64,000 nucleotides of DNA from a virus: positions 1 to 64,000 of the IMG/VR virus record IMGVR_UViG_3300048015_000072; one strand, 5' to 3'. The notes under the pieces were generated by a model, which had not been told where the DNA came from, did no database searches, and was given only the letters and a program-made list of their open reading frames with translations. A program made the translations under genes and the position numbers. The number at the start of each line of letters is the position of its first letter. Position 1 is the stretch's first letter. Shown piece after piece: positions 1 to 64,000 of the stretch.

Positions 1-2
1 CA

Positions 3-482
3 ATGAATGTACCAAACGAGACTACTGTTGAAAAATCGACTTTTGAAATCTCAAAAGAAGACTTCGAAATCTTGAAAAAAGCAAAGACTCAAAAAGTTGA
101 AGAAGAACTGCGAAAAGCAAAAAAAGAACAGACGACTCTTATTAAGTCTGCAATCTTTGACGCTACCTCGGCTCTCCGCAAAGAGAACGAACAACTTCGC
201 AAATCCTTTCAAGAAACTCAAGAGTTGATTAAATCAATGGCCCGAAAGCCTCAGCCCCGTAAGTCGGTAGCTGGCGTGCAAGTCCTTGAAAAATCATTTG
301 AAGGCCAAGAAGCCGCGCAATCCAACACTTTCTCGAAATCAGAAATGCTTGACGTTGCAGAAGCTTTGGTTAAATCGAAGCAATTGTCTGTTGAAGACGT
401 AATTGAACTTGAAGATACCGGCTACATTTACAACCCAGCATCACGAGCTAAGTTGGAAATCGCCCTTAAAGGTAAACGATAA
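3..482 (+). CDS. Scaffold-like head protein (probably 5'-truncated by the window)
   Basis: Charged coiled-coil protein immediately upstream of the major capsid gene, with many hydrophobic-x-K-S/A motifs (VEKS, LKKA, LIKS, LRKS, LEKS, LVKS). Confidence 0.6.
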   Translation: MNVPNETTVEKSTFEISKEDFEILKKAKTQKVEEELRKAKKEQTTLIKSAIFDATSALRKENEQLRKSFQETQELIKSMARKPQPRKSVAGVQVLEKSFEGQEAAQSNTFSKSEMLDVAEALVKSKQLSVEDVIELEDTGYIYNPASRAKLEIALKGKR

Positions 483-489
483 TTAAACT

Positions 490-516
490 GGGGTCTTCCA
501 AGGCCCCTTTATTTTT
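490..516 (+). terminator. Hairpin plus T-rich tail between scaffold and capsid genes
   Basis: GGGGTCT-TCCA-AGGCCCC followed by TTTATTTTT. Confidence 0.55.
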
Positions 517-601
517 CTCACACGAGCATTTTGCTCATGCCACACAATCGGCAAAAAAAAAACAAAAGCACAAAGTAAAGTAAACGAACTCAGGAGTTCA
601 A

Positions 602-2017
602 ATGTCCATCGAATCACAAGTCGCAGATTCTGCGCTCACTGGTTTTGGTGCTCACACTTCTCAACAAGTTGAACAACTTCAAAAAGCTTTGTCGATTGGT
701 TCTGAATACGCAACTACTACTCCGGGCAACCTCGCTCAGGGTGCAGCAATTGCAGTAGAAGACCTCGACCGCACTTTGAAATTGGTCACTCACGGGATGG
801 AGCATCTTAAACTGTGGAAAGACATCGTTAAAGAAAAAGTGAGCCAAACAGTTCACGAATATAACATCCAGAACCGTTATGGTCAGGAAGTTAGCCCCTT
901 TTTCCAAATGGGCGGCGTACCTTATCAAACTGATGCTGGTTACAACCGTGATGTAGCACTGGTTAAGTATCTTGGAACACAAGGTCAAGTTCAACACAAC
1001 CTGACTCTGATCCAAGCTGCCCACGGACCGGTTGTTGCTCGCGAAGTAAAAAACAAAACAATTGAATTGCTTGCCCGTAACGAGCGCACAATGTTCGAAG
1101 CTAACTCTTCGATCAACCCGCTTGAGTACGACGGTATCGACAGTTTAATTTCTTCGGGTGATACAAACCCTAAATATCAAGCTTCGGCTTTTGTTGGTTA
1201 CGATTCTGGTACGGCTGCATCGAACAGCGTTATCATCGATCAACGTGGTGACGTTCTTGACGAAGACACTTGCGAAGAGGCTTGTCTCCGCGCTGTGAAT
1301 AACTTTGGTATGCCGATGGACGCTTATTTGTCCACAGACATCCATAGCCGTTTTAGCCGTGCTTTCTACGCTAAACAAGTAACTCGTCCTGGCGACAGTT
1401 CTGCCGCTGGTTACAGAGTGCCTGAGTTTGACGGAACTTTAAACTTCCGATTCAAAGGCAACTTGTTCTGCCGTCCACGACGCACTCCGCTTTCGGCTCC
1501 CATTTCTGCACAAGCCGCTCCAGTTATCTCGGCTGAATCCGCCGCAAGCGATGCATTGTCTCAGTTTGCATCGGCTGATGCTGGTACTTACTCGTACCAA
1601 GTATCCGCAGTTTACAACGATGGCGAAACACTTCCTTCGGCTCACGCTGAACAAGTTGTTGCCGCCGGTCAAAGCGTCAGCTTGACTGTGACTTACAGCG
1701 GCGCTCCGTTGTATCTCGCAATCTTCCGCGCTCCCGTTGGAACTGTTGCAGGTTGGGAATTCATCGGTCGCGTTGCTCCTGCCGGATCTGGCATTGCTTT
1801 TGTCGCTGACAGAAACGCTAATTTACCCGGTCTTGGAACTATGCGCTTGTTGATGCACGATCCAGACGCTCTCGTATTTAAACAATTTGGTTCTATGATC
1901 AAGTACGACTTGGCTGTTACAGACACTTCGTACAAATGGCTCCAGTTGCTCTACGGAATGATCGTGATCCCTGCACGACGTAAGCACATCCTGATTACAA
2001 ACATTGGTTTAAACTAA
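602..2017 (+). CDS. Major capsid protein (SPO1/Twort/A511-like, with Ig-like insertion)
   Basis: 471 aa. N-terminal LQKA propeptide site; EDLDRTLKLVT...LWKDI...TVHEY motif resembles Herelleviridae-type capsids; AGGAG RBS; followed by a strong terminator. Confidence 0.9.
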   Translation: MSIESQVADSALTGFGAHTSQQVEQLQKALSIGSEYATTTPGNLAQGAAIAVEDLDRTLKLVTHGMEHLKLWKDIVKEKVSQTVHEYNIQNRYGQEVSPFFQMGGVPYQTDAGYNRDVALVKYLGTQGQVQHNLTLIQAAHGPVVAREVKNKTIELLARNERTMFEANSSINPLEYDGIDSLISSGDTNPKYQASAFVGYDSGTAASNSVIIDQRGDVLDEDTCEEACLRAVNNFGMPMDAYLSTDIHSRFSRAFYAKQVTRPGDSSAAGYRVPEFDGTLNFRFKGNLFCRPRRTPLSAPISAQAAPVISAESAASDALSQFASADAGTYSYQVSAVYNDGETLPSAHAEQVVAAGQSVSLTVTYSGAPLYLAIFRAPVGTVAGWEFIGRVAPAGSGIAFVADRNANLPGLGTMRLLMHDPDALVFKQFGSMIKYDLAVTDTSYKWLQLLYGMIVIPARRKHILITNIGLN

Positions 2018-2043
2018 TCTGAACACTCAGGTTTAATAAACTG

Positions 2044-2076
2044 AAAACCCTCCAGGTTAAACTTGGGGGGTTTTTT
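2044..2076 (+). terminator. Rho-independent terminator after capsid gene
   Basis: AAAACCCTCCAGG-TTAAA-CTTGGGGGGTTTTTT. Confidence 0.9.
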
Positions 2077-2344
2077 ATTTGGTTTTTGTTAAGTTTTTGG
2101 AATATGCCAGATTTTCTCGCTTTGGCTCTTATCTCTTTTTTAACCCGTCCGAATAGTAAGACGTGCGTAGTTGGTGATCGTTAAATAAAATATCGACACA
2201 AGTCAAACGTCGAGATGTCATTAAACCCTACCCAGCCATGGCAAGGATTGTGCAGTAGTAATTGACTATAGACCGCGGGGTTCTTAAGGTGGAATAAACC
2301 CACACTGAAAGGCGGCTAAACAAATGGACCCAAAAGGAGGCAAA

Positions 2345-2947
2345 GTGAACCAGTCAAGTAATACACAGTTACAGGATCTTAAAGCACTAGCAAAAACATC
2401 AAAAACCGCAAAGATAGTTTTTGAGGCATTCTCAGAGCGAAAAAGATTTAGCCGAAGGACCGATCTAAAGGCTTTTCGTCATTTGATTTTCCAAAATAGC
2501 AATATTAAAAATTCGGATTGGGATAATGAAGAATACTACGGCGTTTTTAAAGAACTTGAGAAGTTGAATATTGGTCGGGCGGTTCGGGCCAAAAGTGGCC
2601 TAATCATCTATTTTGAATGGAACGGATTTGAAGTAGCGGATGTGGGTAAGGCCGGACTTAATCAACTAAAAGAGCTGGTAGGCGGTAAGTTTCCTACTGG
2701 AACCAAAAAAGCTATCAATACTAGCGTATCTCCTGCCGGTCGAGTAAAGAAAACTAGCTCAACGAATCCAATTTATTCTTCTAATTTTTCGGATTTAAAG
2801 GCCGCGGTTCAATCAGTGTTTGCAATCTACAGTACTCAAAATCAAGAACAAGTTAAAATTGATTTGAGGAACGGGCTTACCAAAGTTGATCAAGAACAAC
2901 TCCTCGAAATAATCCTTAGTCTACCGATTTCCGCAAAATCAAAATAA
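2345..2947 (+). CDS. Hypothetical basic protein, possibly winged-helix DNA-binding
   Basis: GTG at 2345 follows AGGAGG, a better start than 2324; basic; FKELEKLNIG...FEW motif; bounded by terminators like a moron. Confidence 0.55.
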   Translation: MNQSSNTQLQDLKALAKTSKTAKIVFEAFSERKRFSRRTDLKAFRHLIFQNSNIKNSDWDNEEYYGVFKELEKLNIGRAVRAKSGLIIYFEWNGFEVADVGKAGLNQLKELVGGKFPTGTKKAINTSVSPAGRVKKTSSTNPIYSSNFSDLKAAVQSVFAIYSTQNQEQVKIDLRNGLTKVDQEQLLEIILSLPISAKSK

Positions 2948-2953
2948 ATCAAA

Positions 2954-2985
2954 GACCCGAAGTTTTGAGCCTCGGGTCCACTTTT
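2954..2985 (+). terminator. Rho-independent terminator
   Basis: GACCCGA...TCGGGTC followed by CACTTTT. Confidence 0.65.
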
Positions 2986-3005
2986 CAGTCTTAAAGGCCC
3001 CCAAT

Positions 3006-3020
3006 CCCAAATGCTATAAT
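3006..3020 (+). promoter_or_regulatory. Extended -10 promoter CCCAAATGCTATAAT
   Basis: TGnTATAAT; the identical 15-mer recurs at 9719-9733. Confidence 0.7.
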
Positions 3021-3046
3021 TTGTTTTATAGGTTTAGGGAGATAGT

Positions 3047-3235
3047 GTGGCAGTTATTAAATGTAGGTGCGGAAAAACCCAGTTGAATTTTCGGTATTTG
3101 ACCAAAGAACAAATGCCCGAAGGTTTTTCTTGCGAGCAATGTCCAGTTGCTTCGCCAATTGTTCAAGAGCCCAATCAGGCCATTGAAAACCTCAATCCAA
3201 AAACGCCTAAAAAATCTTTCAAGCCTAAAAAATAA
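3047..3235 (+). CDS. Small Cys-containing hypothetical protein
   Basis: CRC...CEQC; GGGAG RBS. Confidence 0.55.
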   Translation: MAVIKCRCGKTQLNFRYLTKEQMPEGFSCEQCPVASPIVQEPNQAIENLNPKTPKKSFKPKK

Positions 3236-3258
3236 GATTAGACCCTAGAAGGGCGTAT

Positions 3259-3537
3259 ATGGAGAAATCAAAAATTTACGAAACCTCAGATTTGGATCTG
3301 GGAGCGTTTCTGATGTTAGAGGGCTTGAAGTATTTGGGATGCCGTTTAGACACGTCGGTCTCAATCAGAAAACCCTTAGCTGTAATGATTTTTCATGATG
3401 ATGCCACAATAGCTCGAGATCTTGAGCGAGTCTTTATGACTAGCAACGAAAAACGATACCGAGATTTGACTAAATATTTGCTCAAGGAAGTTCATAAGAA
3501 AATCCGCGAGACGAATTCAAAGATTCAAGGAGAGTAG
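3259..3537 (+). CDS. DUF5659-like phage protein
   Basis: YETSDLDLGAFL motif recalled from the DUF5659 family. Confidence 0.55.
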   Translation: MEKSKIYETSDLDLGAFLMLEGLKYLGCRLDTSVSIRKPLAVMIFHDDATIARDLERVFMTSNEKRYRDLTKYLLKEVHKKIRETNSKIQGE

Positions 3538-3540
3538 CAA

Positions 3541-3888
3541 ATGGGAAAAATTGGAAGTAAACACGGTCCCGATCAAATACGTCGATTGGAACATTTAGAC
3601 GCTTCGGAATCCAAAAAGGTTACGGATGCGGTTTTGGTACCCGGTTCTGTGATCACCTCTGATTCTTCAAGCGCGGCAGTTTTAGTTGGAATTGGAAACT
3701 TGGTTAGAATTCGAGTAACTGCACCGACCTATGTTGCTTTTGGTCCAACTTCTACGATCAGTGCTGTCTCCATCACGACTAGCCCCGCTATTGAGCTTTA
3801 TACCGCGGGTACTTATTTGATTGCAGCTTCCGATCAATTCATGAGGACAAGTGCTAATCCGGCTCGTATTGAGCTAATTCAAGCGTAA
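3541..3888 (+). CDS. Putative virion structural protein
   Basis: Beta-rich, Ser/Thr/Ala-rich; GGAG RBS; in structural operon. Confidence 0.55.
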   Translation: MGKIGSKHGPDQIRRLEHLDASESKKVTDAVLVPGSVITSDSSSAAVLVGIGNLVRIRVTAPTYVAFGPTSTISAVSITTSPAIELYTAGTYLIAASDQFMRTSANPARIELIQA

Positions 3889-3917
3889 TAAAGCCAAATA
3901 CTTAGGGTGGATGTCAG

Positions 3918-4835
3918 ATGGCTTTAGACAAAAGGTGGGCCTCGGTTCCACCCAGAAATTTTACCGCAGACGGAAGCGTCTCAGGCCAAGTCACCCTGGC
4001 TTCAGTTGACGGTTTTTATCTCGGCCAAACCGTAATTATCAAATCCAATACAAAGCCCGCTATAAGCCTTCAGGTCGTTGGCGTAATTAGCCCGTCAAAC
4101 GTCGTATTAGGGCCACTGTTGGTCGAAAACCAAGTCTCTGATCTATCTACCTACCTAGTATCGGATAACGCCACAATCGCGGCTAATGACCAAATACGAC
4201 CAACCATCCCTTGGCAGACCTACACCCGAAGCGTTTATGAAGAATTACCAATAAATGCTATCAGAACGTATTTGATAAACGGGGTATCCGGTCCAGTTAC
4301 CAAAGATAACCCACTTCCGGTAGCCGTAGCTGGTTCAAATATTTCCTTAAATGGGGATGTATACGTCAAACTAACCGACAAAATGAACACCCCGACTCAA
4401 GGGGATGTTGCAGATGCGGTTCAGATTGGTGATGGAAATTACCGGCTTAAAATTAACCCAGACGGCTCTATTCCAACTACGCAAGAAAATCCTCAAGGCG
4501 CTCAAACTACTGTCAATAAATACAACGAAGTTTCAATCGTTCCAGATATTCAAACCGATGTGGTTTCTTACACGGTCCCAGCTAACAAAACCTCAATCAT
4601 CGAGAGAGTGACGGGGTCGGGACAAAATCTTGCGAGGTTTGATTTGTTTGTAAACGCAAGCGTTATAGATACTCAAAGAAACTACTACGGTAATTTCAAC
4701 GTAGCTTTCAATTTTATGTCCTCTGGTATGGGCTACAAGCTCAACGCCGGTGATGTGGTCACTCTCAAAGTTACTCAAAGTCAATCGGACCCCTACTTAT
4801 TTAGTGGTCGGCTCCAAGTAACGGAATCAATCTAG
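3918..4835 (+). CDS. Putative virion structural/decoration protein
   Basis: 305 aa, beta-rich, LKINPDGSI-type repeat. Confidence 0.55.
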   Translation: MALDKRWASVPPRNFTADGSVSGQVTLASVDGFYLGQTVIIKSNTKPAISLQVVGVISPSNVVLGPLLVENQVSDLSTYLVSDNATIAANDQIRPTIPWQTYTRSVYEELPINAIRTYLINGVSGPVTKDNPLPVAVAGSNISLNGDVYVKLTDKMNTPTQGDVADAVQIGDGNYRLKINPDGSIPTTQENPQGAQTTVNKYNEVSIVPDIQTDVVSYTVPANKTSIIERVTGSGQNLARFDLFVNASVIDTQRNYYGNFNVAFNFMSSGMGYKLNAGDVVTLKVTQSQSDPYLFSGRLQVTESI

Positions 4836-4846
4836 TTACTGATATA

Positions 4847-4869
4847 ATTTAACCTGAAGAGGGTTAAAT
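4847..4869. promoter_or_regulatory. Palindromic operator ATTTAACC-N7-GGTTAAAT
   Basis: Lies between TATAAT and the ATG at 4870; same arms and spacing at 34751-34773 and 49557-49579. Confidence 0.7.
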
Positions 4870-5055
4870 ATGTCTCCAATCGAAATTAAGAAAATGCAAG
4901 TGGAGTATCATAAAGTCTACGCAGCAAGACTCGATCTTGAGCTGCGAATAGAAGAGTTCAAAGAATCCATAAAGAAATTAGAAGACGCCATCGCAATTCA
5001 AGCGAGCCGAGAAAAAGAACTGACTGAAAAAATCAATCAAGCAAAACAAGGTTAG
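4870..5055 (+). CDS. Small coiled-coil protein
   Basis: Heptad-rich 61 aa; GAGGG RBS. Confidence 0.6.
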   Translation: MSPIEIKKMQVEYHKVYAARLDLELRIEEFKESIKKLEDAIAIQASREKELTEKINQAKQG

Positions 5056-5068
5056 AAGGTAATTATTT

Positions 5069-6133
5069 ATGGCTATCACCGACGTTCCAAGTAAAGTTCC
5101 CGTAAAAACATTAGGTCAAACAGACGTTCAAGTTCAAATTGCTGATCCAACAACTCCAACTCAGCAAGCCGCAGTTGATACTCACGGTAGTTTAAGTGCA
5201 ACTCTCAGAAACGCCGCCGGAGTTGCAACAACTTCTCAAGCAAACGGAAGTCAACAAGCCCTTGACGTCGGTATTAACGTAGCGGGTGTTCAAGTTGATC
5301 CAAGGCAAGTTCGAGCTTTGACCGCGGCGGATGTTGTTACCGCAAACCAGGGATCTCCAAATACTCTTGCGAACGCATGGCCGGTAGAAATCACCGATAA
5401 AACAAACGGTCCAGTAGCAATTAAGCCGCCGTCAACGGCAGCCGCAGCCTCTGACCCTTCGTTAGTTGCAGCTTTATCTCCAAATTCTCCATTACCCGCC
5501 GGTAGCAACATAATTGGTTCGGTAAAATTGGATGACGGAGCTGGAAGTGCGATAACTTCTTCTTCAATTAATAGTAAACAACGATTGGACGTTAATAACG
5601 CCTCCGAAGGTTCAAACGGTTCAGCGGTTCCTTTTCAAACTACTCAAGTTGGCGGTAGTGATGGAACAAACCTTCACGCTTTAAAGACTGATATAAACGG
5701 AATTTTAGCTTCCAACGTATATTCTGGCGGAAACCCAAATTCGAGCACCAATCCTCTATTTGTTACCATTGGTGCAACAATTCCTGGAACTCCTGTAAAC
5801 TATTACAACGCAACAACTTCACCTGTTGGCGTTGGGGCATCTGACTCTTCAAGTGTGTATACAATCACAACCGGAAAAACTCTTTCAGTTAAAAAAGTAT
5901 TTATCTCTTCGTCTGTTCACATGCGCGGCGATTTTCAAATCAGCGCAAACGGAACAACTTGGACCACAATTGCTTCTTTATTTATCCCTTACGGGGGCGG
6001 TAACGCAGCTTTTGATTACGAGGAAATTTCGGTTCAAGAAAGCGGAACTGGCGCCGGTGTTCGAGTCGTATTTAACAACGAAGATGCTCAAGCAGCTACC
6101 GGATTCGTCAGCATTTGTGGCGTTGAAAACTAA
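5069..6133 (+). CDS. Putative head fibre/structural protein
   Basis: 354 aa, Ala/Thr/Ser/Gly-rich with fibre-like short repeats (LPAGSNIIGSV). Confidence 0.6.
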   Translation: MAITDVPSKVPVKTLGQTDVQVQIADPTTPTQQAAVDTHGSLSATLRNAAGVATTSQANGSQQALDVGINVAGVQVDPRQVRALTAADVVTANQGSPNTLANAWPVEITDKTNGPVAIKPPSTAAAASDPSLVAALSPNSPLPAGSNIIGSVKLDDGAGSAITSSSINSKQRLDVNNASEGSNGSAVPFQTTQVGGSDGTNLHALKTDINGILASNVYSGGNPNSSTNPLFVTIGATIPGTPVNYYNATTSPVGVGASDSSSVYTITTGKTLSVKKVFISSSVHMRGDFQISANGTTWTTIASLFIPYGGGNAAFDYEEISVQESGTGAGVRVVFNNEDAQAATGFVSICGVEN

Positions 6134-6150
6134 TAATTAGCGAGTAGGTT

Positions 6151-6564
6151 ATGGCTATCCAAGACGCTACCACTGGAAAAAATAGCACTCCTGTTGGCAT
6201 AACCGGACTCAACTCGTCTAGCGCACCTACAAACCCCGTAAGAGCAAGTGTTACAGGGGACCTTGGAGTAACCGATGGAATCAGTTCCGGGGGAGTTCAA
6301 GGTCTTCTTACTTTGACTACGGCAAACACATCCTACGAATTAAAAGTAGGATCATCCAGATTATCCAATCGAAAAGTGTTAACGGCGAGACCTACGGCAA
6401 AAATGTATTGGGGCTATACCAGCGCAGTCACTACCAGTACCGGGACTTTGATGTACCCAAACGAATTTTGGGAATTTGATTTAAGTCCTAATGATTCCAA
6501 CGTAACGATCTACGTTGTAAGTGCTACGGCAGGAGCCACGGTAAGCGTAACGGAATCCGTATGA
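6151..6564 (+). CDS. Putative structural protein
   Basis: Beta-rich; coupled to the next gene by ATGA overlap. Confidence 0.55.
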   Translation: MAIQDATTGKNSTPVGITGLNSSSAPTNPVRASVTGDLGVTDGISSGGVQGLLTLTTANTSYELKVGSSRLSNRKVLTARPTAKMYWGYTSAVTTSTGTLMYPNEFWEFDLSPNDSNVTIYVVSATAGATVSVTESV

Positions 6565-7082
6565 GCGCCAAGATCAAAGTCAGCCCAGTTTCGGCAAGTG
6601 TTCCTTTTGATACCACAACTACTATTGGGTCTACTTTTCCAACTACTGTGCAAAGCGCACAAGACGCGATTGAATATTTAAGACAACAAACGCAAGGTGC
6701 GACCGGAGTAACTCCGCCGTTTTTGTTTTCAAGACAAGGGGCAACTGGAAATAGTTCCTATCTTCAAGTTGGAAACGTATTTTCAAACCAAGCCGGACAA
6801 GTTATTCCCGGCACGAACAAAATCGTCAAAATTACGATCACTACATCGCAAGCATATAACCAAGCTCAAACCGTTCAAATTCAAACAAGAACTGGGGTTT
6901 CAACTTTTGTTGATTTGTCGGGCGCGGCGATTACAATTCCCGGAGATAACTCTACCTATTCTGTAACTTACATACCCGCAACTCCAATAACTTTGCCAAC
7001 TAATGCGGAAATATCTGCATATTTAAAAACCGGAAACGGAATTCAAAATGCAGTTCTTCTTGTTTATGTGGTGCCCGTATGA
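6561..7082 (+). CDS. Putative fibre protein
   Basis: ASVPFD...VQSAQDAIEYL fibre-type motif. Confidence 0.55.
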   Translation: MSAKIKVSPVSASVPFDTTTTIGSTFPTTVQSAQDAIEYLRQQTQGATGVTPPFLFSRQGATGNSSYLQVGNVFSNQAGQVIPGTNKIVKITITTSQAYNQAQTVQIQTRTGVSTFVDLSGAAITIPGDNSTYSVTYIPATPITLPTNAEISAYLKTGNGIQNAVLLVYVVPV

Positions 7083-8281
7083 GTAAGACGCTTAACAATA
7101 CGACCTCTTCGGCTGTTTTTATTGCGGATACTGGAACCAACATTCCAGCAAGTAGCTCGTACACAATACCGCAAAGTCTTTATCCAATATTTGCATCATC
7201 AGCAAATACAGTAAGTTTGATTACTGCCGGAACTTTGACAGTAACAAACTCGATTCGAACTTTACCAACTACGGCTCTTGCAATAGCCGAAATTCAAAAC
7301 ATCGACGGAATTGCTGAAGATTTATTTTTTGACAATTCAAACGATGGGTTTCTTTCAACCCAAGTTCAAGCAGCTATCGAAGAATCAACCAAAATTAGAA
7401 TTGGTGATCTTTACGGCGACGGCTCAGACGGATCTGTGACTTTAAGTTCTGGTACAACCGTAATGTCTCGGACGATGTATTACTCAAATTTGACTTTATC
7501 CGGAAACGCAATACTTCAAACCAACGGTTTTAAAATTTACGTCAGCGGAACTCTGAATATTTCCGAAACTGCACAGATTCAAAACAATGGTGGAAATGGT
7601 GGATCTGCAAGTGGTGCAACTATTGGAGCGGCGGGTGCATCAGCTCCGGGAGTTGAATACGGACCTTCTTTAGCTGGAACTTCTGGAGGAGCATCCGGAG
7701 GCGGTGCTGGGGGAGCTGTTCCTTCAGTAATTGGTTATGGAAATTCTGGAGGAGTTGGTGGAGCCGCTGGGGGTGGAGCCGCGGCTGGTACGGTAGGATC
7801 TTACACTTATAGACCCGAACGAGTTGTAAGGCCCGATCATTTTGCTTCTGCATCTGCCTTTAAATTTGGTGGACAAGGCGGTTCTGGGGGCGGAGGCGGC
7901 AATTCGGGCATTGTAGGACAAGGCGGAGCTGGAGGCGGCGGTGGTGCCGGAGGTGGAGTAATTTTAATTTTTGCTAAATTTGTAGTTTCAACTGGCGGTG
8001 GTTTTTACGCAATTGGAGGAAATGGCGGAGCCGGTGGTGCAGCTCCAGCCGGGGGTTTTGGGGGTTCAGGCGGAGGTGGAGGAGGCGGAGGTGGAGGAGG
8101 CGGATTTATTTATTTAGTTTGCCAATCTATCACGGGCTCCATCGGAGGTTCTGTGTCTTACGGAACTGGAGGTTCTGGAGGTGCAGGGAACGGCGGCACT
8201 GCGGGATCAACGGGTTCAAACGGATCAAACGGACATTTTGCTTATTATCAATATTCTACAAATACTTGGACGGTGTTCTAA
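7079..8281 (+). CDS. Glycine-rich virion fibre protein
   Basis: YGDGSDG motif followed by extensive GGx repeats; STQVQAAIEE motif. Confidence 0.7.
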   Translation: MSKTLNNTTSSAVFIADTGTNIPASSSYTIPQSLYPIFASSANTVSLITAGTLTVTNSIRTLPTTALAIAEIQNIDGIAEDLFFDNSNDGFLSTQVQAAIEESTKIRIGDLYGDGSDGSVTLSSGTTVMSRTMYYSNLTLSGNAILQTNGFKIYVSGTLNISETAQIQNNGGNGGSASGATIGAAGASAPGVEYGPSLAGTSGGASGGGAGGAVPSVIGYGNSGGVGGAAGGGAAAGTVGSYTYRPERVVRPDHFASASAFKFGGQGGSGGGGGNSGIVGQGGAGGGGGAGGGVILIFAKFVVSTGGGFYAIGGNGGAGGAAPAGGFGGSGGGGGGGGGGGGFIYLVCQSITGSIGGSVSYGTGGSGGAGNGGTAGSTGSNGSNGHFAYYQYSTNTWTVF

Positions 8282-8742
8282 TGATTACCACAAATATTTT
8301 AGACGCAAATGGGAACGTCATAGGCACGATTGATTTTGAAGATGGAACTCCACAAGATGTAATCGATGCGGCAGTAGCACTTTACACCTATAGACCTCCT
8401 CAAATTCCCACGATTAATCTTGTGGCCGGATCTATTCAACAAGCCGTTCAATTTGGGCAAACCTTAATTTTTAAATTTGCCGCACAAAACGTCTTAAACG
8501 GAATAACTCAATCCGGAAAAACGATAGCGGTAGCTCAGTATCTTCAGACTTTGGGTTTTTATCTAAACAGTGGATCTCTTTACGCTGCAATCACGGAAAT
8601 TCAAAATTTACTCGCAGACACAAGTTCTACGAAAGCTTCGTTAGCGCCTTTTGTCACAAACGATGCTTTGTATGCGTACTTAAATTCGATTCAACAATAC
8701 CTTCAAATTCAAGTAACTCCCAACCCAAATCCGGGAAGTTAA
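8281..8742 (+). CDS. Hypothetical protein, possible fibre chaperone
   Basis: Likely start is ATG 8281 overlapping the upstream TAA; the extension from 8119 is a shadow frame. Confidence 0.55.
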   Translation: MITTNILDANGNVIGTIDFEDGTPQDVIDAAVALYTYRPPQIPTINLVAGSIQQAVQFGQTLIFKFAAQNVLNGITQSGKTIAVAQYLQTLGFYLNSGSLYAAITEIQNLLADTSSTKASLAPFVTNDALYAYLNSIQQYLQIQVTPNPNPGS

Positions 8743-8743
8743 T

Positions 8744-9259
8744 ATGGAATCAATTATCGTTGGATTTTCAAAACCTAAAACTTGGAAACCTTTTGCTTGG
8801 CTGATCATGGTGGGATACGGAATTCCATACGATCACGTCTATGTTAAAATTCGAGCCGATAAACTCAATCGAGATTTACTTTACCAAGCAAGTCAACTAA
8901 CCGTAAATTTTATGGCCGAAGAAATATTCAACGCCGCTAACAACATTGTTCAAGAATTTCCGGTTCAAATTTCTAGCGAAAATAAAGCAAAACTTTTGCA
9001 GTTTGCAATCGACAATTCTGGAAAACCATACGGAATCATAGAAGCATTTGGTCTTGCAATAGTTCGTATTTGCGAAATTTTTGGGAAAAAAATTAAAAAT
9101 CCATTCGGAGACGGTGGGGCAACTTACGTTTGTTCTGAGCTTGCGGGATACATCCTAATCGAGTTTGCCGGAGCCCAAATACCAGAAAATTTAGACAATA
9201 TCACCCCCAGAGATGTTTACAACTATTTAACTAGCTTAAATAAACCTCAAATGGCGTAA
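8744..9259 (+). CDS. Permuted papain-like (YiiX/YebB-type NlpC/P60) protein
   Basis: N-terminal DHV, GKPY, C-terminal YVCSEL, ITP motif. Confidence 0.7.
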   Translation: MESIIVGFSKPKTWKPFAWLIMVGYGIPYDHVYVKIRADKLNRDLLYQASQLTVNFMAEEIFNAANNIVQEFPVQISSENKAKLLQFAIDNSGKPYGIIEAFGLAIVRICEIFGKKIKNPFGDGGATYVCSELAGYILIEFAGAQIPENLDNITPRDVYNYLTSLNKPQMA

Positions 9260-9306
9260 ATTGCTGATTTTAGGTCAGCTAAAATATAAGGACACAGGGG
9301 AAGTCC

Positions 9307-9711
9307 ATGCCACGCACACCGCCCAAGACCAAAAATGTTCAGACAGTCGAAACGATGCTAGAAATTGTCATAGATCGGGTATCTGGACTTCGCGATCAAG
9401 TGGCAGAGTTAGACAAAAAAATGGACGTTCACACGCTACAAAATCAATACGAATTTGATTCAATTAAAAAGTTAGACCAAGAACAAAACGCAATCCTTCA
9501 AGAACACCACGACAGAAGTGTGCAACTGAAGCGGGACAACGACTTGAGAGAACAAGCTCTCCGACTAGAACTTGAAAAAACGAATGAAAGAATCGAAAAG
9601 CTAGAAATACCGGGCCAAGCTTGGAGCTACGTTATCAAGTTAATAAAGTGGGCCGGTATTGTGGCAACTTCACTGACAGCCATCTACGCAGTCTATACCC
9701 AACTCAAATAA
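9307..9711 (+). CDS. Coiled-coil protein with C-terminal membrane anchor (holin/XhlA-like)
   Basis: Long coiled coil, then hydrophobic WAGIVATSLTAIYAVY. Confidence 0.5.
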   Translation: MPRTPPKTKNVQTVETMLEIVIDRVSGLRDQVAELDKKMDVHTLQNQYEFDSIKKLDQEQNAILQEHHDRSVQLKRDNDLREQALRLELEKTNERIEKLEIPGQAWSYVIKLIKWAGIVATSLTAIYAVYTQLK

Positions 9712-9759
9712 GCCTAACCCCAAATGCTATAATTTCTAGTAGCCGAAGAAGGGGATTAA

Positions 9760-10137
9760 ATGATTACCGCAAACGTCCTAAATCCAAATGCAGTGTTAAA
9801 TTCCTTTAAAATCGTCAATAGCCTCGATTTCGTTCCAGGATCGCCCCTCAAACTTATTTTACAGCTTTTTGATGATACCGAACAACTTCGGTTCGTACCC
9901 CCAACATCCGCGATAGTTTCAATCATGATTACTCAAACGGACAATACGCAGCTTTCAATTGTCGGTTCAATGAACCCAGATGATCGATCTTTGGTTACGT
10001 TCCAAATCAGTGGTCTGCAAACTACAAACTTGTTTGGTGGAAACATTCTTTTGAGCATTGATCTTTTGGGTGACGGTACAGACATCCAACTCGGTCTCGT
10101 TGAAAACGTATTAAGCAAACTCGCATTGAATTGCTAA
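9760..10137 (+). CDS. Putative virion protein (Ig/BppU-like beta sandwich)
   Basis: Beta-rich; downstream of an extended -10 promoter. Confidence 0.45.
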   Translation: MITANVLNPNAVLNSFKIVNSLDFVPGSPLKLILQLFDDTEQLRFVPPTSAIVSIMITQTDNTQLSIVGSMNPDDRSLVTFQISGLQTTNLFGGNILLSIDLLGDGTDIQLGLVENVLSKLALNC

Positions 10138-10146
10138 GGTTCAAAA

Positions 10147-10980
10147 ATGAATTCATTTAATGATGGTCTCAAATACGGAAGTAAAAACCTAAAACGAACC
10201 GAAGCATTGATTACGGTTCCAGAACTCAAGCGTTTATACCTTCACGGTATTGAAACTAGAGATAACGAGGGCGTTGAGCTTTCCGATGCGACCTACCAAT
10301 CCTACATTGATGCCGCAGTTTCTTGGATGGAACACTATCTCGACATCTACATTCAAGAGACGACGGTAGTTGAGGAAAAAGATTATTTTGGAAGCGACTA
10401 CGTTGAATGGGGTTTTTACCAATTAAACAATATTCCTGTAATTGCAGTTGATTCTTTGCTCGTGACGTATTTGAGAGACGGTAGCGGCGCTCCAGAGACC
10501 GCTCTTACTATTCCGCCAAATTGGTTTAGGTTACGCCCCCACGATGGCTTGCTGAGGCTTGTGCCAAACAATTCATTTCCTGCACAGCTCGCAATTGATT
10601 CTGGTGGAAGCTTTTTCCCAGAACTATTCAGGCGCTATTCAACCGTCCCGCAATTGTGGACGATCACCTACCGTGCGGGCTTTCCGGACGGATGCGTTCC
10701 CGCGTTAATTAACTTGGCAATTGGTCATTTAGCTGCTATATTTGCTTTAAATAACTCAGCGGATTTGATTCTTGGACAAGGTATCGCGTCTCAGTCTTTG
10801 TCGTTGGACGGCTTGTCCCAGTCGATTGGTTCTACTTCTTCCGCCGAAAATACAAACAACAGCGCGAAAGTTAAAGAATACTACAAAGTGCTGTTCGGAG
10901 AAACGATCAATTCTCCAAACCGGGGAATCATGAGGATCTTGAAAGACTATTGGTCTTCTGAATCGATCAACATCATTTAA
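10147..10980 (+). CDS. Head-tail adaptor (neck) protein
   Basis: YIDAAVSWMEHYLDI...ITYRAGF...P..I..AI...SLSLDGLSQS pattern typical of adaptors. Confidence 0.75.
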   Translation: MNSFNDGLKYGSKNLKRTEALITVPELKRLYLHGIETRDNEGVELSDATYQSYIDAAVSWMEHYLDIYIQETTVVEEKDYFGSDYVEWGFYQLNNIPVIAVDSLLVTYLRDGSGAPETALTIPPNWFRLRPHDGLLRLVPNNSFPAQLAIDSGGSFFPELFRRYSTVPQLWTITYRAGFPDGCVPALINLAIGHLAAIFALNNSADLILGQGIASQSLSLDGLSQSIGSTSSAENTNNSAKVKEYYKVLFGETINSPNRGIMRILKDYWSSESINII

Positions 10981-10987
10981 GGGTTTT

Positions 10988-11947
10988 ATGTCAGACGCAT
11001 TAAAAAAAGCTTTAAATGATTATGAAATTGAAAAAGCGGGTGAAGGATCGCGCGGCGGTAAAATAGTAGGCCATACAAAATCTGGAAAACCAATTTACGA
11101 AGCAAACGCTCATCAAGTTTCAAAACCAATGCAAGCTCCACAACCCGCCGTGGCTGCAAAACCAGAAGCTCCAAAAGCCGAAGAGCCGAAGTTAAACGAA
11201 ACCAAAAAAAATCCTTGGGATAGTTTGGTAAAGCCACACACGGTTACGGTTCACTACACTGCCAATGGTCAGTCAGGGCAAAAAGTTCTTACCAACGTAC
11301 AAGGCAGAAGCCATGAGCACGTTCACGAACAAGTCATGAATGCCCTCAAGAAACAGCCCCACGTTCAAATCAGTCGCTTAAAAATTGAATCTCAAAGGCA
11401 CAAAGACCTCAAAAAAGCTCAGATCATGACTAACGTGATCGGTACTAATCTCAATACCAACGAAGCTTCAATAGATGAGATGGCATTAAAAGACGATCCC
11501 TGGTTAGAAATTATAGAGAATCAAGTATTGAATTTGAAGTCTGGAGATCCGTTGATTTCAATCATGCTGGACGACAAAGAACTCCAACTTCAAAAAGAAG
11601 ACGACGGGTTATTTTCTGCATACCTTCGAGAAGCTGATCCAAAGTCAGGGAACATGGGTGCTTTGCTCATGAGGCTTCAAAAAACTGGGCTTCCTTCAAT
11701 AGTTCAAGCTTTGAAGCTTAAAAACTTTCTTCCCGAGATGGAAGTATCAGAATACGAAATGCCCAAACTTGAGCCAGAGCAAGTTAAAGAAGCAAATGTA
11801 TTTGAACAAATCGAAGAGTTAGTAAATACCCATGAAGAAAATTGGGAAGAGTTAGAAGGCACTCAAGCGGAGCAATCAGAAGACGCCAGAATGCTTGAGC
11901 TTGTTCGTCAATTATTGAGTTTTAAAAAATCAATGGAACTTGACTAA
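10988..11947 (+). CDS. Capsid cargo polyprotein, N-terminal part
   Basis: IEKAGEGSRGGKIVGHTKSGKPIYE module; in frame with 12074..13702 across a single TAA. Confidence 0.65.
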   Translation: MSDALKKALNDYEIEKAGEGSRGGKIVGHTKSGKPIYEANAHQVSKPMQAPQPAVAAKPEAPKAEEPKLNETKKNPWDSLVKPHTVTVHYTANGQSGQKVLTNVQGRSHEHVHEQVMNALKKQPHVQISRLKIESQRHKDLKKAQIMTNVIGTNLNTNEASIDEMALKDDPWLEIIENQVLNLKSGDPLISIMLDDKELQLQKEDDGLFSAYLREADPKSGNMGALLMRLQKTGLPSIVQALKLKNFLPEMEVSEYEMPKLEPEQVKEANVFEQIEELVNTHEENWEELEGTQAEQSEDARMLELVRQLLSFKKSMELD

Positions 11948-13702
11948 CTTACAGAACAGCTTGAAAAAGGTAAATCGTTTCCAGTAGGAACCCAAAGGAA
12001 TTGGGGCGGTCAAAACTACGTTAAGCACTCAGATGGGTGGATTGCGGTAGGTGGCCAACATCACGGAAAAAAGATGGGAGGGTTCCTAGAGGGGCCCAGT
12101 CATAAAGAATTCGCAGACCAACACGTAGAAAAACCAGAAGCTAAACAAACCGAACAAAGCAACAAAAAAGAAATTAGCGATTCGGATCGAAAAGCAAAAA
12201 TTGAAGCTAACGAAAAAAGGATTGCGGAACTGGAAGCTAAATTAAAAGCAGAAGCTTTAAAACCCGTTCCGAAAAAACCAAAAACTGAACTTCCAAAAGT
12301 TGAAACTCACGGTAAAACCTTGAACTCAGACCGCCTATCGATAAAATATCGAGGTAAGGTTGGTATTGACGGCAAGCCTTCTGCAATTCCTTATGAGTCT
12401 CCCAAAGAGTCAAACTGTAACTTGGTCGCTTTTGTAGCTTTCGGTAAAGCAAATAAAATCACCCAAAAGAAACTCAACGAACGACTGAACCAAGCCGAAA
12501 TTGTGCTTTCTGATATTGGGATCAAATTTAAAAACCCTATGGATTTCGTTTGCCAAAACCTTAGCAGTTCCAAAAATACTCAAGCCCAATACGTTCCCAT
12601 GAAAACCGATAACCCCAGAATTAACATTGTGGCCCTAGATAGCGGCATTACCAAAAGCCTGATGCACGAAATTGGACATGCTTTGGACTACTCAATGGAG
12701 ACAAAAAACGGAAGCGGGAGAATGTCGGAACTTTTAAGCAATAAATCAGAAGCAAGCCCCGAACTTAAATCCCTTTATTCTGAATTGAATTCAGTGGTTA
12801 AAAATTCCACGTATTACCAGCAAGCGGATTATAAACGTGCTCAGTATTTAAATAAACCTACGGAAGTGTTTGCGCGGGCTTTTGAGGTATATTGTTTTGC
12901 AAAGGGCAAAAAACTAGTTAAATCCAAAAAACTCTCAAATGAGTACTTAGAGGGTTTTAAGCCGGACGTTTTCAAAACCAAAAATGAAAAACTCGAAGAG
13001 CTTGTTTCATCTGACAAGGAGTTAACTGGAGAGTACTCTAAAACGTACTCTTTGGTTTCTGCCAAAAAGCGAGATTTATACAACCAAGCAAAATTAAATT
13101 TAAAGCTTACCCCAGAAGATTTGAGATTCGATGCTCCTAAAATCTCTGATAACTACGCTGCTATTGAACAAAAAAGTGAAGAACTTCAAAAAACCGACCC
13201 AGAGTATTTAAAGCTTCAAGCCAACGCCGATCAAATCGAAGAACAATTGAAAAGCATCCGCAAGCAACGAAATGCAATTGTGGAGTCCGGTAACGCGGAA
13301 ATATTAATCGATCCTGACAAACAAGCCGAATACGAGTCCAAAATTGTTAAAATCATGGATCTTATTTTGAAGAACGATGAAGTACGAAAATCCATGGAAG
13401 TTAATGAACTCATAAATTTACTTCAACCCGAAGAAAGCCTCGAAAAAGACGCCCCCTTCATTGGTTACAGCAAAGAAAAGAACAGCAAAGACGGCGGTCT
13501 CAATGATAAATACCGCGAAAAGTACAACCGCGAACACGGATCTCATTTGCAACGTCCAGTAACCGGAGAAGTAAAACAAGGATCAAAAGCCGCAAAACGG
13601 CGTAAAAGCTTTTGTGCGAGGATGTCTGGCGTAACTGGACCAACCAGCAAAGACGGCAAGCTTACTCCAAAGGGAGCGGCACTGAAACGTTGGAAGTGTT
13701 AG
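11948..13702 (+). CDS. Capsid cargo polyprotein, C-terminal part: zincin/LPD1-like domain plus DUF6321-like module
   Basis: HEIGHALDY (HExxH) and EVFARAFEVY (LPD1-like); C-terminal GGLN...RRKSFCARMSG...ALKRWKC; frame is open from 11948 though the first ATG is at 12074. Confidence 0.65.
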   Translation, partial: LTEQLEKGKSFPVGTQRNWGGQNYVKHSDGWIAVGGQHHGKKMGGFLEGPSHKEFADQHVEKPEAKQTEQSNKKEISDSDRKAKIEANEKRIAELEAKLKAEALKPVPKKPKTELPKVETHGKTLNSDRLSIKYRGKVGIDGKPSAIPYESPKESNCNLVAFVAFGKANKITQKKLNERLNQAEIVLSDIGIKFKNPMDFVCQNLSSSKNTQAQYVPMKTDNPRINIVALDSGITKSLMHEIGHALDYSMETKNGSGRMSELLSNKSEASPELKSLYSELNSVVKNSTYYQQADYKRAQYLNKPTEVFARAFEVYCFAKGKKLVKSKKLSNEYLEGFKPDVFKTKNEKLEELVSSDKELTGEYSKTYSLVSAKKRDLYNQAKLNLKLTPEDLRFDAPKISDNYAAIEQKSEELQKTDPEYLKLQANADQIEEQLKSIRKQRNAIVESGNAEILIDPDKQAEYESKIVKIMDLILKNDEVRKSMEVNELINLLQPEESLEKDAPFIGYSKEKNSKDGGLNDKYREKYNREHGSHLQRPVTGEVKQGSKAAKRRKSFCARMSGVTGPTSKDGKLTPKGAALKRWKC

Positions 13703-13817
13703 TTTTTGATATGCAAATAATTTCCGCGAGAGATTGCAAGGTTAAATAGACCCAAGGTTAAATAAACCCTTTAAAATTGACCGGAATTTCGCCTATAATA
13801 GTGGAACGGGGTATTAC

Positions 13818-16067
13818 ATGAGCAAAATTGACGAAGAAATCGATGAAATTGCGGAAGCGTTAGAAAAAGCAGGGCATCCAGGATTGTGGGCGAATATTCA
13901 CGCTAAGCGCGAACGAATTGAGCATGGATCAAAAGAACGCATGAGATCCCCAAAAAGTCCAAACGCACCCTCAAAGCAAGACTTCATTAATTCTCAAAGC
14001 AAAAAAGTTGAAAAAGCAGATGAAGGCACCAACAACGAAATGGCCGAATCGGATGTTAACAACATTGAGGACAAAGCAGAATATTTGAATCAGTTAATGC
14101 AAGAGATGCACGAGTCAGAAGATGCTCCTGCTTGGATGATTGAAAAAATCGGAGAAGCTAAAACTCATATCCAAGACGTTATGGATTATGTGAAAGGTCA
14201 AAAAGATCATATGGAAAAATCCGGAAAAATTGGCGAAGGCTCGCGCGGCGGGAAGATAGTTGGACATTCCAAATCCGGCGAACCAATTTATGAATCGGCC
14301 AAAAAAGAGATCCCTAAGATCGGTGCGGCTAAAAACGCTTTCCCCTCTAAAGAAGATATGAAAAAGATTGAACCTCACATGCATGGTCGTGCTGCCGAAG
14401 ATCATGATTTTTCGGCTCATCATGCCATTGAAGCTCACGACGCTGATGCCGCAGCAAAACACATGGCAATGAGTCGAGCGCATTTTGCGCACGCTAGTGA
14501 ACGCTATTCCGATGCGGATAAAGCAGAACTTCATCAGCACGCTGAAAATGGCGGAGCTGAACACGTTAAAAAACAAGCCAAGATGTTAGTTGCCGAAGCT
14601 AAACACGGAAGAAATTCACCCGAGCATAAAGCAGCTGAACTGGATTTTCATGATCATGTCGCAGGTTTGGGAAATGGCCCATCCAGCAAAATGTCCCGAG
14701 AAAAAGCAAAACACATGCGAGCAGAAGCTAAGGAAAAGAAACCAATGAAAAAATCAATCGACACTTTACTCGAAACCGTTCGAGCCATGGGTTCGGAAGC
14801 TCTTAAAAAAGCCATTCCAAATCTTACTGAAAGCCAAAAAGAATTACTTAAAGAAGCTCTTGCCAAGGCATATAAAGAGCCAGTTTCAATGGACGCAGAA
14901 CAGCCCAAAGACGGTCAAGAACTCATCGAACTGGATTCGGTAAAAGGTAAAGCCAAAGACAGAGGTCGTCACAATCAAGAAGACGAAAAAATGGTTAAAG
15001 AAGAAGCTGACGACATCAAACACCAGGGCGACAACGAGCCAGAAGGTTTTGAAGGTCAAGTTATCAAAGCAATGCCTGAAGCAATGATGAAAGAAGAGCA
15101 CAAGATGGAACCGAAAATGGAAATGAAAGACGCTAATCCAATGGAACTCGCAGAACGTATGAAAGCTCGCGGGATGAAAAAAGAAGATGCAATGGCTAAA
15201 CTTAAAGAGCGAGGCCATCATGACATCGCAGCGGAACTCGACAAATGCTGGGACATGAAAAAATCCATGGAAATGAACCCCGCCGAAGAAGCTGAGCATC
15301 AAGAAGAAATGAAAGACAAAAAGGAAGCCAAAAAGAAAAACTCTGAAATCAAAATGGAAGCTAAAAAAGAAGAAAAAGCTGCCATGCCCAAGATGGAAAA
15401 AAGCGTTCAGTGGTCGGAAGGTACTTCAAAACTATTAAAAGTCTCAACTCGTAGGGGCCAGAACGCACATTACAGCGTGGAAGACTATTTGCTCAAATCG
15501 GAGACAGAAACCCAAGAAAAGCTCAAAAAGGGTCAATACCTGAACGAAGAAGGCCAACCATTGATTAAAAGCGTTCAAAAGGTCGATATTAACGATTTGA
15601 TCGAAAAGGGTATGGACTACAGCCAAGACCAAGTAGAACGTCTCCAGGGGCTTGCTAAAACGTCTAAAACGGGTGCTTTCACAGTATCCAGCTTCACCGA
15701 CGAAGATATGGCTAAAGCGATGCCAATGGCAGTTGAGCCGATGGGCCATAAAATGCCGGGTGCTACAGATGAATCTGAGCACATTGGCCGTACGGGTTCA
15801 AACAAACCCGTTTCCAAAGATAGCTTCATGAGAAGTGAAGACTACGATGACGAAGACCATAAAGACGCTGCAAAACTCCATAAAGCTTGTGCAGATGATT
15901 GCCATGAAAAGATGCGCAAATGCGACATGGGACATGAGCGCATGGAACTTGAAAAGTCACGCGACCATCACGACCTTTCAGCCGAATACCATGATTGCAA
16001 AGCTTGTGGGATGCATGACAAAGCAGAAGGCATCAAACAAGAACTTCATAAATGCTGGATGATGTAA
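13818..16067 (+). CDS. Large modular capsid cargo polyprotein
   Basis: About 15 hydrophobic-x-K-S/A/G motifs separating modules (GLWANIHAKRER, GEGSRGGKIVGHSKSG, His-rich helices, Cys/His-rich C-terminus). Confidence 0.7.
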   Translation: MSKIDEEIDEIAEALEKAGHPGLWANIHAKRERIEHGSKERMRSPKSPNAPSKQDFINSQSKKVEKADEGTNNEMAESDVNNIEDKAEYLNQLMQEMHESEDAPAWMIEKIGEAKTHIQDVMDYVKGQKDHMEKSGKIGEGSRGGKIVGHSKSGEPIYESAKKEIPKIGAAKNAFPSKEDMKKIEPHMHGRAAEDHDFSAHHAIEAHDADAAAKHMAMSRAHFAHASERYSDADKAELHQHAENGGAEHVKKQAKMLVAEAKHGRNSPEHKAAELDFHDHVAGLGNGPSSKMSREKAKHMRAEAKEKKPMKKSIDTLLETVRAMGSEALKKAIPNLTESQKELLKEALAKAYKEPVSMDAEQPKDGQELIELDSVKGKAKDRGRHNQEDEKMVKEEADDIKHQGDNEPEGFEGQVIKAMPEAMMKEEHKMEPKMEMKDANPMELAERMKARGMKKEDAMAKLKERGHHDIAAELDKCWDMKKSMEMNPAEEAEHQEEMKDKKEAKKKNSEIKMEAKKEEKAAMPKMEKSVQWSEGTSKLLKVSTRRGQNAHYSVEDYLLKSETETQEKLKKGQYLNEEGQPLIKSVQKVDINDLIEKGMDYSQDQVERLQGLAKTSKTGAFTVSSFTDEDMAKAMPMAVEPMGHKMPGATDESEHIGRTGSNKPVSKDSFMRSEDYDDEDHKDAAKLHKACADDCHEKMRKCDMGHERMELEKSRDHHDLSAEYHDCKACGMHDKAEGIKQELHKCWMM

Positions 16068-16113
16068 TCTCGTTCCTTGAAAATAGCCGCCCTATTTTGA
16101 CTTAAAATAGGGT

Positions 16114-16896
16114 ATGGCTAATCCCCCCGCATGGACCAATAAAAAACCAGTAACCTATCCGAAGACTCAAATCTCGACCAAAGCGAGAGTGAGTCTAAAC
16201 GCCGCGGCTTTTGACGAAATGGTGAAGCAACAAGGTATATTTGTAAAATGCTACCGCACTTTGCTTTGCCCGAACGTAAAAGACATTGATGGGGGACAAC
16301 ACGAGATTGATTGCCCGCTTTGCAAGGGTTCAAACTTTTACGATACTCATTGCATTGAGACAATGGCGTTCATTCAGTCCCAAGCTGGAAACATAGCTCC
16401 CGAAGCCGAAGGCCTAATCGATCAATTTTCAGCCTATGCCACTTTTCTTCAGGGTATCAACCTTCAGTATTTCACCCTTGTTGAGGTTCCCGACCATTAC
16501 GACACTTTTATAGAAAGAATCAAACGTCAGCCAGGACCAATTGACCTACTGAAATACAAAGCAATCGAAGTAAACACTTTGGTAGATTCCAACGGTAAAG
16601 AATATTACTGCGGTAACGATTTTACGATTGATGTAAACGGGAATATCTTGTGGAAGGCCAACCGCGGCCCGGCAGTTTCCACCATCTACAGCATTCACTA
16701 CAACATCACATTGCAATTTCGAGCTGTAAAAGCGATTCACGTTAATCGTTTTGCACAAGTTTCAAATGGCGCTAACATTGAAATGACCCGGATGAACGAA
16801 CAGTGGGCTCTAGAAAAGGTTTATCTAGCGGAACGTAAAGATTTTCGAGGAAGCCTTCTTTCTCCAAACCTGATTAGAGATCCCGACGAACCCTAA
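16114..16896 (+). CDS. Head closure/neck protein
   Basis: FDEMVKQQG...CP...CPLCKG Zn motif, as in SPO1/Twort-like neck proteins. Confidence 0.7.
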   Translation: MANPPAWTNKKPVTYPKTQISTKARVSLNAAAFDEMVKQQGIFVKCYRTLLCPNVKDIDGGQHEIDCPLCKGSNFYDTHCIETMAFIQSQAGNIAPEAEGLIDQFSAYATFLQGINLQYFTLVEVPDHYDTFIERIKRQPGPIDLLKYKAIEVNTLVDSNGKEYYCGNDFTIDVNGNILWKANRGPAVSTIYSIHYNITLQFRAVKAIHVNRFAQVSNGANIEMTRMNEQWALEKVYLAERKDFRGSLLSPNLIRDPDEP

Positions 16897-16903
16897 GCGT
16901 TAC

Positions 16904-17203
16904 TTATTTGTCCGAATACAAATTCGATTCAATTCGAAGAATTTCAGACACCAAAAAAATTTTCGCTGTTTTCAAACACTCTTTCGTTACCCGATTCTTG
17001 ACTTGAGGTAAAAGTAAATTAACCAAGTAAAGCGTCTCCTTGGTCTCCGTCAAAGAAAACAAGCTATTATCGCAATTTGATAAAAGCCATTCCCATTCTT
17101 CGAGAAGTTGTTCCTTAGTGAAACAATTCAAATTTCGAATGTAATCGCTTTTAAAAGCTTCTACGTTCATTTGAATTTGGATTGACTCATGTTTTCTCTG
17201 CAT
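16904..17203 (-). CDS. Hypothetical protein
   Basis: ATG 17203 preceded by GGAGG, the likely true start. Confidence 0.5.
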   Translation of the reverse strand: MQRKHESIQIQMNVEAFKSDYIRNLNCFTKEQLLEEWEWLLSNCDNSLFSLTETKETLYLVNLLLPQVKNRVTKECLKTAKIFLVSEILRIESNLYSDK

Positions 17204-17323
17204 ACGTTCAGCCTCCGTTAAAAAAAAATTCATTTGAAGTCCTGCCCACCCATTACTCTTCGGAAGTCGTGTAAAAAACATGAGCAAAAAACAGTAAATT
17301 CACCACAAATGGTAAAATAAATT

Positions 17324-17551
17324 ATGGACCGAAGAAAGTCTGATGATTTCATAGATTTAATCGATGAAATTGGCGAAAAACGCGCAAGTTTATTAGAAGA
17401 TATTATTTTTTTAATAGAAAATGATAACCTAGACCAAATTCGGTCGTACCTCGGAGATCCAGACGTACTGCGGTTCTTGCTGGATGGCGAAATAGAATAC
17501 CTTGACGAGTACTGCATGAAGTTCCCCAACCTAAAACCCCTTTTAAACTGA
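17324..17551 (+). CDS. Small acidic hypothetical protein (leaderless)
   Basis: TGGTAAAAT ends 5 nt upstream of the ATG. Confidence 0.5.
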   Translation: MDRRKSDDFIDLIDEIGEKRASLLEDIIFLIENDNLDQIRSYLGDPDVLRFLLDGEIEYLDEYCMKFPNLKPLLN

Positions 17552-17977
17552 TTAGAAATTCCAACTGAAAACAAGTTTGACAGTGTTTTCGTTACCAACA
17601 AGCTGAATCGAATCCACGTAATTTAAAACCGCATATCGATTTTCGAGATTGGTTGAAGTAATCTTTCTGGTATCTCCGTTTAAATAAGATCCGAATATGA
17701 TCTTGCTTTCGCCCTTGGCGTACTGATTCGTAAATTTAATCCCCAAAGTTTGATTTTTTGCTCCGAGCACAGTTGCCGCTAAAATAGCCGGTACTGCCGC
17801 TTCTGGACCTATGGTCTTCTGAGCCCGGTAGGTCATGTTGTCTTGAAACTTTCTTGCGTCGTCATGAAACCCGCTTTGAACCGAAGAAGCCGCCAAACCC
17901 TTTACACAGGCTTGATTGTAGCCACTCGGACCCAAGGCTAGATTACCGCACAACAGTGCAATTAGCAAACTATCCAT
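17552..17977 (-). CDS. Putative secreted/outer-membrane protein (leaderless)
   Basis: Hydrophobic N-terminus; ends VKLVFSWNF (beta-signal-like); TATAAT ends 6 nt before the ATG. Confidence 0.5.
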   Translation of the reverse strand: MDSLLIALLCGNLALGPSGYNQACVKGLAASSVQSGFHDDARKFQDNMTYRAQKTIGPEAAVPAILAATVLGAKNQTLGIKFTNQYAKGESKIIFGSYLNGDTRKITSTNLENRYAVLNYVDSIQLVGNENTVKLVFSWNF

Positions 17978-18049
17978 GTTTGTATTATACCCAAAGGTTA
18001 AATAAAAGCCGAGTTAATTAAAAAGTGTGCCAAAATGATAAAATCGGTC

Positions 18050-18862
18050 ATGGCAAAAAAAGGTGAGTTTAATATTGAGATTCGAGCTGAAGAGCTTGGG
18101 CTAAACCTTCAAAAGCTTTCAGGCGAATTAGAGAACGCCCTCAAACAAGCCATCTCAGATGTGGCCGATGCTACCTACGCGAATATCGTTGCAAAAGCTC
18201 AGGCTCAATTAAATGGAACTAGGGCTGATTATTTGGCCGGGTTAAGCAAACAGCAAATCGGTGAAGATTCATATTTGATCTCCCTGGATACGGATTGGTC
18301 CAATATGATCGAAAAGGGCTGGTCCGGCGAAGAAATGAAAAAGCGTATGCTTTCATCAAGCCGAATTGTTCAACAAGGATCTAGAGCGGGACAGCCTTGG
18401 GTTAGGACCGCAAAGGACGGCCACAAATACGCCGCAGTACCCTTTGAGCATCAACCCAGTAGCAAAGCCATAGGGTCAGATTTGGCTTCAGCCATCAAAG
18501 GTTTAAAGGCTAATAACTCCAGCGGTGCAAAACAAAGCATCACCAAAATATTTCGAGACATCAACGGTAATGCAATCGATAGCGGATCAGGAAAAAACAG
18601 TACCCCAGTCGCTAGAGTTACAGACAACTCAGGGCTACCTCCGGAGCTTGCGAGCAAAATTGGGGGCATGGTTAAATATCAACGTGTAACCAAAAATGAA
18701 AAGACGGGCAAAGAAGTAGTCCAATCGATTTACCATACTTACCGAGTTATTAGCGAGGCGGGTAAAACCTGGAAGGGTTACAAGGGTCTCAAAGCTTTCG
18801 ACGATGCAGAAGCTTTCGTATCTGAACAAATCGATAACATTCTCAAAAGCTTTTTAAAGTAA
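18050..18862 (+). CDS. Neck/tail completion protein
   Basis: Position and AQLNGTRADYL...MIEKG motif; ATG 18050 lies 5 nt after TGATAAAAT. Confidence 0.6.
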   Translation: MAKKGEFNIEIRAEELGLNLQKLSGELENALKQAISDVADATYANIVAKAQAQLNGTRADYLAGLSKQQIGEDSYLISLDTDWSNMIEKGWSGEEMKKRMLSSSRIVQQGSRAGQPWVRTAKDGHKYAAVPFEHQPSSKAIGSDLASAIKGLKANNSSGAKQSITKIFRDINGNAIDSGSGKNSTPVARVTDNSGLPPELASKIGGMVKYQRVTKNEKTGKEVVQSIYHTYRVISEAGKTWKGYKGLKAFDDAEAFVSEQIDNILKSFLK

Positions 18863-18894
18863 ATCGGATCGCACAAAAGCATTAAAATAGATCT

Positions 18895-19004
18895 TGAGGT
18901 AGCGGTGCATTCGCGATGCACGTTCGGGCCAAAATCCCGATGCGAAGGTGGGCATACGCAGCTTTTATCCACGACGGTCTTTCTAAAACGGGACCTACCT
19001 TACC
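18895..19004 (+). ncRNA. Candidate tRNA-like structured ncRNA (about 110 nt)
   Basis: Closing stem TGAGGTAG/CTACCTTA, four internal hairpins, possible pseudoknot; 5' end 6 nt after TAAAAT. Confidence 0.65.
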
Positions 19005-19025
19005 TTTTCTTTCCCTGGAGTTACT

Positions 19026-19988
19026 TTGTCCTTTTTTTTACCTGACTTAGAATTAGAAGCGATATTGCGAGAAGGCTTTGCAGCACTTCGGCAAGATCCA
19101 ACGCTAATTACTGATTTATTTGGGTACTTAAAACAGCCGTATCTTTATAAAAAATACGGAGACAAAGAACTGAACAAGCTGATCAAGTTTTTTACCACTG
19201 AAGAAATATCAATTGTTCACGCATTCAATTTGGTTCAATCAAGTGTTCCTTGCATTTCAATTCAATTGATCGAAAACCCAGAAGAAGAAGCTAAAGATCA
19301 ACTTTCAGATTTTGAAAACCAAATAACTCAACCCATTACAGACCCAAACCAACTCGCACAGCTTGTTGTGGTATCTGGTTTTACTCCAACGTCCTACGAT
19401 CCAAACACGGGCATATTAAAAATTCCAGATGCGGTTGATTTGAGCAATGTAAGGTACAATTTGCTATTTGTGGATGCTTCGGAAAATGAATTTGTCATCA
19501 CCGGGGGTATAAACAATCTGCCCGGTGCGAAACAATTTAACATTGGAAAAGGTCAAAGTCCGGATTTATCAAATAACGGTTTAATTCAATCAGCGATCAA
19601 CTATGAGCAATACGAACTTCAAGGCGTTTACGAAAAAGAGCGCCTAATACTCGGCATTCATACTAAAGAGCCGCTTTTGACGAAATACGTCTACACAGTG
19701 GTTAAATACACGCTCAACTCCAGAAGGTCGATTTTAGAAGATCGAGGTATGCAGCTTGCCACTTACTCAGGCTCAGACTTCACTCGTGATCAGAATTACG
19801 GGGGCGATACCGTATTTAGCAGGTTTATTACTTGCTCTGTATCGGTGAACAATACTTGGAGATCCGACAAAGTCGTTCCGATTGACGAAATTGATCTCAA
19901 TATCACCGTTGCAAGAGACGTGGCTTCAAACGAAGAGCTTGGGCTTCAAAACCAAACGGTTCAAGTTCAAGACGACGATTTTCAATAA
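19026..19988 (+). CDS. Tail terminator/completion protein
   Basis: Upstream of sheath; PCISIQL motif; TTG start after GGAG. Confidence 0.6.
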   Translation: MSFFLPDLELEAILREGFAALRQDPTLITDLFGYLKQPYLYKKYGDKELNKLIKFFTTEEISIVHAFNLVQSSVPCISIQLIENPEEEAKDQLSDFENQITQPITDPNQLAQLVVVSGFTPTSYDPNTGILKIPDAVDLSNVRYNLLFVDASENEFVITGGINNLPGAKQFNIGKGQSPDLSNNGLIQSAINYEQYELQGVYEKERLILGIHTKEPLLTKYVYTVVKYTLNSRRSILEDRGMQLATYSGSDFTRDQNYGGDTVFSRFITCSVSVNNTWRSDKVVPIDEIDLNITVARDVASNEELGLQNQTVQVQDDDFQ

Positions 19989-20073
19989 AATTACGGGTTA
20001 ATCATTTCCTTTGCCTATTTAACCCACTGGTGCTATCGTAAATTAACCGCCTTGAAACCGCTATAATTTAGAC

Positions 20074-20289
20074 ATGAAAAAGAAACAAAGGTACTTAGAG
20101 GCCTTTTCGGATTTTCAACCGGAAAACAGTCCAAAAGTGTCATTTGAATCCTGGTTCATGATTAAGGTCGCGGAAAATAAAAGCCTCAAACGCTGGCAAC
20201 TTGAACAGCTCAAAGCTTTTATGAAAAGCCAAGGTCTAGAAGAGAACGAGAAAAAAGAAACATACGACAAGGCTTATCAATGTTTTTAA
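20074..20289 (+). CDS. Small conserved pre-sheath protein (leaderless)
   Basis: SFESWF...LKAFMKSQGL; TATAAT ends 6 nt before the ATG. Confidence 0.55.
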   Translation: MKKKQRYLEAFSDFQPENSPKVSFESWFMIKVAENKSLKRWQLEQLKAFMKSQGLEENEKKETYDKAYQCF

Positions 20290-20310
20290 AATCTCTAAGG
20301 AGTAATTAAG

Positions 20311-22170
20311 ATGGCAATCAAAAAATCGTTTCAAGGGGCGAACATTCGACAACCCGGAAGCTACTCGTTTTCCACAGTGGACAACTCAGGTGGAGCACCC
20401 CTTGCTGCTAACGGAACTTTGTTTCTTGTAGGTGAAGCGGATTCTGGAGCACCCGGATCGGCAGTTGGAATTCAACAATACTCGTCGGCATCGATGAGTG
20501 CATTGATTGCAAATTACGTTTCGGGACCGATTGTTGATGCAGCAAGAGCCGCTGCGATCCCAAGCATTACCCCAGGCATTCAAGGTTTTGACCAAGTTCT
20601 GGTTTACAAAACCAACGCTTCGGTTCAAGCATCGATTAATTTGATGAATTCTGCACCTTCAGCAATCATCGAAGTACTTGCTCAAAAATATGGTGTATCA
20701 GGCAATTACTTAACCATCGCTATTGCAGCCGGAACAAACCCCACTCTTCAACGACAAATCACAATCAAAGATAAAAAGAACATCGTTACTGAAGTTTTAA
20801 ACCAAAACCCGGCAATCCCGCAACTCAGCGTTCATTACGTCGGTTCAGGTTCAGCTTGTACGATTCAAATCTCGGGCGCTTCTGAAGCTGCAAAAGTTTT
20901 GACTTCAACTGTCACTGGAGCTTCCGGCCAAAACTTGAATTTGAGCCTCGCTAACTATTCCATGAAAGATCTTGTCGATGCTTTAAATAGCTTTGGCGGC
21001 GGATCGATCTATCAAGCTGTACTGTTAAACAGCCAAACTGGAACAGTTGTTGAAGCAAGTGACCTTGATCCAATCAACTCACTTGATATTCAAACGTCGA
21101 CTCAATCGCTTTATCGCTTACAGAACGAAATCGTTGAAGAAATCAACTCTTCACAATTGGTTAAAGCTATCAAGCTTGCTCCGATGGTTGGTCTTCCCGT
21201 TATCTTGTCTGAGAGTTTCTTGTCTGGTGGAGCAAAAGGCTCTTCTGGCAATCAAGACTTTGCAAACGGTCTTGCAGCTTCATTATCGGAAGACTACGGA
21301 GTTGCACTTCCTTGTATTAGCCAAGATGCCACTGTGGACATCGCAGCCGGTTTAACTGATGTGAATTCGACTTACACAGTTGCAAGCGTTATTGCGGCTC
21401 TTGAGTCCCATTTAATTCTCCGCGGTAGCATCAAGAACCGTAAAGAAGCACAAGGGGTTGTTGGTTTCAGAACTCAAATGAAAGCAAATGCCTATGCTCA
21501 AGCTCAAACTACAAATTCCTACTTGGTTCAGTTGTTTATGCAAGACGTCTTAGTCTTGGATTCAACTGCAACTCTGGTTTGGAAACAGCCCCACGTTCAG
21601 GCAGCAATGGCCGCCGGAATGCGACTCGGAACTGACATCGGAACACCTCTTACGCACAAATTCTTAAATGCTTATGGAGTTGGTCATTTCGTTGACCCCG
21701 TTTCTGGAATGTCGATGGGTGACTTCGATCCAAACTTGGATTCAGACAACGCAATTGATGCCGGTGTAACATTTGCCGAAAAGAATAGCGGCGGATACCG
21801 AATTGTTGTGGACAACACAACCTACGGAATTGATCAATCGTTTGTGTTCAACCGCGGTTCTGTTGTTGAAGCTTCGAATTACATTGCTCAAACTTTGAGA
21901 GCAACGGCTGAATTGGTTTTTGTTGGTCAAAAAGTCAGCAACGGTGCAGCTTCTTCGATTAAAAGCGTTCTCCGAAGCAAGCTGATTGAGCTGAACAAAG
22001 CAGATATCATCACCGCCTCTTCAGATGCTCCCCAAGGTTTTGTTGAAAAAACATTTACGGTTTCGATTCAAGGAAACACTGCAACTGTGAATTTGGAAGT
22101 TAAGCCGGTTCAAGGTTTGGACTTCATTTTGATCAACTTTACACTCGGTGACATCCAACAAAGCGCTTAA
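20311..22170 (+). CDS. Contractile tail sheath protein
   Basis: 619 aa; F.G..IRQPGSYS N-terminus, LVGEADSG, FLSGG, C-terminal VKPVQGLDFILINF. Confidence 0.92.
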   Translation: MAIKKSFQGANIRQPGSYSFSTVDNSGGAPLAANGTLFLVGEADSGAPGSAVGIQQYSSASMSALIANYVSGPIVDAARAAAIPSITPGIQGFDQVLVYKTNASVQASINLMNSAPSAIIEVLAQKYGVSGNYLTIAIAAGTNPTLQRQITIKDKKNIVTEVLNQNPAIPQLSVHYVGSGSACTIQISGASEAAKVLTSTVTGASGQNLNLSLANYSMKDLVDALNSFGGGSIYQAVLLNSQTGTVVEASDLDPINSLDIQTSTQSLYRLQNEIVEEINSSQLVKAIKLAPMVGLPVILSESFLSGGAKGSSGNQDFANGLAASLSEDYGVALPCISQDATVDIAAGLTDVNSTYTVASVIAALESHLILRGSIKNRKEAQGVVGFRTQMKANAYAQAQTTNSYLVQLFMQDVLVLDSTATLVWKQPHVQAAMAAGMRLGTDIGTPLTHKFLNAYGVGHFVDPVSGMSMGDFDPNLDSDNAIDAGVTFAEKNSGGYRIVVDNTTYGIDQSFVFNRGSVVEASNYIAQTLRATAELVFVGQKVSNGAASSIKSVLRSKLIELNKADIITASSDAPQGFVEKTFTVSIQGNTATVNLEVKPVQGLDFILINFTLGDIQQSA

Positions 22171-22193
22171 GGCGTTGGTTTTAAAGGAACTGC

Positions 22194-22766
22194 GTGAGCA
22201 AAAAGATTGACTGGGAAAGCATGTACAAAAGCCCAATGCGCGGAAAAACAACCGCGCAAGGAGCTGGTTACACTTCCCGTAAAGATCAAGTCGCAAAGTC
22301 CTACCAAAAGCTTGAGCAAATGGAAAAAGCCCAAAAGCAATTTGCTCGAATTGAGCCTTATCTCCGCAAAAGTTTATTTGAATCCTTGGTCAACAAGGAC
22401 CCAATCACCGTTATTCAACCCATGTATTACTGGACCGAGACCCTGAACAAGTCGGAAGACGAAATTGATCGGCTTTACTACAATAAGCCTTCAGACGGTT
22501 CAAATGCTCAATTTCAAATCAAGAAGTCTGAAATCCCCAAAGGCACAGTCCTTACTTTTTCTCATGTGGACACTCAGATGGGCCAGTGGATATTTAAAAG
22601 CTCTAATGGCCCCGACATCGAGATTTACAGTACACCCATGATTCAACTCCCAGGTCCCGGCGGACAACCCGTACAGGTGCGCAATGATGGATTCTGGGGC
22701 CTTATGACTTCGACCTCGATCTACGAAGATGTTTTAGCAAGTTTAACTAGCGAATCAGAAGAGTAA
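22194..22766 (+). CDS. Hypothetical protein, possible capsid cargo
   Basis: VAKS, MEKA, LRKS, LNKS, IKKS motifs. Confidence 0.5.
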   Translation: MSKKIDWESMYKSPMRGKTTAQGAGYTSRKDQVAKSYQKLEQMEKAQKQFARIEPYLRKSLFESLVNKDPITVIQPMYYWTETLNKSEDEIDRLYYNKPSDGSNAQFQIKKSEIPKGTVLTFSHVDTQMGQWIFKSSNGPDIEIYSTPMIQLPGPGGQPVQVRNDGFWGLMTSTSIYEDVLASLTSESEE

Positions 22767-22813
22767 AAGCCTAATCCCAAAAGGGCTAAAATAAAAAGGG
22801 TAAGGGAGAATCT

Positions 22814-23239
22814 ATGTCGCAAACTTTTAGTGGTGTAAAAGCCAGTCTCAAATTAAACGGTGTCAAAGTCGCATTCGTCGGAAGCATAAACGTCACTCAA
22901 GAAAACACGCTCACCGCGGTTGATGTACTCGACCAAGTCGAAGTGGCGGAACTTGCAGAAACGGGACACCAAGTATCTTTCACGTGCAACATCTTCAAAG
23001 TCGATCAAAACTCGGCATTGAGCCTCGGTTTCGATTATACAGACCTCACATCGCTTTTAACTCAGCCGGAAATGGTCATGGAAATTTATGACCGTATCAA
23101 CGACAAAGTCCAATACTCGATCACTGGAGTTAAGTGGGAAGGTGGATCTGGTTCGGTTGATGCCCGTGGATTGTGGCAGGGTAGTTGGAACTTCAAAGGC
23201 CGTATCGGTGGTGCCGCCGCCGGTAACGGATCTCTCTAA
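22814..23239 (+). CDS. Tail tube protein
   Basis: 141 aa, beta-rich, after sheath; TFSG..ASLKLNG.KV; followed by a terminator. Confidence 0.85.
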   Translation: MSQTFSGVKASLKLNGVKVAFVGSINVTQENTLTAVDVLDQVEVAELAETGHQVSFTCNIFKVDQNSALSLGFDYTDLTSLLTQPEMVMEIYDRINDKVQYSITGVKWEGGSGSVDARGLWQGSWNFKGRIGGAAAGNGSL

Positions 23240-23286
23240 TAGCCTTTAAATTCGTAGCATACCAAGCTGCTTAGGCGTCTGGGCGC

Positions 23287-23320
23287 AAGGCCGATCTCAA
23301 AAGTCGGCCTTTTGCTTTTT
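23287..23320 (+). terminator. Rho-independent terminator
   Basis: AAGGCCGA-TCTCAAAAG-TCGGCCTT-TTGCTTTTT. Confidence 0.85.
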
Positions 23321-23423
23321 GGGTTAAACAATTACTCTTGCAGAGTTATTTAACCCTGTGTATCCTGTATTTAACCCATGTTCAAAATCTGAAAATCAAT
23401 CATGGGTAATCTAGGAAATACTC

Positions 23424-23843
23424 ATGAAATTGGCTAGATCCACAAGCATTGAGGCTTACAAAAAGATTCAAGCTGAAGGGCTTTTAAGCAAGCTACGTTT
23501 CCAAGTCTACGATGTGTTATTTAACCGAGGCCCTTTGACCCAAGGGGAGACCTGGAAAGAGCATTTCGGATCAAGTCAGCGCCATACGATATGCCCGAGA
23601 TTTGCTGAATTAGAATCATTAGGGGTCGTCCAGTGCGTTGGAGAGCGCCCATGCAGGGTAACGGGTAGGGTTACTAGGCTCTACGACGTAACCGACCAAT
23701 TACCATCCGACTTCAAACCCAAAATCACCAATGCCCAGAGAGTTCAAATCCTACGAAGAATCTGCCAAGACGCAGCCCAAGTATTTCGAGCCCAAGGGTT
23801 TGATGAAGTGGCCTCGGAAATAGAAAGCCAGATCGATCTATGA
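23424..23843 (+). CDS. Winged-helix DNA-binding protein
   Basis: TSIEAY...GPLT.GE...PRFAELE.LGVV pattern; its promoter TTGCAG-17-TATCCT is overlapped by TATTTAACC copies. Confidence 0.65.
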   Translation: MKLARSTSIEAYKKIQAEGLLSKLRFQVYDVLFNRGPLTQGETWKEHFGSSQRHTICPRFAELESLGVVQCVGERPCRVTGRVTRLYDVTDQLPSDFKPKITNAQRVQILRRICQDAAQVFRAQGFDEVASEIESQIDL

Positions 23844-24073
23844 ACTACGTGTTTGAGTGGTCTCAAGCTTACCTCATGCACTTCGCGGGTTGGGTGTCTT
23901 TTCTGCTCGCCTTTCAGGTCTACAAAAAAGGCCTTCCAAGGCTTTGGCTAATCCCGGAGCTAGTGAAGTCAGCAATCGCTATGGCGCTTGTTGTGGGGCT
24001 GTTCTCGAGTGCAGCACACAATCATTACCTTTCTCATTTCCTTCAAAAACCAACCAAAGTTTTTTCCAAATAA
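23840..24073 (+). CDS. Small membrane protein
   Basis: Two hydrophobic segments; ATGA coupling. Confidence 0.5.
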   Translation: MNYVFEWSQAYLMHFAGWVSFLLAFQVYKKGLPRLWLIPELVKSAIAMALVVGLFSSAAHNHYLSHFLQKPTKVFSK

Positions 24074-24110
24074 AAATTGACGTTCAATCGTAATTTCAAT
24101 AGGTTGGAGC

Positions 24111-24221
24111 AAAGGGCGTCGGTGTAGTAGCGGCCCCCGCAACCATTAACTCAATGATTTCAATTACTTAGACGAAAAGGTCGTCGGTAAAAAGGTCGTC
24201 GAGGTCGTCGTTTTAAATCGG
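24111..24221 (+). mobile_element. attP-like site: tRNA-fMet 3' end plus arm repeats and IHF-like sites
   Basis: CGGCCCCCGCAACCA (24131-24145) equals the canonical tRNA-fMet 3' end; AGGTCGTCG x3; adjacent to the integrase. Confidence 0.75.
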
Positions 24222-24273
24222 TTTCCGCTACAAATACTAAGGCCCTTTCAACTTTTTTCCGAAAGGGACCTAT

Positions 24274-25404
24274 ATGTCAGAGTCAAAAGGCACGTATTCC
24301 GTTAGCAAGTCTTCAACCTACAAATGCGGCTGGCGCTTGCGTCGAAAGGTTTGGATCGATCAAAAACCTGTAACACAAGTTGTACCGCAAAAGGCTTGGA
24401 AGGCCTTGGGTTTTACTCAAGATATGAGCCTTGAGACGGCTAGAGCTAGAGCCTCGCAGTTAAATGAGTTACAAAGCCTAGAATCCGAAAAAATAAGGAA
24501 AGCTGCAAACCGAGTAATTAGGATTGATCGAGTCGAAAGTGCTTTTTTACCAGAACACCTTGTTGTTGAGTTTCAAAATCAAATTTTAGGTAGACGTTTT
24601 GCTGGCGAGATCCACCGCAAAAAAATGGTAAGTCACTGGCGTAAATTACAAAAGCTAATTGTCGATGTAGAAATTGAGCCGAGCCAATATTCGGAACATT
24701 CAGAAAAGATCTACGATTGGTTTATTGAGAACGAATTGTCACTTCAATATACGTTAAAGCTTATAGCGTTGCTCAATCGATGGGGATTATTTTGTTGCAA
24801 AAAAGAAGGCAAATTCTTTGAACCAATTCATATGCCAAAAGGTAAGGATCGGGAACTGATTGCAGATACTTATTATGAATCAGAAGGGTTCAGAGGGGAA
24901 AGCGATCCATTAACCCCCGAAGAACTTGAATCCAAAAAGAACCATTTTTCAGAAGCACAATATCGATGGTTACTTGTTTCAATTTGGTTTGGACTTAGAC
25001 CACAAGAAATCAATGCTTTAAAAATTGCAGACCCCTCAAAATGGAAAGTTGAATACAACAATGACCTTGGAGTTGAAGTCTTAAGCGTTTATCAACCAAA
25101 ACTTGTGACTATAGAAAGGGAGAAACGTTGGAAACGTATTCCGGTATTCTTGCCGAAGCAGAAGTTGGTTTTAGCATACATAATGGAAGGCGGACTTAAA
25201 ACCCCGCTTTACAAAAAGATGTCTGAGGTTTTCACTGGCAAACGAATTACTTTGTACGGGGGAAGAAAGAACTTCGAAGACCTTATGAAGACGCATGGTC
25301 AGCAAATCACGGATATTGCCCAATGGTTGGGACATCAAACAATTGAAAGAACCTGGACTAAATACCGAAATAAGAACAGAGTTTCGTTTACTAAGGTTTC
25401 TTGA
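24274..25404 (+). CDS. int: Tyrosine integrase/recombinase
   Basis: GLRPQEI (catalytic R), YGGRK (HxxR variant), QWLGH, terminal catalytic Y (WTKY). Confidence 0.88.
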   Translation: MSESKGTYSVSKSSTYKCGWRLRRKVWIDQKPVTQVVPQKAWKALGFTQDMSLETARARASQLNELQSLESEKIRKAANRVIRIDRVESAFLPEHLVVEFQNQILGRRFAGEIHRKKMVSHWRKLQKLIVDVEIEPSQYSEHSEKIYDWFIENELSLQYTLKLIALLNRWGLFCCKKEGKFFEPIHMPKGKDRELIADTYYESEGFRGESDPLTPEELESKKNHFSEAQYRWLLVSIWFGLRPQEINALKIADPSKWKVEYNNDLGVEVLSVYQPKLVTIEREKRWKRIPVFLPKQKLVLAYIMEGGLKTPLYKKMSEVFTGKRITLYGGRKNFEDLMKTHGQQITDIAQWLGHQTIERTWTKYRNKNRVSFTKVS

Positions 25405-25930
25405 GAAATAACTCAGGAAATTGGGCTTTGCGTTCTTCAACAATGGCCCTGATAATATCAAGCGAAACTGGAACCCCCCGAAGCTGTTCAACGCTGACAT
25501 TCAAATATCGAGGGTCTTCGCCATGGTCTGGATGCTTTACGATACCTTGGTGGAGATGCCCGTGGACGTTCACAGTGCCCCGTAGCGAGTTTGGATGAAT
25601 GGGGGCATGGCTCAGCCATAGGCCCTTGTACTTAATCAACCCGTAGACGTTTTGAAAGTAGGGTTTAAATACTTCGAGATCGCCTCCGTCATGGTTTCCT
25701 CGGATCAAGAATTTTTGACCTTTCATCTTGTTTAGGTATTTGAGATTTTCGTGACCAAAAGCCACATCACCCAGCACGTAAACGATGTCACCTTTGCCCA
25801 CTACCGAATTCCATTGGTCTACCAGCCAAAAATTCATTTCTTCAGTTGTGGCACCTTCCCGGTATCCTTCAGTGAAACTAAGGATGTTTTTATGGCCTAG
25901 ATGAAGGTCTGAAATAAAAAAGATTGTCAT
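25391..25930 (-). CDS. Calcineurin-like metallophosphoesterase
   Basis: DLHLGH, GDVA, GNHD, HGHLH; likely start MTIFFISD at 25930. Confidence 0.88.
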   Translation of the reverse strand: MTIFFISDLHLGHKNILSFTEGYREGATTEEMNFWLVDQWNSVVGKGDIVYVLGDVAFGHENLKYLNKMKGQKFLIRGNHDGGDLEVFKPYFQNVYGLIKYKGLWLSHAPIHPNSLRGTVNVHGHLHQGIVKHPDHGEDPRYLNVSVEQLRGVPVSLDIIRAIVEERKAQFPELFLKKP

Positions 25931-26253
25931 CCGCCAACCTTGGTTAAAACCATGCCCAAGATCATCAAAAACACCCCAAGTATTGCGATGTTTGAGATTC
26001 GAACATTGAATACCAAAACAGGCACTAGACAATAAGCCCCTACGATCATGGCGTCCCAGTAGAGCCCATATAGGTATCTAACGTGCTGATCCGGGGCTCG
26101 CTTTGCAATCGTTAACCAAAGCAGGTTTGCCGCAATCGAAATGGAAATTCCATTCAAGTAGTAATAAAGCGGGACATTTTGAAGTCGATTGGAGTTACTT
26201 ACCAAGACCGATAAAATGTAACAAATCGCACCGGGAATGAAGAAGTAGAGCAT
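25927..26253 (-). CDS. Small 4-TM membrane protein (SMR/DMT-like)
   Basis: Four hydrophobic helices; ILGVFLMILGMVL C-terminus. Confidence 0.6.
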   Translation of the reverse strand: MLYFFIPGAICYILSVLVSNSNRLQNVPLYYYLNGISISIAANLLWLTIAKRAPDQHVRYLYGLYWDAMIVGAYCLVPVLVFNVRISNIAILGVFLMILGMVLTKVGG

Positions 26254-26281
26254 TGGGCAGCTTCCTTATGCTTTTATTTTA

Positions 26282-26590
26282 CTATCGCTTCGCCATCAGT
26301 TTTTTAGCCAGCTCTACCGCTTCTTCGGCATTCGGATGCTTTTCGTCGAAATCAACGCAAGGAGTATGCTCGTCTTCTTTTAAATAACCCAAAGCCCGGC
26401 CCATGATGTACCAGGATTGCTCAAGCCCGTCGTAGGCATAGTCTGAAAGATAAGGATTAGAACAGACGTAATAAGCGTATTTGGCGGCCAAAAGCCTTAA
26501 AGTAGCGTATTGGTAAAGCTCCTCACAAAACTCACGTTCTGTTTCAATTCTAGTTTTGAATGCTTGAATTTCCGCATCTACGTTTTTCAT
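26282..26590 (-). CDS. Stand-alone protein resembling NAD-dependent DNA ligase domain Ia
   Basis: YAYY...PYLSDYAYDGLE matches LigA YY..d.P.ISD.EYD.L. Confidence 0.6.
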   Translation of the reverse strand: MKNVDAEIQAFKTRIETEREFCEELYQYATLRLLAAKYAYYVCSNPYLSDYAYDGLEQSWYIMGRALGYLKEDEHTPCVDFDEKHPNAEEAVELAKKLMAKR

Positions 26591-26850
26591 TCGAAGAGTT
26601 TGATGTCTCTTTCATTTAAGATCTCAAAAAATTTCCCCTCTAAAAGGTCAATTAAAAGATTTCCTTTTTCCCCAAGTTTTTTACGCAAAGTTTCAATTTC
26701 TTGATCTTGATAACCGTGTTTTCTGGCGGGTCGAAAAATTTGATTTGCGATTTCTTCTAAAGCAAATTTCATTTCCGACGCTTTAAGAGCCAACTCATGG
26801 TCTTTGCGTTCTTCGGCTTTACTCAAATCAAATATTAAATGTGCTTTCAT
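26587..26850 (-). CDS. Hypothetical phage protein
   Basis: MKA.L.FDL...E motif; coupled operon. Confidence 0.6.
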   Translation of the reverse strand: MKAHLIFDLSKAEERKDHELALKASEMKFALEEIANQIFRPARKHGYQDQEIETLRKKLGEKGNLLIDLLEGKFFEILNERDIKLFE

Positions 26851-27047
26851 TTTCCCCCCTTTTTAATTTCATACCCAAGACTGGTTAAATACTCCACAAC
26901 GGCAAGAATGTAGATCTTCGCCACGAACTCATCAGATTCGAGATAATGAAGCCCATCAAACTTCGGAGTGTTGATGAACTTTGGATGGGCCAGAATTAGC
27001 ACTTCTCTGGTGTCTTCTCGGTGAACTGTAAAGGGTGTCTCTTTCAA
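26847..27047 (-). CDS. Hypothetical protein
   Basis: Overlap-coupled in the leftward operon. Confidence 0.5.
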   Translation of the reverse strand: MKETPFTVHREDTREVLILAHPKFINTPKFDGLHYLESDEFVAKIYILAVVEYLTSLGYEIKKGGK

Positions 27048-27316
27048 GATATTTCTCCTGTTAGTTCGTCGATTTCGCGAACGTGTTCGTCAACGGTAGC
27101 GTTTAATAAAGCTTTTATTTCGTGTTTTTGAAGGTTGTCGTATTCAAGCATGTCGTAGACCTGAAGGAGCACCACTTTCATGGCGTCCCCAAGGCAATAC
27201 TCTGGACCTTGATACTTGGTCCGAGTATTTAGATCATCGCCGTCTTGACGGTAGCCTTGCGGCTTTTTAGGCCTGTTCTTCATCGTCTTCTCCAAAAGCG
27301 TAAAACACGATTGCAA
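27044..27316 (-). CDS. Hypothetical protein (start uncertain)
   Basis: Coupled in the leftward operon. Confidence 0.45.
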   Translation of the reverse strand: MQSCFTLLEKTMKNRPKKPQGYRQDGDDLNTRTKYQGPEYCLGDAMKVVLLQVYDMLEYDNLQKHEIKALLNATVDEHVREIDELTGEIS

Positions 27317-27349
27317 TTACCAAACAAACAACCATAAATTCGTGCTGAT

Positions 27350-27760
27350 TCATTTTCGCTTTTCCGCTTCTTCGTCTTCAATAAAACGAAGCTCGTGCTC
27401 TTTGCTATATACCCAGATTCTTCGTGGGATCTCGAGGTCAAGCTCCCTAACATTTACGAGTTCAATCGATTCAATTTCTTCAAGCGGAATGTTTTCTGCG
27501 GGCAATTTGAGATGATTGTCAGTAATAAATTCTTCTTTCCATTTTTCAAATACTTCACTCGCCATAATTGGAAAGTACTGACGATCTGGCCCGTCATCCC
27601 ACGTTATGTGGTAAGTTCCTTTGATCTCCGGACCCCTAATTTTGGTGCCATCTTTTTTGGTAATCAAAACATCGCCTTTGCCCACATTGCGAATCATTCC
27701 GATTTTGATTACTTTTGGATATTCACTATTTCGCTTTTTTCCAAATAACCAATTCAGCAT
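27350..27760 (-). CDS. Hypothetical protein
   Basis: GAGG RBS; operon context. Confidence 0.55.
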   Translation of the reverse strand: MLNWLFGKKRNSEYPKVIKIGMIRNVGKGDVLITKKDGTKIRGPEIKGTYHITWDDGPDRQYFPIMASEVFEKWKEEFITDNHLKLPAENIPLEEIESIELVNVRELDLEIPRRIWVYSKEHELRFIEDEEAEKRK

Positions 27761-27786
27761 ACGTTCCTCTTTTGGTTACGCGCGTT

Positions 27787-28017
27787 TCAAATAAATTCAG
27801 ATAAAATAGTGTCTGCAAGTAAAGTTGCAGTCTCTTTGGTCAGAACTAAAACCATGCTTTTTCCGTCTTCTGAAATTTCAAATGGGAGTGCTCCCGTTGT
27901 GGAGTTTTCCAAAACCTGAATTTGAAAAGTATCTGATTCAGATTTTATAAAAACTTTTCGAATCAAAACTTGATCATTTATTTTTTGTTCTGCAATACGT
28001 TCCAAGGTTTCCATCAT
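27787..28017 (-). CDS. Hypothetical protein
   Basis: GGAGG RBS; ATGA coupling. Confidence 0.55.
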   Translation of the reverse strand: MMETLERIAEQKINDQVLIRKVFIKSESDTFQIQVLENSTTGALPFEISEDGKSMVLVLTKETATLLADTILSEFI

Positions 28018-28211
28018 GACCGTTTTCCTCCAAGAGCCATTCCCAAAGCCATGGGCATTAAAAACAACACGGTGAATGTGACTGCCCCAGTAATTGGATT
28101 TTCTCGTCCCGACAAAGTGCTAGCGACAATGCCCAATGTAACAATCGAGAAAGGAATCAAGCCCCAAATGGCAAACATGACCTTAATACCAAACAGTGCT
28201 CTTGATCTCAT
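28014..28211 (-). CDS. Small 2-TM membrane protein
   Basis: Likely start ATG 28211 coupled to the upstream stop; hydrophobic. Confidence 0.5.
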   Translation of the reverse strand: MRSRALFGIKVMFAIWGLIPFSIVTLGIVASTLSGRENPITGAVTFTVLFLMPMALGMALGGKRS

Positions 28212-28447
28212 TGAAGCCCCATAGGGCAAGTAGCACGTTGAAGTTTTGCTACTGGAAGATCTCCTTGAAGCACCCCATCTTTTGTAAATCGAAGAGTGTT
28301 GTCTTGAGAAAGATTTGTAAAAGCGCCGCTCAAGAACTTGACCACTACTGGACAAACTCGTGATCGATTCAAAACTTGATAAACCAGTCCAATCCGTCCG
28401 TTAAAAATAACAGTGTCCCCAACGTGAAAATTATTGCTGTTTTCCAT
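28208..28447 (-). CDS. Small SH3-like hypothetical protein
   Basis: FHVGDTV...G.V...FTKDG motif. Confidence 0.55.
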   Translation of the reverse strand: MENSNNFHVGDTVIFNGRIGLVYQVLNRSRVCPVVVKFLSGAFTNLSQDNTLRFTKDGVLQGDLPVAKLQRATCPMGLQ

Positions 28448-28691
28448 ATACGTCCCCCTTGGTTTTCCTAAAGATCAGCTTATTGATCTTGATGGTTAAA
28501 TAAGCAATTCGAACAGAACCCATCACACAATTTGGTAGGTCGATTAAATGCCTCATCATGTGGTTTAAAATCAACCCGACGTATTCGTTGGTAGTCAGCA
28601 CTTCTTCGGCCCTTTGGCTCTTTGCGATTGCCTGAACCGCAGAATCAAATAACAGCCCCAACCCAATTAGCAGACTTAAAAACAACATCAC
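28431..28691 (-). CDS. Small membrane protein
   Basis: Hydrophobic N-terminus; first gene after leftward promoter TTGCGT-17-TAACAT. Confidence 0.5.
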   Translation of the reverse strand: MMLFLSLLIGLGLLFDSAVQAIAKSQRAEEVLTTNEYVGLILNHMMRHLIDLPNCVMGSVRIAYLTIKINKLIFRKTKGDVYGKQQ

Positions 28692-28802
28692 TTACGTCCC
28701 CACAAAACATTAACCGTCACTATTTAACCCATGTTAGAATGATTTGGTGGGTTACGCAAGTTATTTAACCCTAAGAACCATATTGAGACGGAGAAAAAGA
28801 AC

Positions 28803-29213
28803 ATGAGCGAATCTAAAGACTTGCCCAAAAAACTTCCCCCAATGGAAAAAGAAATCGATCTGGATACCGAAGGAAAGATGACTAAGCGCCAATACAAGGG
28901 CCAATTCATACTACAAATACCGAACACCAAAATGAGAGCGAAGGCCGCAATCAAAAAGGCAGAACTCAATGGTGGAATAAAGGAAGAATTCTTAGATCAA
29001 GACGTAGTCAATTTCCATTTCATGGTCGCATACCTTTCAGCAATCATCAAAGAAGCCCCTAAATGGTGGAGAGAGTCCGAGAATGGTTACGCCCTTCACG
29101 ATGCAAACGTAGTCGAAGAACTCTATAGTATGGGCCAAGACTTTGAAGCAAAGTGGATAGACGAAGTTTGGGAAACTCCCAAGGCGAACAAAAAAAATGA
29201 GCCAAAAGGTTGA
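28803..29213 (+). CDS. Tail assembly chaperone 1
   Basis: Position before tape measure; Y.G.F....P, AP.WW motifs. Confidence 0.7.
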   Translation: MSESKDLPKKLPPMEKEIDLDTEGKMTKRQYKGQFILQIPNTKMRAKAAIKKAELNGGIKEEFLDQDVVNFHFMVAYLSAIIKEAPKWWRESENGYALHDANVVEELYSMGQDFEAKWIDEVWETPKANKKNEPKG

Positions 29214-29604
29214 TCCCAAATCAGACCCGCTTTTTAAACTAAAGCACATCGGTTATGTCATGGCCGTTGGTGCTCCTAGGGGTAAAGGCGATCTTGAGGA
29301 TTTAGTTCAAAACTGCAAGTTTATGCTTTGCCACGCCAGGGGTTATTTAATGGAAGACCCGGTTTGGGATAAGTACACCGACGAGCAAATCTTGACCGAG
29401 TATTTTGCCATGGAGTTTCGAAACAATAACGATTTCCGTAAAGAGTTTGAAGCTTTAGTCCCAGGCTACGATTACGACCCAACCATTGATGAATTCTTGT
29501 CGTGGTCAGAGGGTAAAATTGAAGAGAACGCTAAAGAACTCAAAACCTTGGAAGAAACGAAAGAAGAATTTGAGTTTACGCCAGCTTCAATGGGGGAAGT
29601 ATAA
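29197..29604 (+). CDS. Tail assembly chaperone 2
   Basis: Overlaps chaperone 1 at an A8 run; directly precedes tape measure; DP.W..YT.EQIL.EY motif. Confidence 0.65.
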   Translation: MSQKVDPKSDPLFKLKHIGYVMAVGAPRGKGDLEDLVQNCKFMLCHARGYLMEDPVWDKYTDEQILTEYFAMEFRNNNDFRKEFEALVPGYDYDPTIDEFLSWSEGKIEENAKELKTLEETKEEFEFTPASMGEV

Positions 29605-29607
29605 AAC

Positions 29608-31536
29608 ATGGCTTCAATTAAGATCAACGGGGACGTATCAGGCCTAAGCAAGTCGATCAAAGACGTAACCCGACTTACGCGTGAACTTGGAAAAAACAAA
29701 GTATCTTTAATTTCACCTGAAACCCAAAAGTTCTTCGATGGTCTTGCAAGCAAAGAAATCGATAAGGTTAAATCCAAAATTGAGCAATCAGAGCGCGTAG
29801 CCGGTAAACTTGCCGAGCGAATGAACGACACTGCTCGAAGTACCGCAAATCGCTTGAAGGATGAAAAGTCTTATTTAACGGTGCTCCAAAAACAAGCTGA
29901 GATGATCAAGACGATCAAATTCTACGAAGCGGATAAACGTCCAGGCTTCATTGAAGGCGCGGGTAAAGCCGCTAGAGGACTTCCCGGAGTAGGCAAGGTT
30001 ACGGGTGCAATCGGGGAAATGGGCCTTGCTGGAGGCCTTGGAATGCTTGCAGGGGGGGCTGCAATTGGCGCTGGAGTTTACGGAGTAAGTAGGCTCGCAA
30101 AAGGTTACGGCGTTTATTCTCAAGGCATTCCGTCTCGAATTGGTCTTATGGGTCGTGGAGCTTATGATGGCAGTATCGCCGGAGAAAACCAACAAGGTTT
30201 TGCGCAAACCGGAATGGATGGCGAAGCCGTAAGACAAGCCAGACTTCAATCTATGGATATCTTTGGGGCTGGTGGATCTGATCAAAAATCAGTTTTAGGT
30301 CGAGCCCAATTCGCCACAAACTACGGAATTGATCTTTCGACATTGCAGGGGGCGGGAGCCGGAATGCAGTCGCAAGTCGGCACTAAAGGTGCAAACCGCG
30401 ATATTTTAAAACTTCAAGCTTCACTACAGGCAAGCGAAATTAAAGATGCAATTGGTCCTTACCTTGAAAGTGCAGCGTCACTTTTAAGCGACATTCGTCA
30501 AAACGGACTTGTGAACTCAAATGAAGTGTTGGGGTTGATGTCGAGTATAACGAAGCTTGGCAATTCCCCACAAAGAGCTGCCCAACAAATCTCTGGGTTT
30601 AATAATGCCGTAACTAATTCCAGCGGTGAAACCAACGCGCTTTTACAGATGGCTTTTAACAAAGCGGGAATAGGTGGAGGCACCATCGGTGGAACTCAGG
30701 CAGCTATCCGCTCAAGCGGTATTTTTGGACTCAATCTTGACGACTATAAAGGGCTATCTGACGATGCTAGGAAAAACTTTAAGTCGATGGGATTTGAGCA
30801 AGGTGCAGATAAACGGATAGGTGCAATCTTAGATCAAGGTGATCAAATCTTTGGTCGAGGCAAAGGTAAAAAACAAAGCCAAGATCAAATGCTTGCTCAA
30901 GACCGATTCATGATGCCAATCCTCGGTGCAAAATCTGAGGTTGAAGCCGAAGACATGATGGGAATGTTCAGACGGGGACAAACCAATCCAAAAGAAATGC
31001 AAGCTTTTGAAGCTAAACTCAAAGACAACAACGCAACTCCTGAAGAAAAAAGCCTTGATAACTTAAAAAAGATCGTCACAACTCAAGAGGGCGCTTTAAG
31101 AGCTTTGGAAACAATCCGCCAAGTTGAACTAGAAAAAATGGGCGGACAAGTAGCACCCGCAGTAATGAAGATGCAAGATGCTTTATTTCATATCGATAAA
31201 GTCATATCGAGAGTTTTCGGGGGAATTGCTGGAGTAGTTGACGTGCTTAGCGGAGGCTCTTCTCCAGGAACTCCGAATTCTCAAAAAAGCATGTTTGATT
31301 TATCCAAATACATGCCAGAGTCTTTATCGAATCCAACGCCCGAGCGTGGAGTACTTCCTCAAGAAGCACAAGATGCTATGGCAAAAGGTCAATCAGTGAA
31401 CAAAGTATCAACTGATGACATTCAAAAAGCAATTTTGGACATTCAAAAAGAACAACTTAATTACATGAAAAAAACCTCGCAAGCGGTATCGAAACCAAAA
31501 GGTGCGATTCCGGCGAGTGGAAGAATGACTAACTAA
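29608..31536 (+). CDS. Tape measure protein (short, 642 aa)
   Basis: Ala/Gly-rich helical protein with a hydrophobic segment, between chaperones and hub. Confidence 0.8.
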   Translation: MASIKINGDVSGLSKSIKDVTRLTRELGKNKVSLISPETQKFFDGLASKEIDKVKSKIEQSERVAGKLAERMNDTARSTANRLKDEKSYLTVLQKQAEMIKTIKFYEADKRPGFIEGAGKAARGLPGVGKVTGAIGEMGLAGGLGMLAGGAAIGAGVYGVSRLAKGYGVYSQGIPSRIGLMGRGAYDGSIAGENQQGFAQTGMDGEAVRQARLQSMDIFGAGGSDQKSVLGRAQFATNYGIDLSTLQGAGAGMQSQVGTKGANRDILKLQASLQASEIKDAIGPYLESAASLLSDIRQNGLVNSNEVLGLMSSITKLGNSPQRAAQQISGFNNAVTNSSGETNALLQMAFNKAGIGGGTIGGTQAAIRSSGIFGLNLDDYKGLSDDARKNFKSMGFEQGADKRIGAILDQGDQIFGRGKGKKQSQDQMLAQDRFMMPILGAKSEVEAEDMMGMFRRGQTNPKEMQAFEAKLKDNNATPEEKSLDNLKKIVTTQEGALRALETIRQVELEKMGGQVAPAVMKMQDALFHIDKVISRVFGGIAGVVDVLSGGSSPGTPNSQKSMFDLSKYMPESLSNPTPERGVLPQEAQDAMAKGQSVNKVSTDDIQKAILDIQKEQLNYMKKTSQAVSKPKGAIPASGRMTN

Positions 31537-33152
31537 TGGCTTTTCGTAACTTAACCAAATCAGTAGTTTCTCAGTGTCAAGTTGTGGTGTTTCCATACGT
31601 CAATCAGGTCATATCGGAAACTGCGACGATTGATGAAACCATGAAGACTACGACTCTTGATGTTTCGCCGTACTTAACCAATTGCAATTTTAGTAAGACG
31701 CTATCTTCACCTTCGGGATCTTTCAGTTTCAGCCTTGCACCTTCACAAGACTGGAAAGCGATGATCAAGCCTGGAACTTGGTGTCTGATTTACATGAGCC
31801 AAGACGGTGATTTGAAAATCTCGAATCCAGGAGATGCTCAACTTCTTCCAACTGATCTTTTAAAGCAAAAAGCAAAATGTAGAGGCATTTGCTATATTGA
31901 GCGAGTAGCACTTAGAAACGATTTGAACGAAACTGGCACGGTTGAATACTCTTATGAGTTTTCAGGGCGGGACTTTGGTATCATCTACGATGAAACCAAC
32001 ATATGGCATGATTACTTTCAGTTCGACAAAACCTTTTTTGATTCTTTGAGTGCTTTGGTAAATGTAAACGCAAACCCTACCGTTGATACTTTAATTGAAA
32101 CCATTCACAACTTGTTCTTTTCCCCTAAAAGACTGGCAAGTCTTGCAAGTAACTCAAATCTCGATGTCAAAAATAATTCAGTTCTTCAAGTGGGTTCCCA
32201 ATGGATTTTGCCCGAGTCAATGTTATCGGCTTTGGGGCTAGATACAGTTGATGGTCAAAATGAAAACTATTATGGGAACATCAAAGGCCTTCTCGACAAC
32301 TTGCAATCGGTAAAAGCGAATTATCCAGTTGAGAATGTTTTGTCGTTGTTAACTGGAAATGCCTGGACTCAACTTCGTGCTTATTCGGTTGAACAATTTC
32401 ATGAGTTATATCCAGAGTTATCAGATCAAAGTGTTCCACAATTAAATTTTAGACCAATCCCTTGGAAAACGAACCCAACGGGGTATCCTTCAATTGAAGG
32501 TTCCATTAATTCTATGATTGATCTGATTCCGTTCTCGGGCGTTGAATTAAACACCCAAGATATATTCAGCTACGAAATTGGAGAAGATGATCACAGTCGT
32601 TACAATCATTTTTACTTGTCGCTTCAGTTAGCAAACCTAGACTCCAATTCCAATATTGCACTACTCAGAAATAACCCAAGTGCTGCAAACAGAACATTTC
32701 CCTATGGTGAGACCAATTCCATTGCAAGGCATGGCTTCCGTCCGCATCACACAACGGTAAATAGTCTATACAATCTATCGAAAGGTGCGACAGCCGATCC
32801 GAAGCTACTAGTCGAGTACAACGAAGTGCTTTTCGATTATTTTAACAATGCTGTATTTTATGAGAACGGAACGCTTAGTCAAATCGGGAGAAACGACGTA
32901 AGACTTGGCAAAGTCATTACGTTTGATTCTCAAATGCCATATCTCGTAAATCGAATTTTTTATTTAGAGGCTTATTCAGATGAATTTTCGGTAGACGACA
33001 AAGGAGTGGGTTCTTGGAATCAAACTTTGACCCTAACTCGTGGAACGGATTTACAAAAGCTCAAAGATCAACTCAATAAGAACTCGAACAACGATCTCAA
33101 CCTTAGTGAGGAAGTAACAGAAGACCTTGGTACTTTTGTGAAGAAAAACTAA
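31536..33152 (+). CDS. Baseplate hub protein
   Basis: SKTL..PSGSFSFSL, SGRDFG, HGFRP, QTLTLTRG. Confidence 0.75.
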   Translation: MAFRNLTKSVVSQCQVVVFPYVNQVISETATIDETMKTTTLDVSPYLTNCNFSKTLSSPSGSFSFSLAPSQDWKAMIKPGTWCLIYMSQDGDLKISNPGDAQLLPTDLLKQKAKCRGICYIERVALRNDLNETGTVEYSYEFSGRDFGIIYDETNIWHDYFQFDKTFFDSLSALVNVNANPTVDTLIETIHNLFFSPKRLASLASNSNLDVKNNSVLQVGSQWILPESMLSALGLDTVDGQNENYYGNIKGLLDNLQSVKANYPVENVLSLLTGNAWTQLRAYSVEQFHELYPELSDQSVPQLNFRPIPWKTNPTGYPSIEGSINSMIDLIPFSGVELNTQDIFSYEIGEDDHSRYNHFYLSLQLANLDSNSNIALLRNNPSAANRTFPYGETNSIARHGFRPHHTTVNSLYNLSKGATADPKLLVEYNEVLFDYFNNAVFYENGTLSQIGRNDVRLGKVITFDSQMPYLVNRIFYLEAYSDEFSVDDKGVGSWNQTLTLTRGTDLQKLKDQLNKNSNNDLNLSEEVTEDLGTFVKKN

Positions 33153-34091
33153 ATGGCTAGGGTAATGACCGATGATTCCATTTTGTCTGCGAACCAATCC
33201 CGTAAGCATCTTATGGAGAAAAACCGCATCGATAATAAAGACATGCTTTGTAGAGGCATGGTCTTAAAGGTTAATTACGTCGATGATAAATTGAATCTAA
33301 CAAGCAATACCCAAAATCCGGAAGTCACATACGACGTCATTTTATCCTCTGGTCCCATGGAAGGACAAATTCTTAGCAACGTAAGAAAAATGGGAATATT
33401 GGGCGGGCAATACAATTTTAGTGAGATCGTATTACGTCAAGCATCCAAACCGTTTTCGGGAACCGGAGCAAAGGATTTCAACAATCAGGACGGAGATATA
33501 GTTTACGTTTTATTTGTAAACGGAAATCTGTCATCTCCTGCAATTGTTGGACTTGGCAATCACCCTTTGGATGCCACAAATACCGGGGCCACTAAAACAG
33601 ATGGACCTCGTTTGATCGAGCAATTTAACGGCGTAAACACCCTTATTGATAAGAACGGAAACTACACGATCACCCGCAAAGGTGGATCATACGACGCCGT
33701 AAAAGACGCATTTGTTCCAGTGGACGCGGGTAACGAAGCTCAAATTAAATTCACCTCCAATAAAATGACTTTGAGTTCAAACGGCCAAATGGTTGAGCAA
33801 GTTATCGATGGGGCGGCTCAAAAATTAACTGTGACCATGCAGTCTGGAGTTACTCTCACGATAGATGGTGCAGGAAATAGCATTACGATTAAAGATTCAG
33901 GGGGCGGTACTCTAAAGATTGCCAACGGTAAAGTTGGGCTTGGGGGATCAAGCGCCGAAGTCGTAGATCTTATATCTCAAATTGCAATGGCCCTTACCCA
34001 ATCACTTGGAAACCTTGGATACAATCTAAGCAACGCCGCTACATTCGCACAAATTCAAGCCAAGGCCGATGGAATCAAAGGCGGCATCTAA
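33153..34091 (+). CDS. Baseplate central spike (gpV-like)
   Basis: OB-fold DGDIVYVLFVNG...P.IVG followed by beta-helix repeats. Confidence 0.75.
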   Translation: MARVMTDDSILSANQSRKHLMEKNRIDNKDMLCRGMVLKVNYVDDKLNLTSNTQNPEVTYDVILSSGPMEGQILSNVRKMGILGGQYNFSEIVLRQASKPFSGTGAKDFNNQDGDIVYVLFVNGNLSSPAIVGLGNHPLDATNTGATKTDGPRLIEQFNGVNTLIDKNGNYTITRKGGSYDAVKDAFVPVDAGNEAQIKFTSNKMTLSSNGQMVEQVIDGAAQKLTVTMQSGVTLTIDGAGNSITIKDSGGGTLKIANGKVGLGGSSAEVVDLISQIAMALTQSLGNLGYNLSNAATFAQIQAKADGIKGGI

Positions 34092-34729
34092 TGCTAAACG
34101 CCTCAAGCCTAGCTGACGAATTAAGAGTCGCAATCGGATTTCCGCCCCCTACTTCACCAATTCTAGAAGGTTGGGCATCAGCCTTTTTAAATGAGTTACA
34201 ATCCAACGCTATTGTCACTAATAGCCTCGTTACGGGGTCGTGCCCGCCGGGGGGTAGCTTGGGAGGGGGAGCCTCAGTCGGGGGCTTAATATCAGGTTTA
34301 AGCGGCTCTAGGCTCGCCTCGGCGACTGCAAGTGCATCGGCATACCCTTCAGTCACATCAAAACTATCGGGATATTCCTCTCAAATTGTTTTAGAGATTA
34401 TGAGTTTTGGACTGGTATCATTTGCATCGGGAAACATCACGGGGAGTTGTACGAATTCTCCAGTATCGCCCGGATCTCTTGCAGGGGGCGCTGGAGCTAA
34501 TGGAGTCATAAGCGGTTTAAGTGGATCAAGACTTGCTTCCGCAATTCACAATACTTCTGGATATTCCGGTTCAGTTTCACCAAGTCTTTTAAAATTCTCT
34601 ACCGCAATCGTGGATCACCTACAAAACAACGGCGTTGCTTCTTACGCTGCGGGTTCAGTTACGGGTACTTGTCCAGCGGGCGGTGGAAGCTTATCGGGCG
34701 GCATGGCTTCGGGGGGAAAGATCTCATAG
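34091..34729 (+). CDS. Gly/Ser-rich duplicated-domain protein, possible spike tip
   Basis: ISGLSGSRLASA x2; (V/I)TG(S/T)C x3. Confidence 0.5.
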   Translation: MLNASSLADELRVAIGFPPPTSPILEGWASAFLNELQSNAIVTNSLVTGSCPPGGSLGGGASVGGLISGLSGSRLASATASASAYPSVTSKLSGYSSQIVLEIMSFGLVSFASGNITGSCTNSPVSPGSLAGGAGANGVISGLSGSRLASAIHNTSGYSGSVSPSLLKFSTAIVDHLQNNGVASYAAGSVTGTCPAGGGSLSGGMASGGKIS

Positions 34730-34745
34730 TTGTTTAACCTTCTGA

Positions 34746-34774
34746 TTGCTATTTAACCCAAATCTGGTTAAATT
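34746..34774 (+). promoter_or_regulatory. Sigma70-type promoter with embedded palindromic operator
   Basis: TTGCTA-17-TAAATT overlapping ATTTAACC-N7-GGTTAAAT. Confidence 0.7.
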
Positions 34775-34794
34775 GATACAAACGGGAGGGTTCA

Positions 34795-34968
34795 GTGACC
34801 GTATTCTTCTACAATTTCGTTTTAAAACTAGCGCTTATGACTTTTTTCATTTCACTAATTCAATTCCATAGCATCTTGGACATTTGGGTTTTGCTGGTTT
34901 CTGGATTCGTCTCGATTTTTGCTTACGGGGTAAGCCGCGGCTACATCGATGCAGGTCTAGATGTTTAA
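34795..34968 (+). CDS. Small membrane protein (57 aa, not in ORF track)
   Basis: GGGAGGG RBS, GTG start, two hydrophobic segments. Confidence 0.55.
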   Translation: MTVFFYNFVLKLALMTFFISLIQFHSILDIWVLLVSGFVSIFAYGVSRGYIDAGLDV

Positions 34969-35464
34969 CAATCTTCAATTTTTCAATGTGGGGGACGTAG
35001 TAGTTATTGATGACGTTTCAACTCTCGATACGGATTTTTTTTCGGTTGGGGATGTAGGACACGTAATCAAAGACGACGGTACGTTTTATCATGTCGAAGT
35101 TACTCGGGCCAATGGAAAAACCATGGTGGGAGTACTCTACGGTTCTCAGCTTAAAAAAGCGATCAATCAAAAACTTCCCTACGGTCACATGAACCCGGGT
35201 TTTCCCAAAGATCATAAAGACACATCTTCTGGGCTCAATTTTCCAATGTCAGAAGATCCAGATTGGCTAATCAGTAAATCCAAGCCAGAAATCAAAAAAC
35301 TCACCGAAAAAGAAAAGCAACGGGCTTTTTTCTTTCCGGATCGACATTCTGATTTGAGTGTATTGCAGCGCGAACGTATCAAACGCGGTGAATGCCCCCA
35401 TTGTGGCGATCCTGGAACTTTTAGTCATTTCGCATACGTCTGTAAAAAACACGGCGAGTTCTAA
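34961..35464 (+). CDS. SH3-like plus C-terminal Zn-ribbon protein
   Basis: FNVGDVVV; CPHCG...C..HG. Confidence 0.55.
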   Translation: MFNNLQFFNVGDVVVIDDVSTLDTDFFSVGDVGHVIKDDGTFYHVEVTRANGKTMVGVLYGSQLKKAINQKLPYGHMNPGFPKDHKDTSSGLNFPMSEDPDWLISKSKPEIKKLTEKEKQRAFFFPDRHSDLSVLQRERIKRGECPHCGDPGTFSHFAYVCKKHGEF

Positions 35465-35546
35465 TCTCAAATTGAAATGGGTTGAATAAAAAGGTTGAAT
35501 AACTTGTGAGCATTGTTTAACCTAAATTCAGTTGGGGGGACGTAAT

Positions 35547-35744
35547 ATGCAATTGATACCTAAGTTTGAATCTACAAGAATGTTGAGATTGGTTCACTTG
35601 GACCGTAACTTGTTTTCTGAATTCGAAGATCTCACAATCCGAAGAGACTTCAACCAGGAACAGGCTCTTTTAATTCTTTTTAATTCCTACGTGCTCGATG
35701 ACGCTTCTTTAATGGACCAATATCAAAACGAGGTGGAGCAATGA
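35547..35744 (+). CDS. Hypothetical protein
   Basis: ATG 35547 after GGGGGA. Confidence 0.5.
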   Translation: MQLIPKFESTRMLRLVHLDRNLFSEFEDLTIRRDFNQEQALLILFNSYVLDDASLMDQYQNEVEQ

Positions 35745-36106
35745 AATCACAAATTAAGCATCAATTTGTGAGCGCCTTGAGAAGTGGCGATTACCAACAA
35801 GGCCAACAACGCCTAAAAAACCATGATGAAGAATTTTGTGTATTGGGAGTGCTTTGCGATTTAGCGGTTAAGGCCGGAGTTGTGAAGTGGGAAGACTGGG
35901 GATCTGGTTTTGGTTTTAAGGGTGAGCTTTACTTAATTCCAACCGAGGTCGCTGTTTGGGCTGGATTAAATTCGCTCAACGGAAGTTTACCTCACCGAGC
36001 TGAAACTCTGCACATCGATCACCATACTCTAAGCTCCATGAACGATAGCGGATGGGATTTTAAAGAGATTGCGGATTTGGTCGAAATGATTGGGGAGGCT
36101 ATATGA
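35741..36106 (+). CDS. Conserved phage hypothetical protein
   Basis: ALRSG.YQQG...L...FCVLGVLCDL...MND.G.DF.EIAD motif. Confidence 0.65.
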   Translation: MKSQIKHQFVSALRSGDYQQGQQRLKNHDEEFCVLGVLCDLAVKAGVVKWEDWGSGFGFKGELYLIPTEVAVWAGLNSLNGSLPHRAETLHIDHHTLSSMNDSGWDFKEIADLVEMIGEAI

Positions 36107-36360
36107 TTAAGGCATTTCAGTTTTTGTTTGGGAACATGATTGCAGACTACGAGGTCTGGAGTGAAATACAAAGCCATATACACGATGCAAAACGACTTGG
36201 GAACAAACAAGTCAGTTACCAAAAAGGAAGCTTTGGTGACGCTAAGTACTTCAATAGCATTATGGCAAATCGTCGAAAGCTTCAGGCCGAAGGCTACGAG
36301 GTTCATCAAGCAAATATGCAGGGACGAGAGTTATTGCTTGTTCAGTGGATGGCCCAATGA
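36103..36360 (+). CDS. Hypothetical protein
   Basis: GGAGG RBS; ATGA coupling. Confidence 0.5.
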   Translation: MIKAFQFLFGNMIADYEVWSEIQSHIHDAKRLGNKQVSYQKGSFGDAKYFNSIMANRRKLQAEGYEVHQANMQGRELLLVQWMAQ

Positions 36361-36794
36361 AAGTCGTATTCTTAGGCTCAAACCCTTCAGCCCTCAATGA
36401 TGATCCAAATGTAGCCTTCAAAGGTTCGGCATCTTACCCGCGTCTTTTGAAGTGGATTGAGTTTTTCAAATTGAACATAGATGACGTTGTGCTTTTAAAT
36501 TGTTCGAACCGAGTACTTGAAAAAGGTGAGAAACTTTCAGACGAAGACATCGATCTTTCAATGCTCAAGTACATTGTACAGGAAGACACGAAGATTGTGG
36601 CATTGGGACAAATTGCGGCAAAGGCCGTTGAAAAACTAAAGTTAGATTTCTTTGTGTTACCTCATCCGAGTCCACTGAACCGTATGCTCAATGACGAGAA
36701 GGCTTTGATGGTTTTACTCAACCAATGCCGGTTCTGGATTCACAAGGATGGCTCGTTCAACTCGATTACCAAAACGTATTTGAAGGCACTGTAA
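36357..36794 (+). CDS. Uracil-DNA glycosylase-like protein
   Basis: VVFLGSNPS, IVALG..A, LPHPSPLN motifs. Confidence 0.8.
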   Translation: MKVVFLGSNPSALNDDPNVAFKGSASYPRLLKWIEFFKLNIDDVVLLNCSNRVLEKGEKLSDEDIDLSMLKYIVQEDTKIVALGQIAAKAVEKLKLDFFVLPHPSPLNRMLNDEKALMVLLNQCRFWIHKDGSFNSITKTYLKAL

Positions 36795-36826
36795 TTGTAT
36801 TGCTTTGAGATTCGGTTAAATAGCTA

Positions 36827-36853
36827 TCAAGTTATTCAACCCAATACCGATGA
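36827..36853 (+). promoter_or_regulatory. Sigma28 (FliA)-like promoter
   Basis: TCAA-N15-ACCGATGA with TATTCAACC in the spacer; AGGAGG RBS downstream. Confidence 0.55.
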
Positions 36854-36874
36854 GTTAAACAGGAGGAAAGCTGT

Positions 36875-37207
36875 ATGTATATTCTAACTCTCAATAACCG
36901 ACCCCTTGGAGACAATGTTTATCCCACTCGTTTGGAAGCGCAACAGGCATTTGACCTTTTGACTGACAGTGCAATTGCCAAATATTGGCAAGCCATTGAA
37001 AACAAACAAATGCGGAAGAGCCAAGAGATCCGAATGTTGATCAAGCGTCTTCTTAAAGGTGTTAGGATTCAAAACATCACAGAGGCCGTCAAACGCTCCG
37101 AACTTAGGGCTAATCCAACTCTCGAGATTGTTAAAACCGAAACCTTTAGCGAAGCACCGAAGGCTCCAAAACACGCATCCCGTTGGACCCGCTTTGCGGA
37201 TATGTAA
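36875..37207 (+). CDS. Hypothetical protein
   Basis: AGGAGG RBS. Confidence 0.6.
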   Translation: MYILTLNNRPLGDNVYPTRLEAQQAFDLLTDSAIAKYWQAIENKQMRKSQEIRMLIKRLLKGVRIQNITEAVKRSELRANPTLEIVKTETFSEAPKAPKHASRWTRFADM

Positions 37208-37218
37208 GAGGGAATTGT

Positions 37219-37680
37219 ATGTATAAATTTGAAAGCAAAATTGGCAATCACTTGGAGATTTCAGTTACGAGCCACTCTCACTCTTTAACTGACGTCATTC
37301 AAGCTTTTGAAGACTTCTTGAAAGCTAGCGGATTTGTGTTTGATGGGGGTTTGATTATTTCCAATTCGGCAGATGATCAAAAAACTAGAATTCGAAACCT
37401 CGTAGACCGGGGATATTTCCGAACTGAAGAAGAGTACCACGCGGAAGCATTGAAGCTTTTAGAGAACAAAATCTTGGATGAGGAAAGCAAGCTTGAAGAA
37501 GCCTACCGATTTCAAAACGAAAAAGACGATTACGAGGAAGAAATTATCAATGATTTTAAGTCGGAAATTGAAAAACTTGATCTAGCACCAAACTGCGCAG
37601 ATCCAGTTCAGTTTTGTAGTAATTGCGAATGTGGCAAGAAAGATGCGTTTTTATCAAAACTTGAAGGGATAAAGTCATGA
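37219..37680 (+). CDS. Hypothetical protein
   Basis: FEDFLKASGF motif; start ATG 37219 after GAGGG. Confidence 0.55.
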   Translation: MYKFESKIGNHLEISVTSHSHSLTDVIQAFEDFLKASGFVFDGGLIISNSADDQKTRIRNLVDRGYFRTEEEYHAEALKLLENKILDEESKLEEAYRFQNEKDDYEEEIINDFKSEIEKLDLAPNCADPVQFCSNCECGKKDAFLSKLEGIKS

Positions 37681-37835
37681 TTTTTTGGATTGACCTAGAG
37701 ACAACCGGCCTTGAGATACACGATTACAATGACCATAAATATGTTTCCAAATATTGGGCAGATAAAGCGATTAGCTATGAGGACATAGCCCGCGAAGCCC
37801 TCGCAAAACACGGCCAGGGCGCGGGGGAAAAATGA
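37677..37835 (+). pseudogene. Chimeric remnant starting with a DEDD exonuclease/oligoribonuclease motif I
   Basis: MIFWIDLETTGL followed by unrelated sequence; 52 aa; coupled at both ends. Confidence 0.55.
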
Positions 37836-38059
37836 AAACTGAGCGGCAAATCAAAAACGCTATTAAAAAGCTACTGGATAACGTTGATGAGGCTCGCGAG
37901 ATTGCTAGTGAAATTATGGATGCCTTCGGCAAATGTCCGGCTTTTTACGATAAGCACTGGGAAGCATATTACAAAGAAGAAGCGGCAGAATATTTTGCTT
38001 ACTATCTCCTTAAAAAGGAATGGACATTTCGAAATGGTAACCGATCTGACTTGCGATAA
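37832..38059 (+). CDS. Hypothetical protein
   Basis: Coupled in operon. Confidence 0.5.
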   Translation: MKTERQIKNAIKKLLDNVDEAREIASEIMDAFGKCPAFYDKHWEAYYKEEAAEYFAYYLLKKEWTFRNGNRSDLR

Positions 38060-38062
38060 CTG

Positions 38063-38302
38063 ATGTCGCAAGAGCAATTAACGCAATTGGAGTGGAATAT
38101 GGAATTATATAAGGTTAGGCGCTGGAATAAAGAGTTGCAGATCGTTGAATACGTTGAATTAACAAAAGAAGAGATCGCAAGAATCGCTGATAGTCTTCAA
38201 ATTAATATGACTGATATAGCCCTGATATTTTTAAACGAAGAACGAAGAAAATTAGGACTTACACCATTTTCAAAAGAATCAGTTGCAGAAGACTACTTGT
38301 AA
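38063..38302 (+). CDS. Hypothetical protein
   Basis: Operon context; start uncertain. Confidence 0.45.
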   Translation: MSQEQLTQLEWNMELYKVRRWNKELQIVEYVELTKEEIARIADSLQINMTDIALIFLNEERRKLGLTPFSKESVAEDYL

Positions 38303-38308
38303 TAACCG

Positions 38309-38617
38309 ATGTTATCAAAACAAAGGAAAACTATGAGCTACACAAGCCAGAGAGACAAAGCTTTATATCAATTCGAAAAAAAGCGTTTACATGAATGTGC
38401 ATTAGATAATTACGGAGATGAAAAAAGTTTTAAATTTGGTTACGACCACGGAGTTTTTGAAAGCGAGCTGGTTAAAAATATTTTAAGGGCACTTAGTGAA
38501 TACGCGGAATCCACATGCAACATTCAAAACGGAAGTGTATTCGTTAAGAGCAATGAAATAGCAAAGAAGGCTCTCGAAGCCTACGAGCAAGCCAAGAAAG
38601 AAGCGGTTGTGAAATGA
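38309..38617 (+). CDS. Hypothetical protein
   Basis: Operon context; IAKKALE motif. Confidence 0.5.
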   Translation: MLSKQRKTMSYTSQRDKALYQFEKKRLHECALDNYGDEKSFKFGYDHGVFESELVKNILRALSEYAESTCNIQNGSVFVKSNEIAKKALEAYEQAKKEAVVK

Positions 38618-39090
38618 AGTACTTATTTAACGGAATCGAAATTGATAGCAATTGTGGATCACCTAATCTTGGACTACTGCCCGGGGAAGAAATACTGGTA
38701 ACAGCCGGAGATGTAGTAAATGGTTTTTTTATTCCCGTAAACGGAACCTACAATGTTAAAAACGACGAATTCGTTCCTGAAATTGAATTTAAAATTGGGG
38801 ACGGTATCTACAAAGTTCCCAAAAGCCGATATTTGATCACCTCAAGCATGATGGATTCGGAAGGCAATGTAGTAAAAACTGAAAGGCTCGCCACAGAAGA
38901 AGAGTCTGATCAATTTGACAAAGGAACGCTCGAAGTTGACGTACCCAATCACATTCCTAATTCCCAAGAAATCGATGTTGCGATCAAAACCATAAACGCT
39001 TTGGCTCAGATTTCATCCATGCATGGTTTGCACACCCAGCCGGTGCCCGAACTGATAAAAGTCATTTCTTATTTGGAAAGTTTGAAATAA
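38614..39090 (+). CDS. Hypothetical protein
   Basis: ATGA coupling; 158 aa. Confidence 0.55.
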   Translation: MKYLFNGIEIDSNCGSPNLGLLPGEEILVTAGDVVNGFFIPVNGTYNVKNDEFVPEIEFKIGDGIYKVPKSRYLITSSMMDSEGNVVKTERLATEEESDQFDKGTLEVDVPNHIPNSQEIDVAIKTINALAQISSMHGLHTQPVPELIKVISYLESLK

Positions 39091-39242
39091 ACCTGAAAAA
39101 GCCATTAAACGCTCTAATACTCGATTCTTGAGGTTTTGGCCCAGATAGCCAGGTAACGCCAGGGGTGTGCTGTTTTACCCAATTCAAGCCCTAAAGTTAT
39201 TCAACCCATTTGCCGAATAATTAAGTAACTGGGGGATAAGAC

Positions 39243-39419
39243 ATGCAAATCAAAAAGCTCACTAAAGCTCAAGTTGAGGCCCGAAAACAGATTTTTGAAG
39301 CTATGGTCAAATCCAAAGGCTTAAAAGCCGCTCGAGCGTATTTCTTGAACCCAAAAAACCAGGAACTCATAAATACCTTTGCAGAATCATCGTTAATCCA
39401 AAGATTGACCTGCAAATAA
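39243..39419 (+). CDS. Small basic protein (58 aa, not in ORF track)
   Basis: MQIKKLTKAQVEARK...; GGGGGA RBS; downstream of TAAA-N16-GCCGAATA. Confidence 0.55.
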   Translation: MQIKKLTKAQVEARKQIFEAMVKSKGLKAARAYFLNPKNQELINTFAESSLIQRLTCK

Positions 39420-39440
39420 AATAACCAGGGGATAACTACC

Positions 39441-39623
39441 GTGGAACTAAAAGAAACCAAGGCTCAGCTAAAAATTTGGTATTACGACCAAGAAGTCACT
39501 GTTATCGGGGAAAGCCTTACAGAATATCTCGTGATATCCAACGACATGCAAGAACTCACTATCCCAAAGTATCCAGAATTGGAACGTGGGTTAAATAAAT
39601 ACTTCCAAAATTCGAAAACCTAG
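39441..39623 (+). CDS. Hypothetical protein
   Basis: AGGGG RBS; GTG start. Confidence 0.5.
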   Translation: MELKETKAQLKIWYYDQEVTVIGESLTEYLVISNDMQELTIPKYPELERGLNKYFQNSKT

Positions 39624-39637
39624 TTTAACCTGATCAG

Positions 39638-39791
39638 GTAAAGGCGGCGGGGGAAGCTATGGTGAGCAAGTGGGGAAACTCAAGATTAGCGCCATTAGAG
39701 ACACGCAGAGCGATTACTTACGGGTATCAAGATCTTTGAGTCCAAGTACCTAAACAGAACCCGATAGCCAGAGTCGCGTCTGGCCCTTTAC
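39638..39791 (+). ncRNA. Candidate tRNA-like structured ncRNA (about 154 nt)
   Basis: GTAAAGG/CCTTTAC closing stem stacked on a GCCAGA/TCTGGC hairpin; loop-loop complementarity; promoter TTCCAA-17-TAACCT ends 6 nt upstream. Confidence 0.65.
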
Positions 39792-39821
39792 GCTTTTAAA
39801 ATAACCAAAGGAGCAAACGAA

Positions 39822-40040
39822 ATGAAAATTTTGAAAGTATTTAAGGGATTTGGAAATCATTCTGTTTGCTATTCGACGATAAACGAAGATGAAAGCTATA
39901 ACCAAATCGATTGCCAAGCGATTGAAGAATTTTACGATGTTGGTGGTATTCTCAATGTTCAAATAACATTTGGAACTGAAGAAGACTCAAAAATTCGACT
40001 TGTAAGAATAATCAACCCAGACATTTTGGTATACGAATGA
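39822..40040 (+). CDS. Hypothetical protein
   Basis: AAGGAG RBS. Confidence 0.55.
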   Translation: MKILKVFKGFGNHSVCYSTINEDESYNQIDCQAIEEFYDVGGILNVQITFGTEEDSKIRLVRIINPDILVYE

Positions 40041-40553
40041 ATTCCAAAAAATTGCAAACTTTGGCAGAATATGTCTTTTATGACTACGAATCAGACGAAC
40101 TGAAAATCATGTTGGTATTCTCCAAAACTAACTTAAAGAAATTCACCAAACATTTTCCAATAATCAAATTGGGGAAATTTTAACTTCGAGCAATGAATTT
40201 TTCGAAATTCTAAAAAATGATTTCAAAAAAGGTAAATATTTAATTTTAATTAACTTTTCACAATTTAATTTCGGTGAATTGAGAATTGCGCTTGGAGAAA
40301 AGCCACGTTGAATGGAATGAAACGTGGCTGGGATTGAGCATTTGATATCAAGAATCGAGCATGTGAAATCAAATTTAAGCCACGCCAGGGTGGTATCTTT
40401 ACAAGGTAACGCCAAAGTCGAGTGCTGCGTATGCCGTACCTCAGCCTCTTTTGGATTTTCGTTACAGATCTTCTAAAAGTGGTTTTTAATTTTACCCCAA
40501 ATCGAATAGAATAAAGTAGAACGCCTGGAATCGATTCTAGGTATAATTGGCGT

Positions 40554-40718
40554 ATGGCAAAGCACAAACGAACCCCGAAACGCAAACCGAAAGTAGAAGA
40601 AGCGCCACAAGTTGAATCTAATCAACCTGTTCCAGCATCAATCGATACCGCGGAAGTAACCGTTGCGATTCCCCCAAAGCTATTTGGATTCTCCAGACCT
40701 CGCAGACGTACCAAATAG
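40554..40718 (+). CDS. Small basic protein (54 aa, leaderless, not in ORF track)
   Basis: TATAAT ends 6 nt before the ATG; MAKHKRTPKRKPK...RPRRRTK. Confidence 0.5.
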   Translation: MAKHKRTPKRKPKVEEAPQVESNQPVPASIDTAEVTVAIPPKLFGFSRPRRRTK

Positions 40719-40841
40719 GTTTCCAGAAAACTGATGATTATTGGACTTGGGATTCCTTACTTCGATTTTGCGGAATCATTGAATTTTTAGGTGGGTCAAT
40801 TAGAGGGGTTTTTTGGACAAAGCCTTTCAAAAGCGATTAGA

Positions 40842-41417
40842 CTATTCGATTCCCTTTAAAACTGCATAAACGCTCGACCTTGAAACTTTGAGTCTTTGGG
40901 CTATTGCCGGAGGGGTCATGCCTTTGGATCGAAGGAAGAGCACTTCTTGTGCGTCTACGGTCGATCTGCGTCCTAGCTTGATTCCCTTGGCCTTAGCGTT
41001 TCTCAACCCCGCATTTACTCGTTCTTTTATGATCGATGCTTCGAACTCTGCAAACGCTCCTATGATCTGAGTCATAAGCCGCCCGGTTGAAGTTGTGAGA
41101 TCTAAATTGTCTTTAAGAGATACGAACTCGATTCCAATTTCTTGAAAGTCCCTAAGGTTGATTATCAGGTCATTCAGACTTCTGGCGAACCTATCAAGCT
41201 TCCAAACTAGCAGGATGTCGAATTCTCTGGAACGGGCTGCTTTAAGCATCTCTTGGAATGCCGGTCGTTTTGTATTGGTTCCAGTTCGACCCTCGTCGTT
41301 GTATACCGCGGTAACTTCCCAACCCCGAAGCTGTGCCATAACCCGGAGTTCTTTGATCTGAAGCTCCGTAGATTGGTCTTTAGTTGAAACCCTTGCGTAT
41401 ATTGCAGCTCGTTTCAC
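40842..41417 (-). CDS. Small serine recombinase (resolvase/invertase) with C-terminal HTH
   Basis: YARVST catalytic motif, KLDRFARS, AEFE, GIKLGRR, HTH. Confidence 0.93.
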   Translation of the reverse strand: MKRAAIYARVSTKDQSTELQIKELRVMAQLRGWEVTAVYNDEGRTGTNTKRPAFQEMLKAARSREFDILLVWKLDRFARSLNDLIINLRDFQEIGIEFVSLKDNLDLTTSTGRLMTQIIGAFAEFEASIIKERVNAGLRNAKAKGIKLGRRSTVDAQEVLFLRSKGMTPPAIAQRLKVSRSSVYAVLKGIE

Positions 41418-41509
41418 TTGATCCCCATTTCTTTACTTTAAGTATCGGCGAAATCAAGGGGTTAATCAATACCCGGTATCACCTTGAGGCTTATTTAACT
41501 CAGTTACCC

Positions 41510-42016
41510 TCAAGCTCCGCGTTTGATCAGGTCTTGCAGTTCCGCCTCATGCTTGGCCTTTAGATCCCGAATCTTGGATAGCGTGGGTTCTGCAAGCTTC
41601 ATCAGATGGTTCGTGAGATACCCCTCAATGGCCTTGCGGTGTCCAAAGGTCTTCAACAGAAACTCCAATAAAACCCCGTCGTCCGGAATTCGAACATTAA
41701 AGGTCAATCCCTTGCCGGTCTTTACTGGAGTCGTCCCGCCGTTGGTTCGACTGCGACGTTTTGGAGTAACTTCTCGAACCTGAAGGATCGTGCTCAAGTA
41801 AGTCTGGCTGTATCGGATCTTAGTAGAGTTCGGAAGCTTAGTTGCAAATGCTGGATCGGATGAAGCCCGCTTTGGAAGATGTCCCCGCTTTTCCATTTTG
41901 CTTTTCCAAACCCTAAAAGTGTTTACTGTGGTTTGGAACTTTGAAGCTAAATCTTCGATTGAGTAAGGATACTTGCTTAAGTCCACGTACTGATTTGTGT
42001 TTTTCATGATTATCAC
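41510..42016 (-). CDS. HTH DNA-binding protein (MerR/excisionase-like N-terminus)
   Basis: YSIEDLASKFQTTVNTFRVW...RYS. Confidence 0.6.
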   Translation of the reverse strand: MIIMKNTNQYVDLSKYPYSIEDLASKFQTTVNTFRVWKSKMEKRGHLPKRASSDPAFATKLPNSTKIRYSQTYLSTILQVREVTPKRRSRTNGGTTPVKTGKGLTFNVRIPDDGVLLEFLLKTFGHRKAIEGYLTNHLMKLAEPTLSKIRDLKAKHEAELQDLIKRGA

Positions 42017-42212
42017 CCCTTTATGTAATTGTTATATAAGAGACTCGCCGCGTCAAGCGCTAACAGTTAAGTTATTCGGTATTTTCACTAGAGGGGACTA
42101 AACTCGCTAGGAGCGGGGTGGTACTGGCGGCGGGTTTGAAGGTGGGAACCGCTTTCCCACTCCTGGCGTTACATGGAATTCAAATCCGAGCGTACGGACC
42201 TAATGTTCAAAG

Positions 42213-42800
42213 TTACTCCGGCGTTGCCGCTTGTGGATTCTGAGCTTTGAGACTTAAATCGTATTTTTGAGACTTGAGCTGTGCCTGGCAGATCGCAAGA
42301 TCGTCCTGAAAACCATCCTGGCGTTTCATTAGCACTTGCTTGTATCCCAGGAATCGCTCGGTGCGGTCGTGCAGGTATTCTTCATTGACCCCAACAATCT
42401 GACCCTTCTCATCCAAGCCCATCTTAAGCTCGGGTTCCTTATCGGTTATACGGTCCATAGGCTCGTTCCAATGTACGTGTCCATCTCCTCCATTGGCTTG
42501 GTCTGCTACGTCCGTCCTACAGGCCTTTAAAACCCCGTAAAGCCCAAGTGACCCATACTTACGATTGCCGTAGACGTGGTCCTCAAGCTCGTAGACCTCA
42601 TACTGAAGTCTTCTGAGTTCCTCGTTCATTTGAGTCTTTCGTTGGACAACCATCATGTGGTCCTTTACGCCGATTGAGTCGTCTCCTGATATGGCTGCTT
42701 GATGCTCGAGCTTGGTATCGAGGCTCACTGCGCGGTTTGGATTGGATGCGCAAGCTGTGATTAATGCGCATATGGATGCCGCTACTAAAACCTTTGTCAC
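42213..42800 (-). CDS. Lipoprotein (host-like)
   Basis: Lipobox LITAC; recalled resemblance to Bdellovibrio hypothetical lipoproteins (unverified). Confidence 0.7.
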   Translation of the reverse strand: MTKVLVAASICALITACASNPNRAVSLDTKLEHQAAISGDDSIGVKDHMMVVQRKTQMNEELRRLQYEVYELEDHVYGNRKYGSLGLYGVLKACRTDVADQANGGDGHVHWNEPMDRITDKEPELKMGLDEKGQIVGVNEEYLHDRTERFLGYKQVLMKRQDGFQDDLAICQAQLKSQKYDLSLKAQNPQAATPE

Positions 42801-42871
42801 TACGTCCCCCTTGGTTTTCGTTTAGGTGGGACCATTATCTCTCGAAAGTTAAATAACCACAATGGGTTGGA

Positions 42872-43090
42872 TCATTCTAGGTCGTCTAATTCACCAGGAC
42901 GAAATACATCCCATTCGAGAACTTGTACCTTAACCCCGGCGGTGTTCTGTATGACTAGGGCGTTACCTAAAAGGACTACCCCTGGCGTGGACTCCGATTG
43001 GTTACGGTCTGTGGTTGAGACTACAGTCCACATCTCGCTTTGGCCCGTGTAGTTGAATTCGACTTGGTCTCCAGGTTTGATTGGGTTCAT
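42872..43090 (-). CDS. Small SH3-like hypothetical protein
   Basis: IKPGDQV; AAGGGG RBS. Confidence 0.5.
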   Translation of the reverse strand: MNPIKPGDQVEFNYTGQSEMWTVVSTTDRNQSESTPGVVLLGNALVIQNTAGVKVQVLEWDVFRPGELDDLE

Positions 43091-43269
43091 TTTTATTTCC
43101 CCTTTAAGGCAAATATCAATTTACTAATAGATTTTAATTGGATAGCAGGAGTCGTAGGCAAGTTTGAAGGTTCTTTAGGAAGTTCTTTCGCTTCCGTCCC
43201 TTTACCTATTTGTTTTCTAAATTTCATTTGTTCCTCTTTGCGAATCGTTGGTGTTTTTTGTTTACCATT

Positions 43270-43560
43270 TCACTTGGTTTCATCTTCTGCCTCCCACCCG
43301 CATCCGTATGGCACGACTTGATCAATCTGATGGTGCTTAATGTGGGTCTTTGGGGGCGGAAGCATTCCCGCGGTTTCTACTTGCTTCAAAATTTGGTTCG
43401 CCATAACCGCATGACCTGGGTAGTTTGGGGTAGTTAGATTGGCATTAAGTATTTTAGTGATAATTTCAAGCATCTCGCTTCGTTTCATCGTATTGACTCC
43501 CTCATTTGTTGGTATTCCGTTGATCTTGGTCCTTTTAGGATCACCCTGCACTTGAAGCAA
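43270..43560 (-). CDS. Hypothetical protein (likely start MKRSEM, internal)
   Basis: MKRSEM...GMLPP...WE motif. Confidence 0.5.
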   Translation of the reverse strand: MLQVQGDPKRTKINGIPTNEGVNTMKRSEMLEIITKILNANLTTPNYPGHAVMANQILKQVETAGMLPPPKTHIKHHQIDQVVPYGCGWEAEDETK

Positions 43561-43648
43561 ATTAACCCGCCAAGCTTAATAAATGGAACTCCTTCGGCTT
43601 TGCAATGTGGGCATTTGAGCTTCAGCTTTGGGGGACTTGGCTTGGACT

Positions 43649-43894
43649 TCATTTGATGCTCTCCCGGTAAGACTTCCAGATCATTTGCCGAACCCGCTCC
43701 CGCGTTACGTTATACTGCATGGCGATTCGCTCAATGGTTATGCCGTTAACGTATGCTTGTGACATGACACATCTGTCATAAAACCGATTCGTTCGGGGGT
43801 TGATCCTGTGTTCTACCTTGAAGTCCTTAGGCGGTAAATCAGGTCGTCCAAATAGCTTCCATATTGCGTGTCGTAGTTTCACTCGTAAGTCCAT
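43649..43894 (-). CDS. Sigma70 region-4-like HTH protein
   Basis: GITIERIAMQYNVTRERVRQMI. Confidence 0.7.
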   Translation of the reverse strand: MDLRVKLRHAIWKLFGRPDLPPKDFKVEHRINPRTNRFYDRCVMSQAYVNGITIERIAMQYNVTRERVRQMIWKSYRESIK

Positions 43895-44175
43895 AAAACC
43901 TTTTTGGTGAAATGGTGACGTATTTTGACTTCCCCTAAAACTACGATCACCTCGCCTTTGAGTTGTCCGGCTCTTGAGGATTGATTTCCGAACCTTCCCA
44001 CTACATGCTCGATTTCATCTAGGCTTAGCCCCGTGAGTTCTTGCGCTTGTTTTAGATTCGCTTCGTCTGAAAGGTAAAATTGAGTTTCGAGCATCTTACG
44101 CCGCTTTCTTTTGAACGTGGATCTCAACATATGACACTGCAAGGTGCGGATTCTCACAATCGCAAGGCGTTCCAA
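43879..44175 (-). CDS. Hypothetical protein (start likely internal)
   Basis: Operon context. Confidence 0.4.
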   Translation of the reverse strand: MERLAIVRIRTLQCHMLRSTFKRKRRKMLETQFYLSDEANLKQAQELTGLSLDEIEHVVGRFGNQSSRAGQLKGEVIVVLGEVKIRHHFTKKVLWTYE

Positions 44176-44347
44176 TCAAACCCACTGCGGTTCCTGATAT
44201 AAACGGAGTGTCCGCAATGGACGACTTCCCACAATCTTTGCAGTCGTATTTGAGTTGCTCGATTCCGGGGTACTTCTTGAGCCATTCCCCGGCGGTTACT
44301 TCTGGATACTTGATTTTAGCCATATCAGCTCCCATCTTAAAATCCAA
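44096..44347 (-). CDS. Zn-ribbon protein
   Basis: CKDCG...CDC. Confidence 0.55.
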   Translation of the reverse strand: MDFKMGADMAKIKYPEVTAGEWLKKYPGIEQLKYDCKDCGKSSIADTPFISGTAVGLIGTPCDCENPHLAVSYVEIHVQKKAA

Positions 44348-45428
44348 AGCTCAAGCCAACGGTCGCGTTAGGGGAAATGGAATTGCTTTCGAGCCCCGAT
44401 GCTTTCTTAGCTCCTACTTCGAAGTACCAACCAACGCCTTTGTAGTCCTTGCGGGAGTCCCATCCGATGCTAAGACCGTAGTAGCTTCCGGAAAATGATT
44501 CGGTAGTTGTGGTCGATGATGAGATCCCAAGTGCCCCGTAAGACACGTTGTAGGTCTTCCGGCTTCCGCTAATAGTACCAACTTCCGGTACTAAGTAGAT
44601 CCCCGCAACGCCCGTGTAAATGATCGGGGCAACTGAAAAGTCCACAAATGATGAAGCTCCGGGCTTTTGTTCCGATGTATTTGCCGGTCCACTTGTGGGA
44701 ACTTCAGACGCGGAGTGAATGATGCGGGAACCCAAGTCGTAACCAAATCCAACCCGACCTCGTAAACCAACGTAGTTACTCAATCGGTATTCATAGGAAG
44801 CGGATAATTCACCGTTTACTTCACCCGAGCGCGTAGCTTTGATTCCGTTGTAGCCTACGTCGAACTTGAGTGAATTGTGGTAGAGCAAGTTGGTGTACTT
44901 GTACTCCGAGTCTCTTACAGACTCCGGGCGTACTTCTTCTTTCAAGGTAAGCGCCTTTGCTTCAATTTCTTTTTGGGCTTGTTCATTCTTTACTTTCAGT
45001 TCAGCTAAGTCTTGGAGTCGTGATCGCTCCAAGTCCAAAGTTTTGAGGTGCATTTGTTGCTGTTCGATTTCTGATTCAACGGCCTGAATATCTACGATAC
45101 GATCTTTCTTGTCCGTATCCAGGACTTGAAACTCAACTGCGCGGTAGCAGGTGTACATCCCAGCCTTTTCTTCACATTCTGTTCTCAGGGGTCGAACGGC
45201 GACGTTCTTGTGTGGGCAAGTGTCAGATTGAGAACAGAGGTTATGGAACTCGTAGGATGCGGCGTCTAAGGCGGCAGCCCGTGCGTTTTGTTCGCTGCTT
45301 GATTTAGCGACTCCACAGGCGGTTACAGTCTTGCCTGTGACCTGAGATGAGTTGGTACGGCAAAGCCAATCGTCGGCTGCGGCGTTCATCGTTGCTAGGC
45401 TTAAAATTACCAATATTACTCGTACCAT
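44337..45428 (-). CDS. Secreted protein: Cys-rich N-domain, coiled coil, C-terminal outer-membrane beta-barrel
   Basis: Signal peptide; amphipathic beta strands; terminal VGLSFGF. Confidence 0.7.
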   Translation of the reverse strand: MVRVILVILSLATMNAAADDWLCRTNSSQVTGKTVTACGVAKSSSEQNARAAALDAASYEFHNLCSQSDTCPHKNVAVRPLRTECEEKAGMYTCYRAVEFQVLDTDKKDRIVDIQAVESEIEQQQMHLKTLDLERSRLQDLAELKVKNEQAQKEIEAKALTLKEEVRPESVRDSEYKYTNLLYHNSLKFDVGYNGIKATRSGEVNGELSASYEYRLSNYVGLRGRVGFGYDLGSRIIHSASEVPTSGPANTSEQKPGASSFVDFSVAPIIYTGVAGIYLVPEVGTISGSRKTYNVSYGALGISSSTTTTESFSGSYYGLSIGWDSRKDYKGVGWYFEVGAKKASGLESNSISPNATVGLSFGF

Positions 45429-45573
45429 TCTTAAATCCCCCCGTAGGCTAGTCTGCCTTACCCCTATCTCTTCGTCTAGGGTTAAATAGAACTTAATACC
45501 CTGGGTTAAATAAACTGGTTTTTCGGGATCTTTTTGAGAAATTCCAAAGGTTTAGAATCAAATCGAGATGATA

Positions 45574-46194
45574 TTAAAGCTCAAACGTAACAGGCGGGTG
45601 GGACACTTTGTAGTGCTCATTCAAAATACTGGCGTTGACGAACTTGATCCCATGGCGCTCGGTTTCTCCGTAGGCTTCATGGATGTGTCCGAAGCAATGG
45701 TATTTAGGTTGAGCGTTTACTGCCGCGAAATAAAGACTTTCTGATCCGCATCTGACCCCTTCGCAATTCCAATCTAAAACCCCATACGGCGGTCCATGAG
45801 TAATCAAGACATCTAAGTTATGGGGTATTTTTGAAAAGGTCTCTGCAAGTTGCTTTTCAGTCTGCATAAAAAACCAATTGAGGAAGATAGGAGTATTTGG
45901 GCTGCCGTAGAAATGCTTGCCTTCAATGCTAATGCCCTCGTTTTGAAGGTAGATTGCATTCGTCAAAACCTTACGAGCTTCCCCTGGCTTGGTTTGAAAT
46001 ATCCGATCGTGGTTTCCAGCAACGTAGATCTTATGTGGGTGAGTTTGCTCTCCAAACCATTCGTTGAGTTCTACGAGTTCTTCAAGGTCGCCGTATTTAA
46101 GCCCATCCCCACAATGGATTAGTACGTCGCCTTCGGGGATCATGCCTATTTGATCATGACGACCGTGCGTATCTGAGATTACAACTACTTTCAC
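45574..46194 (-). CDS. Metallophosphoesterase (MPPED/239FB-like)
   Basis: ISDTH, HCGD, AGNHD, THGPP, FGHIHE. Confidence 0.9.
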   Translation of the reverse strand: MKVVVISDTHGRHDQIGMIPEGDVLIHCGDGLKYGDLEELVELNEWFGEQTHPHKIYVAGNHDRIFQTKPGEARKVLTNAIYLQNEGISIEGKHFYGSPNTPIFLNWFFMQTEKQLAETFSKIPHNLDVLITHGPPYGVLDWNCEGVRCGSESLYFAAVNAQPKYHCFGHIHEAYGETERHGIKFVNASILNEHYKVSHPPVTFEL

Positions 46195-46892
46195 TCTTCA
46201 ACCGATTCTGCAAGATTAGTCATCGTTACGCCAGCTTCTTCGGCAATATCAAATACGCTTTTTTTGAATTTGGTGTTGTCCTCGGGGTTTCCATAAAAGC
46301 TTAATTCCCAAAATACGGCGTAAATGATCTCGCCCAAGGTATATCGAACACCGTTATCTAAAGTAAATAGCTCTTTTCCCCAATCATTGCTTTCGTGATC
46401 GTCGTTGTAGATTAACAGAGATTTTTTAAGCTTAAGGGAAAGTTTTGCAAGCTCATTTGCGGGAGTGAACGTAATTGCGTATTGAATTCTTTCACCCGCT
46501 TTGCCGCTTTGAGTGTCCTTCGTCAATACCGGGCCAATGCCATGAAACTCTGGATTTTCCATTCCGTGTATTGCATCGGGTTGAACCATAAAGGTTTTGT
46601 AAAGTTCTAAAAACTCAATTTTATCGTCTTCTGTTTCTTCTTTGGGATTTAGCAATGGACTTAAACCAACCTCGAGATATTCTTTTAACCAATTGCCCAC
46701 AAGTAGGTCCCAAAACTCATCATCACGCTGTACTAACAAAAACAAATCGCCCAAAGTCACGTCATCCGCTAATTGAACGGCATCAAAACTTCTCCGAACT
46801 GCACTATCGGTTACATCCCGGTCAACGTAGGTCCCGTCTTTCCATTCGTGGAGTATTAAATGTCCGCCCTTGGTTAACGTCAGCGTTTCCAT
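46191..46892 (-). CDS. Conserved hypothetical phage protein
   Basis: VTLGDLF, YTLGEIIYAVFWELSFYGNP motifs. Confidence 0.6.
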   Translation of the reverse strand: METLTLTKGGHLILHEWKDGTYVDRDVTDSAVRRSFDAVQLADDVTLGDLFLLVQRDDEFWDLLVGNWLKEYLEVGLSPLLNPKEETEDDKIEFLELYKTFMVQPDAIHGMENPEFHGIGPVLTKDTQSGKAGERIQYAITFTPANELAKLSLKLKKSLLIYNDDHESNDWGKELFTLDNGVRYTLGEIIYAVFWELSFYGNPEDNTKFKKSVFDIAEEAGVTMTNLAESVEE

Positions 46893-47296
46893 TAAGAGCC
46901 TTTGACGACGTTTGAGTCTTTGAGAGTTTGCAATTCAATATATAGATTTCTTTTAAGGGCGGCCTCTGGGGTAAATCCTTGAGGGTAGCGTTTTTGAAGT
47001 TTTTTGATATTCATTTCCATGATCTCTTCAAACGAAGAATCAAGTTCGTTGATCAAAAGCGACACGTACCAAAGGACATCGCCCAGTTCTTCTTTCATGT
47101 TTAAAAGGTCAAGTTCTTTACCGTACATGATGTGTTTTTTAAGGGCGTCTTGAAGTTCCCCGGTCTCAGTGCATAGTCCAATAGCCCCGTGGAGGAGGCG
47201 GGAGATCCGCTTGTTTGCAATACGGTCGATCATGGATTTGTAATCGTCTTTGAGGTCCGTATTGAGCGTGAGTTTTTGATATTCTTTCGCGTTCAT
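46892..47296 (-). CDS. MazG-like NTP pyrophosphohydrolase
   Basis: GLCTETGE...KK...EELGDVLWY...NIKKLQKRYP. Confidence 0.9.
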   Translation of the reverse strand: MNAKEYQKLTLNTDLKDDYKSMIDRIANKRISRLLHGAIGLCTETGELQDALKKHIMYGKELDLLNMKEELGDVLWYVSLLINELDSSFEEIMEMNIKKLQKRYPQGFTPEAALKRNLYIELQTLKDSNVVKGS

Positions 47297-47325
47297 TAAA
47301 GCCGCCTCCAGGAATAATTTGGAAT

Positions 47326-47366
47326 TGTCCCAATTAGAATGAGATGTCCCAATTATGTCCTAATTT
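47326..47366. repeat. Three direct repeats TGTCC(C/T)AATT
   Basis: 47326-47336, 47345-47355, 47356-47366; overlapping leftward promoter TTGCCT-17-CATAAT. Confidence 0.7.
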
Positions 47367-47386
47367 AACCCTAGAGGCAAGGTTAA

Positions 47387-47791
47387 TTAGAGCTTAGACA
47401 GCTTTAGAGCGGGGTCTTTGCCTTTACCGCAAGTTGGATCTTCCGCAAAGATGGGTATTCGAATATTCATTCCCAGTTTATTTTTGGTTTCTATGGTTTT
47501 CTGGTATCTGACATCAATCGGGTAAACCATGTTGTAGTTAAGATGACTTTTTCGCGCTTTCGAAGTCAGCATGATTACGGCGGTTCCGAAGTTATGACAT
47601 CGATCAACCCCAGTTGACCCCAAGCAAATGCTCCCATCGTCATTGAAGTTGTGGTTAACCAAAACTGATGAGGTTTGCGGGTATTTTTCGACCACAGTAA
47701 TGTTCATGAGTTTGGTGCAGTTTTTTACTGAGCCTGAAGCAAAAGCTTGGCTGCTAAAAATCAATGTCAAAATAGCAATTACACGTACCAC
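47387..47791 (-). CDS. Secreted protein
   Basis: Signal peptide ending SQAFA; four Cys. Confidence 0.6.
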   Translation of the reverse strand: MVRVIAILTLIFSSQAFASGSVKNCTKLMNITVVEKYPQTSSVLVNHNFNDDGSICLGSTGVDRCHNFGTAVIMLTSKARKSHLNYNMVYPIDVRYQKTIETKNKLGMNIRIPIFAEDPTCGKGKDPALKLSKL

Positions 47792-47997
47792 AAAAACCTC
47801 CAGGTTTACCGCTCCCTTAAGGTTAATTTGTCAGAGTAAATTAGTCCAGCGATCCAAACTACGGTATCAAATTAATTCGAAAACGATGATGTAGAAGTTG
47901 ATGATGCGTATCACTTTGATAGGCTTCCAAACCGAAGTCTGAACAAAAGGTTTCGTATAGGTTTTAAAATGAATCTGATAAAGGCGCTTACCGATTC

Positions 47998-48570
47998 TCA
48001 TACGGATACAACCTCAATGAGGTGTGGCAAAAAAGCCTTCATGCGAACTTCAATTCCATTTTTGAGAGTCTTCTGGGAGTAGGGGCATTCCGCACAAGCT
48101 CCTTTCAATACCAGCTCAAGGCGTCCATTTTCGTATCGATAAAAAGAAATGTCGCCCCCATCGCGAGATACAACAGGCCTAATCAACTCGTTCAAAACCT
48201 TTTTGATTGTCTGAACGTCTTTGGAATCGGTTGATTTGATTTGCTCGTTATCTTCTGGAAGCAAAATCGGACGGCCCTTTGAAACGTAATCTTGAAAAGC
48301 AAGAATTAGAGAATCGGTTACATCAAACCAATTGAAACCCTCGATTGCAGATACCGTCACGAAATTAAAACCCACGTAAACACGATTCACCCAAGCGAGT
48401 TGCAAAAGCAAAGCCGCGAGTGGAGATCTTGAGGTATTTCCCCCTTTAATAAATTCGCATCCGTCCTTTGCAATTACATTGGAGAACTGAAATTTAATGC
48501 TAGCTGGGTTTGGAGTCGGATTGGCCGTAATCGTTGGTGGAGCATCTCTAACAATCTGTAAATGGCTCAT
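47998..48570 (-). CDS. nfuA: Nfu/NifU-family Fe-S cluster carrier (Nfu_N plus NifU_C)
   Basis: TPNP.SIKF, SPLA, FVTV, IRP....DGGDI, GACAECP.S..TLKNGIE. Confidence 0.9.
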   Translation of the reverse strand: MSHLQIVRDAPPTITANPTPNPASIKFQFSNVIAKDGCEFIKGGNTSRSPLAALLLQLAWVNRVYVGFNFVTVSAIEGFNWFDVTDSLILAFQDYVSKGRPILLPEDNEQIKSTDSKDVQTIKKVLNELIRPVVSRDGGDISFYRYENGRLELVLKGACAECPYSQKTLKNGIEVRMKAFLPHLIEVVSV

Positions 48571-48782
48571 TTGCCATCCGATCTAGAGGATACGATTTTT
48601 AGTTTTGGCTTTACGTTTCTTTGCCCGAGTTTGATGGTAGTTGGTTTTTCGTTTCGGTTATCAAATGGGTAGTGTTGTTCGTCTATTGAAAAACCCCGAA
48701 ATCTACGAATTAGCAGGGGAATGTAGATCACTAAAAACATTGCGGTCATTCCTACAAAAGTTCCAACAAAAAATAAATTCAT
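48567..48782 (-). CDS. Small membrane protein
   Basis: N-terminal TM; coupled to the Nfu gene. Confidence 0.5.
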   Translation of the reverse strand: MNLFFVGTFVGMTAMFLVIYIPLLIRRFRGFSIDEQHYPFDNRNEKPTTIKLGQRNVKPKLKIVSSRSDGK

Positions 48783-48861
48783 AGAGCCCTCAATCTAAGA
48801 GTATCAACTATTTAACCCATCTCCAAGAAAAAAGCGCGATTCGTTTTGAGATAATTAACCC

Positions 48862-49209
48862 ATGCGTAGGTTATTGCTCATTGCTTGTTGTTTATCGATG
48901 CTTTCTGGGTGTTCTTTATTTCGTCCCCGATTCAAAGTCGGCGAATGTCTGTTCCGTTACGAAAACAAAGTTTGGGAACTCAAAAAAGACGAAAAACCCA
49001 TTTTGATGGTCAAGATCCAAGATGTTAAAGATGGCAAATACTTGATGAATGAATGGCTTTACAAAGACTCCGGAGATTCCATCAGAGAAGAAAAAACGAC
49101 GGTCCTAGATACATCTGCGTATTATAAAAAAATTGACGATTGCACTGACGGTCTTCAACAATTACCCAGTTGGGTAGAGTCATTTCAGTACAGCTACGAC
49201 CAAGATTGA
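48862..49209 (+). CDS. Lipoprotein (leaderless)
   Basis: Lipobox LSGC; TGAGATAAT ends 6 nt before the ATG. Confidence 0.65.
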   Translation: MRRLLLIACCLSMLSGCSLFRPRFKVGECLFRYENKVWELKKDEKPILMVKIQDVKDGKYLMNEWLYKDSGDSIREEKTTVLDTSAYYKKIDDCTDGLQQLPSWVESFQYSYDQD

Positions 49210-49282
49210 TAGAATAGCGAAAATCAAAATACAAAATATTAAATCCTTTTGAAGTTTCGAAAACGGATTAGTTGGATTCGAC

Positions 49283-49549
49283 TTAATTTGTGGACCTTAC
49301 AAAAACCTTTTTACCTTTTGCTTCTTTTAAGGCCCTGCACGGGATGTTTGAATCTTCTGAAGCCTCGCAGTTGGCGCTCATGCGGTCGTCCAGGTAGGAT
49401 ACGACTTCGGTAATAAAAATTTGAACGACGATCCCAACGCAAATGTAAAAAATGGCCGAAAGGAAGTTAATTCGCCCTTCAGTTTGTCTGACGAGCCTGT
49501 GGTTTAGGATTTGCTGTTCAAGACTTGGTTTTTGGTCTTCTATTGTCAT
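49283..49549 (-). CDS. Small membrane protein (leaderless)
   Basis: One TM; TTGCTA-17-TAAATT ends 6 nt before the ATG. Confidence 0.55.
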   Translation of the reverse strand: MTIEDQKPSLEQQILNHRLVRQTEGRINFLSAIFYICVGIVVQIFITEVVSYLDDRMSANCEASEDSNIPCRALKEAKGKKVFVRSTN

Positions 49550-49651
49550 AAAAGTAATTTAACCCGAAGTGGGTTAAATAGCAAGTGAAATGGCCGGGAG
49601 AGGTACTGATATAATTATGAAAGATTCAGAATCAAATGGGGACTTCATTTA

Positions 49652-51748
49652 ATGGCATTTGGACTAGACGCGCTCGTAAACAATATAACCGATTCAGTTT
49701 CGGGTTTGGTCAACGGGCTTTTAGGCAAAAGCAATGAAACAAAACCGTACCCCGATGCCGATACCCGAATCTCAATTGCTTTAAACCAGATCACGCCCAG
49801 CAATTGGCTGAAATCAATTCCTTATGCTTTTTCGGTTCAGAGTGCTTCGGGCCAAGACGACTTTGTCGCAAACTTGTTCTCTGATTTTGTTTTGCCTTTG
49901 AACCCTTCTGACATTGCACAAGACGAAAACTTCTCAATAAACATTCGCCCGACTCAAGGGGGAAGCGTTGTTCAACACTCAGGTATTCGATATAGGGATT
50001 TGATTATTTCCGGTACAACGGGAATCGCGCCGTTTCGCGGAGCCGGTGGAGTTCAAAAATCAAACGGTAAGGCAATCTTTCAGCCGGACGCCCTCAAATA
50101 CAAATCCGGTTACGAGGTTTTTTTAACTCTTCGAAACTGGTTCAAGGCGTATTATCAAGTCAAGACAACCAATAATGACCTAATTTTGGTTTTCAAAAAT
50201 TTCAAAGACGGGGAATTCCTGATTATCGAACTGAACAAGTTTCAGATGAAACGATCAGCCAGCCGTAAAACCCTTTACGACTACACAATCAGTTGTAGAG
50301 TGCTGGGGAACGTGGCGTTTCAAGAACCCGCTGGGGCTAAAGGATTTTATGCAGACATCGATAGCTTTGTCGATCAAGCTAAAGAGGGTTTAGATACAGC
50401 ACGAGGTGGTTTACTTCGCTCGCAACAAATTCTTAGGCAGGTAGAGGCCACATACGAATCAACCGTACTTGATCCATTGAGAAAAGCTATTTTAGCAATC
50501 AAAGCCTTCAAAGGGCTTGGAACAGTTGCGGCAGACCTTGGACGACAAGCTATTTCAAATACGGTCAGTGAAGCTGCGACACTCGGAGTGCTCCTTGGCA
50601 TTTCAAAACAATCTAGTTTAACCGCTTCGGATCAAGCTGAAGTTAAAAAAGCTTTAACCAGTGCCCAAAATAATTCTCGGGTAGGTGCTTCTTCTCCAAC
50701 GACTGCAAACGCTGTAGCCTCGCTTTTGAACACGTCTGACATATTGACTAGGGTTGACTCTTCCGTGCTGCCCAAGGCCTCACAGGATGCCTTAAAAGCT
50801 GAATTAGCGGCGGCTGCGGCTTTACCTCGAAGCTTCTACGAAGAAACCCTGAATACTTTGACGCGAGTTCGGGACAACGCTGTTGATAAGTTTGGATTAG
50901 GATCTCCGGTGTATGATGCTCAATTTGGTAGGGTTTCAACTGGAACAGTAAATTCTCAAGCCGCAACTGAAGATGAGATTTTACTTGTGGACGCATTTTC
51001 AAAAGCCATTAAAGCAATGGAAAAAGTCCTTTCCGCTAACAACTTTCATGGAACTTCGTACTCAGACTTGATAACCGACGTTCAAAGTAAGTTCACCGAA
51101 AACTTGGGTTTAAAAATCCAACCCGCAATGAAAAGCATTATTCTTCCTACCGATACCGATCTGGAAAGACTTGCGCTCCAACAACTTGGTAATTCCTCAC
51201 GTTGGGTTGAGATTGCGGAGTTAAACGGTTTAAAACCCCCATTTATTATTCAAGATCAAAGCGACACAACTTTGAATGTCCTTCATCCAGGACAACAAAT
51301 CTTGATCCCAGAACCAGTTCAAAACGGTTTTGGAACTTTGGTTTCGGGTAAACCAACTTATTACACAGACAACCTCAGCCAAATTGAAAAGAACCTTGGC
51401 GTGGATTTGATGATTGATGAGAATTTCGATTTAGTGCTTTCCAACAACAACGATCTAGAGCTTGCAGTAGGTGCAAAAAACGCAGCCCAGGCGATTGCTT
51501 TAAAACTCGCGTATGAGCCCGGAGATTTAATAAAGCACCCTTCGGTTGGAGTCGGGATAACTGTTGGTGAGAAATTTCCAGACCTAAACGATATTCAAAT
51601 CAATTTGGTTAAAAGCCTTACGCAAGATCCAAGATTTCAATCGGTGCAAAACCTGTCAATTCAACAAGATGGGTCTTCGTTGCTTTTAAATTTTGAGGTC
51701 AAAATCACCAACGTGGACATTCCAGTTCCTCTTTCAATTCGAATTTAA
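49652..51748 (+). CDS. Baseplate protein: tube-initiator-like N-domain, LysM-like domain and gp25-like C-domain
   Basis: PLNPSDI...ISGTTG; DLERLA...LGNSSRWVEIAELNGL; G..NAAQAI.LKL....G.L..HP..G...DPR. Confidence 0.7.
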   Translation: MAFGLDALVNNITDSVSGLVNGLLGKSNETKPYPDADTRISIALNQITPSNWLKSIPYAFSVQSASGQDDFVANLFSDFVLPLNPSDIAQDENFSINIRPTQGGSVVQHSGIRYRDLIISGTTGIAPFRGAGGVQKSNGKAIFQPDALKYKSGYEVFLTLRNWFKAYYQVKTTNNDLILVFKNFKDGEFLIIELNKFQMKRSASRKTLYDYTISCRVLGNVAFQEPAGAKGFYADIDSFVDQAKEGLDTARGGLLRSQQILRQVEATYESTVLDPLRKAILAIKAFKGLGTVAADLGRQAISNTVSEAATLGVLLGISKQSSLTASDQAEVKKALTSAQNNSRVGASSPTTANAVASLLNTSDILTRVDSSVLPKASQDALKAELAAAAALPRSFYEETLNTLTRVRDNAVDKFGLGSPVYDAQFGRVSTGTVNSQAATEDEILLVDAFSKAIKAMEKVLSANNFHGTSYSDLITDVQSKFTENLGLKIQPAMKSIILPTDTDLERLALQQLGNSSRWVEIAELNGLKPPFIIQDQSDTTLNVLHPGQQILIPEPVQNGFGTLVSGKPTYYTDNLSQIEKNLGVDLMIDENFDLVLSNNNDLELAVGAKNAAQAIALKLAYEPGDLIKHPSVGVGITVGEKFPDLNDIQINLVKSLTQDPRFQSVQNLSIQQDGSSLLLNFEVKITNVDIPVPLSIRI

Positions 51749-51818
51749 CCAATTGGGATCATTGAAATTTTAAAGCCCCAAGATGGCAAAATAGAAAGAG
51801 ATAAAGAGGGAGAACTAA

Positions 51819-54800
51819 ATGGGCAGTTTGACGCTCAAATCCGAAAATCAGATCTTAGCCGATCAAATTTCAAAATTCTTAGCGACTACTGCAATCAACG
51901 ACTTAAACTCGGGTTCGACCATCTTGACGCTTTTGGAAGCAAACGCTCAAGAAATATTTCAAGCCTACATTCAGCTTGTAAACGTAATTCGAAACTACAA
52001 TTTGGATACCACGACCGGATCTGACCTCGATGCGAGGGCGTTTGAATACAACTTAACTCGAAATGCAGCTCAAAAAGCTTCTGGGCTTATTAGAATTTTA
52101 CGTGACTCAAGTTTCGTGAAAGTTTCTACTTCTTTTTATTCGGGATTACCAGCACCCGTCGTAGGAGATACCGTTTTGCGCGTCAATGATGCGTCGAACG
52201 TGCTTTACGGTACTTCGGGAACTTTGATCATAGGACGCGGAACTTCGAACGAAGAAGAAGTAACTTATACTTCTGCACCAACGAACTTTACAAACTACTA
52301 CGAATTTGTGACATCTCCTTTTGCGAATAGTCATGGTTTAAGCGAAAGCGTTATTTTGAAACAGGGCGTGGATGAAGTTATTCCCGCAGGAACTATTGTC
52401 AAAGTTCCCGCAGCGGGAGTAAGCCCAGATATTAACTTTGCGGTAAACCAGGACGTTACTCTGTTATCTGGCGAAGCCTATGTCGATAACGTAGAAGTAA
52501 CTGCGGTATTGACTGGTACTTCTGGCAACATTGCAATTGGAGCAATTACTGGCACTCAAGCATTTGCTTCACCCCCTTTTCAAAATGCTCAGGCAACTAA
52601 TTTATCAAAATTTACTACGGGCCAAGACCAAGAAATTGACGATGATTTAAGAAACCGAATTAAAAACCACATCCAATCTTTGAGCAACGCAACTCAAGAA
52701 GCTTTGTTAAACGCAATTATCGGAGTAGTTGATACTGCCAGCGCAAAGCGTGTGGTCTCGGCTAACGTGATTTTGCCGACAACTGCGGACGAACCCGTAA
52801 AAATTTATATCGATGACGGAACTGGCTTTGAAGCATCTTTCTCTAGCCAAGGTTTTGAAAGTCTTATTGATCAGGCTACGGGCGGTGAAACTCGACTTCA
52901 ATTACAACTTGCCCCAGTTGTTAAAGCTAGTGTTGAGAGTAACAGTGCAGAACCTTTTAATATGAGCACGGGTAATCTAATTTTGACTTATCAAGTTGGA
53001 TTACAAACCGAAACCATTACGTTCTTTATTTCCGATTTTACGTTCCCCTCGACAGTAAAAGCCCAAGAGATTGTCTCAAAGATCAATCTTCGTGCAAACC
53101 TAATTGAAGCCCGAACTGCCAACGGAGGAACTTCGGTAGTTATCTCCGCAAAGTCCGATATCAACGAGGACATTCAAGTTTTGGGCGGAACAGCTAACGC
53201 AATTTTAAATTTTCCTACTGACGCAAGATCGACTCTGTACCTATATGTGAATGGTGCGTTACTTTCTAAAGATGGTTCTACAGCCTACGTGGATACCGGC
53301 AGCCAAGAGACTTACAATTTTTCTGGAATAGGTGCAGCTCCTTGGCCCTTAAACGTAATTGTTGATGGTAAAAGCGCAAACCCCCAAATCGTAAATTTTC
53401 AAACAAGTAATTTTGTTTTGCCGTCTGCCGCAACTGCGGAAGAAGTCGCAAGCGTAATCAATGCTCAACTTGCCGGTGCCCAAGCCAGCGTTATCAATAA
53501 CGTAAGCGTTAGATTGGTATCAAACTCAAAATTAAATAGTGGATCGGGCATTCAAGTTACTGGTGGAAGTGCAAATACTGTTTTAAATTTCCCAACAAAC
53601 GCTTCGGTCGGAACAAACAACGATTACACGTTGAACCGGGAACTCGGAACGATTCAACTTAACAATCCATTATCGAAAAATGACGCAGTAACCGCTGGAT
53701 CTCTTTTAACGCGTGCTAGGTTAACGGCGTCTACGGCAGAGAATTATTCAGTAATAGCCGGACAAACGCTGGTAATTACAGTTGATGGTGGATCACCCCA
53801 AACAGTGACGTTTCCAACTACGTCGCTTTTAAGTGCAGCTCAGGCGGCGTCAATCATCAACGCTAGTCTTCAAGGCGGCAGTGCCACAGTAAATAAAATC
53901 GGAAATTTGAATTATTTAGAAATCAATACGAACACCTATACTCAAAGTCTCGGATCGATTGAAATTTCAAGTTCTTCTACTGCGGGTGCTTTTGGTTTTA
54001 CCTACGATACCCTCAAAACAAACCAAAGGCCCGATCGGGCTTTCGTAGTTGCACCAAATAGTCCCCCAATTAACTTTGTCCAAAACCAAAGCTTAGTTGT
54101 CGTGGTCGATCAAGATAGTGCTAATAAAACCTTTACCATCATTTTTGATTTCAGCGGAACGGTTACAACCGGGATTTCAACAACTCAATTTGAAGCCCAG
54201 GCTTTTAACACCGTGTTTTCATCAGATTCGATTCTGAATAACTTTTACGTGATTGCAAAAAGCGGAGCCAATACAACTTCTGGAAGTTTGAGTACCGTAA
54301 CAAAAATTTCTGGAAATACATTCCAATATACCTTTGCCTCTCTTCCTGTTGATTACTCGGACTTTGCAATAGGGGATCATGTATTGATTTCTGGTATGCA
54401 AAACTCTGCAAATAACGGTAGTTTTTTAATCACCGCAATTAACCCAACTTTAGGAACCTTTCAAATTTTAAATCCAAACGGAATAATTGAAGCAAACTCC
54501 ATGGGAACCGCTTTGATAGGTCAGAGGCGGCAAGTCAGCGCCTATACTGCAATGACCGGAAACATAACGGTTTCATCTCCCTTTAGAGCCATGTTTTCTC
54601 CCGGTGATACCTTTACGGTTCTGCCTTCAACCATTCTGAATTTGGTAAATTTCATCAACAACAAAAAAGTGACGACTTTAAGCACTACTGCTTACATCGA
54701 AGCGGTTCAAAACAACACAAAACTTCAATTATCTTCGATAAGCCAAGGTTCAGACGGCTACATTCAAGTTACTGGTGGAAGTGCAAATCAAAATCTTGGG

Positions 54801-55220
54801 TTTTCAACGTCCACAGTTCGGGGTCTCCAGGCTTACAATTACTCAACCGGCCTCGTTCTTCAGGTACACAAAACCGTGTACGGGGATGATCAAGATCTAG
54901 TTTCTTACCCCGGAGTAGGGGCTGCTGGTATTGAGTTTCAAATACTTGCACCTACAATTGCTGAGGTTTCATTCAATCTAATTGTGACTCTGGCTCAGGG
55001 AGTTGCAATTGGAACAGTTGAAAACGACATTCGATCTGCGGTTACTGGTTATGTAAATTCGCTTGGTATTGGCGCTGACGTAATTGTGTCCACTGTCATT
55101 CAAAAAATTATGGAAGTTACCGGAGTTACCGACGTTCAGATTGTGGCTCCTACCCAAAACATCGCAATTGCAGATAACGAAATTGCAAGAACCTCTGACT
55201 CGCTTATTACGATAGGTTAA
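51819..55220 (+). CDS. Baseplate J-like wedge protein with a large repeat insertion
   Basis: TGSDLD.RA, IPAGT.V, TGQDQE.DDDLRNRI, C-terminal YVNSLGIG; 1133 aa. Confidence 0.85.
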   Translation: MGSLTLKSENQILADQISKFLATTAINDLNSGSTILTLLEANAQEIFQAYIQLVNVIRNYNLDTTTGSDLDARAFEYNLTRNAAQKASGLIRILRDSSFVKVSTSFYSGLPAPVVGDTVLRVNDASNVLYGTSGTLIIGRGTSNEEEVTYTSAPTNFTNYYEFVTSPFANSHGLSESVILKQGVDEVIPAGTIVKVPAAGVSPDINFAVNQDVTLLSGEAYVDNVEVTAVLTGTSGNIAIGAITGTQAFASPPFQNAQATNLSKFTTGQDQEIDDDLRNRIKNHIQSLSNATQEALLNAIIGVVDTASAKRVVSANVILPTTADEPVKIYIDDGTGFEASFSSQGFESLIDQATGGETRLQLQLAPVVKASVESNSAEPFNMSTGNLILTYQVGLQTETITFFISDFTFPSTVKAQEIVSKINLRANLIEARTANGGTSVVISAKSDINEDIQVLGGTANAILNFPTDARSTLYLYVNGALLSKDGSTAYVDTGSQETYNFSGIGAAPWPLNVIVDGKSANPQIVNFQTSNFVLPSAATAEEVASVINAQLAGAQASVINNVSVRLVSNSKLNSGSGIQVTGGSANTVLNFPTNASVGTNNDYTLNRELGTIQLNNPLSKNDAVTAGSLLTRARLTASTAENYSVIAGQTLVITVDGGSPQTVTFPTTSLLSAAQAASIINASLQGGSATVNKIGNLNYLEINTNTYTQSLGSIEISSSSTAGAFGFTYDTLKTNQRPDRAFVVAPNSPPINFVQNQSLVVVVDQDSANKTFTIIFDFSGTVTTGISTTQFEAQAFNTVFSSDSILNNFYVIAKSGANTTSGSLSTVTKISGNTFQYTFASLPVDYSDFAIGDHVLISGMQNSANNGSFLITAINPTLGTFQILNPNGIIEANSMGTALIGQRRQVSAYTAMTGNITVSSPFRAMFSPGDTFTVLPSTILNLVNFINNKKVTTLSTTAYIEAVQNNTKLQLSSISQGSDGYIQVTGGSANQNLGFSTSTVRGLQAYNYSTGLVLQVHKTVYGDDQDLVSYPGVGAAGIEFQILAPTIAEVSFNLIVTLAQGVAIGTVENDIRSAVTGYVNSLGIGADVIVSTVIQKIMEVTGVTDVQIVAPTQNIAIADNEIARTSDSLITIG

Positions 55221-55223
55221 AAA

Positions 55224-56540
55224 ATGGCAGATACCAAATTTGACCGATTTGTAAGAACGCTACCTCCAGTTTTTAAACCAAGGATCAATCCGATCATTGG
55301 GGCGCTATTAAAATCCTGGGGTATTGCTCACGACGATTTAGTAGCTCAAATTGAAAACACAAAAGAGCAATTGTTTGTTAAAACCGCTCAAGGAACTTAT
55401 CTGGATCGTCTTGGATCGGGCCTTGGAGTTTCTAGGCCACAATCTTTGGGATTGCTGGATAGCGATTTTCAAAAACTGATTCCGGTTTTGTCTTTAGAGG
55501 CAAAAAATATTCGAAAAGTATTTTATGAAGTGATGGACGTGTTTTGGGGACCCTTGTTTTCAAGAACCAATGTTACAAGCCAAAACTACGCGCCTTTTAA
55601 CCTTGTAACTGGAGATACATTAACCGTTTCGGTAGATGGCGGAACCCCGCAAACTGCAAAAATTCTTAGCGGCGATCTTGCAACTCAAGGAGCTGCGAGC
55701 GCAGTTGAAATTGCAAATGTGTTATCAAGAATCTCTGGAGTAACCGTAAGCATTATTACGGAGCCTGGAACTTCCCAAGAATACATCAATATCAGGACCA
55801 ATACGCCAGGTGCTCGAGGATCAATCGAGATTGAAACTTCGACTATGACTAGCGGTACTAAGTTAAATTTTGCTCTTAAAAAAACTAGGATTACCGATTT
55901 AAGTCAACGGACGGTTGTTTGGGAAATTACCCCCAAAGAACTGTTGATTGAGTTGCCCGCAATTATTCCAACTCTTCGAAGAACTTTAAAAGGGTCTCAT
56001 CATTTTCACGCCGATTCGACGTTAGCTAGCCCAGTGCCCCCGGGAAATGGAATTTGGGAAGGTAGCTTTTTATATTCACCACTTGGCGTTCCTTATACGG
56101 TAACTCGTCAAAAAGCCGTTATTGAAGAGGCTCTTTTTGAAGGAAACGTCTATACGAAAGTAACTGTAGACGATTCCAGCAACATCCCAAACTCTCCCGG
56201 AACTTTGATTTTTGGATGGGGTTTAAGTGATGAAGAAGAGCCAGTCAAATACATCAACGTGCCAAACAAAAACACGGTGTTATTAGACCCCGGGCATGTG
56301 TTTCAAAAAACTCATCTTCCGGGTACTCCCATAAACGTCCTGGTACCTAGCTTGGCTCCATATGTTCCTCAAATTAATGGAAATGATCTGGCAATTTATT
56401 TAACCTCACCGGCGAACTCCAGAAGTGTTGTTCAAAATCTGCTTTCCCAATTAGCCGCAGCGGGCGTTTTGGTGAAGTTTGCGATTCTATTGCCAAACTA
56501 CGAATACCTGATTGTAAATCCATATTTGGAAAATACTTAA
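55224..56540 (+). CDS. Baseplate wedge (tail I-like) protein
   Basis: TAQGTYLDRLG...GVSRP; AAGVLV C-terminus. Confidence 0.7.
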   Translation: MADTKFDRFVRTLPPVFKPRINPIIGALLKSWGIAHDDLVAQIENTKEQLFVKTAQGTYLDRLGSGLGVSRPQSLGLLDSDFQKLIPVLSLEAKNIRKVFYEVMDVFWGPLFSRTNVTSQNYAPFNLVTGDTLTVSVDGGTPQTAKILSGDLATQGAASAVEIANVLSRISGVTVSIITEPGTSQEYINIRTNTPGARGSIEIETSTMTSGTKLNFALKKTRITDLSQRTVVWEITPKELLIELPAIIPTLRRTLKGSHHFHADSTLASPVPPGNGIWEGSFLYSPLGVPYTVTRQKAVIEEALFEGNVYTKVTVDDSSNIPNSPGTLIFGWGLSDEEEPVKYINVPNKNTVLLDPGHVFQKTHLPGTPINVLVPSLAPYVPQINGNDLAIYLTSPANSRSVVQNLLSQLAAAGVLVKFAILLPNYEYLIVNPYLENT

Positions 56541-56612
56541 GAGCTTTCGTAGGTTAAATAAGTTTGGCCCCCTCCGGTATAATTTGAATAGATTCAGAAT
56601 CCGGAGATCTAA

Positions 56613-59600
56613 ATGATTTTAACGAAACCGCTACTCCTCGCGCAGGAACGACTCGATTTAGAAGACATGAATGTTTTGTTCGAGTCTTTGCTGGCAGATG
56701 CAAAGTTTCAAACAAAAGAATTTTGGTCGTCAAATCCATACGTTTTCAAAGGTTTTGTTGTATCCGGACTTGGTGGATCTTCTCCCGTAACAGTTGATTT
56801 AACTGACGCCACATTGATAAATGCTGGTAACTCAGGTGACTTTTCTTGGTATGTGGCACCGGCCTCTCCCTCGCCAATTTCAGTTGGTTTAAATGCAGGA
56901 GTTAGAAACTATCTTGAGCTGAGTCTTTCGACCGTAAACGGAACTCCATTGACCAAAGCTTTTTGGGACCCTTCCGCACAAGGGGGCCTTGGACAAGAAT
57001 TTAATCAAACGGTAAACACGACGACTAGCCTTGCAATTTCGGTAAATGTTTTGACCGGGGGTTTTTCGGGATCAACTGATACGGTTCCCTTGGCAATTGT
57101 GGATACCGACATTAACAACAGCGTGGAACTCATCATTGATAAACGCCCAATGTTTTTTAGGCTTGGGACCACAACGAATCCGCTTGCTGGCTTTTCGTGG
57201 GTTTCACAAACTGAGCCGCCAACTACTTTAAATTTGATTTCTGTTACCGGAACTTTTGTTGCCGGAGAAACAATCACGATTGGTTCTGTAACCGCTACTG
57301 TAGTGTCCGGTGGAACTAACCAAATCACCGCAATACTTGTTAGTTCTGATGCAATTGCCGCGGGAGCTACCGTTTCAGGTCAGAGTTCTCTTGCTACTGG
57401 AACTTTGTCTACCGCATCGTCTTCTTTTATTGGGGCAGACAAAAGTATTGGCAATATCAAAGATATGTTTTCGGCTTTGTCCAACGAACTTAGGGCAATT
57501 AAGGGGACTCAATTTTGGTTTAGCCCCGCAATAGCAAGTACTGGCGGAATTCTTAACTTCATCAATTCAGTACTGGCCCCTATTACTTCCGGATCTTCTG
57601 TATCATGGGATGGAAGCTCTTTAAGCATCACTGATTCAAACACTTCTCCCGCTTCAAATGACGTCGTAGCTAAAATTCGAATTTTTGGAAAAAGCTCACA
57701 AATCGGTTTATCCAGGCAAGATGGTAAAGCTGGAACCTCAAAGCTCGCAATCGCTGATGGATCAGTACTTTACGTTCAACTGCCAAGTTCAGGAAGTTTA
57801 AACTTTTCGGGAGCTGGATCGGCATCAACTAATTATCAAACTGCAACTCTTTCGGCTTTTCAACCAAGTGATCAAAATTTCTGGTTGGCATATCGTGAAG
57901 GTTCAAAACTGATATTTCGAGGTACTGGAGAACTTTCTGTAAACGAATCATCTCCAATTGGTGATACCATCCCAGCCTCTCTTTTGAACAACATCGGACT
58001 TGCAGACGAAGTAACTCCAGCAAATTACAGCTCAAACATTAGAGGAACGATTGGCGAAAGCATCGTATCTCGCGTAGGAGTTTTGACGGACGCAGTTGGT
58101 GACGAACAAGAAGACCGATCTGGTTATTTGCGCTCTGACAATCTAGTTACGTGGGATGGATCAAATTTATCTTTTACTTCAGATATTATCCTTGAGTTTT
58201 TGAATACCAAATCGGGAAGTGTAACCGAACATATAATTCCGGCGTCGTTATCCCCGATAGCTATTCCTAGCAACGAAGCGGTTTACGCAGTAATTAACAG
58301 ATCATCAACCAATGAGACTTTGACTCCGATTCATTCTTTGGTCACTGCAATTCCAGCACAGCTTCAAGCCAACAAAGATCTTTTCGTATTCTTCAAACAC
58401 ATAGATTCCGGCGGGAACGCATACCTGCATATTCCATTTATGAAACAAATCCTTGGTCAAGGACAAAGCGTAAGACTTGGTCAATCTGGCGGATCTGGTT
58501 CTGGGAATATTCAAGTTACTTATTACGATCCGAATTCAACCAGTTTGCCAACAGGAACCTCGGTAACAGTTGACGGGGTAATGGCAACCAACGGAGATAC
58601 CGTGCTTTATTCCAATTTAACTACTGGTAATAACCAAATCTACACGTTGAGCGGCGTAGGAAGCTCAATTGTTTGGACTCCGGCTCGCGCATTCAACGGA
58701 GCAATTGCACCTTACCTTGGTGCCACTGTGATCGTTTTAAAAGGTAATGCGTTTGCCAACCAAGTGGGCGAGTACAACGGAAGCACATATAGTTTCAATA
58801 ATGCGGTTCGATACTTCAATGGAAGCGATTATTGGGAACAAAGTTCAATAAACACCGTAGCGATTAGCAACAACACGACCGCCAATGTTTTCATGATCAA
58901 TGCTCCCGGATCAGAAAACATCATAATGGATTATTCCATCATCCGAGGATCAAAAAAAGAAACTGGACGTCTGTACATTACCCAAGACGGACTTGGCAAC
59001 GTCGCTTTTGCAAACGATGCAGCTTACATCAACTCCGCTGGGGTTACTTTCAGCCCATCAATCAATTCGGGAGTGCTGGTATTAAATTACGTTTCCGATA
59101 ATTCTGGTAACAGCGGAACAATGAAGTTTTCTATTAAGCGTTGGTCGGATGCTCCGGGCGGACCCGCGGGAATTCCAAGCTACAGCGGTGGATCAGGAAG
59201 CGTTGCTAGCGGCGCGGCTGGTTCTACTTTAGCTATTCAAATCAATGGGGGCGCTGGAATTTTTGCAGCCGATAACCGATTCCAAATCAATGCTGGTGCA
59301 AACGCCTTAGTTTTGAATGGGTTAAATCAAGAGGTTTTATCTAACCCATTTACGCTTTTAGACGGTCAAAGCAGCCCCACAACGATAGTTTCGTTCGATC
59401 AAAATCTCTTCCCCTTCATTGTATTAGAATATTCATTGAGACGTGGTGGGGATACTCAAGTCGGAAGAATGCTAATCACCAATAACGGAACAACCGCAAG
59501 TCTGGAAGACGATAAGGTTGATACCGCTGCTTTGGGAGTCGCATTCACCGCAAGTTTAAGCGGTGGACAAGTTCTTCTTCAATATATGTCAACCACATCT

Positions 59601-59645
59601 GGTTTTACTTCGATTTTTAAATATGCCGCAAGGAAATGGAGCTAA
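56613..59645 (+). CDS. Tail fibre/baseplate-attached protein
   Basis: 1010 aa, Ser/Thr/Gly-rich; QERLDLED N-terminus. Confidence 0.75.
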   Translation: MILTKPLLLAQERLDLEDMNVLFESLLADAKFQTKEFWSSNPYVFKGFVVSGLGGSSPVTVDLTDATLINAGNSGDFSWYVAPASPSPISVGLNAGVRNYLELSLSTVNGTPLTKAFWDPSAQGGLGQEFNQTVNTTTSLAISVNVLTGGFSGSTDTVPLAIVDTDINNSVELIIDKRPMFFRLGTTTNPLAGFSWVSQTEPPTTLNLISVTGTFVAGETITIGSVTATVVSGGTNQITAILVSSDAIAAGATVSGQSSLATGTLSTASSSFIGADKSIGNIKDMFSALSNELRAIKGTQFWFSPAIASTGGILNFINSVLAPITSGSSVSWDGSSLSITDSNTSPASNDVVAKIRIFGKSSQIGLSRQDGKAGTSKLAIADGSVLYVQLPSSGSLNFSGAGSASTNYQTATLSAFQPSDQNFWLAYREGSKLIFRGTGELSVNESSPIGDTIPASLLNNIGLADEVTPANYSSNIRGTIGESIVSRVGVLTDAVGDEQEDRSGYLRSDNLVTWDGSNLSFTSDIILEFLNTKSGSVTEHIIPASLSPIAIPSNEAVYAVINRSSTNETLTPIHSLVTAIPAQLQANKDLFVFFKHIDSGGNAYLHIPFMKQILGQGQSVRLGQSGGSGSGNIQVTYYDPNSTSLPTGTSVTVDGVMATNGDTVLYSNLTTGNNQIYTLSGVGSSIVWTPARAFNGAIAPYLGATVIVLKGNAFANQVGEYNGSTYSFNNAVRYFNGSDYWEQSSINTVAISNNTTANVFMINAPGSENIIMDYSIIRGSKKETGRLYITQDGLGNVAFANDAAYINSAGVTFSPSINSGVLVLNYVSDNSGNSGTMKFSIKRWSDAPGGPAGIPSYSGGSGSVASGAAGSTLAIQINGGAGIFAADNRFQINAGANALVLNGLNQEVLSNPFTLLDGQSSPTTIVSFDQNLFPFIVLEYSLRRGGDTQVGRMLITNNGTTASLEDDKVDTAALGVAFTASLSGGQVLLQYMSTTSGFTSIFKYAARKWS

Positions 59646-59651
59646 GTAAGT

Positions 59652-61685
59652 ATGTCAAACGTAATGAAGTTTTCAACCCCGATAGTCGTAGGTGTTTTAA
59701 GTGCTGATCCTGTATCGCCTCAAAACGGGTTGATTTACTTCAACTCAAGCTCTCAGACGTATCGATTTTATAATGGTAGTTCTTTTACTACTCTCGGAAC
59801 AAACACGCTTAACAACGGTTCTATTTTCGTTGGTAACGGCTCAAACGTAGCAACGGGCACCGATACTACGGCTCAAGGTGACATCCTTGCTTCTGCAAGT
59901 GGTTTGACCATAAAAGCTGGCGTAATTGTTGATTCCGAAATTTCTGCAACTGCGGCTATCGCACTTAGCAAACTTGCGGCGCTTGCAACGGGTCGCGCAG
60001 TCATTACTGATAACAACGGAATTCTGACTGTATCCGCTACTACTTCTCAGCAAATTGGTTATCTATCAAACGTGACAAGTGATGTTCAGGCCCAAATCAA
60101 TTCCAAACTCAGTTTGAGTGGCGGAACGATGACTGGCGCGATCAACATGAACAACAACTCGATCACCAACTTGCCCTCTCCGACCAACAGCGGGGATGCT
60201 GCAAGCAAGAGTTACGTTGATTCAGCGATTTCTGGACTTGATGTAAAACAATCAGTTCGCGTTGGTACAACTGCGGCTCTTCCTTCGAGCACTTACAGCA
60301 ACGGATCTTCTGGATTAGGTGCAACTCTTACCGCAACAGCCAACGGCGCGTTTAGCACAGTTGATGGCGTCACTCTCGTATTAAATGATCGAATCTTGGT
60401 AAAAAACCAAGCTTCAGCTCTTCAAAACGGTATTTACCAATTAAGTCAGGTTGGTAGCGGAAGTCTTCCTTGGATTTTGACTCGAACTACGGATGCGGAT
60501 AACTCTCCCGCAAACGAAGTTACGGCAGGAATGTTCACTTTTATCGAAGAGGGAACTACTCAAGCCGATACTGGTTGGATTTTAACTGCGGTTAACCCGG
60601 TTACTCTTGGAACTACTGCTCTTTCGTTTAGTCAGTTTTCGAGTGCGGGTATTATTTTAGCTGGAACTGCGTTAAGCAAAGTTGGAAATACCCTTAACGT
60701 AAACGTCGGTAATGGTTTATCCACAGACGGTTCAAACAACCTCGTAGTTCTCAATGCGGATGGTACGATTAACGTATCTTCTGCGGGAATCAAAGTTGGT
60801 TCTGCGAGCTTGACCGATACTCAAATTTCTCCAACTGCCGCTATTGCTAGAAGTAAAATTGCCGCCGGAACCGTTGGTCAAGTCGTAATTAACGATCCAA
60901 CTACTGGTTTGTTATCTTCTGAGGCAAACCTTGCAATCTCCCGCGGAGGAACAAACGCTGCAACTGCACAAGGTGCTATCAACAACATCTCAGGTTTAAC
61001 GACTACGGGTGATTTGTTGTACTTCGACGGAACCAATTCAACTCGACTAGCTCGTGGAACTTCTGGATTTATTTTAACTGCTACCGCGGGTTCAATCGGT
61101 TGGGCAGACGGAAGCACCGTTTTTGCAAAAATTGATTTGAGCAACTTGGCTGGAACTACAGCAATTAACTCGAGTTTATTGCCCGCTTCAGACCTTGCAA
61201 TATCAATAGGATCGACAACCAAGCGTTTTGTTAACGTAAACACTCCCACAATAAATAGCGGAGCTTCAAACCTCCAATTGAATGCTAATAGCGGAGCAAA
61301 CCCGGTTCAAATTGTAAGCTCTCAAGTTCAACGTGGAGCTTCAACTTCTAGGTACGTCAACGAACTGTACGTCGATTCCGTAACTTTGGCCGGTAGTACA
61401 TCGAACACTACCGTAGCCGCCTTTACTGTGGCAACGGCTACCATCGATTCGATGATGATCGATTATAAGGTGAAAGACACTGTCACCAGCACGATCCGCG
61501 TTGGTCGATTGATGATAGCTCAAGACGGAACGAACACTACCATTACGGATATGTTCACTGAAACAGCCGATCAACAAGTTACTTGGACTGCAAGCATCAG
61601 CGGAAGCAACTTGGTCGTTCAATACACGAACGCTTCGGCTAACGCCAAGACCATGAGAGCAGATCTGAAACAGTTCTTGGTCTAA
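59652..61685 (+). CDS. Tail fibre protein
   Basis: LSLSGGTMTGAINM, DAASKSYVD, DVKQSVR...DRILVKNQ...NGIY. Confidence 0.85.
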   Translation: MSNVMKFSTPIVVGVLSADPVSPQNGLIYFNSSSQTYRFYNGSSFTTLGTNTLNNGSIFVGNGSNVATGTDTTAQGDILASASGLTIKAGVIVDSEISATAAIALSKLAALATGRAVITDNNGILTVSATTSQQIGYLSNVTSDVQAQINSKLSLSGGTMTGAINMNNNSITNLPSPTNSGDAASKSYVDSAISGLDVKQSVRVGTTAALPSSTYSNGSSGLGATLTATANGAFSTVDGVTLVLNDRILVKNQASALQNGIYQLSQVGSGSLPWILTRTTDADNSPANEVTAGMFTFIEEGTTQADTGWILTAVNPVTLGTTALSFSQFSSAGIILAGTALSKVGNTLNVNVGNGLSTDGSNNLVVLNADGTINVSSAGIKVGSASLTDTQISPTAAIARSKIAAGTVGQVVINDPTTGLLSSEANLAISRGGTNAATAQGAINNISGLTTTGDLLYFDGTNSTRLARGTSGFILTATAGSIGWADGSTVFAKIDLSNLAGTTAINSSLLPASDLAISIGSTTKRFVNVNTPTINSGASNLQLNANSGANPVQIVSSQVQRGASTSRYVNELYVDSVTLAGSTSNTTVAAFTVATATIDSMMIDYKVKDTVTSTIRVGRLMIAQDGTNTTITDMFTETADQQVTWTASISGSNLVVQYTNASANAKTMRADLKQFLV

Positions 61686-61713
61686 TACCGACGTTTTTAG
61701 TCACTATGAATAC

Positions 61714-61743
61714 AAAGGGTCGTCCCAAAAGGATGGCCCTTTT
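61714..61743 (+). terminator. Rho-independent terminator
   Basis: AAAGGGTCGTCC-CAAAA-GGATGGCCCTTTT. Confidence 0.85.
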
Positions 61744-61839
61744 AATTTGTTCCCGCCTAAATTCACCCCGTTAAATAAGCGAAAATAAGACATCACATCT
61801 AATTAACCCCCTTATGGATTGGGAAGTAGGGAGAGTCTT

Positions 61840-63795
61840 ATGGCTTCAAATTTCATGAAAATTAATAACGGTTTGTCTTTGGGGCCTCAAACGGCTGACC
61901 CAGCAAATCCGATCAATGGCGATTTTTACTACAACTCAAGCCTTGGACAATTTCGAAAATATACCAATGGGGTTTGGAGCAATTTAGGAAGCGGTAGCGG
62001 TGGATCAACCAATTACATTTTAAATCCAGACTGCGAATCCGGAACTACGGGGTGGTCAACCTATTCAAACACAGCGCAAGCTACTCCTGTAACTGGAAGT
62101 GGTGGAAGTCCGGCAAGTACTTTAACCGCAACTTCGACAACTCCGCTCACGGGAAACCAATCATTTTTATTGACTAAATCTGCAAACAACAGACAGGGCG
62201 AAGGAGTTAGTTACGACTTCACAATCGATAACGCATACCAAGCTTCCGTGCTCCAAATCTCTTTCGATTATCAGCCGTCGAGCGGATATTCGTCTGCAAA
62301 CTCGGATCTTCAAGTTTTTATTTATGACAAAACCAATGCGGTTTTAATTCCCGTAACTCCACAAACTTTGATTGGTTCATCTTTAACCCCGTCGACCCAC
62401 TTCAAAGGGACATTTCAAACTGCAATAAACAGTACTTCGTATCGTTTGATTTTTCACATAGCAACTACCAGTACGACTGCATGGACCTTCAAATTTGATA
62501 ACGTAAGCGTTGCTTCTCAAATTACCGAATACGGTTTTGCCGGTTTCGATTTTAAAACATTTACGGGTTCTGGATCATGGACTACCAACACAACTTACAC
62601 CGCTTCTTATGCCCGAATTGGCGACAGTATCAAAGTTCGATACGGGTTAACATTATCGGGAGCACCAAATAACGTAAATTTAACTTTAAATCTCCCTCCA
62701 GGACTTTCGATAGATACTACAAAATTGGTTGGTACTGGCTCTATTCCTGTTGGATTTGGGGGTGCAGCAAGAAGCGGAGTTTTTACTTTTCAACTTCAAG
62801 CTTCTTACAATAGTGCAACGTCGGTTTATATTTCCAACTTTGTAACTCAATCCGGTTCCAACCCAGTCAACGTAAGCGGAAACCAACAAGTCAATGGCAC
62901 AACTCCGTTTACTTTTGGTTCTGGAGATTATTTTAACGTCGAATTTACAGTGCCAATAATTGGTTTTAGCTCGAACGTAATCGTAAGTTCGGACGCCAAT
63001 ACTCGGGTAATAAGTTTTAGCGGTAGTCAAACTTCGCAAGCGGTAACAAATTCTACGAATATTGCGTTCACTTCTAATTTTGATCGAGCAGGAGCGTGGA
63101 ATGGAACTCAATACGTTGTTCCCGTAGCGGGTGATTATGTAGTTAGTGGATCTTATATTGCAAGCTCTTTGTCCACTGGGCAAGTTTTTAAAAACGGGGC
63201 GTTTGTTGGATATTTTGCGACTGCTAATTCTTCGGGAGAAGTTACTGGAGGATCAGTTCTTGTTACCAACTGTAAAATTGGTGATTTACTTTCAATAGTA
63301 AATAACGGATCAACAACAGCGTCCTCCGGGCAAATAGGTATTTATTTACTTACTGGCCCTTCTCAAATCGCCTCAAGCGAAAGTGTAAACGCAAAATATC
63401 AGAATGCGGCGGGAACCGCTTTAAATACCGCATTCTCTCCTCAAACAATACCCTACGCGACCAAAATTTTTGACTCTCATTCGGCATGGAATGGAACCCA
63501 ATATGTAGTTCCCATTGCGGGGAAATACTTCGTAGCTGTAAATATGAATACAAACGCTGCGGCGGGAGGAGGATCAAGGCTCCAAATAAACATAAATCAA
63601 AATGGTGTTATACAAGCAGCACAGGACTATTATGTTTCTACTATAGGCGCAGTAGGTGGCGGTTTATCCACGTTATTAAATTGCCTTCCTGGTGATTTAA
63701 TTACAATTTCGGCTGCCGTTGACGGTGGAGGTTCAGATTCTTTAACCACAAACACTGCTCAAAATACCGTATCCATTTTTAGACAAGGAAACTAA
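61840..63795 (+). CDS. Tail fibre/receptor-binding protein (CBM-like plus two C1q-like repeats)
   Basis: NYILNPDCE...; WNGTQYVVP(V/I)AG.Y x2; start ATG 61840 after GGGAG. Confidence 0.75.
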   Translation: MASNFMKINNGLSLGPQTADPANPINGDFYYNSSLGQFRKYTNGVWSNLGSGSGGSTNYILNPDCESGTTGWSTYSNTAQATPVTGSGGSPASTLTATSTTPLTGNQSFLLTKSANNRQGEGVSYDFTIDNAYQASVLQISFDYQPSSGYSSANSDLQVFIYDKTNAVLIPVTPQTLIGSSLTPSTHFKGTFQTAINSTSYRLIFHIATTSTTAWTFKFDNVSVASQITEYGFAGFDFKTFTGSGSWTTNTTYTASYARIGDSIKVRYGLTLSGAPNNVNLTLNLPPGLSIDTTKLVGTGSIPVGFGGAARSGVFTFQLQASYNSATSVYISNFVTQSGSNPVNVSGNQQVNGTTPFTFGSGDYFNVEFTVPIIGFSSNVIVSSDANTRVISFSGSQTSQAVTNSTNIAFTSNFDRAGAWNGTQYVVPVAGDYVVSGSYIASSLSTGQVFKNGAFVGYFATANSSGEVTGGSVLVTNCKIGDLLSIVNNGSTTASSGQIGIYLLTGPSQIASSESVNAKYQNAAGTALNTAFSPQTIPYATKIFDSHSAWNGTQYVVPIAGKYFVAVNMNTNAAAGGGSRLQININQNGVIQAAQDYYVSTIGAVGGGLSTLLNCLPGDLITISAAVDGGGSDSLTTNTAQNTVSIFRQGN

Positions 63796-63797
63796 AA

Positions 63798-64000
63798 ATG
63801 AGTAAAACCATAAAGGAGTACACCAATTCTTTAGGGTTAATTACGGCAGGTCCCCCTGATTTCAACGGGGGAGATACTTGTTCTCGCCAAATGACTATTG
63901 GTTATTGCACAAAAATATGTTTTCCCGAACGTGACATTTTTGCGGACTACGAAAACAAATTAAATTTACTTTTAGACAAACCAACCAACCATTACATACG
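63798..64000 (+). CDS. Hypothetical protein, 3'-truncated by the window
   Basis: AAGGA RBS; open to the window end (MSKTIKEYTNSLGLI...GGDT). Confidence 0.5.
   Translation, partial: MSKTIKEYTNSLGLITAGPPDFNGGDTCSRQMTIGYCTKICFPERDIFADYENKLNLLLDKPTNHYI

What the first reader, a model, noticed from the sequence alone, without database searches (positions are those of the whole stretch)
24077..24273. Integrase att site whose arm repeats copy the host tRNA-fMet target, with a non-homologous 7-nt segment
Seen: 24111-24145 AAAGGGCGTCGGT-GTAGTAG-CGGCCCCCGCAACCA aligns without gaps to the canonical tRNA-fMet 3' half GAAGGTCGTCGGT-TCAAATC-CGGCCCCCGCAACCA, but the 7 nt covering the T-loop are replaced. 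Beyond two IHF-like sites (24147-24170) lie three tandem repeats: AAGGTCGTCGGT (24177), AAGGTCGTCG (24192) and AGGTCGTCG-TTTTAAATCGG (24202). These are again the tRNA variable-loop/T-arm sequence. A sigma70 promoter TTGACG-17-TAGGTT would start transcription at about 24112. Known: lambda-type integrases need identical 7-bp overlaps and use arm sites unrelated to attB, whereas Tn916/CTnDOT integrases tolerate mismatched overlaps. Inference: this integrase may read the same AGGTCGTCG word in attB and in its arm sites, selecting the tRNA by protein recognition rather than overlap homology. More speculatively, the transcribed repeat leader could act as a target-matching RNA.
Basis: partly seen in the sequence, partly recalled or inferred. 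Interest (0 to 1): 0.8.

Follow-up and report, generated by a model that had tools for sequence, protein, structure and literature searches.

The report
Phage attachment site copying its tRNA target
This is the attachment site of a temperate phage of predatory Bdellovibrio-like bacteria. The integrase-binding repeats in it spell the same short word as the arm of the initiator tRNA gene that the phage inserts into, and related elements show the same pattern. The supposed mismatched crossover segment is more likely a phage-specific spacer next to an ordinary 15-base crossover block.

Summary
Window 24111-24145 matches the last 35 nt of a Bdellovibrionota tRNA-fMet at 27/35 positions: an 11/13 left word, 7 replaced nt, then 15/15. 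Three perfect copies of AGGTCGTCG follow at 24178, 24193 and 24202.

The region is the attP of a 101-kb myovirus-like phage. It sits just upstream of a divergent tyrosine integrase (24274-25404) that has no Pfam hit. About 100 homologues, nearly all in Bdellovibrionota, lie 110-250 bp downstream of a tRNA or tmRNA gene.

In 11 attP or attR junctions the layout is constant:
- a word at -31 from the tRNA 3' end;
- a 3' identity block;
- an IHF-like site at about +15;
- three arm words at about +33 to +69.

The -31 word always matches the element's own arms. In the window's clade the arms also follow host tRNA T-stem variants. In a distant clade they stay GGACG-like whatever the target.

The closest relative with DNA (Int 52% identical) has ATAGTAG plus a 15-nt identity, so the 7-mer is a conserved phage sequence. 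Short attL/attR identities put the crossover in the last 12-15 nt of the tRNA. A heterologous overlap is unlikely but not excluded.

Verdict: a new variant of a heterobivalent integrase attP.

The parts
24078..24106 (+). Sigma70-like promoter (TTGACG, 17 nt, TAGGTT) reading across attP towards int. After integration it would face outward at attR.
   Evidence: Below the scan threshold. A -35 TTGAMN with a 17-nt spacer is positionally conserved upstream of the left word in about 10 related attPs (mean score 8.7 against 7.5 +/- 0.9 in controls).
24111..24123 (+). Left word (the '-31 word'): a one-mismatch copy of the arm repeat, at the place of the tRNA variable loop and T-stem 5' strand.
   Evidence: A word matching the element's own arms starts at -30 to -32 from the CCA in 11 of 11 attP/attR junctions.
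24124..24130 (+). GTAGTAG: a phage-specific 7-mer replacing T-loop positions 2-7 and the first base of the T-stem 3' strand. Probably a spacer or the outer part of the left core half-site.
   Evidence: 1/7 match to the tRNA. ATAGTAG sits at the same place in L106. AGTA sits in the same register in L079 and in the L019 attR.
24131..24145 (+). 15-nt block identical to the 3' end of tRNA-fMet (T-stem 3' strand, acceptor 3' strand, CCA). Inferred crossover region.
   Evidence: Identity blocks of 12-16 nt ending at or just after the CCA are seen in the attL/attR pairs of L016, L019 and L029.
24150..24171 (+). IHF-like bend site(s). The better one is TCAATTACTTA at 24160-24170.
   Evidence: The same motif class occurs at +14 to +24 (most at +15 or +24) in 22 of 36 loci, against 1.3% of controls.
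24176..24188 (+). Arm repeat 1 (P'1-like).
   Evidence: It is in either orientation in relatives.
24191..24201 (+). Arm repeat 2 (P'2-like).
24202..24232 (+). Arm repeat 3 (24202-24210), continuing into a degenerate copy of the rest of the tRNA 3' half.
   Evidence: p about 0.006 for the extension. The extension is not seen in L106 or L002.
24238..24272 (+). Hairpin and sigma28-like element (TAAG, 16 nt, TCCGAAAG at 24258-24265) directly before the int start.
Evidence: Inverted repeat. A CCGAW motif lies within 45 nt of the int start in 18 of 36 loci, against 3.8% of controls.
24274..25404 (+). Integrase, 376 aa: an N-terminal three-stranded sheet plus long helix, a helical core-binding domain and a tyrosine-recombinase catalytic domain.
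   Evidence: PHROG integrase hits at E about 3e-5 and no Pfam hit. AF2 model pLDDT 90.8. Foldseek hits to Cre, Tn1549 Int and lambda Int. R242, K276, R331, H354 and Y364 are invariant in 34 homologues.

Best explanation
This is the attP of a temperate myovirus-like phage of Bdellovibrionota that integrates at the 3' end of a tRNA-fMet gene.

The site is compact, about 110-130 bp:
- an outward-facing sigma70-like promoter;
- one copy of a 9-12-nt word at -31;
- a phage-specific 7-mer;
- a 15-nt block identical to the tRNA 3' end, where strand exchange takes place;
- an IHF-type bend site;
- three more copies of the word;
- the int gene with its own small promoter.

The four words are binding sites for the integrase, most likely for its N-terminal sheet-plus-helix domain. 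IHF would fold the three downstream words back onto the core, as in the lambda P' arm. The -31 word would be contacted next to the core.

The -31 position lies inside the tRNA-derived part of the site, and after integration the host tRNA's own word occupies it in attL. The word has therefore been kept similar to the variable-loop/T-stem 5' strand of the target tRNA, and it follows host T-stem variants.

What is shown: the layout, its conservation, the covariation and the position of the identity blocks. What is inferred: which protein domain binds the words, the exact cleavage points, and whether the tRNA's own word is read in attB.
For: - Integrase: a tyrosine recombinase by fold and by invariant catalytic residues.
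- Context: 124 genomic relatives were confirmed (the best 80 kept, 77 distinct loci), nearly all in Bdellovibrionota. A tRNA or tmRNA gene ends 80-250 bp upstream of int on the same strand in 35 loci.
- Constant layout in 11 attP/attR junctions: word at -30 to -32, arm words at about +33 to +69, and no consistent further words in 450 nt to the left.
- IHF-like motif at a fixed offset.
- Covariation: the arms score best with their own tRNA word in L002, L006, L007 and L017 (rank 0 of 21-22, z 4.4-6.7). L008, L016 and L061 score high (z about 2.3), as do several tmRNA loci (L033, L021, L055).
- Three fMet elements follow three host T-stems. The window has GTCGG, and the exact host gene is present in 18 of 401 genomes. 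L002 has GTAGG. For L106 I predicted from its attP a host gene with GGAGG/CCTCC, and then found it in 2 of 251 genomes.
- The -31 word follows the arms even where they differ from the tRNA: the L019 attR, the L016 junction, L081 and L082.
- Crossover position: attL/attR identities are 12-16 nt ending at or just after the CCA in L016, L019 and L029, and 35 and 51 nt in L002 and L061. The common part is the last roughly 12 nt.
Against: - No experiment: no cleavage site, footprint or lysogen of this phage is available.
- The fold search with the N-domain alone did not recover lambda or Tn916 arm-binding domains (best Z 5), so assigning the words to that domain rests on topology and analogy.
- No clear inverted core half-sites could be found around the 15-nt block.
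- In the distant clade whose integrases start MGYY, the arms are constant (GGACG-like) for tmRNA, Ser, Asp, Val, Glu and Met targets. The distance between the left word and the identity block also varies there. The rule is therefore not general for the family.
- L019 and L020 show little similarity between arms and tRNA.
- The sequences compared are related to one another, so the ranks are not independent.
Confidence: 0.6

Rival explanations
1. The word is the left core site, the 7 replaced nt are the overlap, and the integrase exchanges strands across a non-homologous overlap as Tn916 and CTnDOT integrases do. The tRNA is chosen by protein recognition of the word.
For: The word, the 7 nt and the 15-nt block have the 7-nt spacing of a core. 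The 15-nt block could be conserved only because it must rebuild the tRNA. One of two daughter chromosomes after a heteroduplex would have exactly the observed arrangement of an intact attL and a phage-type attR (reasoning). Tn1549 Int is among the best structural matches.
Against: Half of the integrants would carry a tRNA with a destroyed T-loop and a broken G53-C61 pair. RTAGTAG is conserved between phages whose integrases are only 52% identical, which fits a protein contact better than a free coupling sequence. Other family members keep identity only in the last 12-14 nt or 19 nt (L081), which shows where homology is needed. Cre and lambda Int match the model as well as Tn1549 Int does.
Confidence: 0.1
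2. The resemblance of the words to the tRNA is only historical. attP began as a captured tRNA 3' half, and the arm sites arose by duplication of its left end. The integrase reads only the phage's own four words and never the host's word.
For: The third repeat continues into a decayed tRNA half. A 31-nt unit (IHF-like motif plus word) is duplicated at 24093-24123 and 24157-24188. In L019, L016, L081 and L082 the -31 word agrees with the arms and not with the host tRNA. In the distant MGYY clade (integrases starting MGYY) the arms stay the same across different targets.
Against: The arms follow host-specific T-stem base-pair variants in the three fMet elements. In the window the arms are identical to the host word while the phage's own -31 word carries a mismatch.
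Confidence: 0.22
3. The words bind another phage protein (an excisionase/directionality factor or a repressor), or they act through the transcribed leader as a target-matching RNA.
For: A promoter-like element would start transcription at about the left word. The words lie between that promoter and int, where an operator could sit.
Against: The only gene consistently linked to the words in about 45 loci, including islands of about 5-10 kb (L002, L019, L061), is int. The first word is inverted in many relatives, which fits duplex-DNA binding by a protein and not a fixed RNA guide. There is no Rfam match. No tyrosine recombinase is known to use a guide RNA (general knowledge).
Confidence: 0.06

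Closest known systems
Lambda Int attP (heterobivalent tyrosine integrase; core, H' IHF site, three tandem P' arm sites)
   Same: A core followed by an IHF-type site and three tandem arm repeats. The integrase has an N-terminal small domain, a core-binding domain and a catalytic domain. The crossover lies in a short block of identity with attB.
   Different: In lambda the arm sites are unrelated to attB, and a long P arm carries P1 and P2. Here there is a single left site about 8 nt from the identity block and no long left arm. All four sites spell the target tRNA's own word. The protein has no Pfam match.
ICEclc IntB13 (tRNA-Gly 3' end, Pcirc/Pint; review PMC5812530)
   Same: 18-bp identity with the tRNA 3' end. 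A weak promoter lies next to int, and a stronger outward-facing promoter is fused upstream of int only in the excised form. The window has the same geometry: a sigma70-like element before attP and a small promoter before int.
   Different: Promoter activity is untested here. No tRNA-copying arm repeats are described for ICEclc in the text I read.
Phage mv4 integrase (tRNA-Ser 3' end; bioRxiv 10.1101/2023.11.06.565760)
   Same: A heterobivalent integrase acting at the 3' end of a tRNA gene. [quoted passage not shown]
   Different: That adjacent arm site was later rejected in favour of a classical 7-7-7 core, and the 7-bp overlap determines specificity. The mv4 arm sites lie at the far ends of both arms.
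Tn916 / Tn1549 / CTnDOT integrases
   Same: Tyrosine recombinases with arm-binding domains. Tn1549 Int is among the best structural matches.
   Different: Their defining tolerance of heterologous overlaps is neither shown nor needed here. They do not rebuild a tRNA gene.

Membership tests
Tyrosine recombinase superfamily | Catalytic domain fold | tested here: met
   AF2 model pLDDT 90.8. Foldseek hits to Cre, Tn1549 Int, lambda Int and XerH at E 5e-5 to 1e-3.
Tyrosine recombinase superfamily | Catalytic residues R-K-H-R-H/W-Y | tested here: met
   R242, K276, R331, H354 and Y364 are invariant in 34 homologues. The first His of HxxR is Tyr328 (nearly invariant).
Heterobivalent (lambda-type) integrases | Separate N-terminal arm-binding domain (three-stranded sheet packed on a helix) | tested here: inconclusive
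   The model shows strands 7-12, 20-28 and 31-36 and a helix at 53-91. The fold search gave only Z 5 or less, to unrelated PH-like domains. Pfam finds nothing.
Heterobivalent (lambda-type) integrases | Repeated arm sites separated from the core by a bend site | tested here: met
   Three repeats at about +33 to +69 and an IHF-like motif at a conserved offset (+14 to +24, most at +15 or +24; +15 in the window), conserved across the family.
Heterobivalent (lambda-type) integrases | Arm sites differ in sequence from the core and attB | tested here: not met
   The arm word equals the word next to the core in attP (11/11) and resembles the attB tRNA word.
Tn916/CTnDOT-type integrases | Strand exchange across a non-homologous overlap | not testable with these tools
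   attL/attR comparisons are compatible with a crossover inside the identity block and cannot exclude heteroduplex resolution.
tRNA 3'-end integrating elements | attP carries the tRNA 3' end so that the gene is rebuilt at attL | tested here: met
   15/15 identity to the host tRNA-fMet 3' end. Intact tRNA or tmRNA genes lie upstream of int in 35 integrated relatives.

The most novel reading that the evidence does not exclude
The integrase's arm-binding domain reads the same word in the phage arms and in the host tRNA gene (variable loop and T-stem 5' strand, at -31 from the 3' end). Target choice would then be made partly by the arm-binding domain on attB itself, and not only by core binding and overlap homology. 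This would be a compact four-site intasome: one protomer reads the -31 word of attP, one reads the -31 word of the tRNA, and two read the IHF-delivered arm repeats. Such a system could be retargeted by changing the repeats and the 3' block together.
Probability: 0.3. Interest if true: 0.8.

Novelty: new variant of a known kind. Interest (0 to 1): 0.6.

Why it matters
How tRNA-targeting integrases choose among very similar tRNA genes is poorly understood, as is how they switch targets. Arm sites are textbook examples of sequences unrelated to the target.

This work describes a whole integrase family without a Pfam model, specific to predatory Bdellovibrionota, with a very compact attP. In that attP the arm sites, a site beside the core and the host tRNA share one word that changes with the host's T-stem.

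If the host word is really read, target specificity would be written in short DNA repeats that can be compared, predicted and engineered. The family would also supply integration tools for Bdellovibrio-like bacteria, which are hard to manipulate genetically.

The region also gives a clear example of an outward-facing promoter that would drive int only in the excised form.

Tried and rejected
The contigs of the closest integrases (P0002-P0007, 53-59% identity) could therefore not be fetched. Only L106 (52%) was reached, through the metagenome scan.
- A single-protein scan of viral contigs found nothing.
- Pfam gave no hit even at E 10. A PDB sequence search gave nothing relevant.
- The N-domain fold search was inconclusive.
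- Rfam found no family in 23800-24500. ARAGORN found no tRNA gene in the window.
- The consensus promoter scan found no sigma70 site.
- I looked for inverted core half-sites around the 15-nt block and for a right-hand inverted copy of the 7-mer, by eye. None was convincing.
- I looked for further words in the 450 nt left of the core. None was consistent.
- Literature searches for arm sites that copy the tRNA, or for this Bdellovibrionota family, found nothing. The library holds open-access papers only.
- The earlier notes of this scan held no similar tyrosine-integrase case.

Full report
**What is there.** The window is the first 64 kb of a 101-kb virus record. A tail-sheath gene lies at 20311-22170 and other phage genes lie on both sides of the finding. 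This is therefore an unintegrated phage genome, and the site is an attP.

The ORF at 24274-25404 has no Pfam hit, even at E 10, but it matches two PHROG integrase families. It folds with high confidence (pLDDT 90.8) into three parts: a small N-terminal three-stranded sheet with a long helix, a helical domain, and a tyrosine-recombinase catalytic domain. The model matches Cre, Tn1549 Int and lambda Int. R242, K276, R331, H354 and Y364 are invariant in 34 homologues.

**The observation.** Against a tRNA-fMet gene taken from a Bdellovibrionota genome, 24111-24145 gives 27/35 without gaps: the left word 11/13, the 7-mer 1/7 and the 3' block 15/15. The exact 9-mer of the repeats occurs three times in the window, all at 24178-24210. 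The repeat family includes the left word.

**Relatives.** The integrase has 61 other protein relatives in the large database. 124 places in genomes were confirmed (the best 80 kept, 77 distinct loci), almost all in Bdellovibrionales, Bacteriovoracaceae and Oligoflexia. There are 10 viral contigs and one closer metagenomic contig, L106, at 52% identity.

In 35 genomic loci a tRNA or tmRNA gene ends 80-250 bp upstream of int on the same strand. The genes are tRNA-Met/fMet, tmRNA, Ser, His, Ala, Asp, Val and Glu. This is the attL configuration. It agrees with the 128 nt between the tRNA-like 3' end and int in the window.

**The common layout.** Three features recur after the tRNA end.
- An IHF-like motif lies at a fixed offset. 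TCAR-N4-TTR occurs at +14 to +24 (most at +15 or +24) in 22 of 36 loci, against 1.3% of control segments. In the window it is at 24160-24170.
- Two or three copies of a 8-12-nt word follow, the first in either orientation, with spacings of about 15 and 9 nt.
- In 11 attP or attR junctions, a word matching the element's own arm repeats starts at -30 to -32 from the CCA. No further copies occur consistently in the 450 nt to the left.

The site is thus compact. One word sits beside the core and three lie behind an IHF bend, like the lambda P' arm but without a long P arm.

**Do the words follow the target?** I scored every tRNA word against every spacer.
- The element's own tRNA was the best of 21-22 different words for L002, L006, L007 and L017 (z 4.4-6.7).
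- It was near the top for L008, L016 and L061, and high for several tmRNA loci (L033, L021, L055).
- It showed no signal for L019, L020 and the Ser, Asp, Val, Glu, Ala and His loci.

Most of the no-signal loci (not L019 or L020) belong to a distant clade (about 35% identity; most of its integrases start MGYY). Its arms are GGACG-like whatever the target, and they resemble the tmRNA word that is the clade's main target.

Within tRNA-fMet the fit is fine-grained.
- The window's arms carry the GTCGG T-stem strand. Its 3' block demands the complementary strand, and the exact host gene exists in 18 of 401 genomes of the phylum.
- L002 has arms and a tRNA with GTAGG.
- From the L106 attP I predicted a host tRNA-fMet with a GGAGG/CCTCC stem. 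I then found it in 2 of 251 genomes, and one L106 arm matches it 10/10.

Where the arms differ from the host tRNA, the -31 word sides with the arms. This holds for the L019 attR, the L016 junction, L081 and L082. What is strictly conserved, then, is the identity of the four words within an element. Similarity to the host word is frequent and tracks the host in the window's clade, but it is not obligatory.

**The 7-mer and the crossover.** L106 has the same design as the window: a left word, ATAGTAG, then 15 nt identical to its host tRNA. The L016 junction has a left word, 7 replaced nt (one more base matches by chance) and a 15-nt identity, while the tRNA at attL is intact. L081 keeps only 19 nt. 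The 7-mer is therefore a conserved phage sequence and not decay.

attL/attR identity blocks are 12-16 nt plus 1-5 nt past the CCA in L016, L019 and L029. They are 35 and 51 nt in L002 and L061. The part common to all is the last roughly 12 nt of the tRNA, which is where homology is needed.

I therefore place the crossover in 24131-24145 and read GTAGTAG as a spacer or the outer part of the left core half-site.

These data cannot exclude it, because one daughter of a heteroduplex would look the same. But it would destroy the tRNA in the other daughter, and it does not explain why homology is kept only at the 3' end. I give it about 0.1.

**Promoters.** A TTGAMN -35, a 17-nt spacer and a TAnnnT element recur just upstream of the left word in about 10 related attPs, although the window's copy fails the consensus scan. 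After integration this element would point out of the prophage at attR. In the phage form it reads through attP into int.

A second element, sigma28-like (CCGAW), lies within 45 nt of the int start in 18 of 36 loci, against 3.8% of controls. This is the geometry of Pcirc and Pint in ICEclc (PMC5812530). Activity is untested.

**Comparison with known systems.** The site works like a lambda-type attP but fails one textbook feature, that arm sites are unrelated to attB. For phage mv4, which also uses a tRNA 3' end, an arm-type site next to the overlap was once proposed and later rejected (bioRxiv 10.1101/2023.11.06.565760). That is a warning for my reading of the -31 word.

I found no description of this family, or of arm repeats that copy the target tRNA, in three literature searches.

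**Limits.**
- There is no experiment.
- The related sequences are not independent.
- The N-domain fold search was inconclusive.
- No inverted core half-sites were identified.

Noticed in passing
window 24093-24123 and 24157-24188: A unit of about 31 nt (IHF-like ATTTCAAT motif, spacer, word) is present twice, once ending in the left word and once in arm repeat 1 (families D1 and D2). It is not seen in L106.
   Followed up: partly
window 24202-24232: Arm repeat 3 continues into a decayed copy of the rest of the tRNA-fMet 3' half, with several C-to-T differences (p about 0.006). This hints that the arm sites arose from duplicated tRNA fragments.
   Followed up: partly
window 24238-24272 and loci: A sigma28-like -10 motif (CCGAWA, often GCCGATAA-like) lies 6-20 nt before the int start in half of the family. 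In the window it sits within a 12-nt-arm hairpin. The leader would be very short.
   Followed up: partly
L090, L096, L102 (tRNA-fMet loci of other Bdellovibrionota genomes): Other inserts behind tRNA-fMet also carry tandem or inverted repeats after an IHF-like motif. These repeats contain GGTTC or AGGTC, which are pieces of the T-arm region. The phenomenon may extend beyond this integrase family. I did not determine the integrases there.
   Followed up: no
L022, L024, L026, L043, L058, L066: In tmRNA-targeting relatives the left word (GGCYGTGG) is separated from the 11-14-nt tmRNA 3' block by 0, 9 or about 55 nt. In L022 the changes are concentrated in the T-loop and T-stem, as in the window.
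   Followed up: no
L016 20340-20420; L019 15010-15090 and 17670-17750: These are tandem arrays: the attR of the first element is followed by the arm region of another element or by a second attR-like copy. Several elements pile up at one tRNA-Met gene.
   Followed up: no
G264 contigs C39, C115, C159: One genome holds four copies of the 31-nt tRNA-fMet 3' segment, two of them 14 kb apart on one contig. This is probably an island with a long att repeat.
   Followed up: no
window 24124-24130; L106; L079; L019 attR: AGTA occupies positions 17-20 from the tRNA 3' end in four attPs with three different targets. It is a possible integrase contact.
   Followed up: partly
window 25391-26032 (-): A metallophosphoesterase gene (Pfam Metallophos, PHROG 547) converges on int and overlaps its end by 14 nt.
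   Followed up: no
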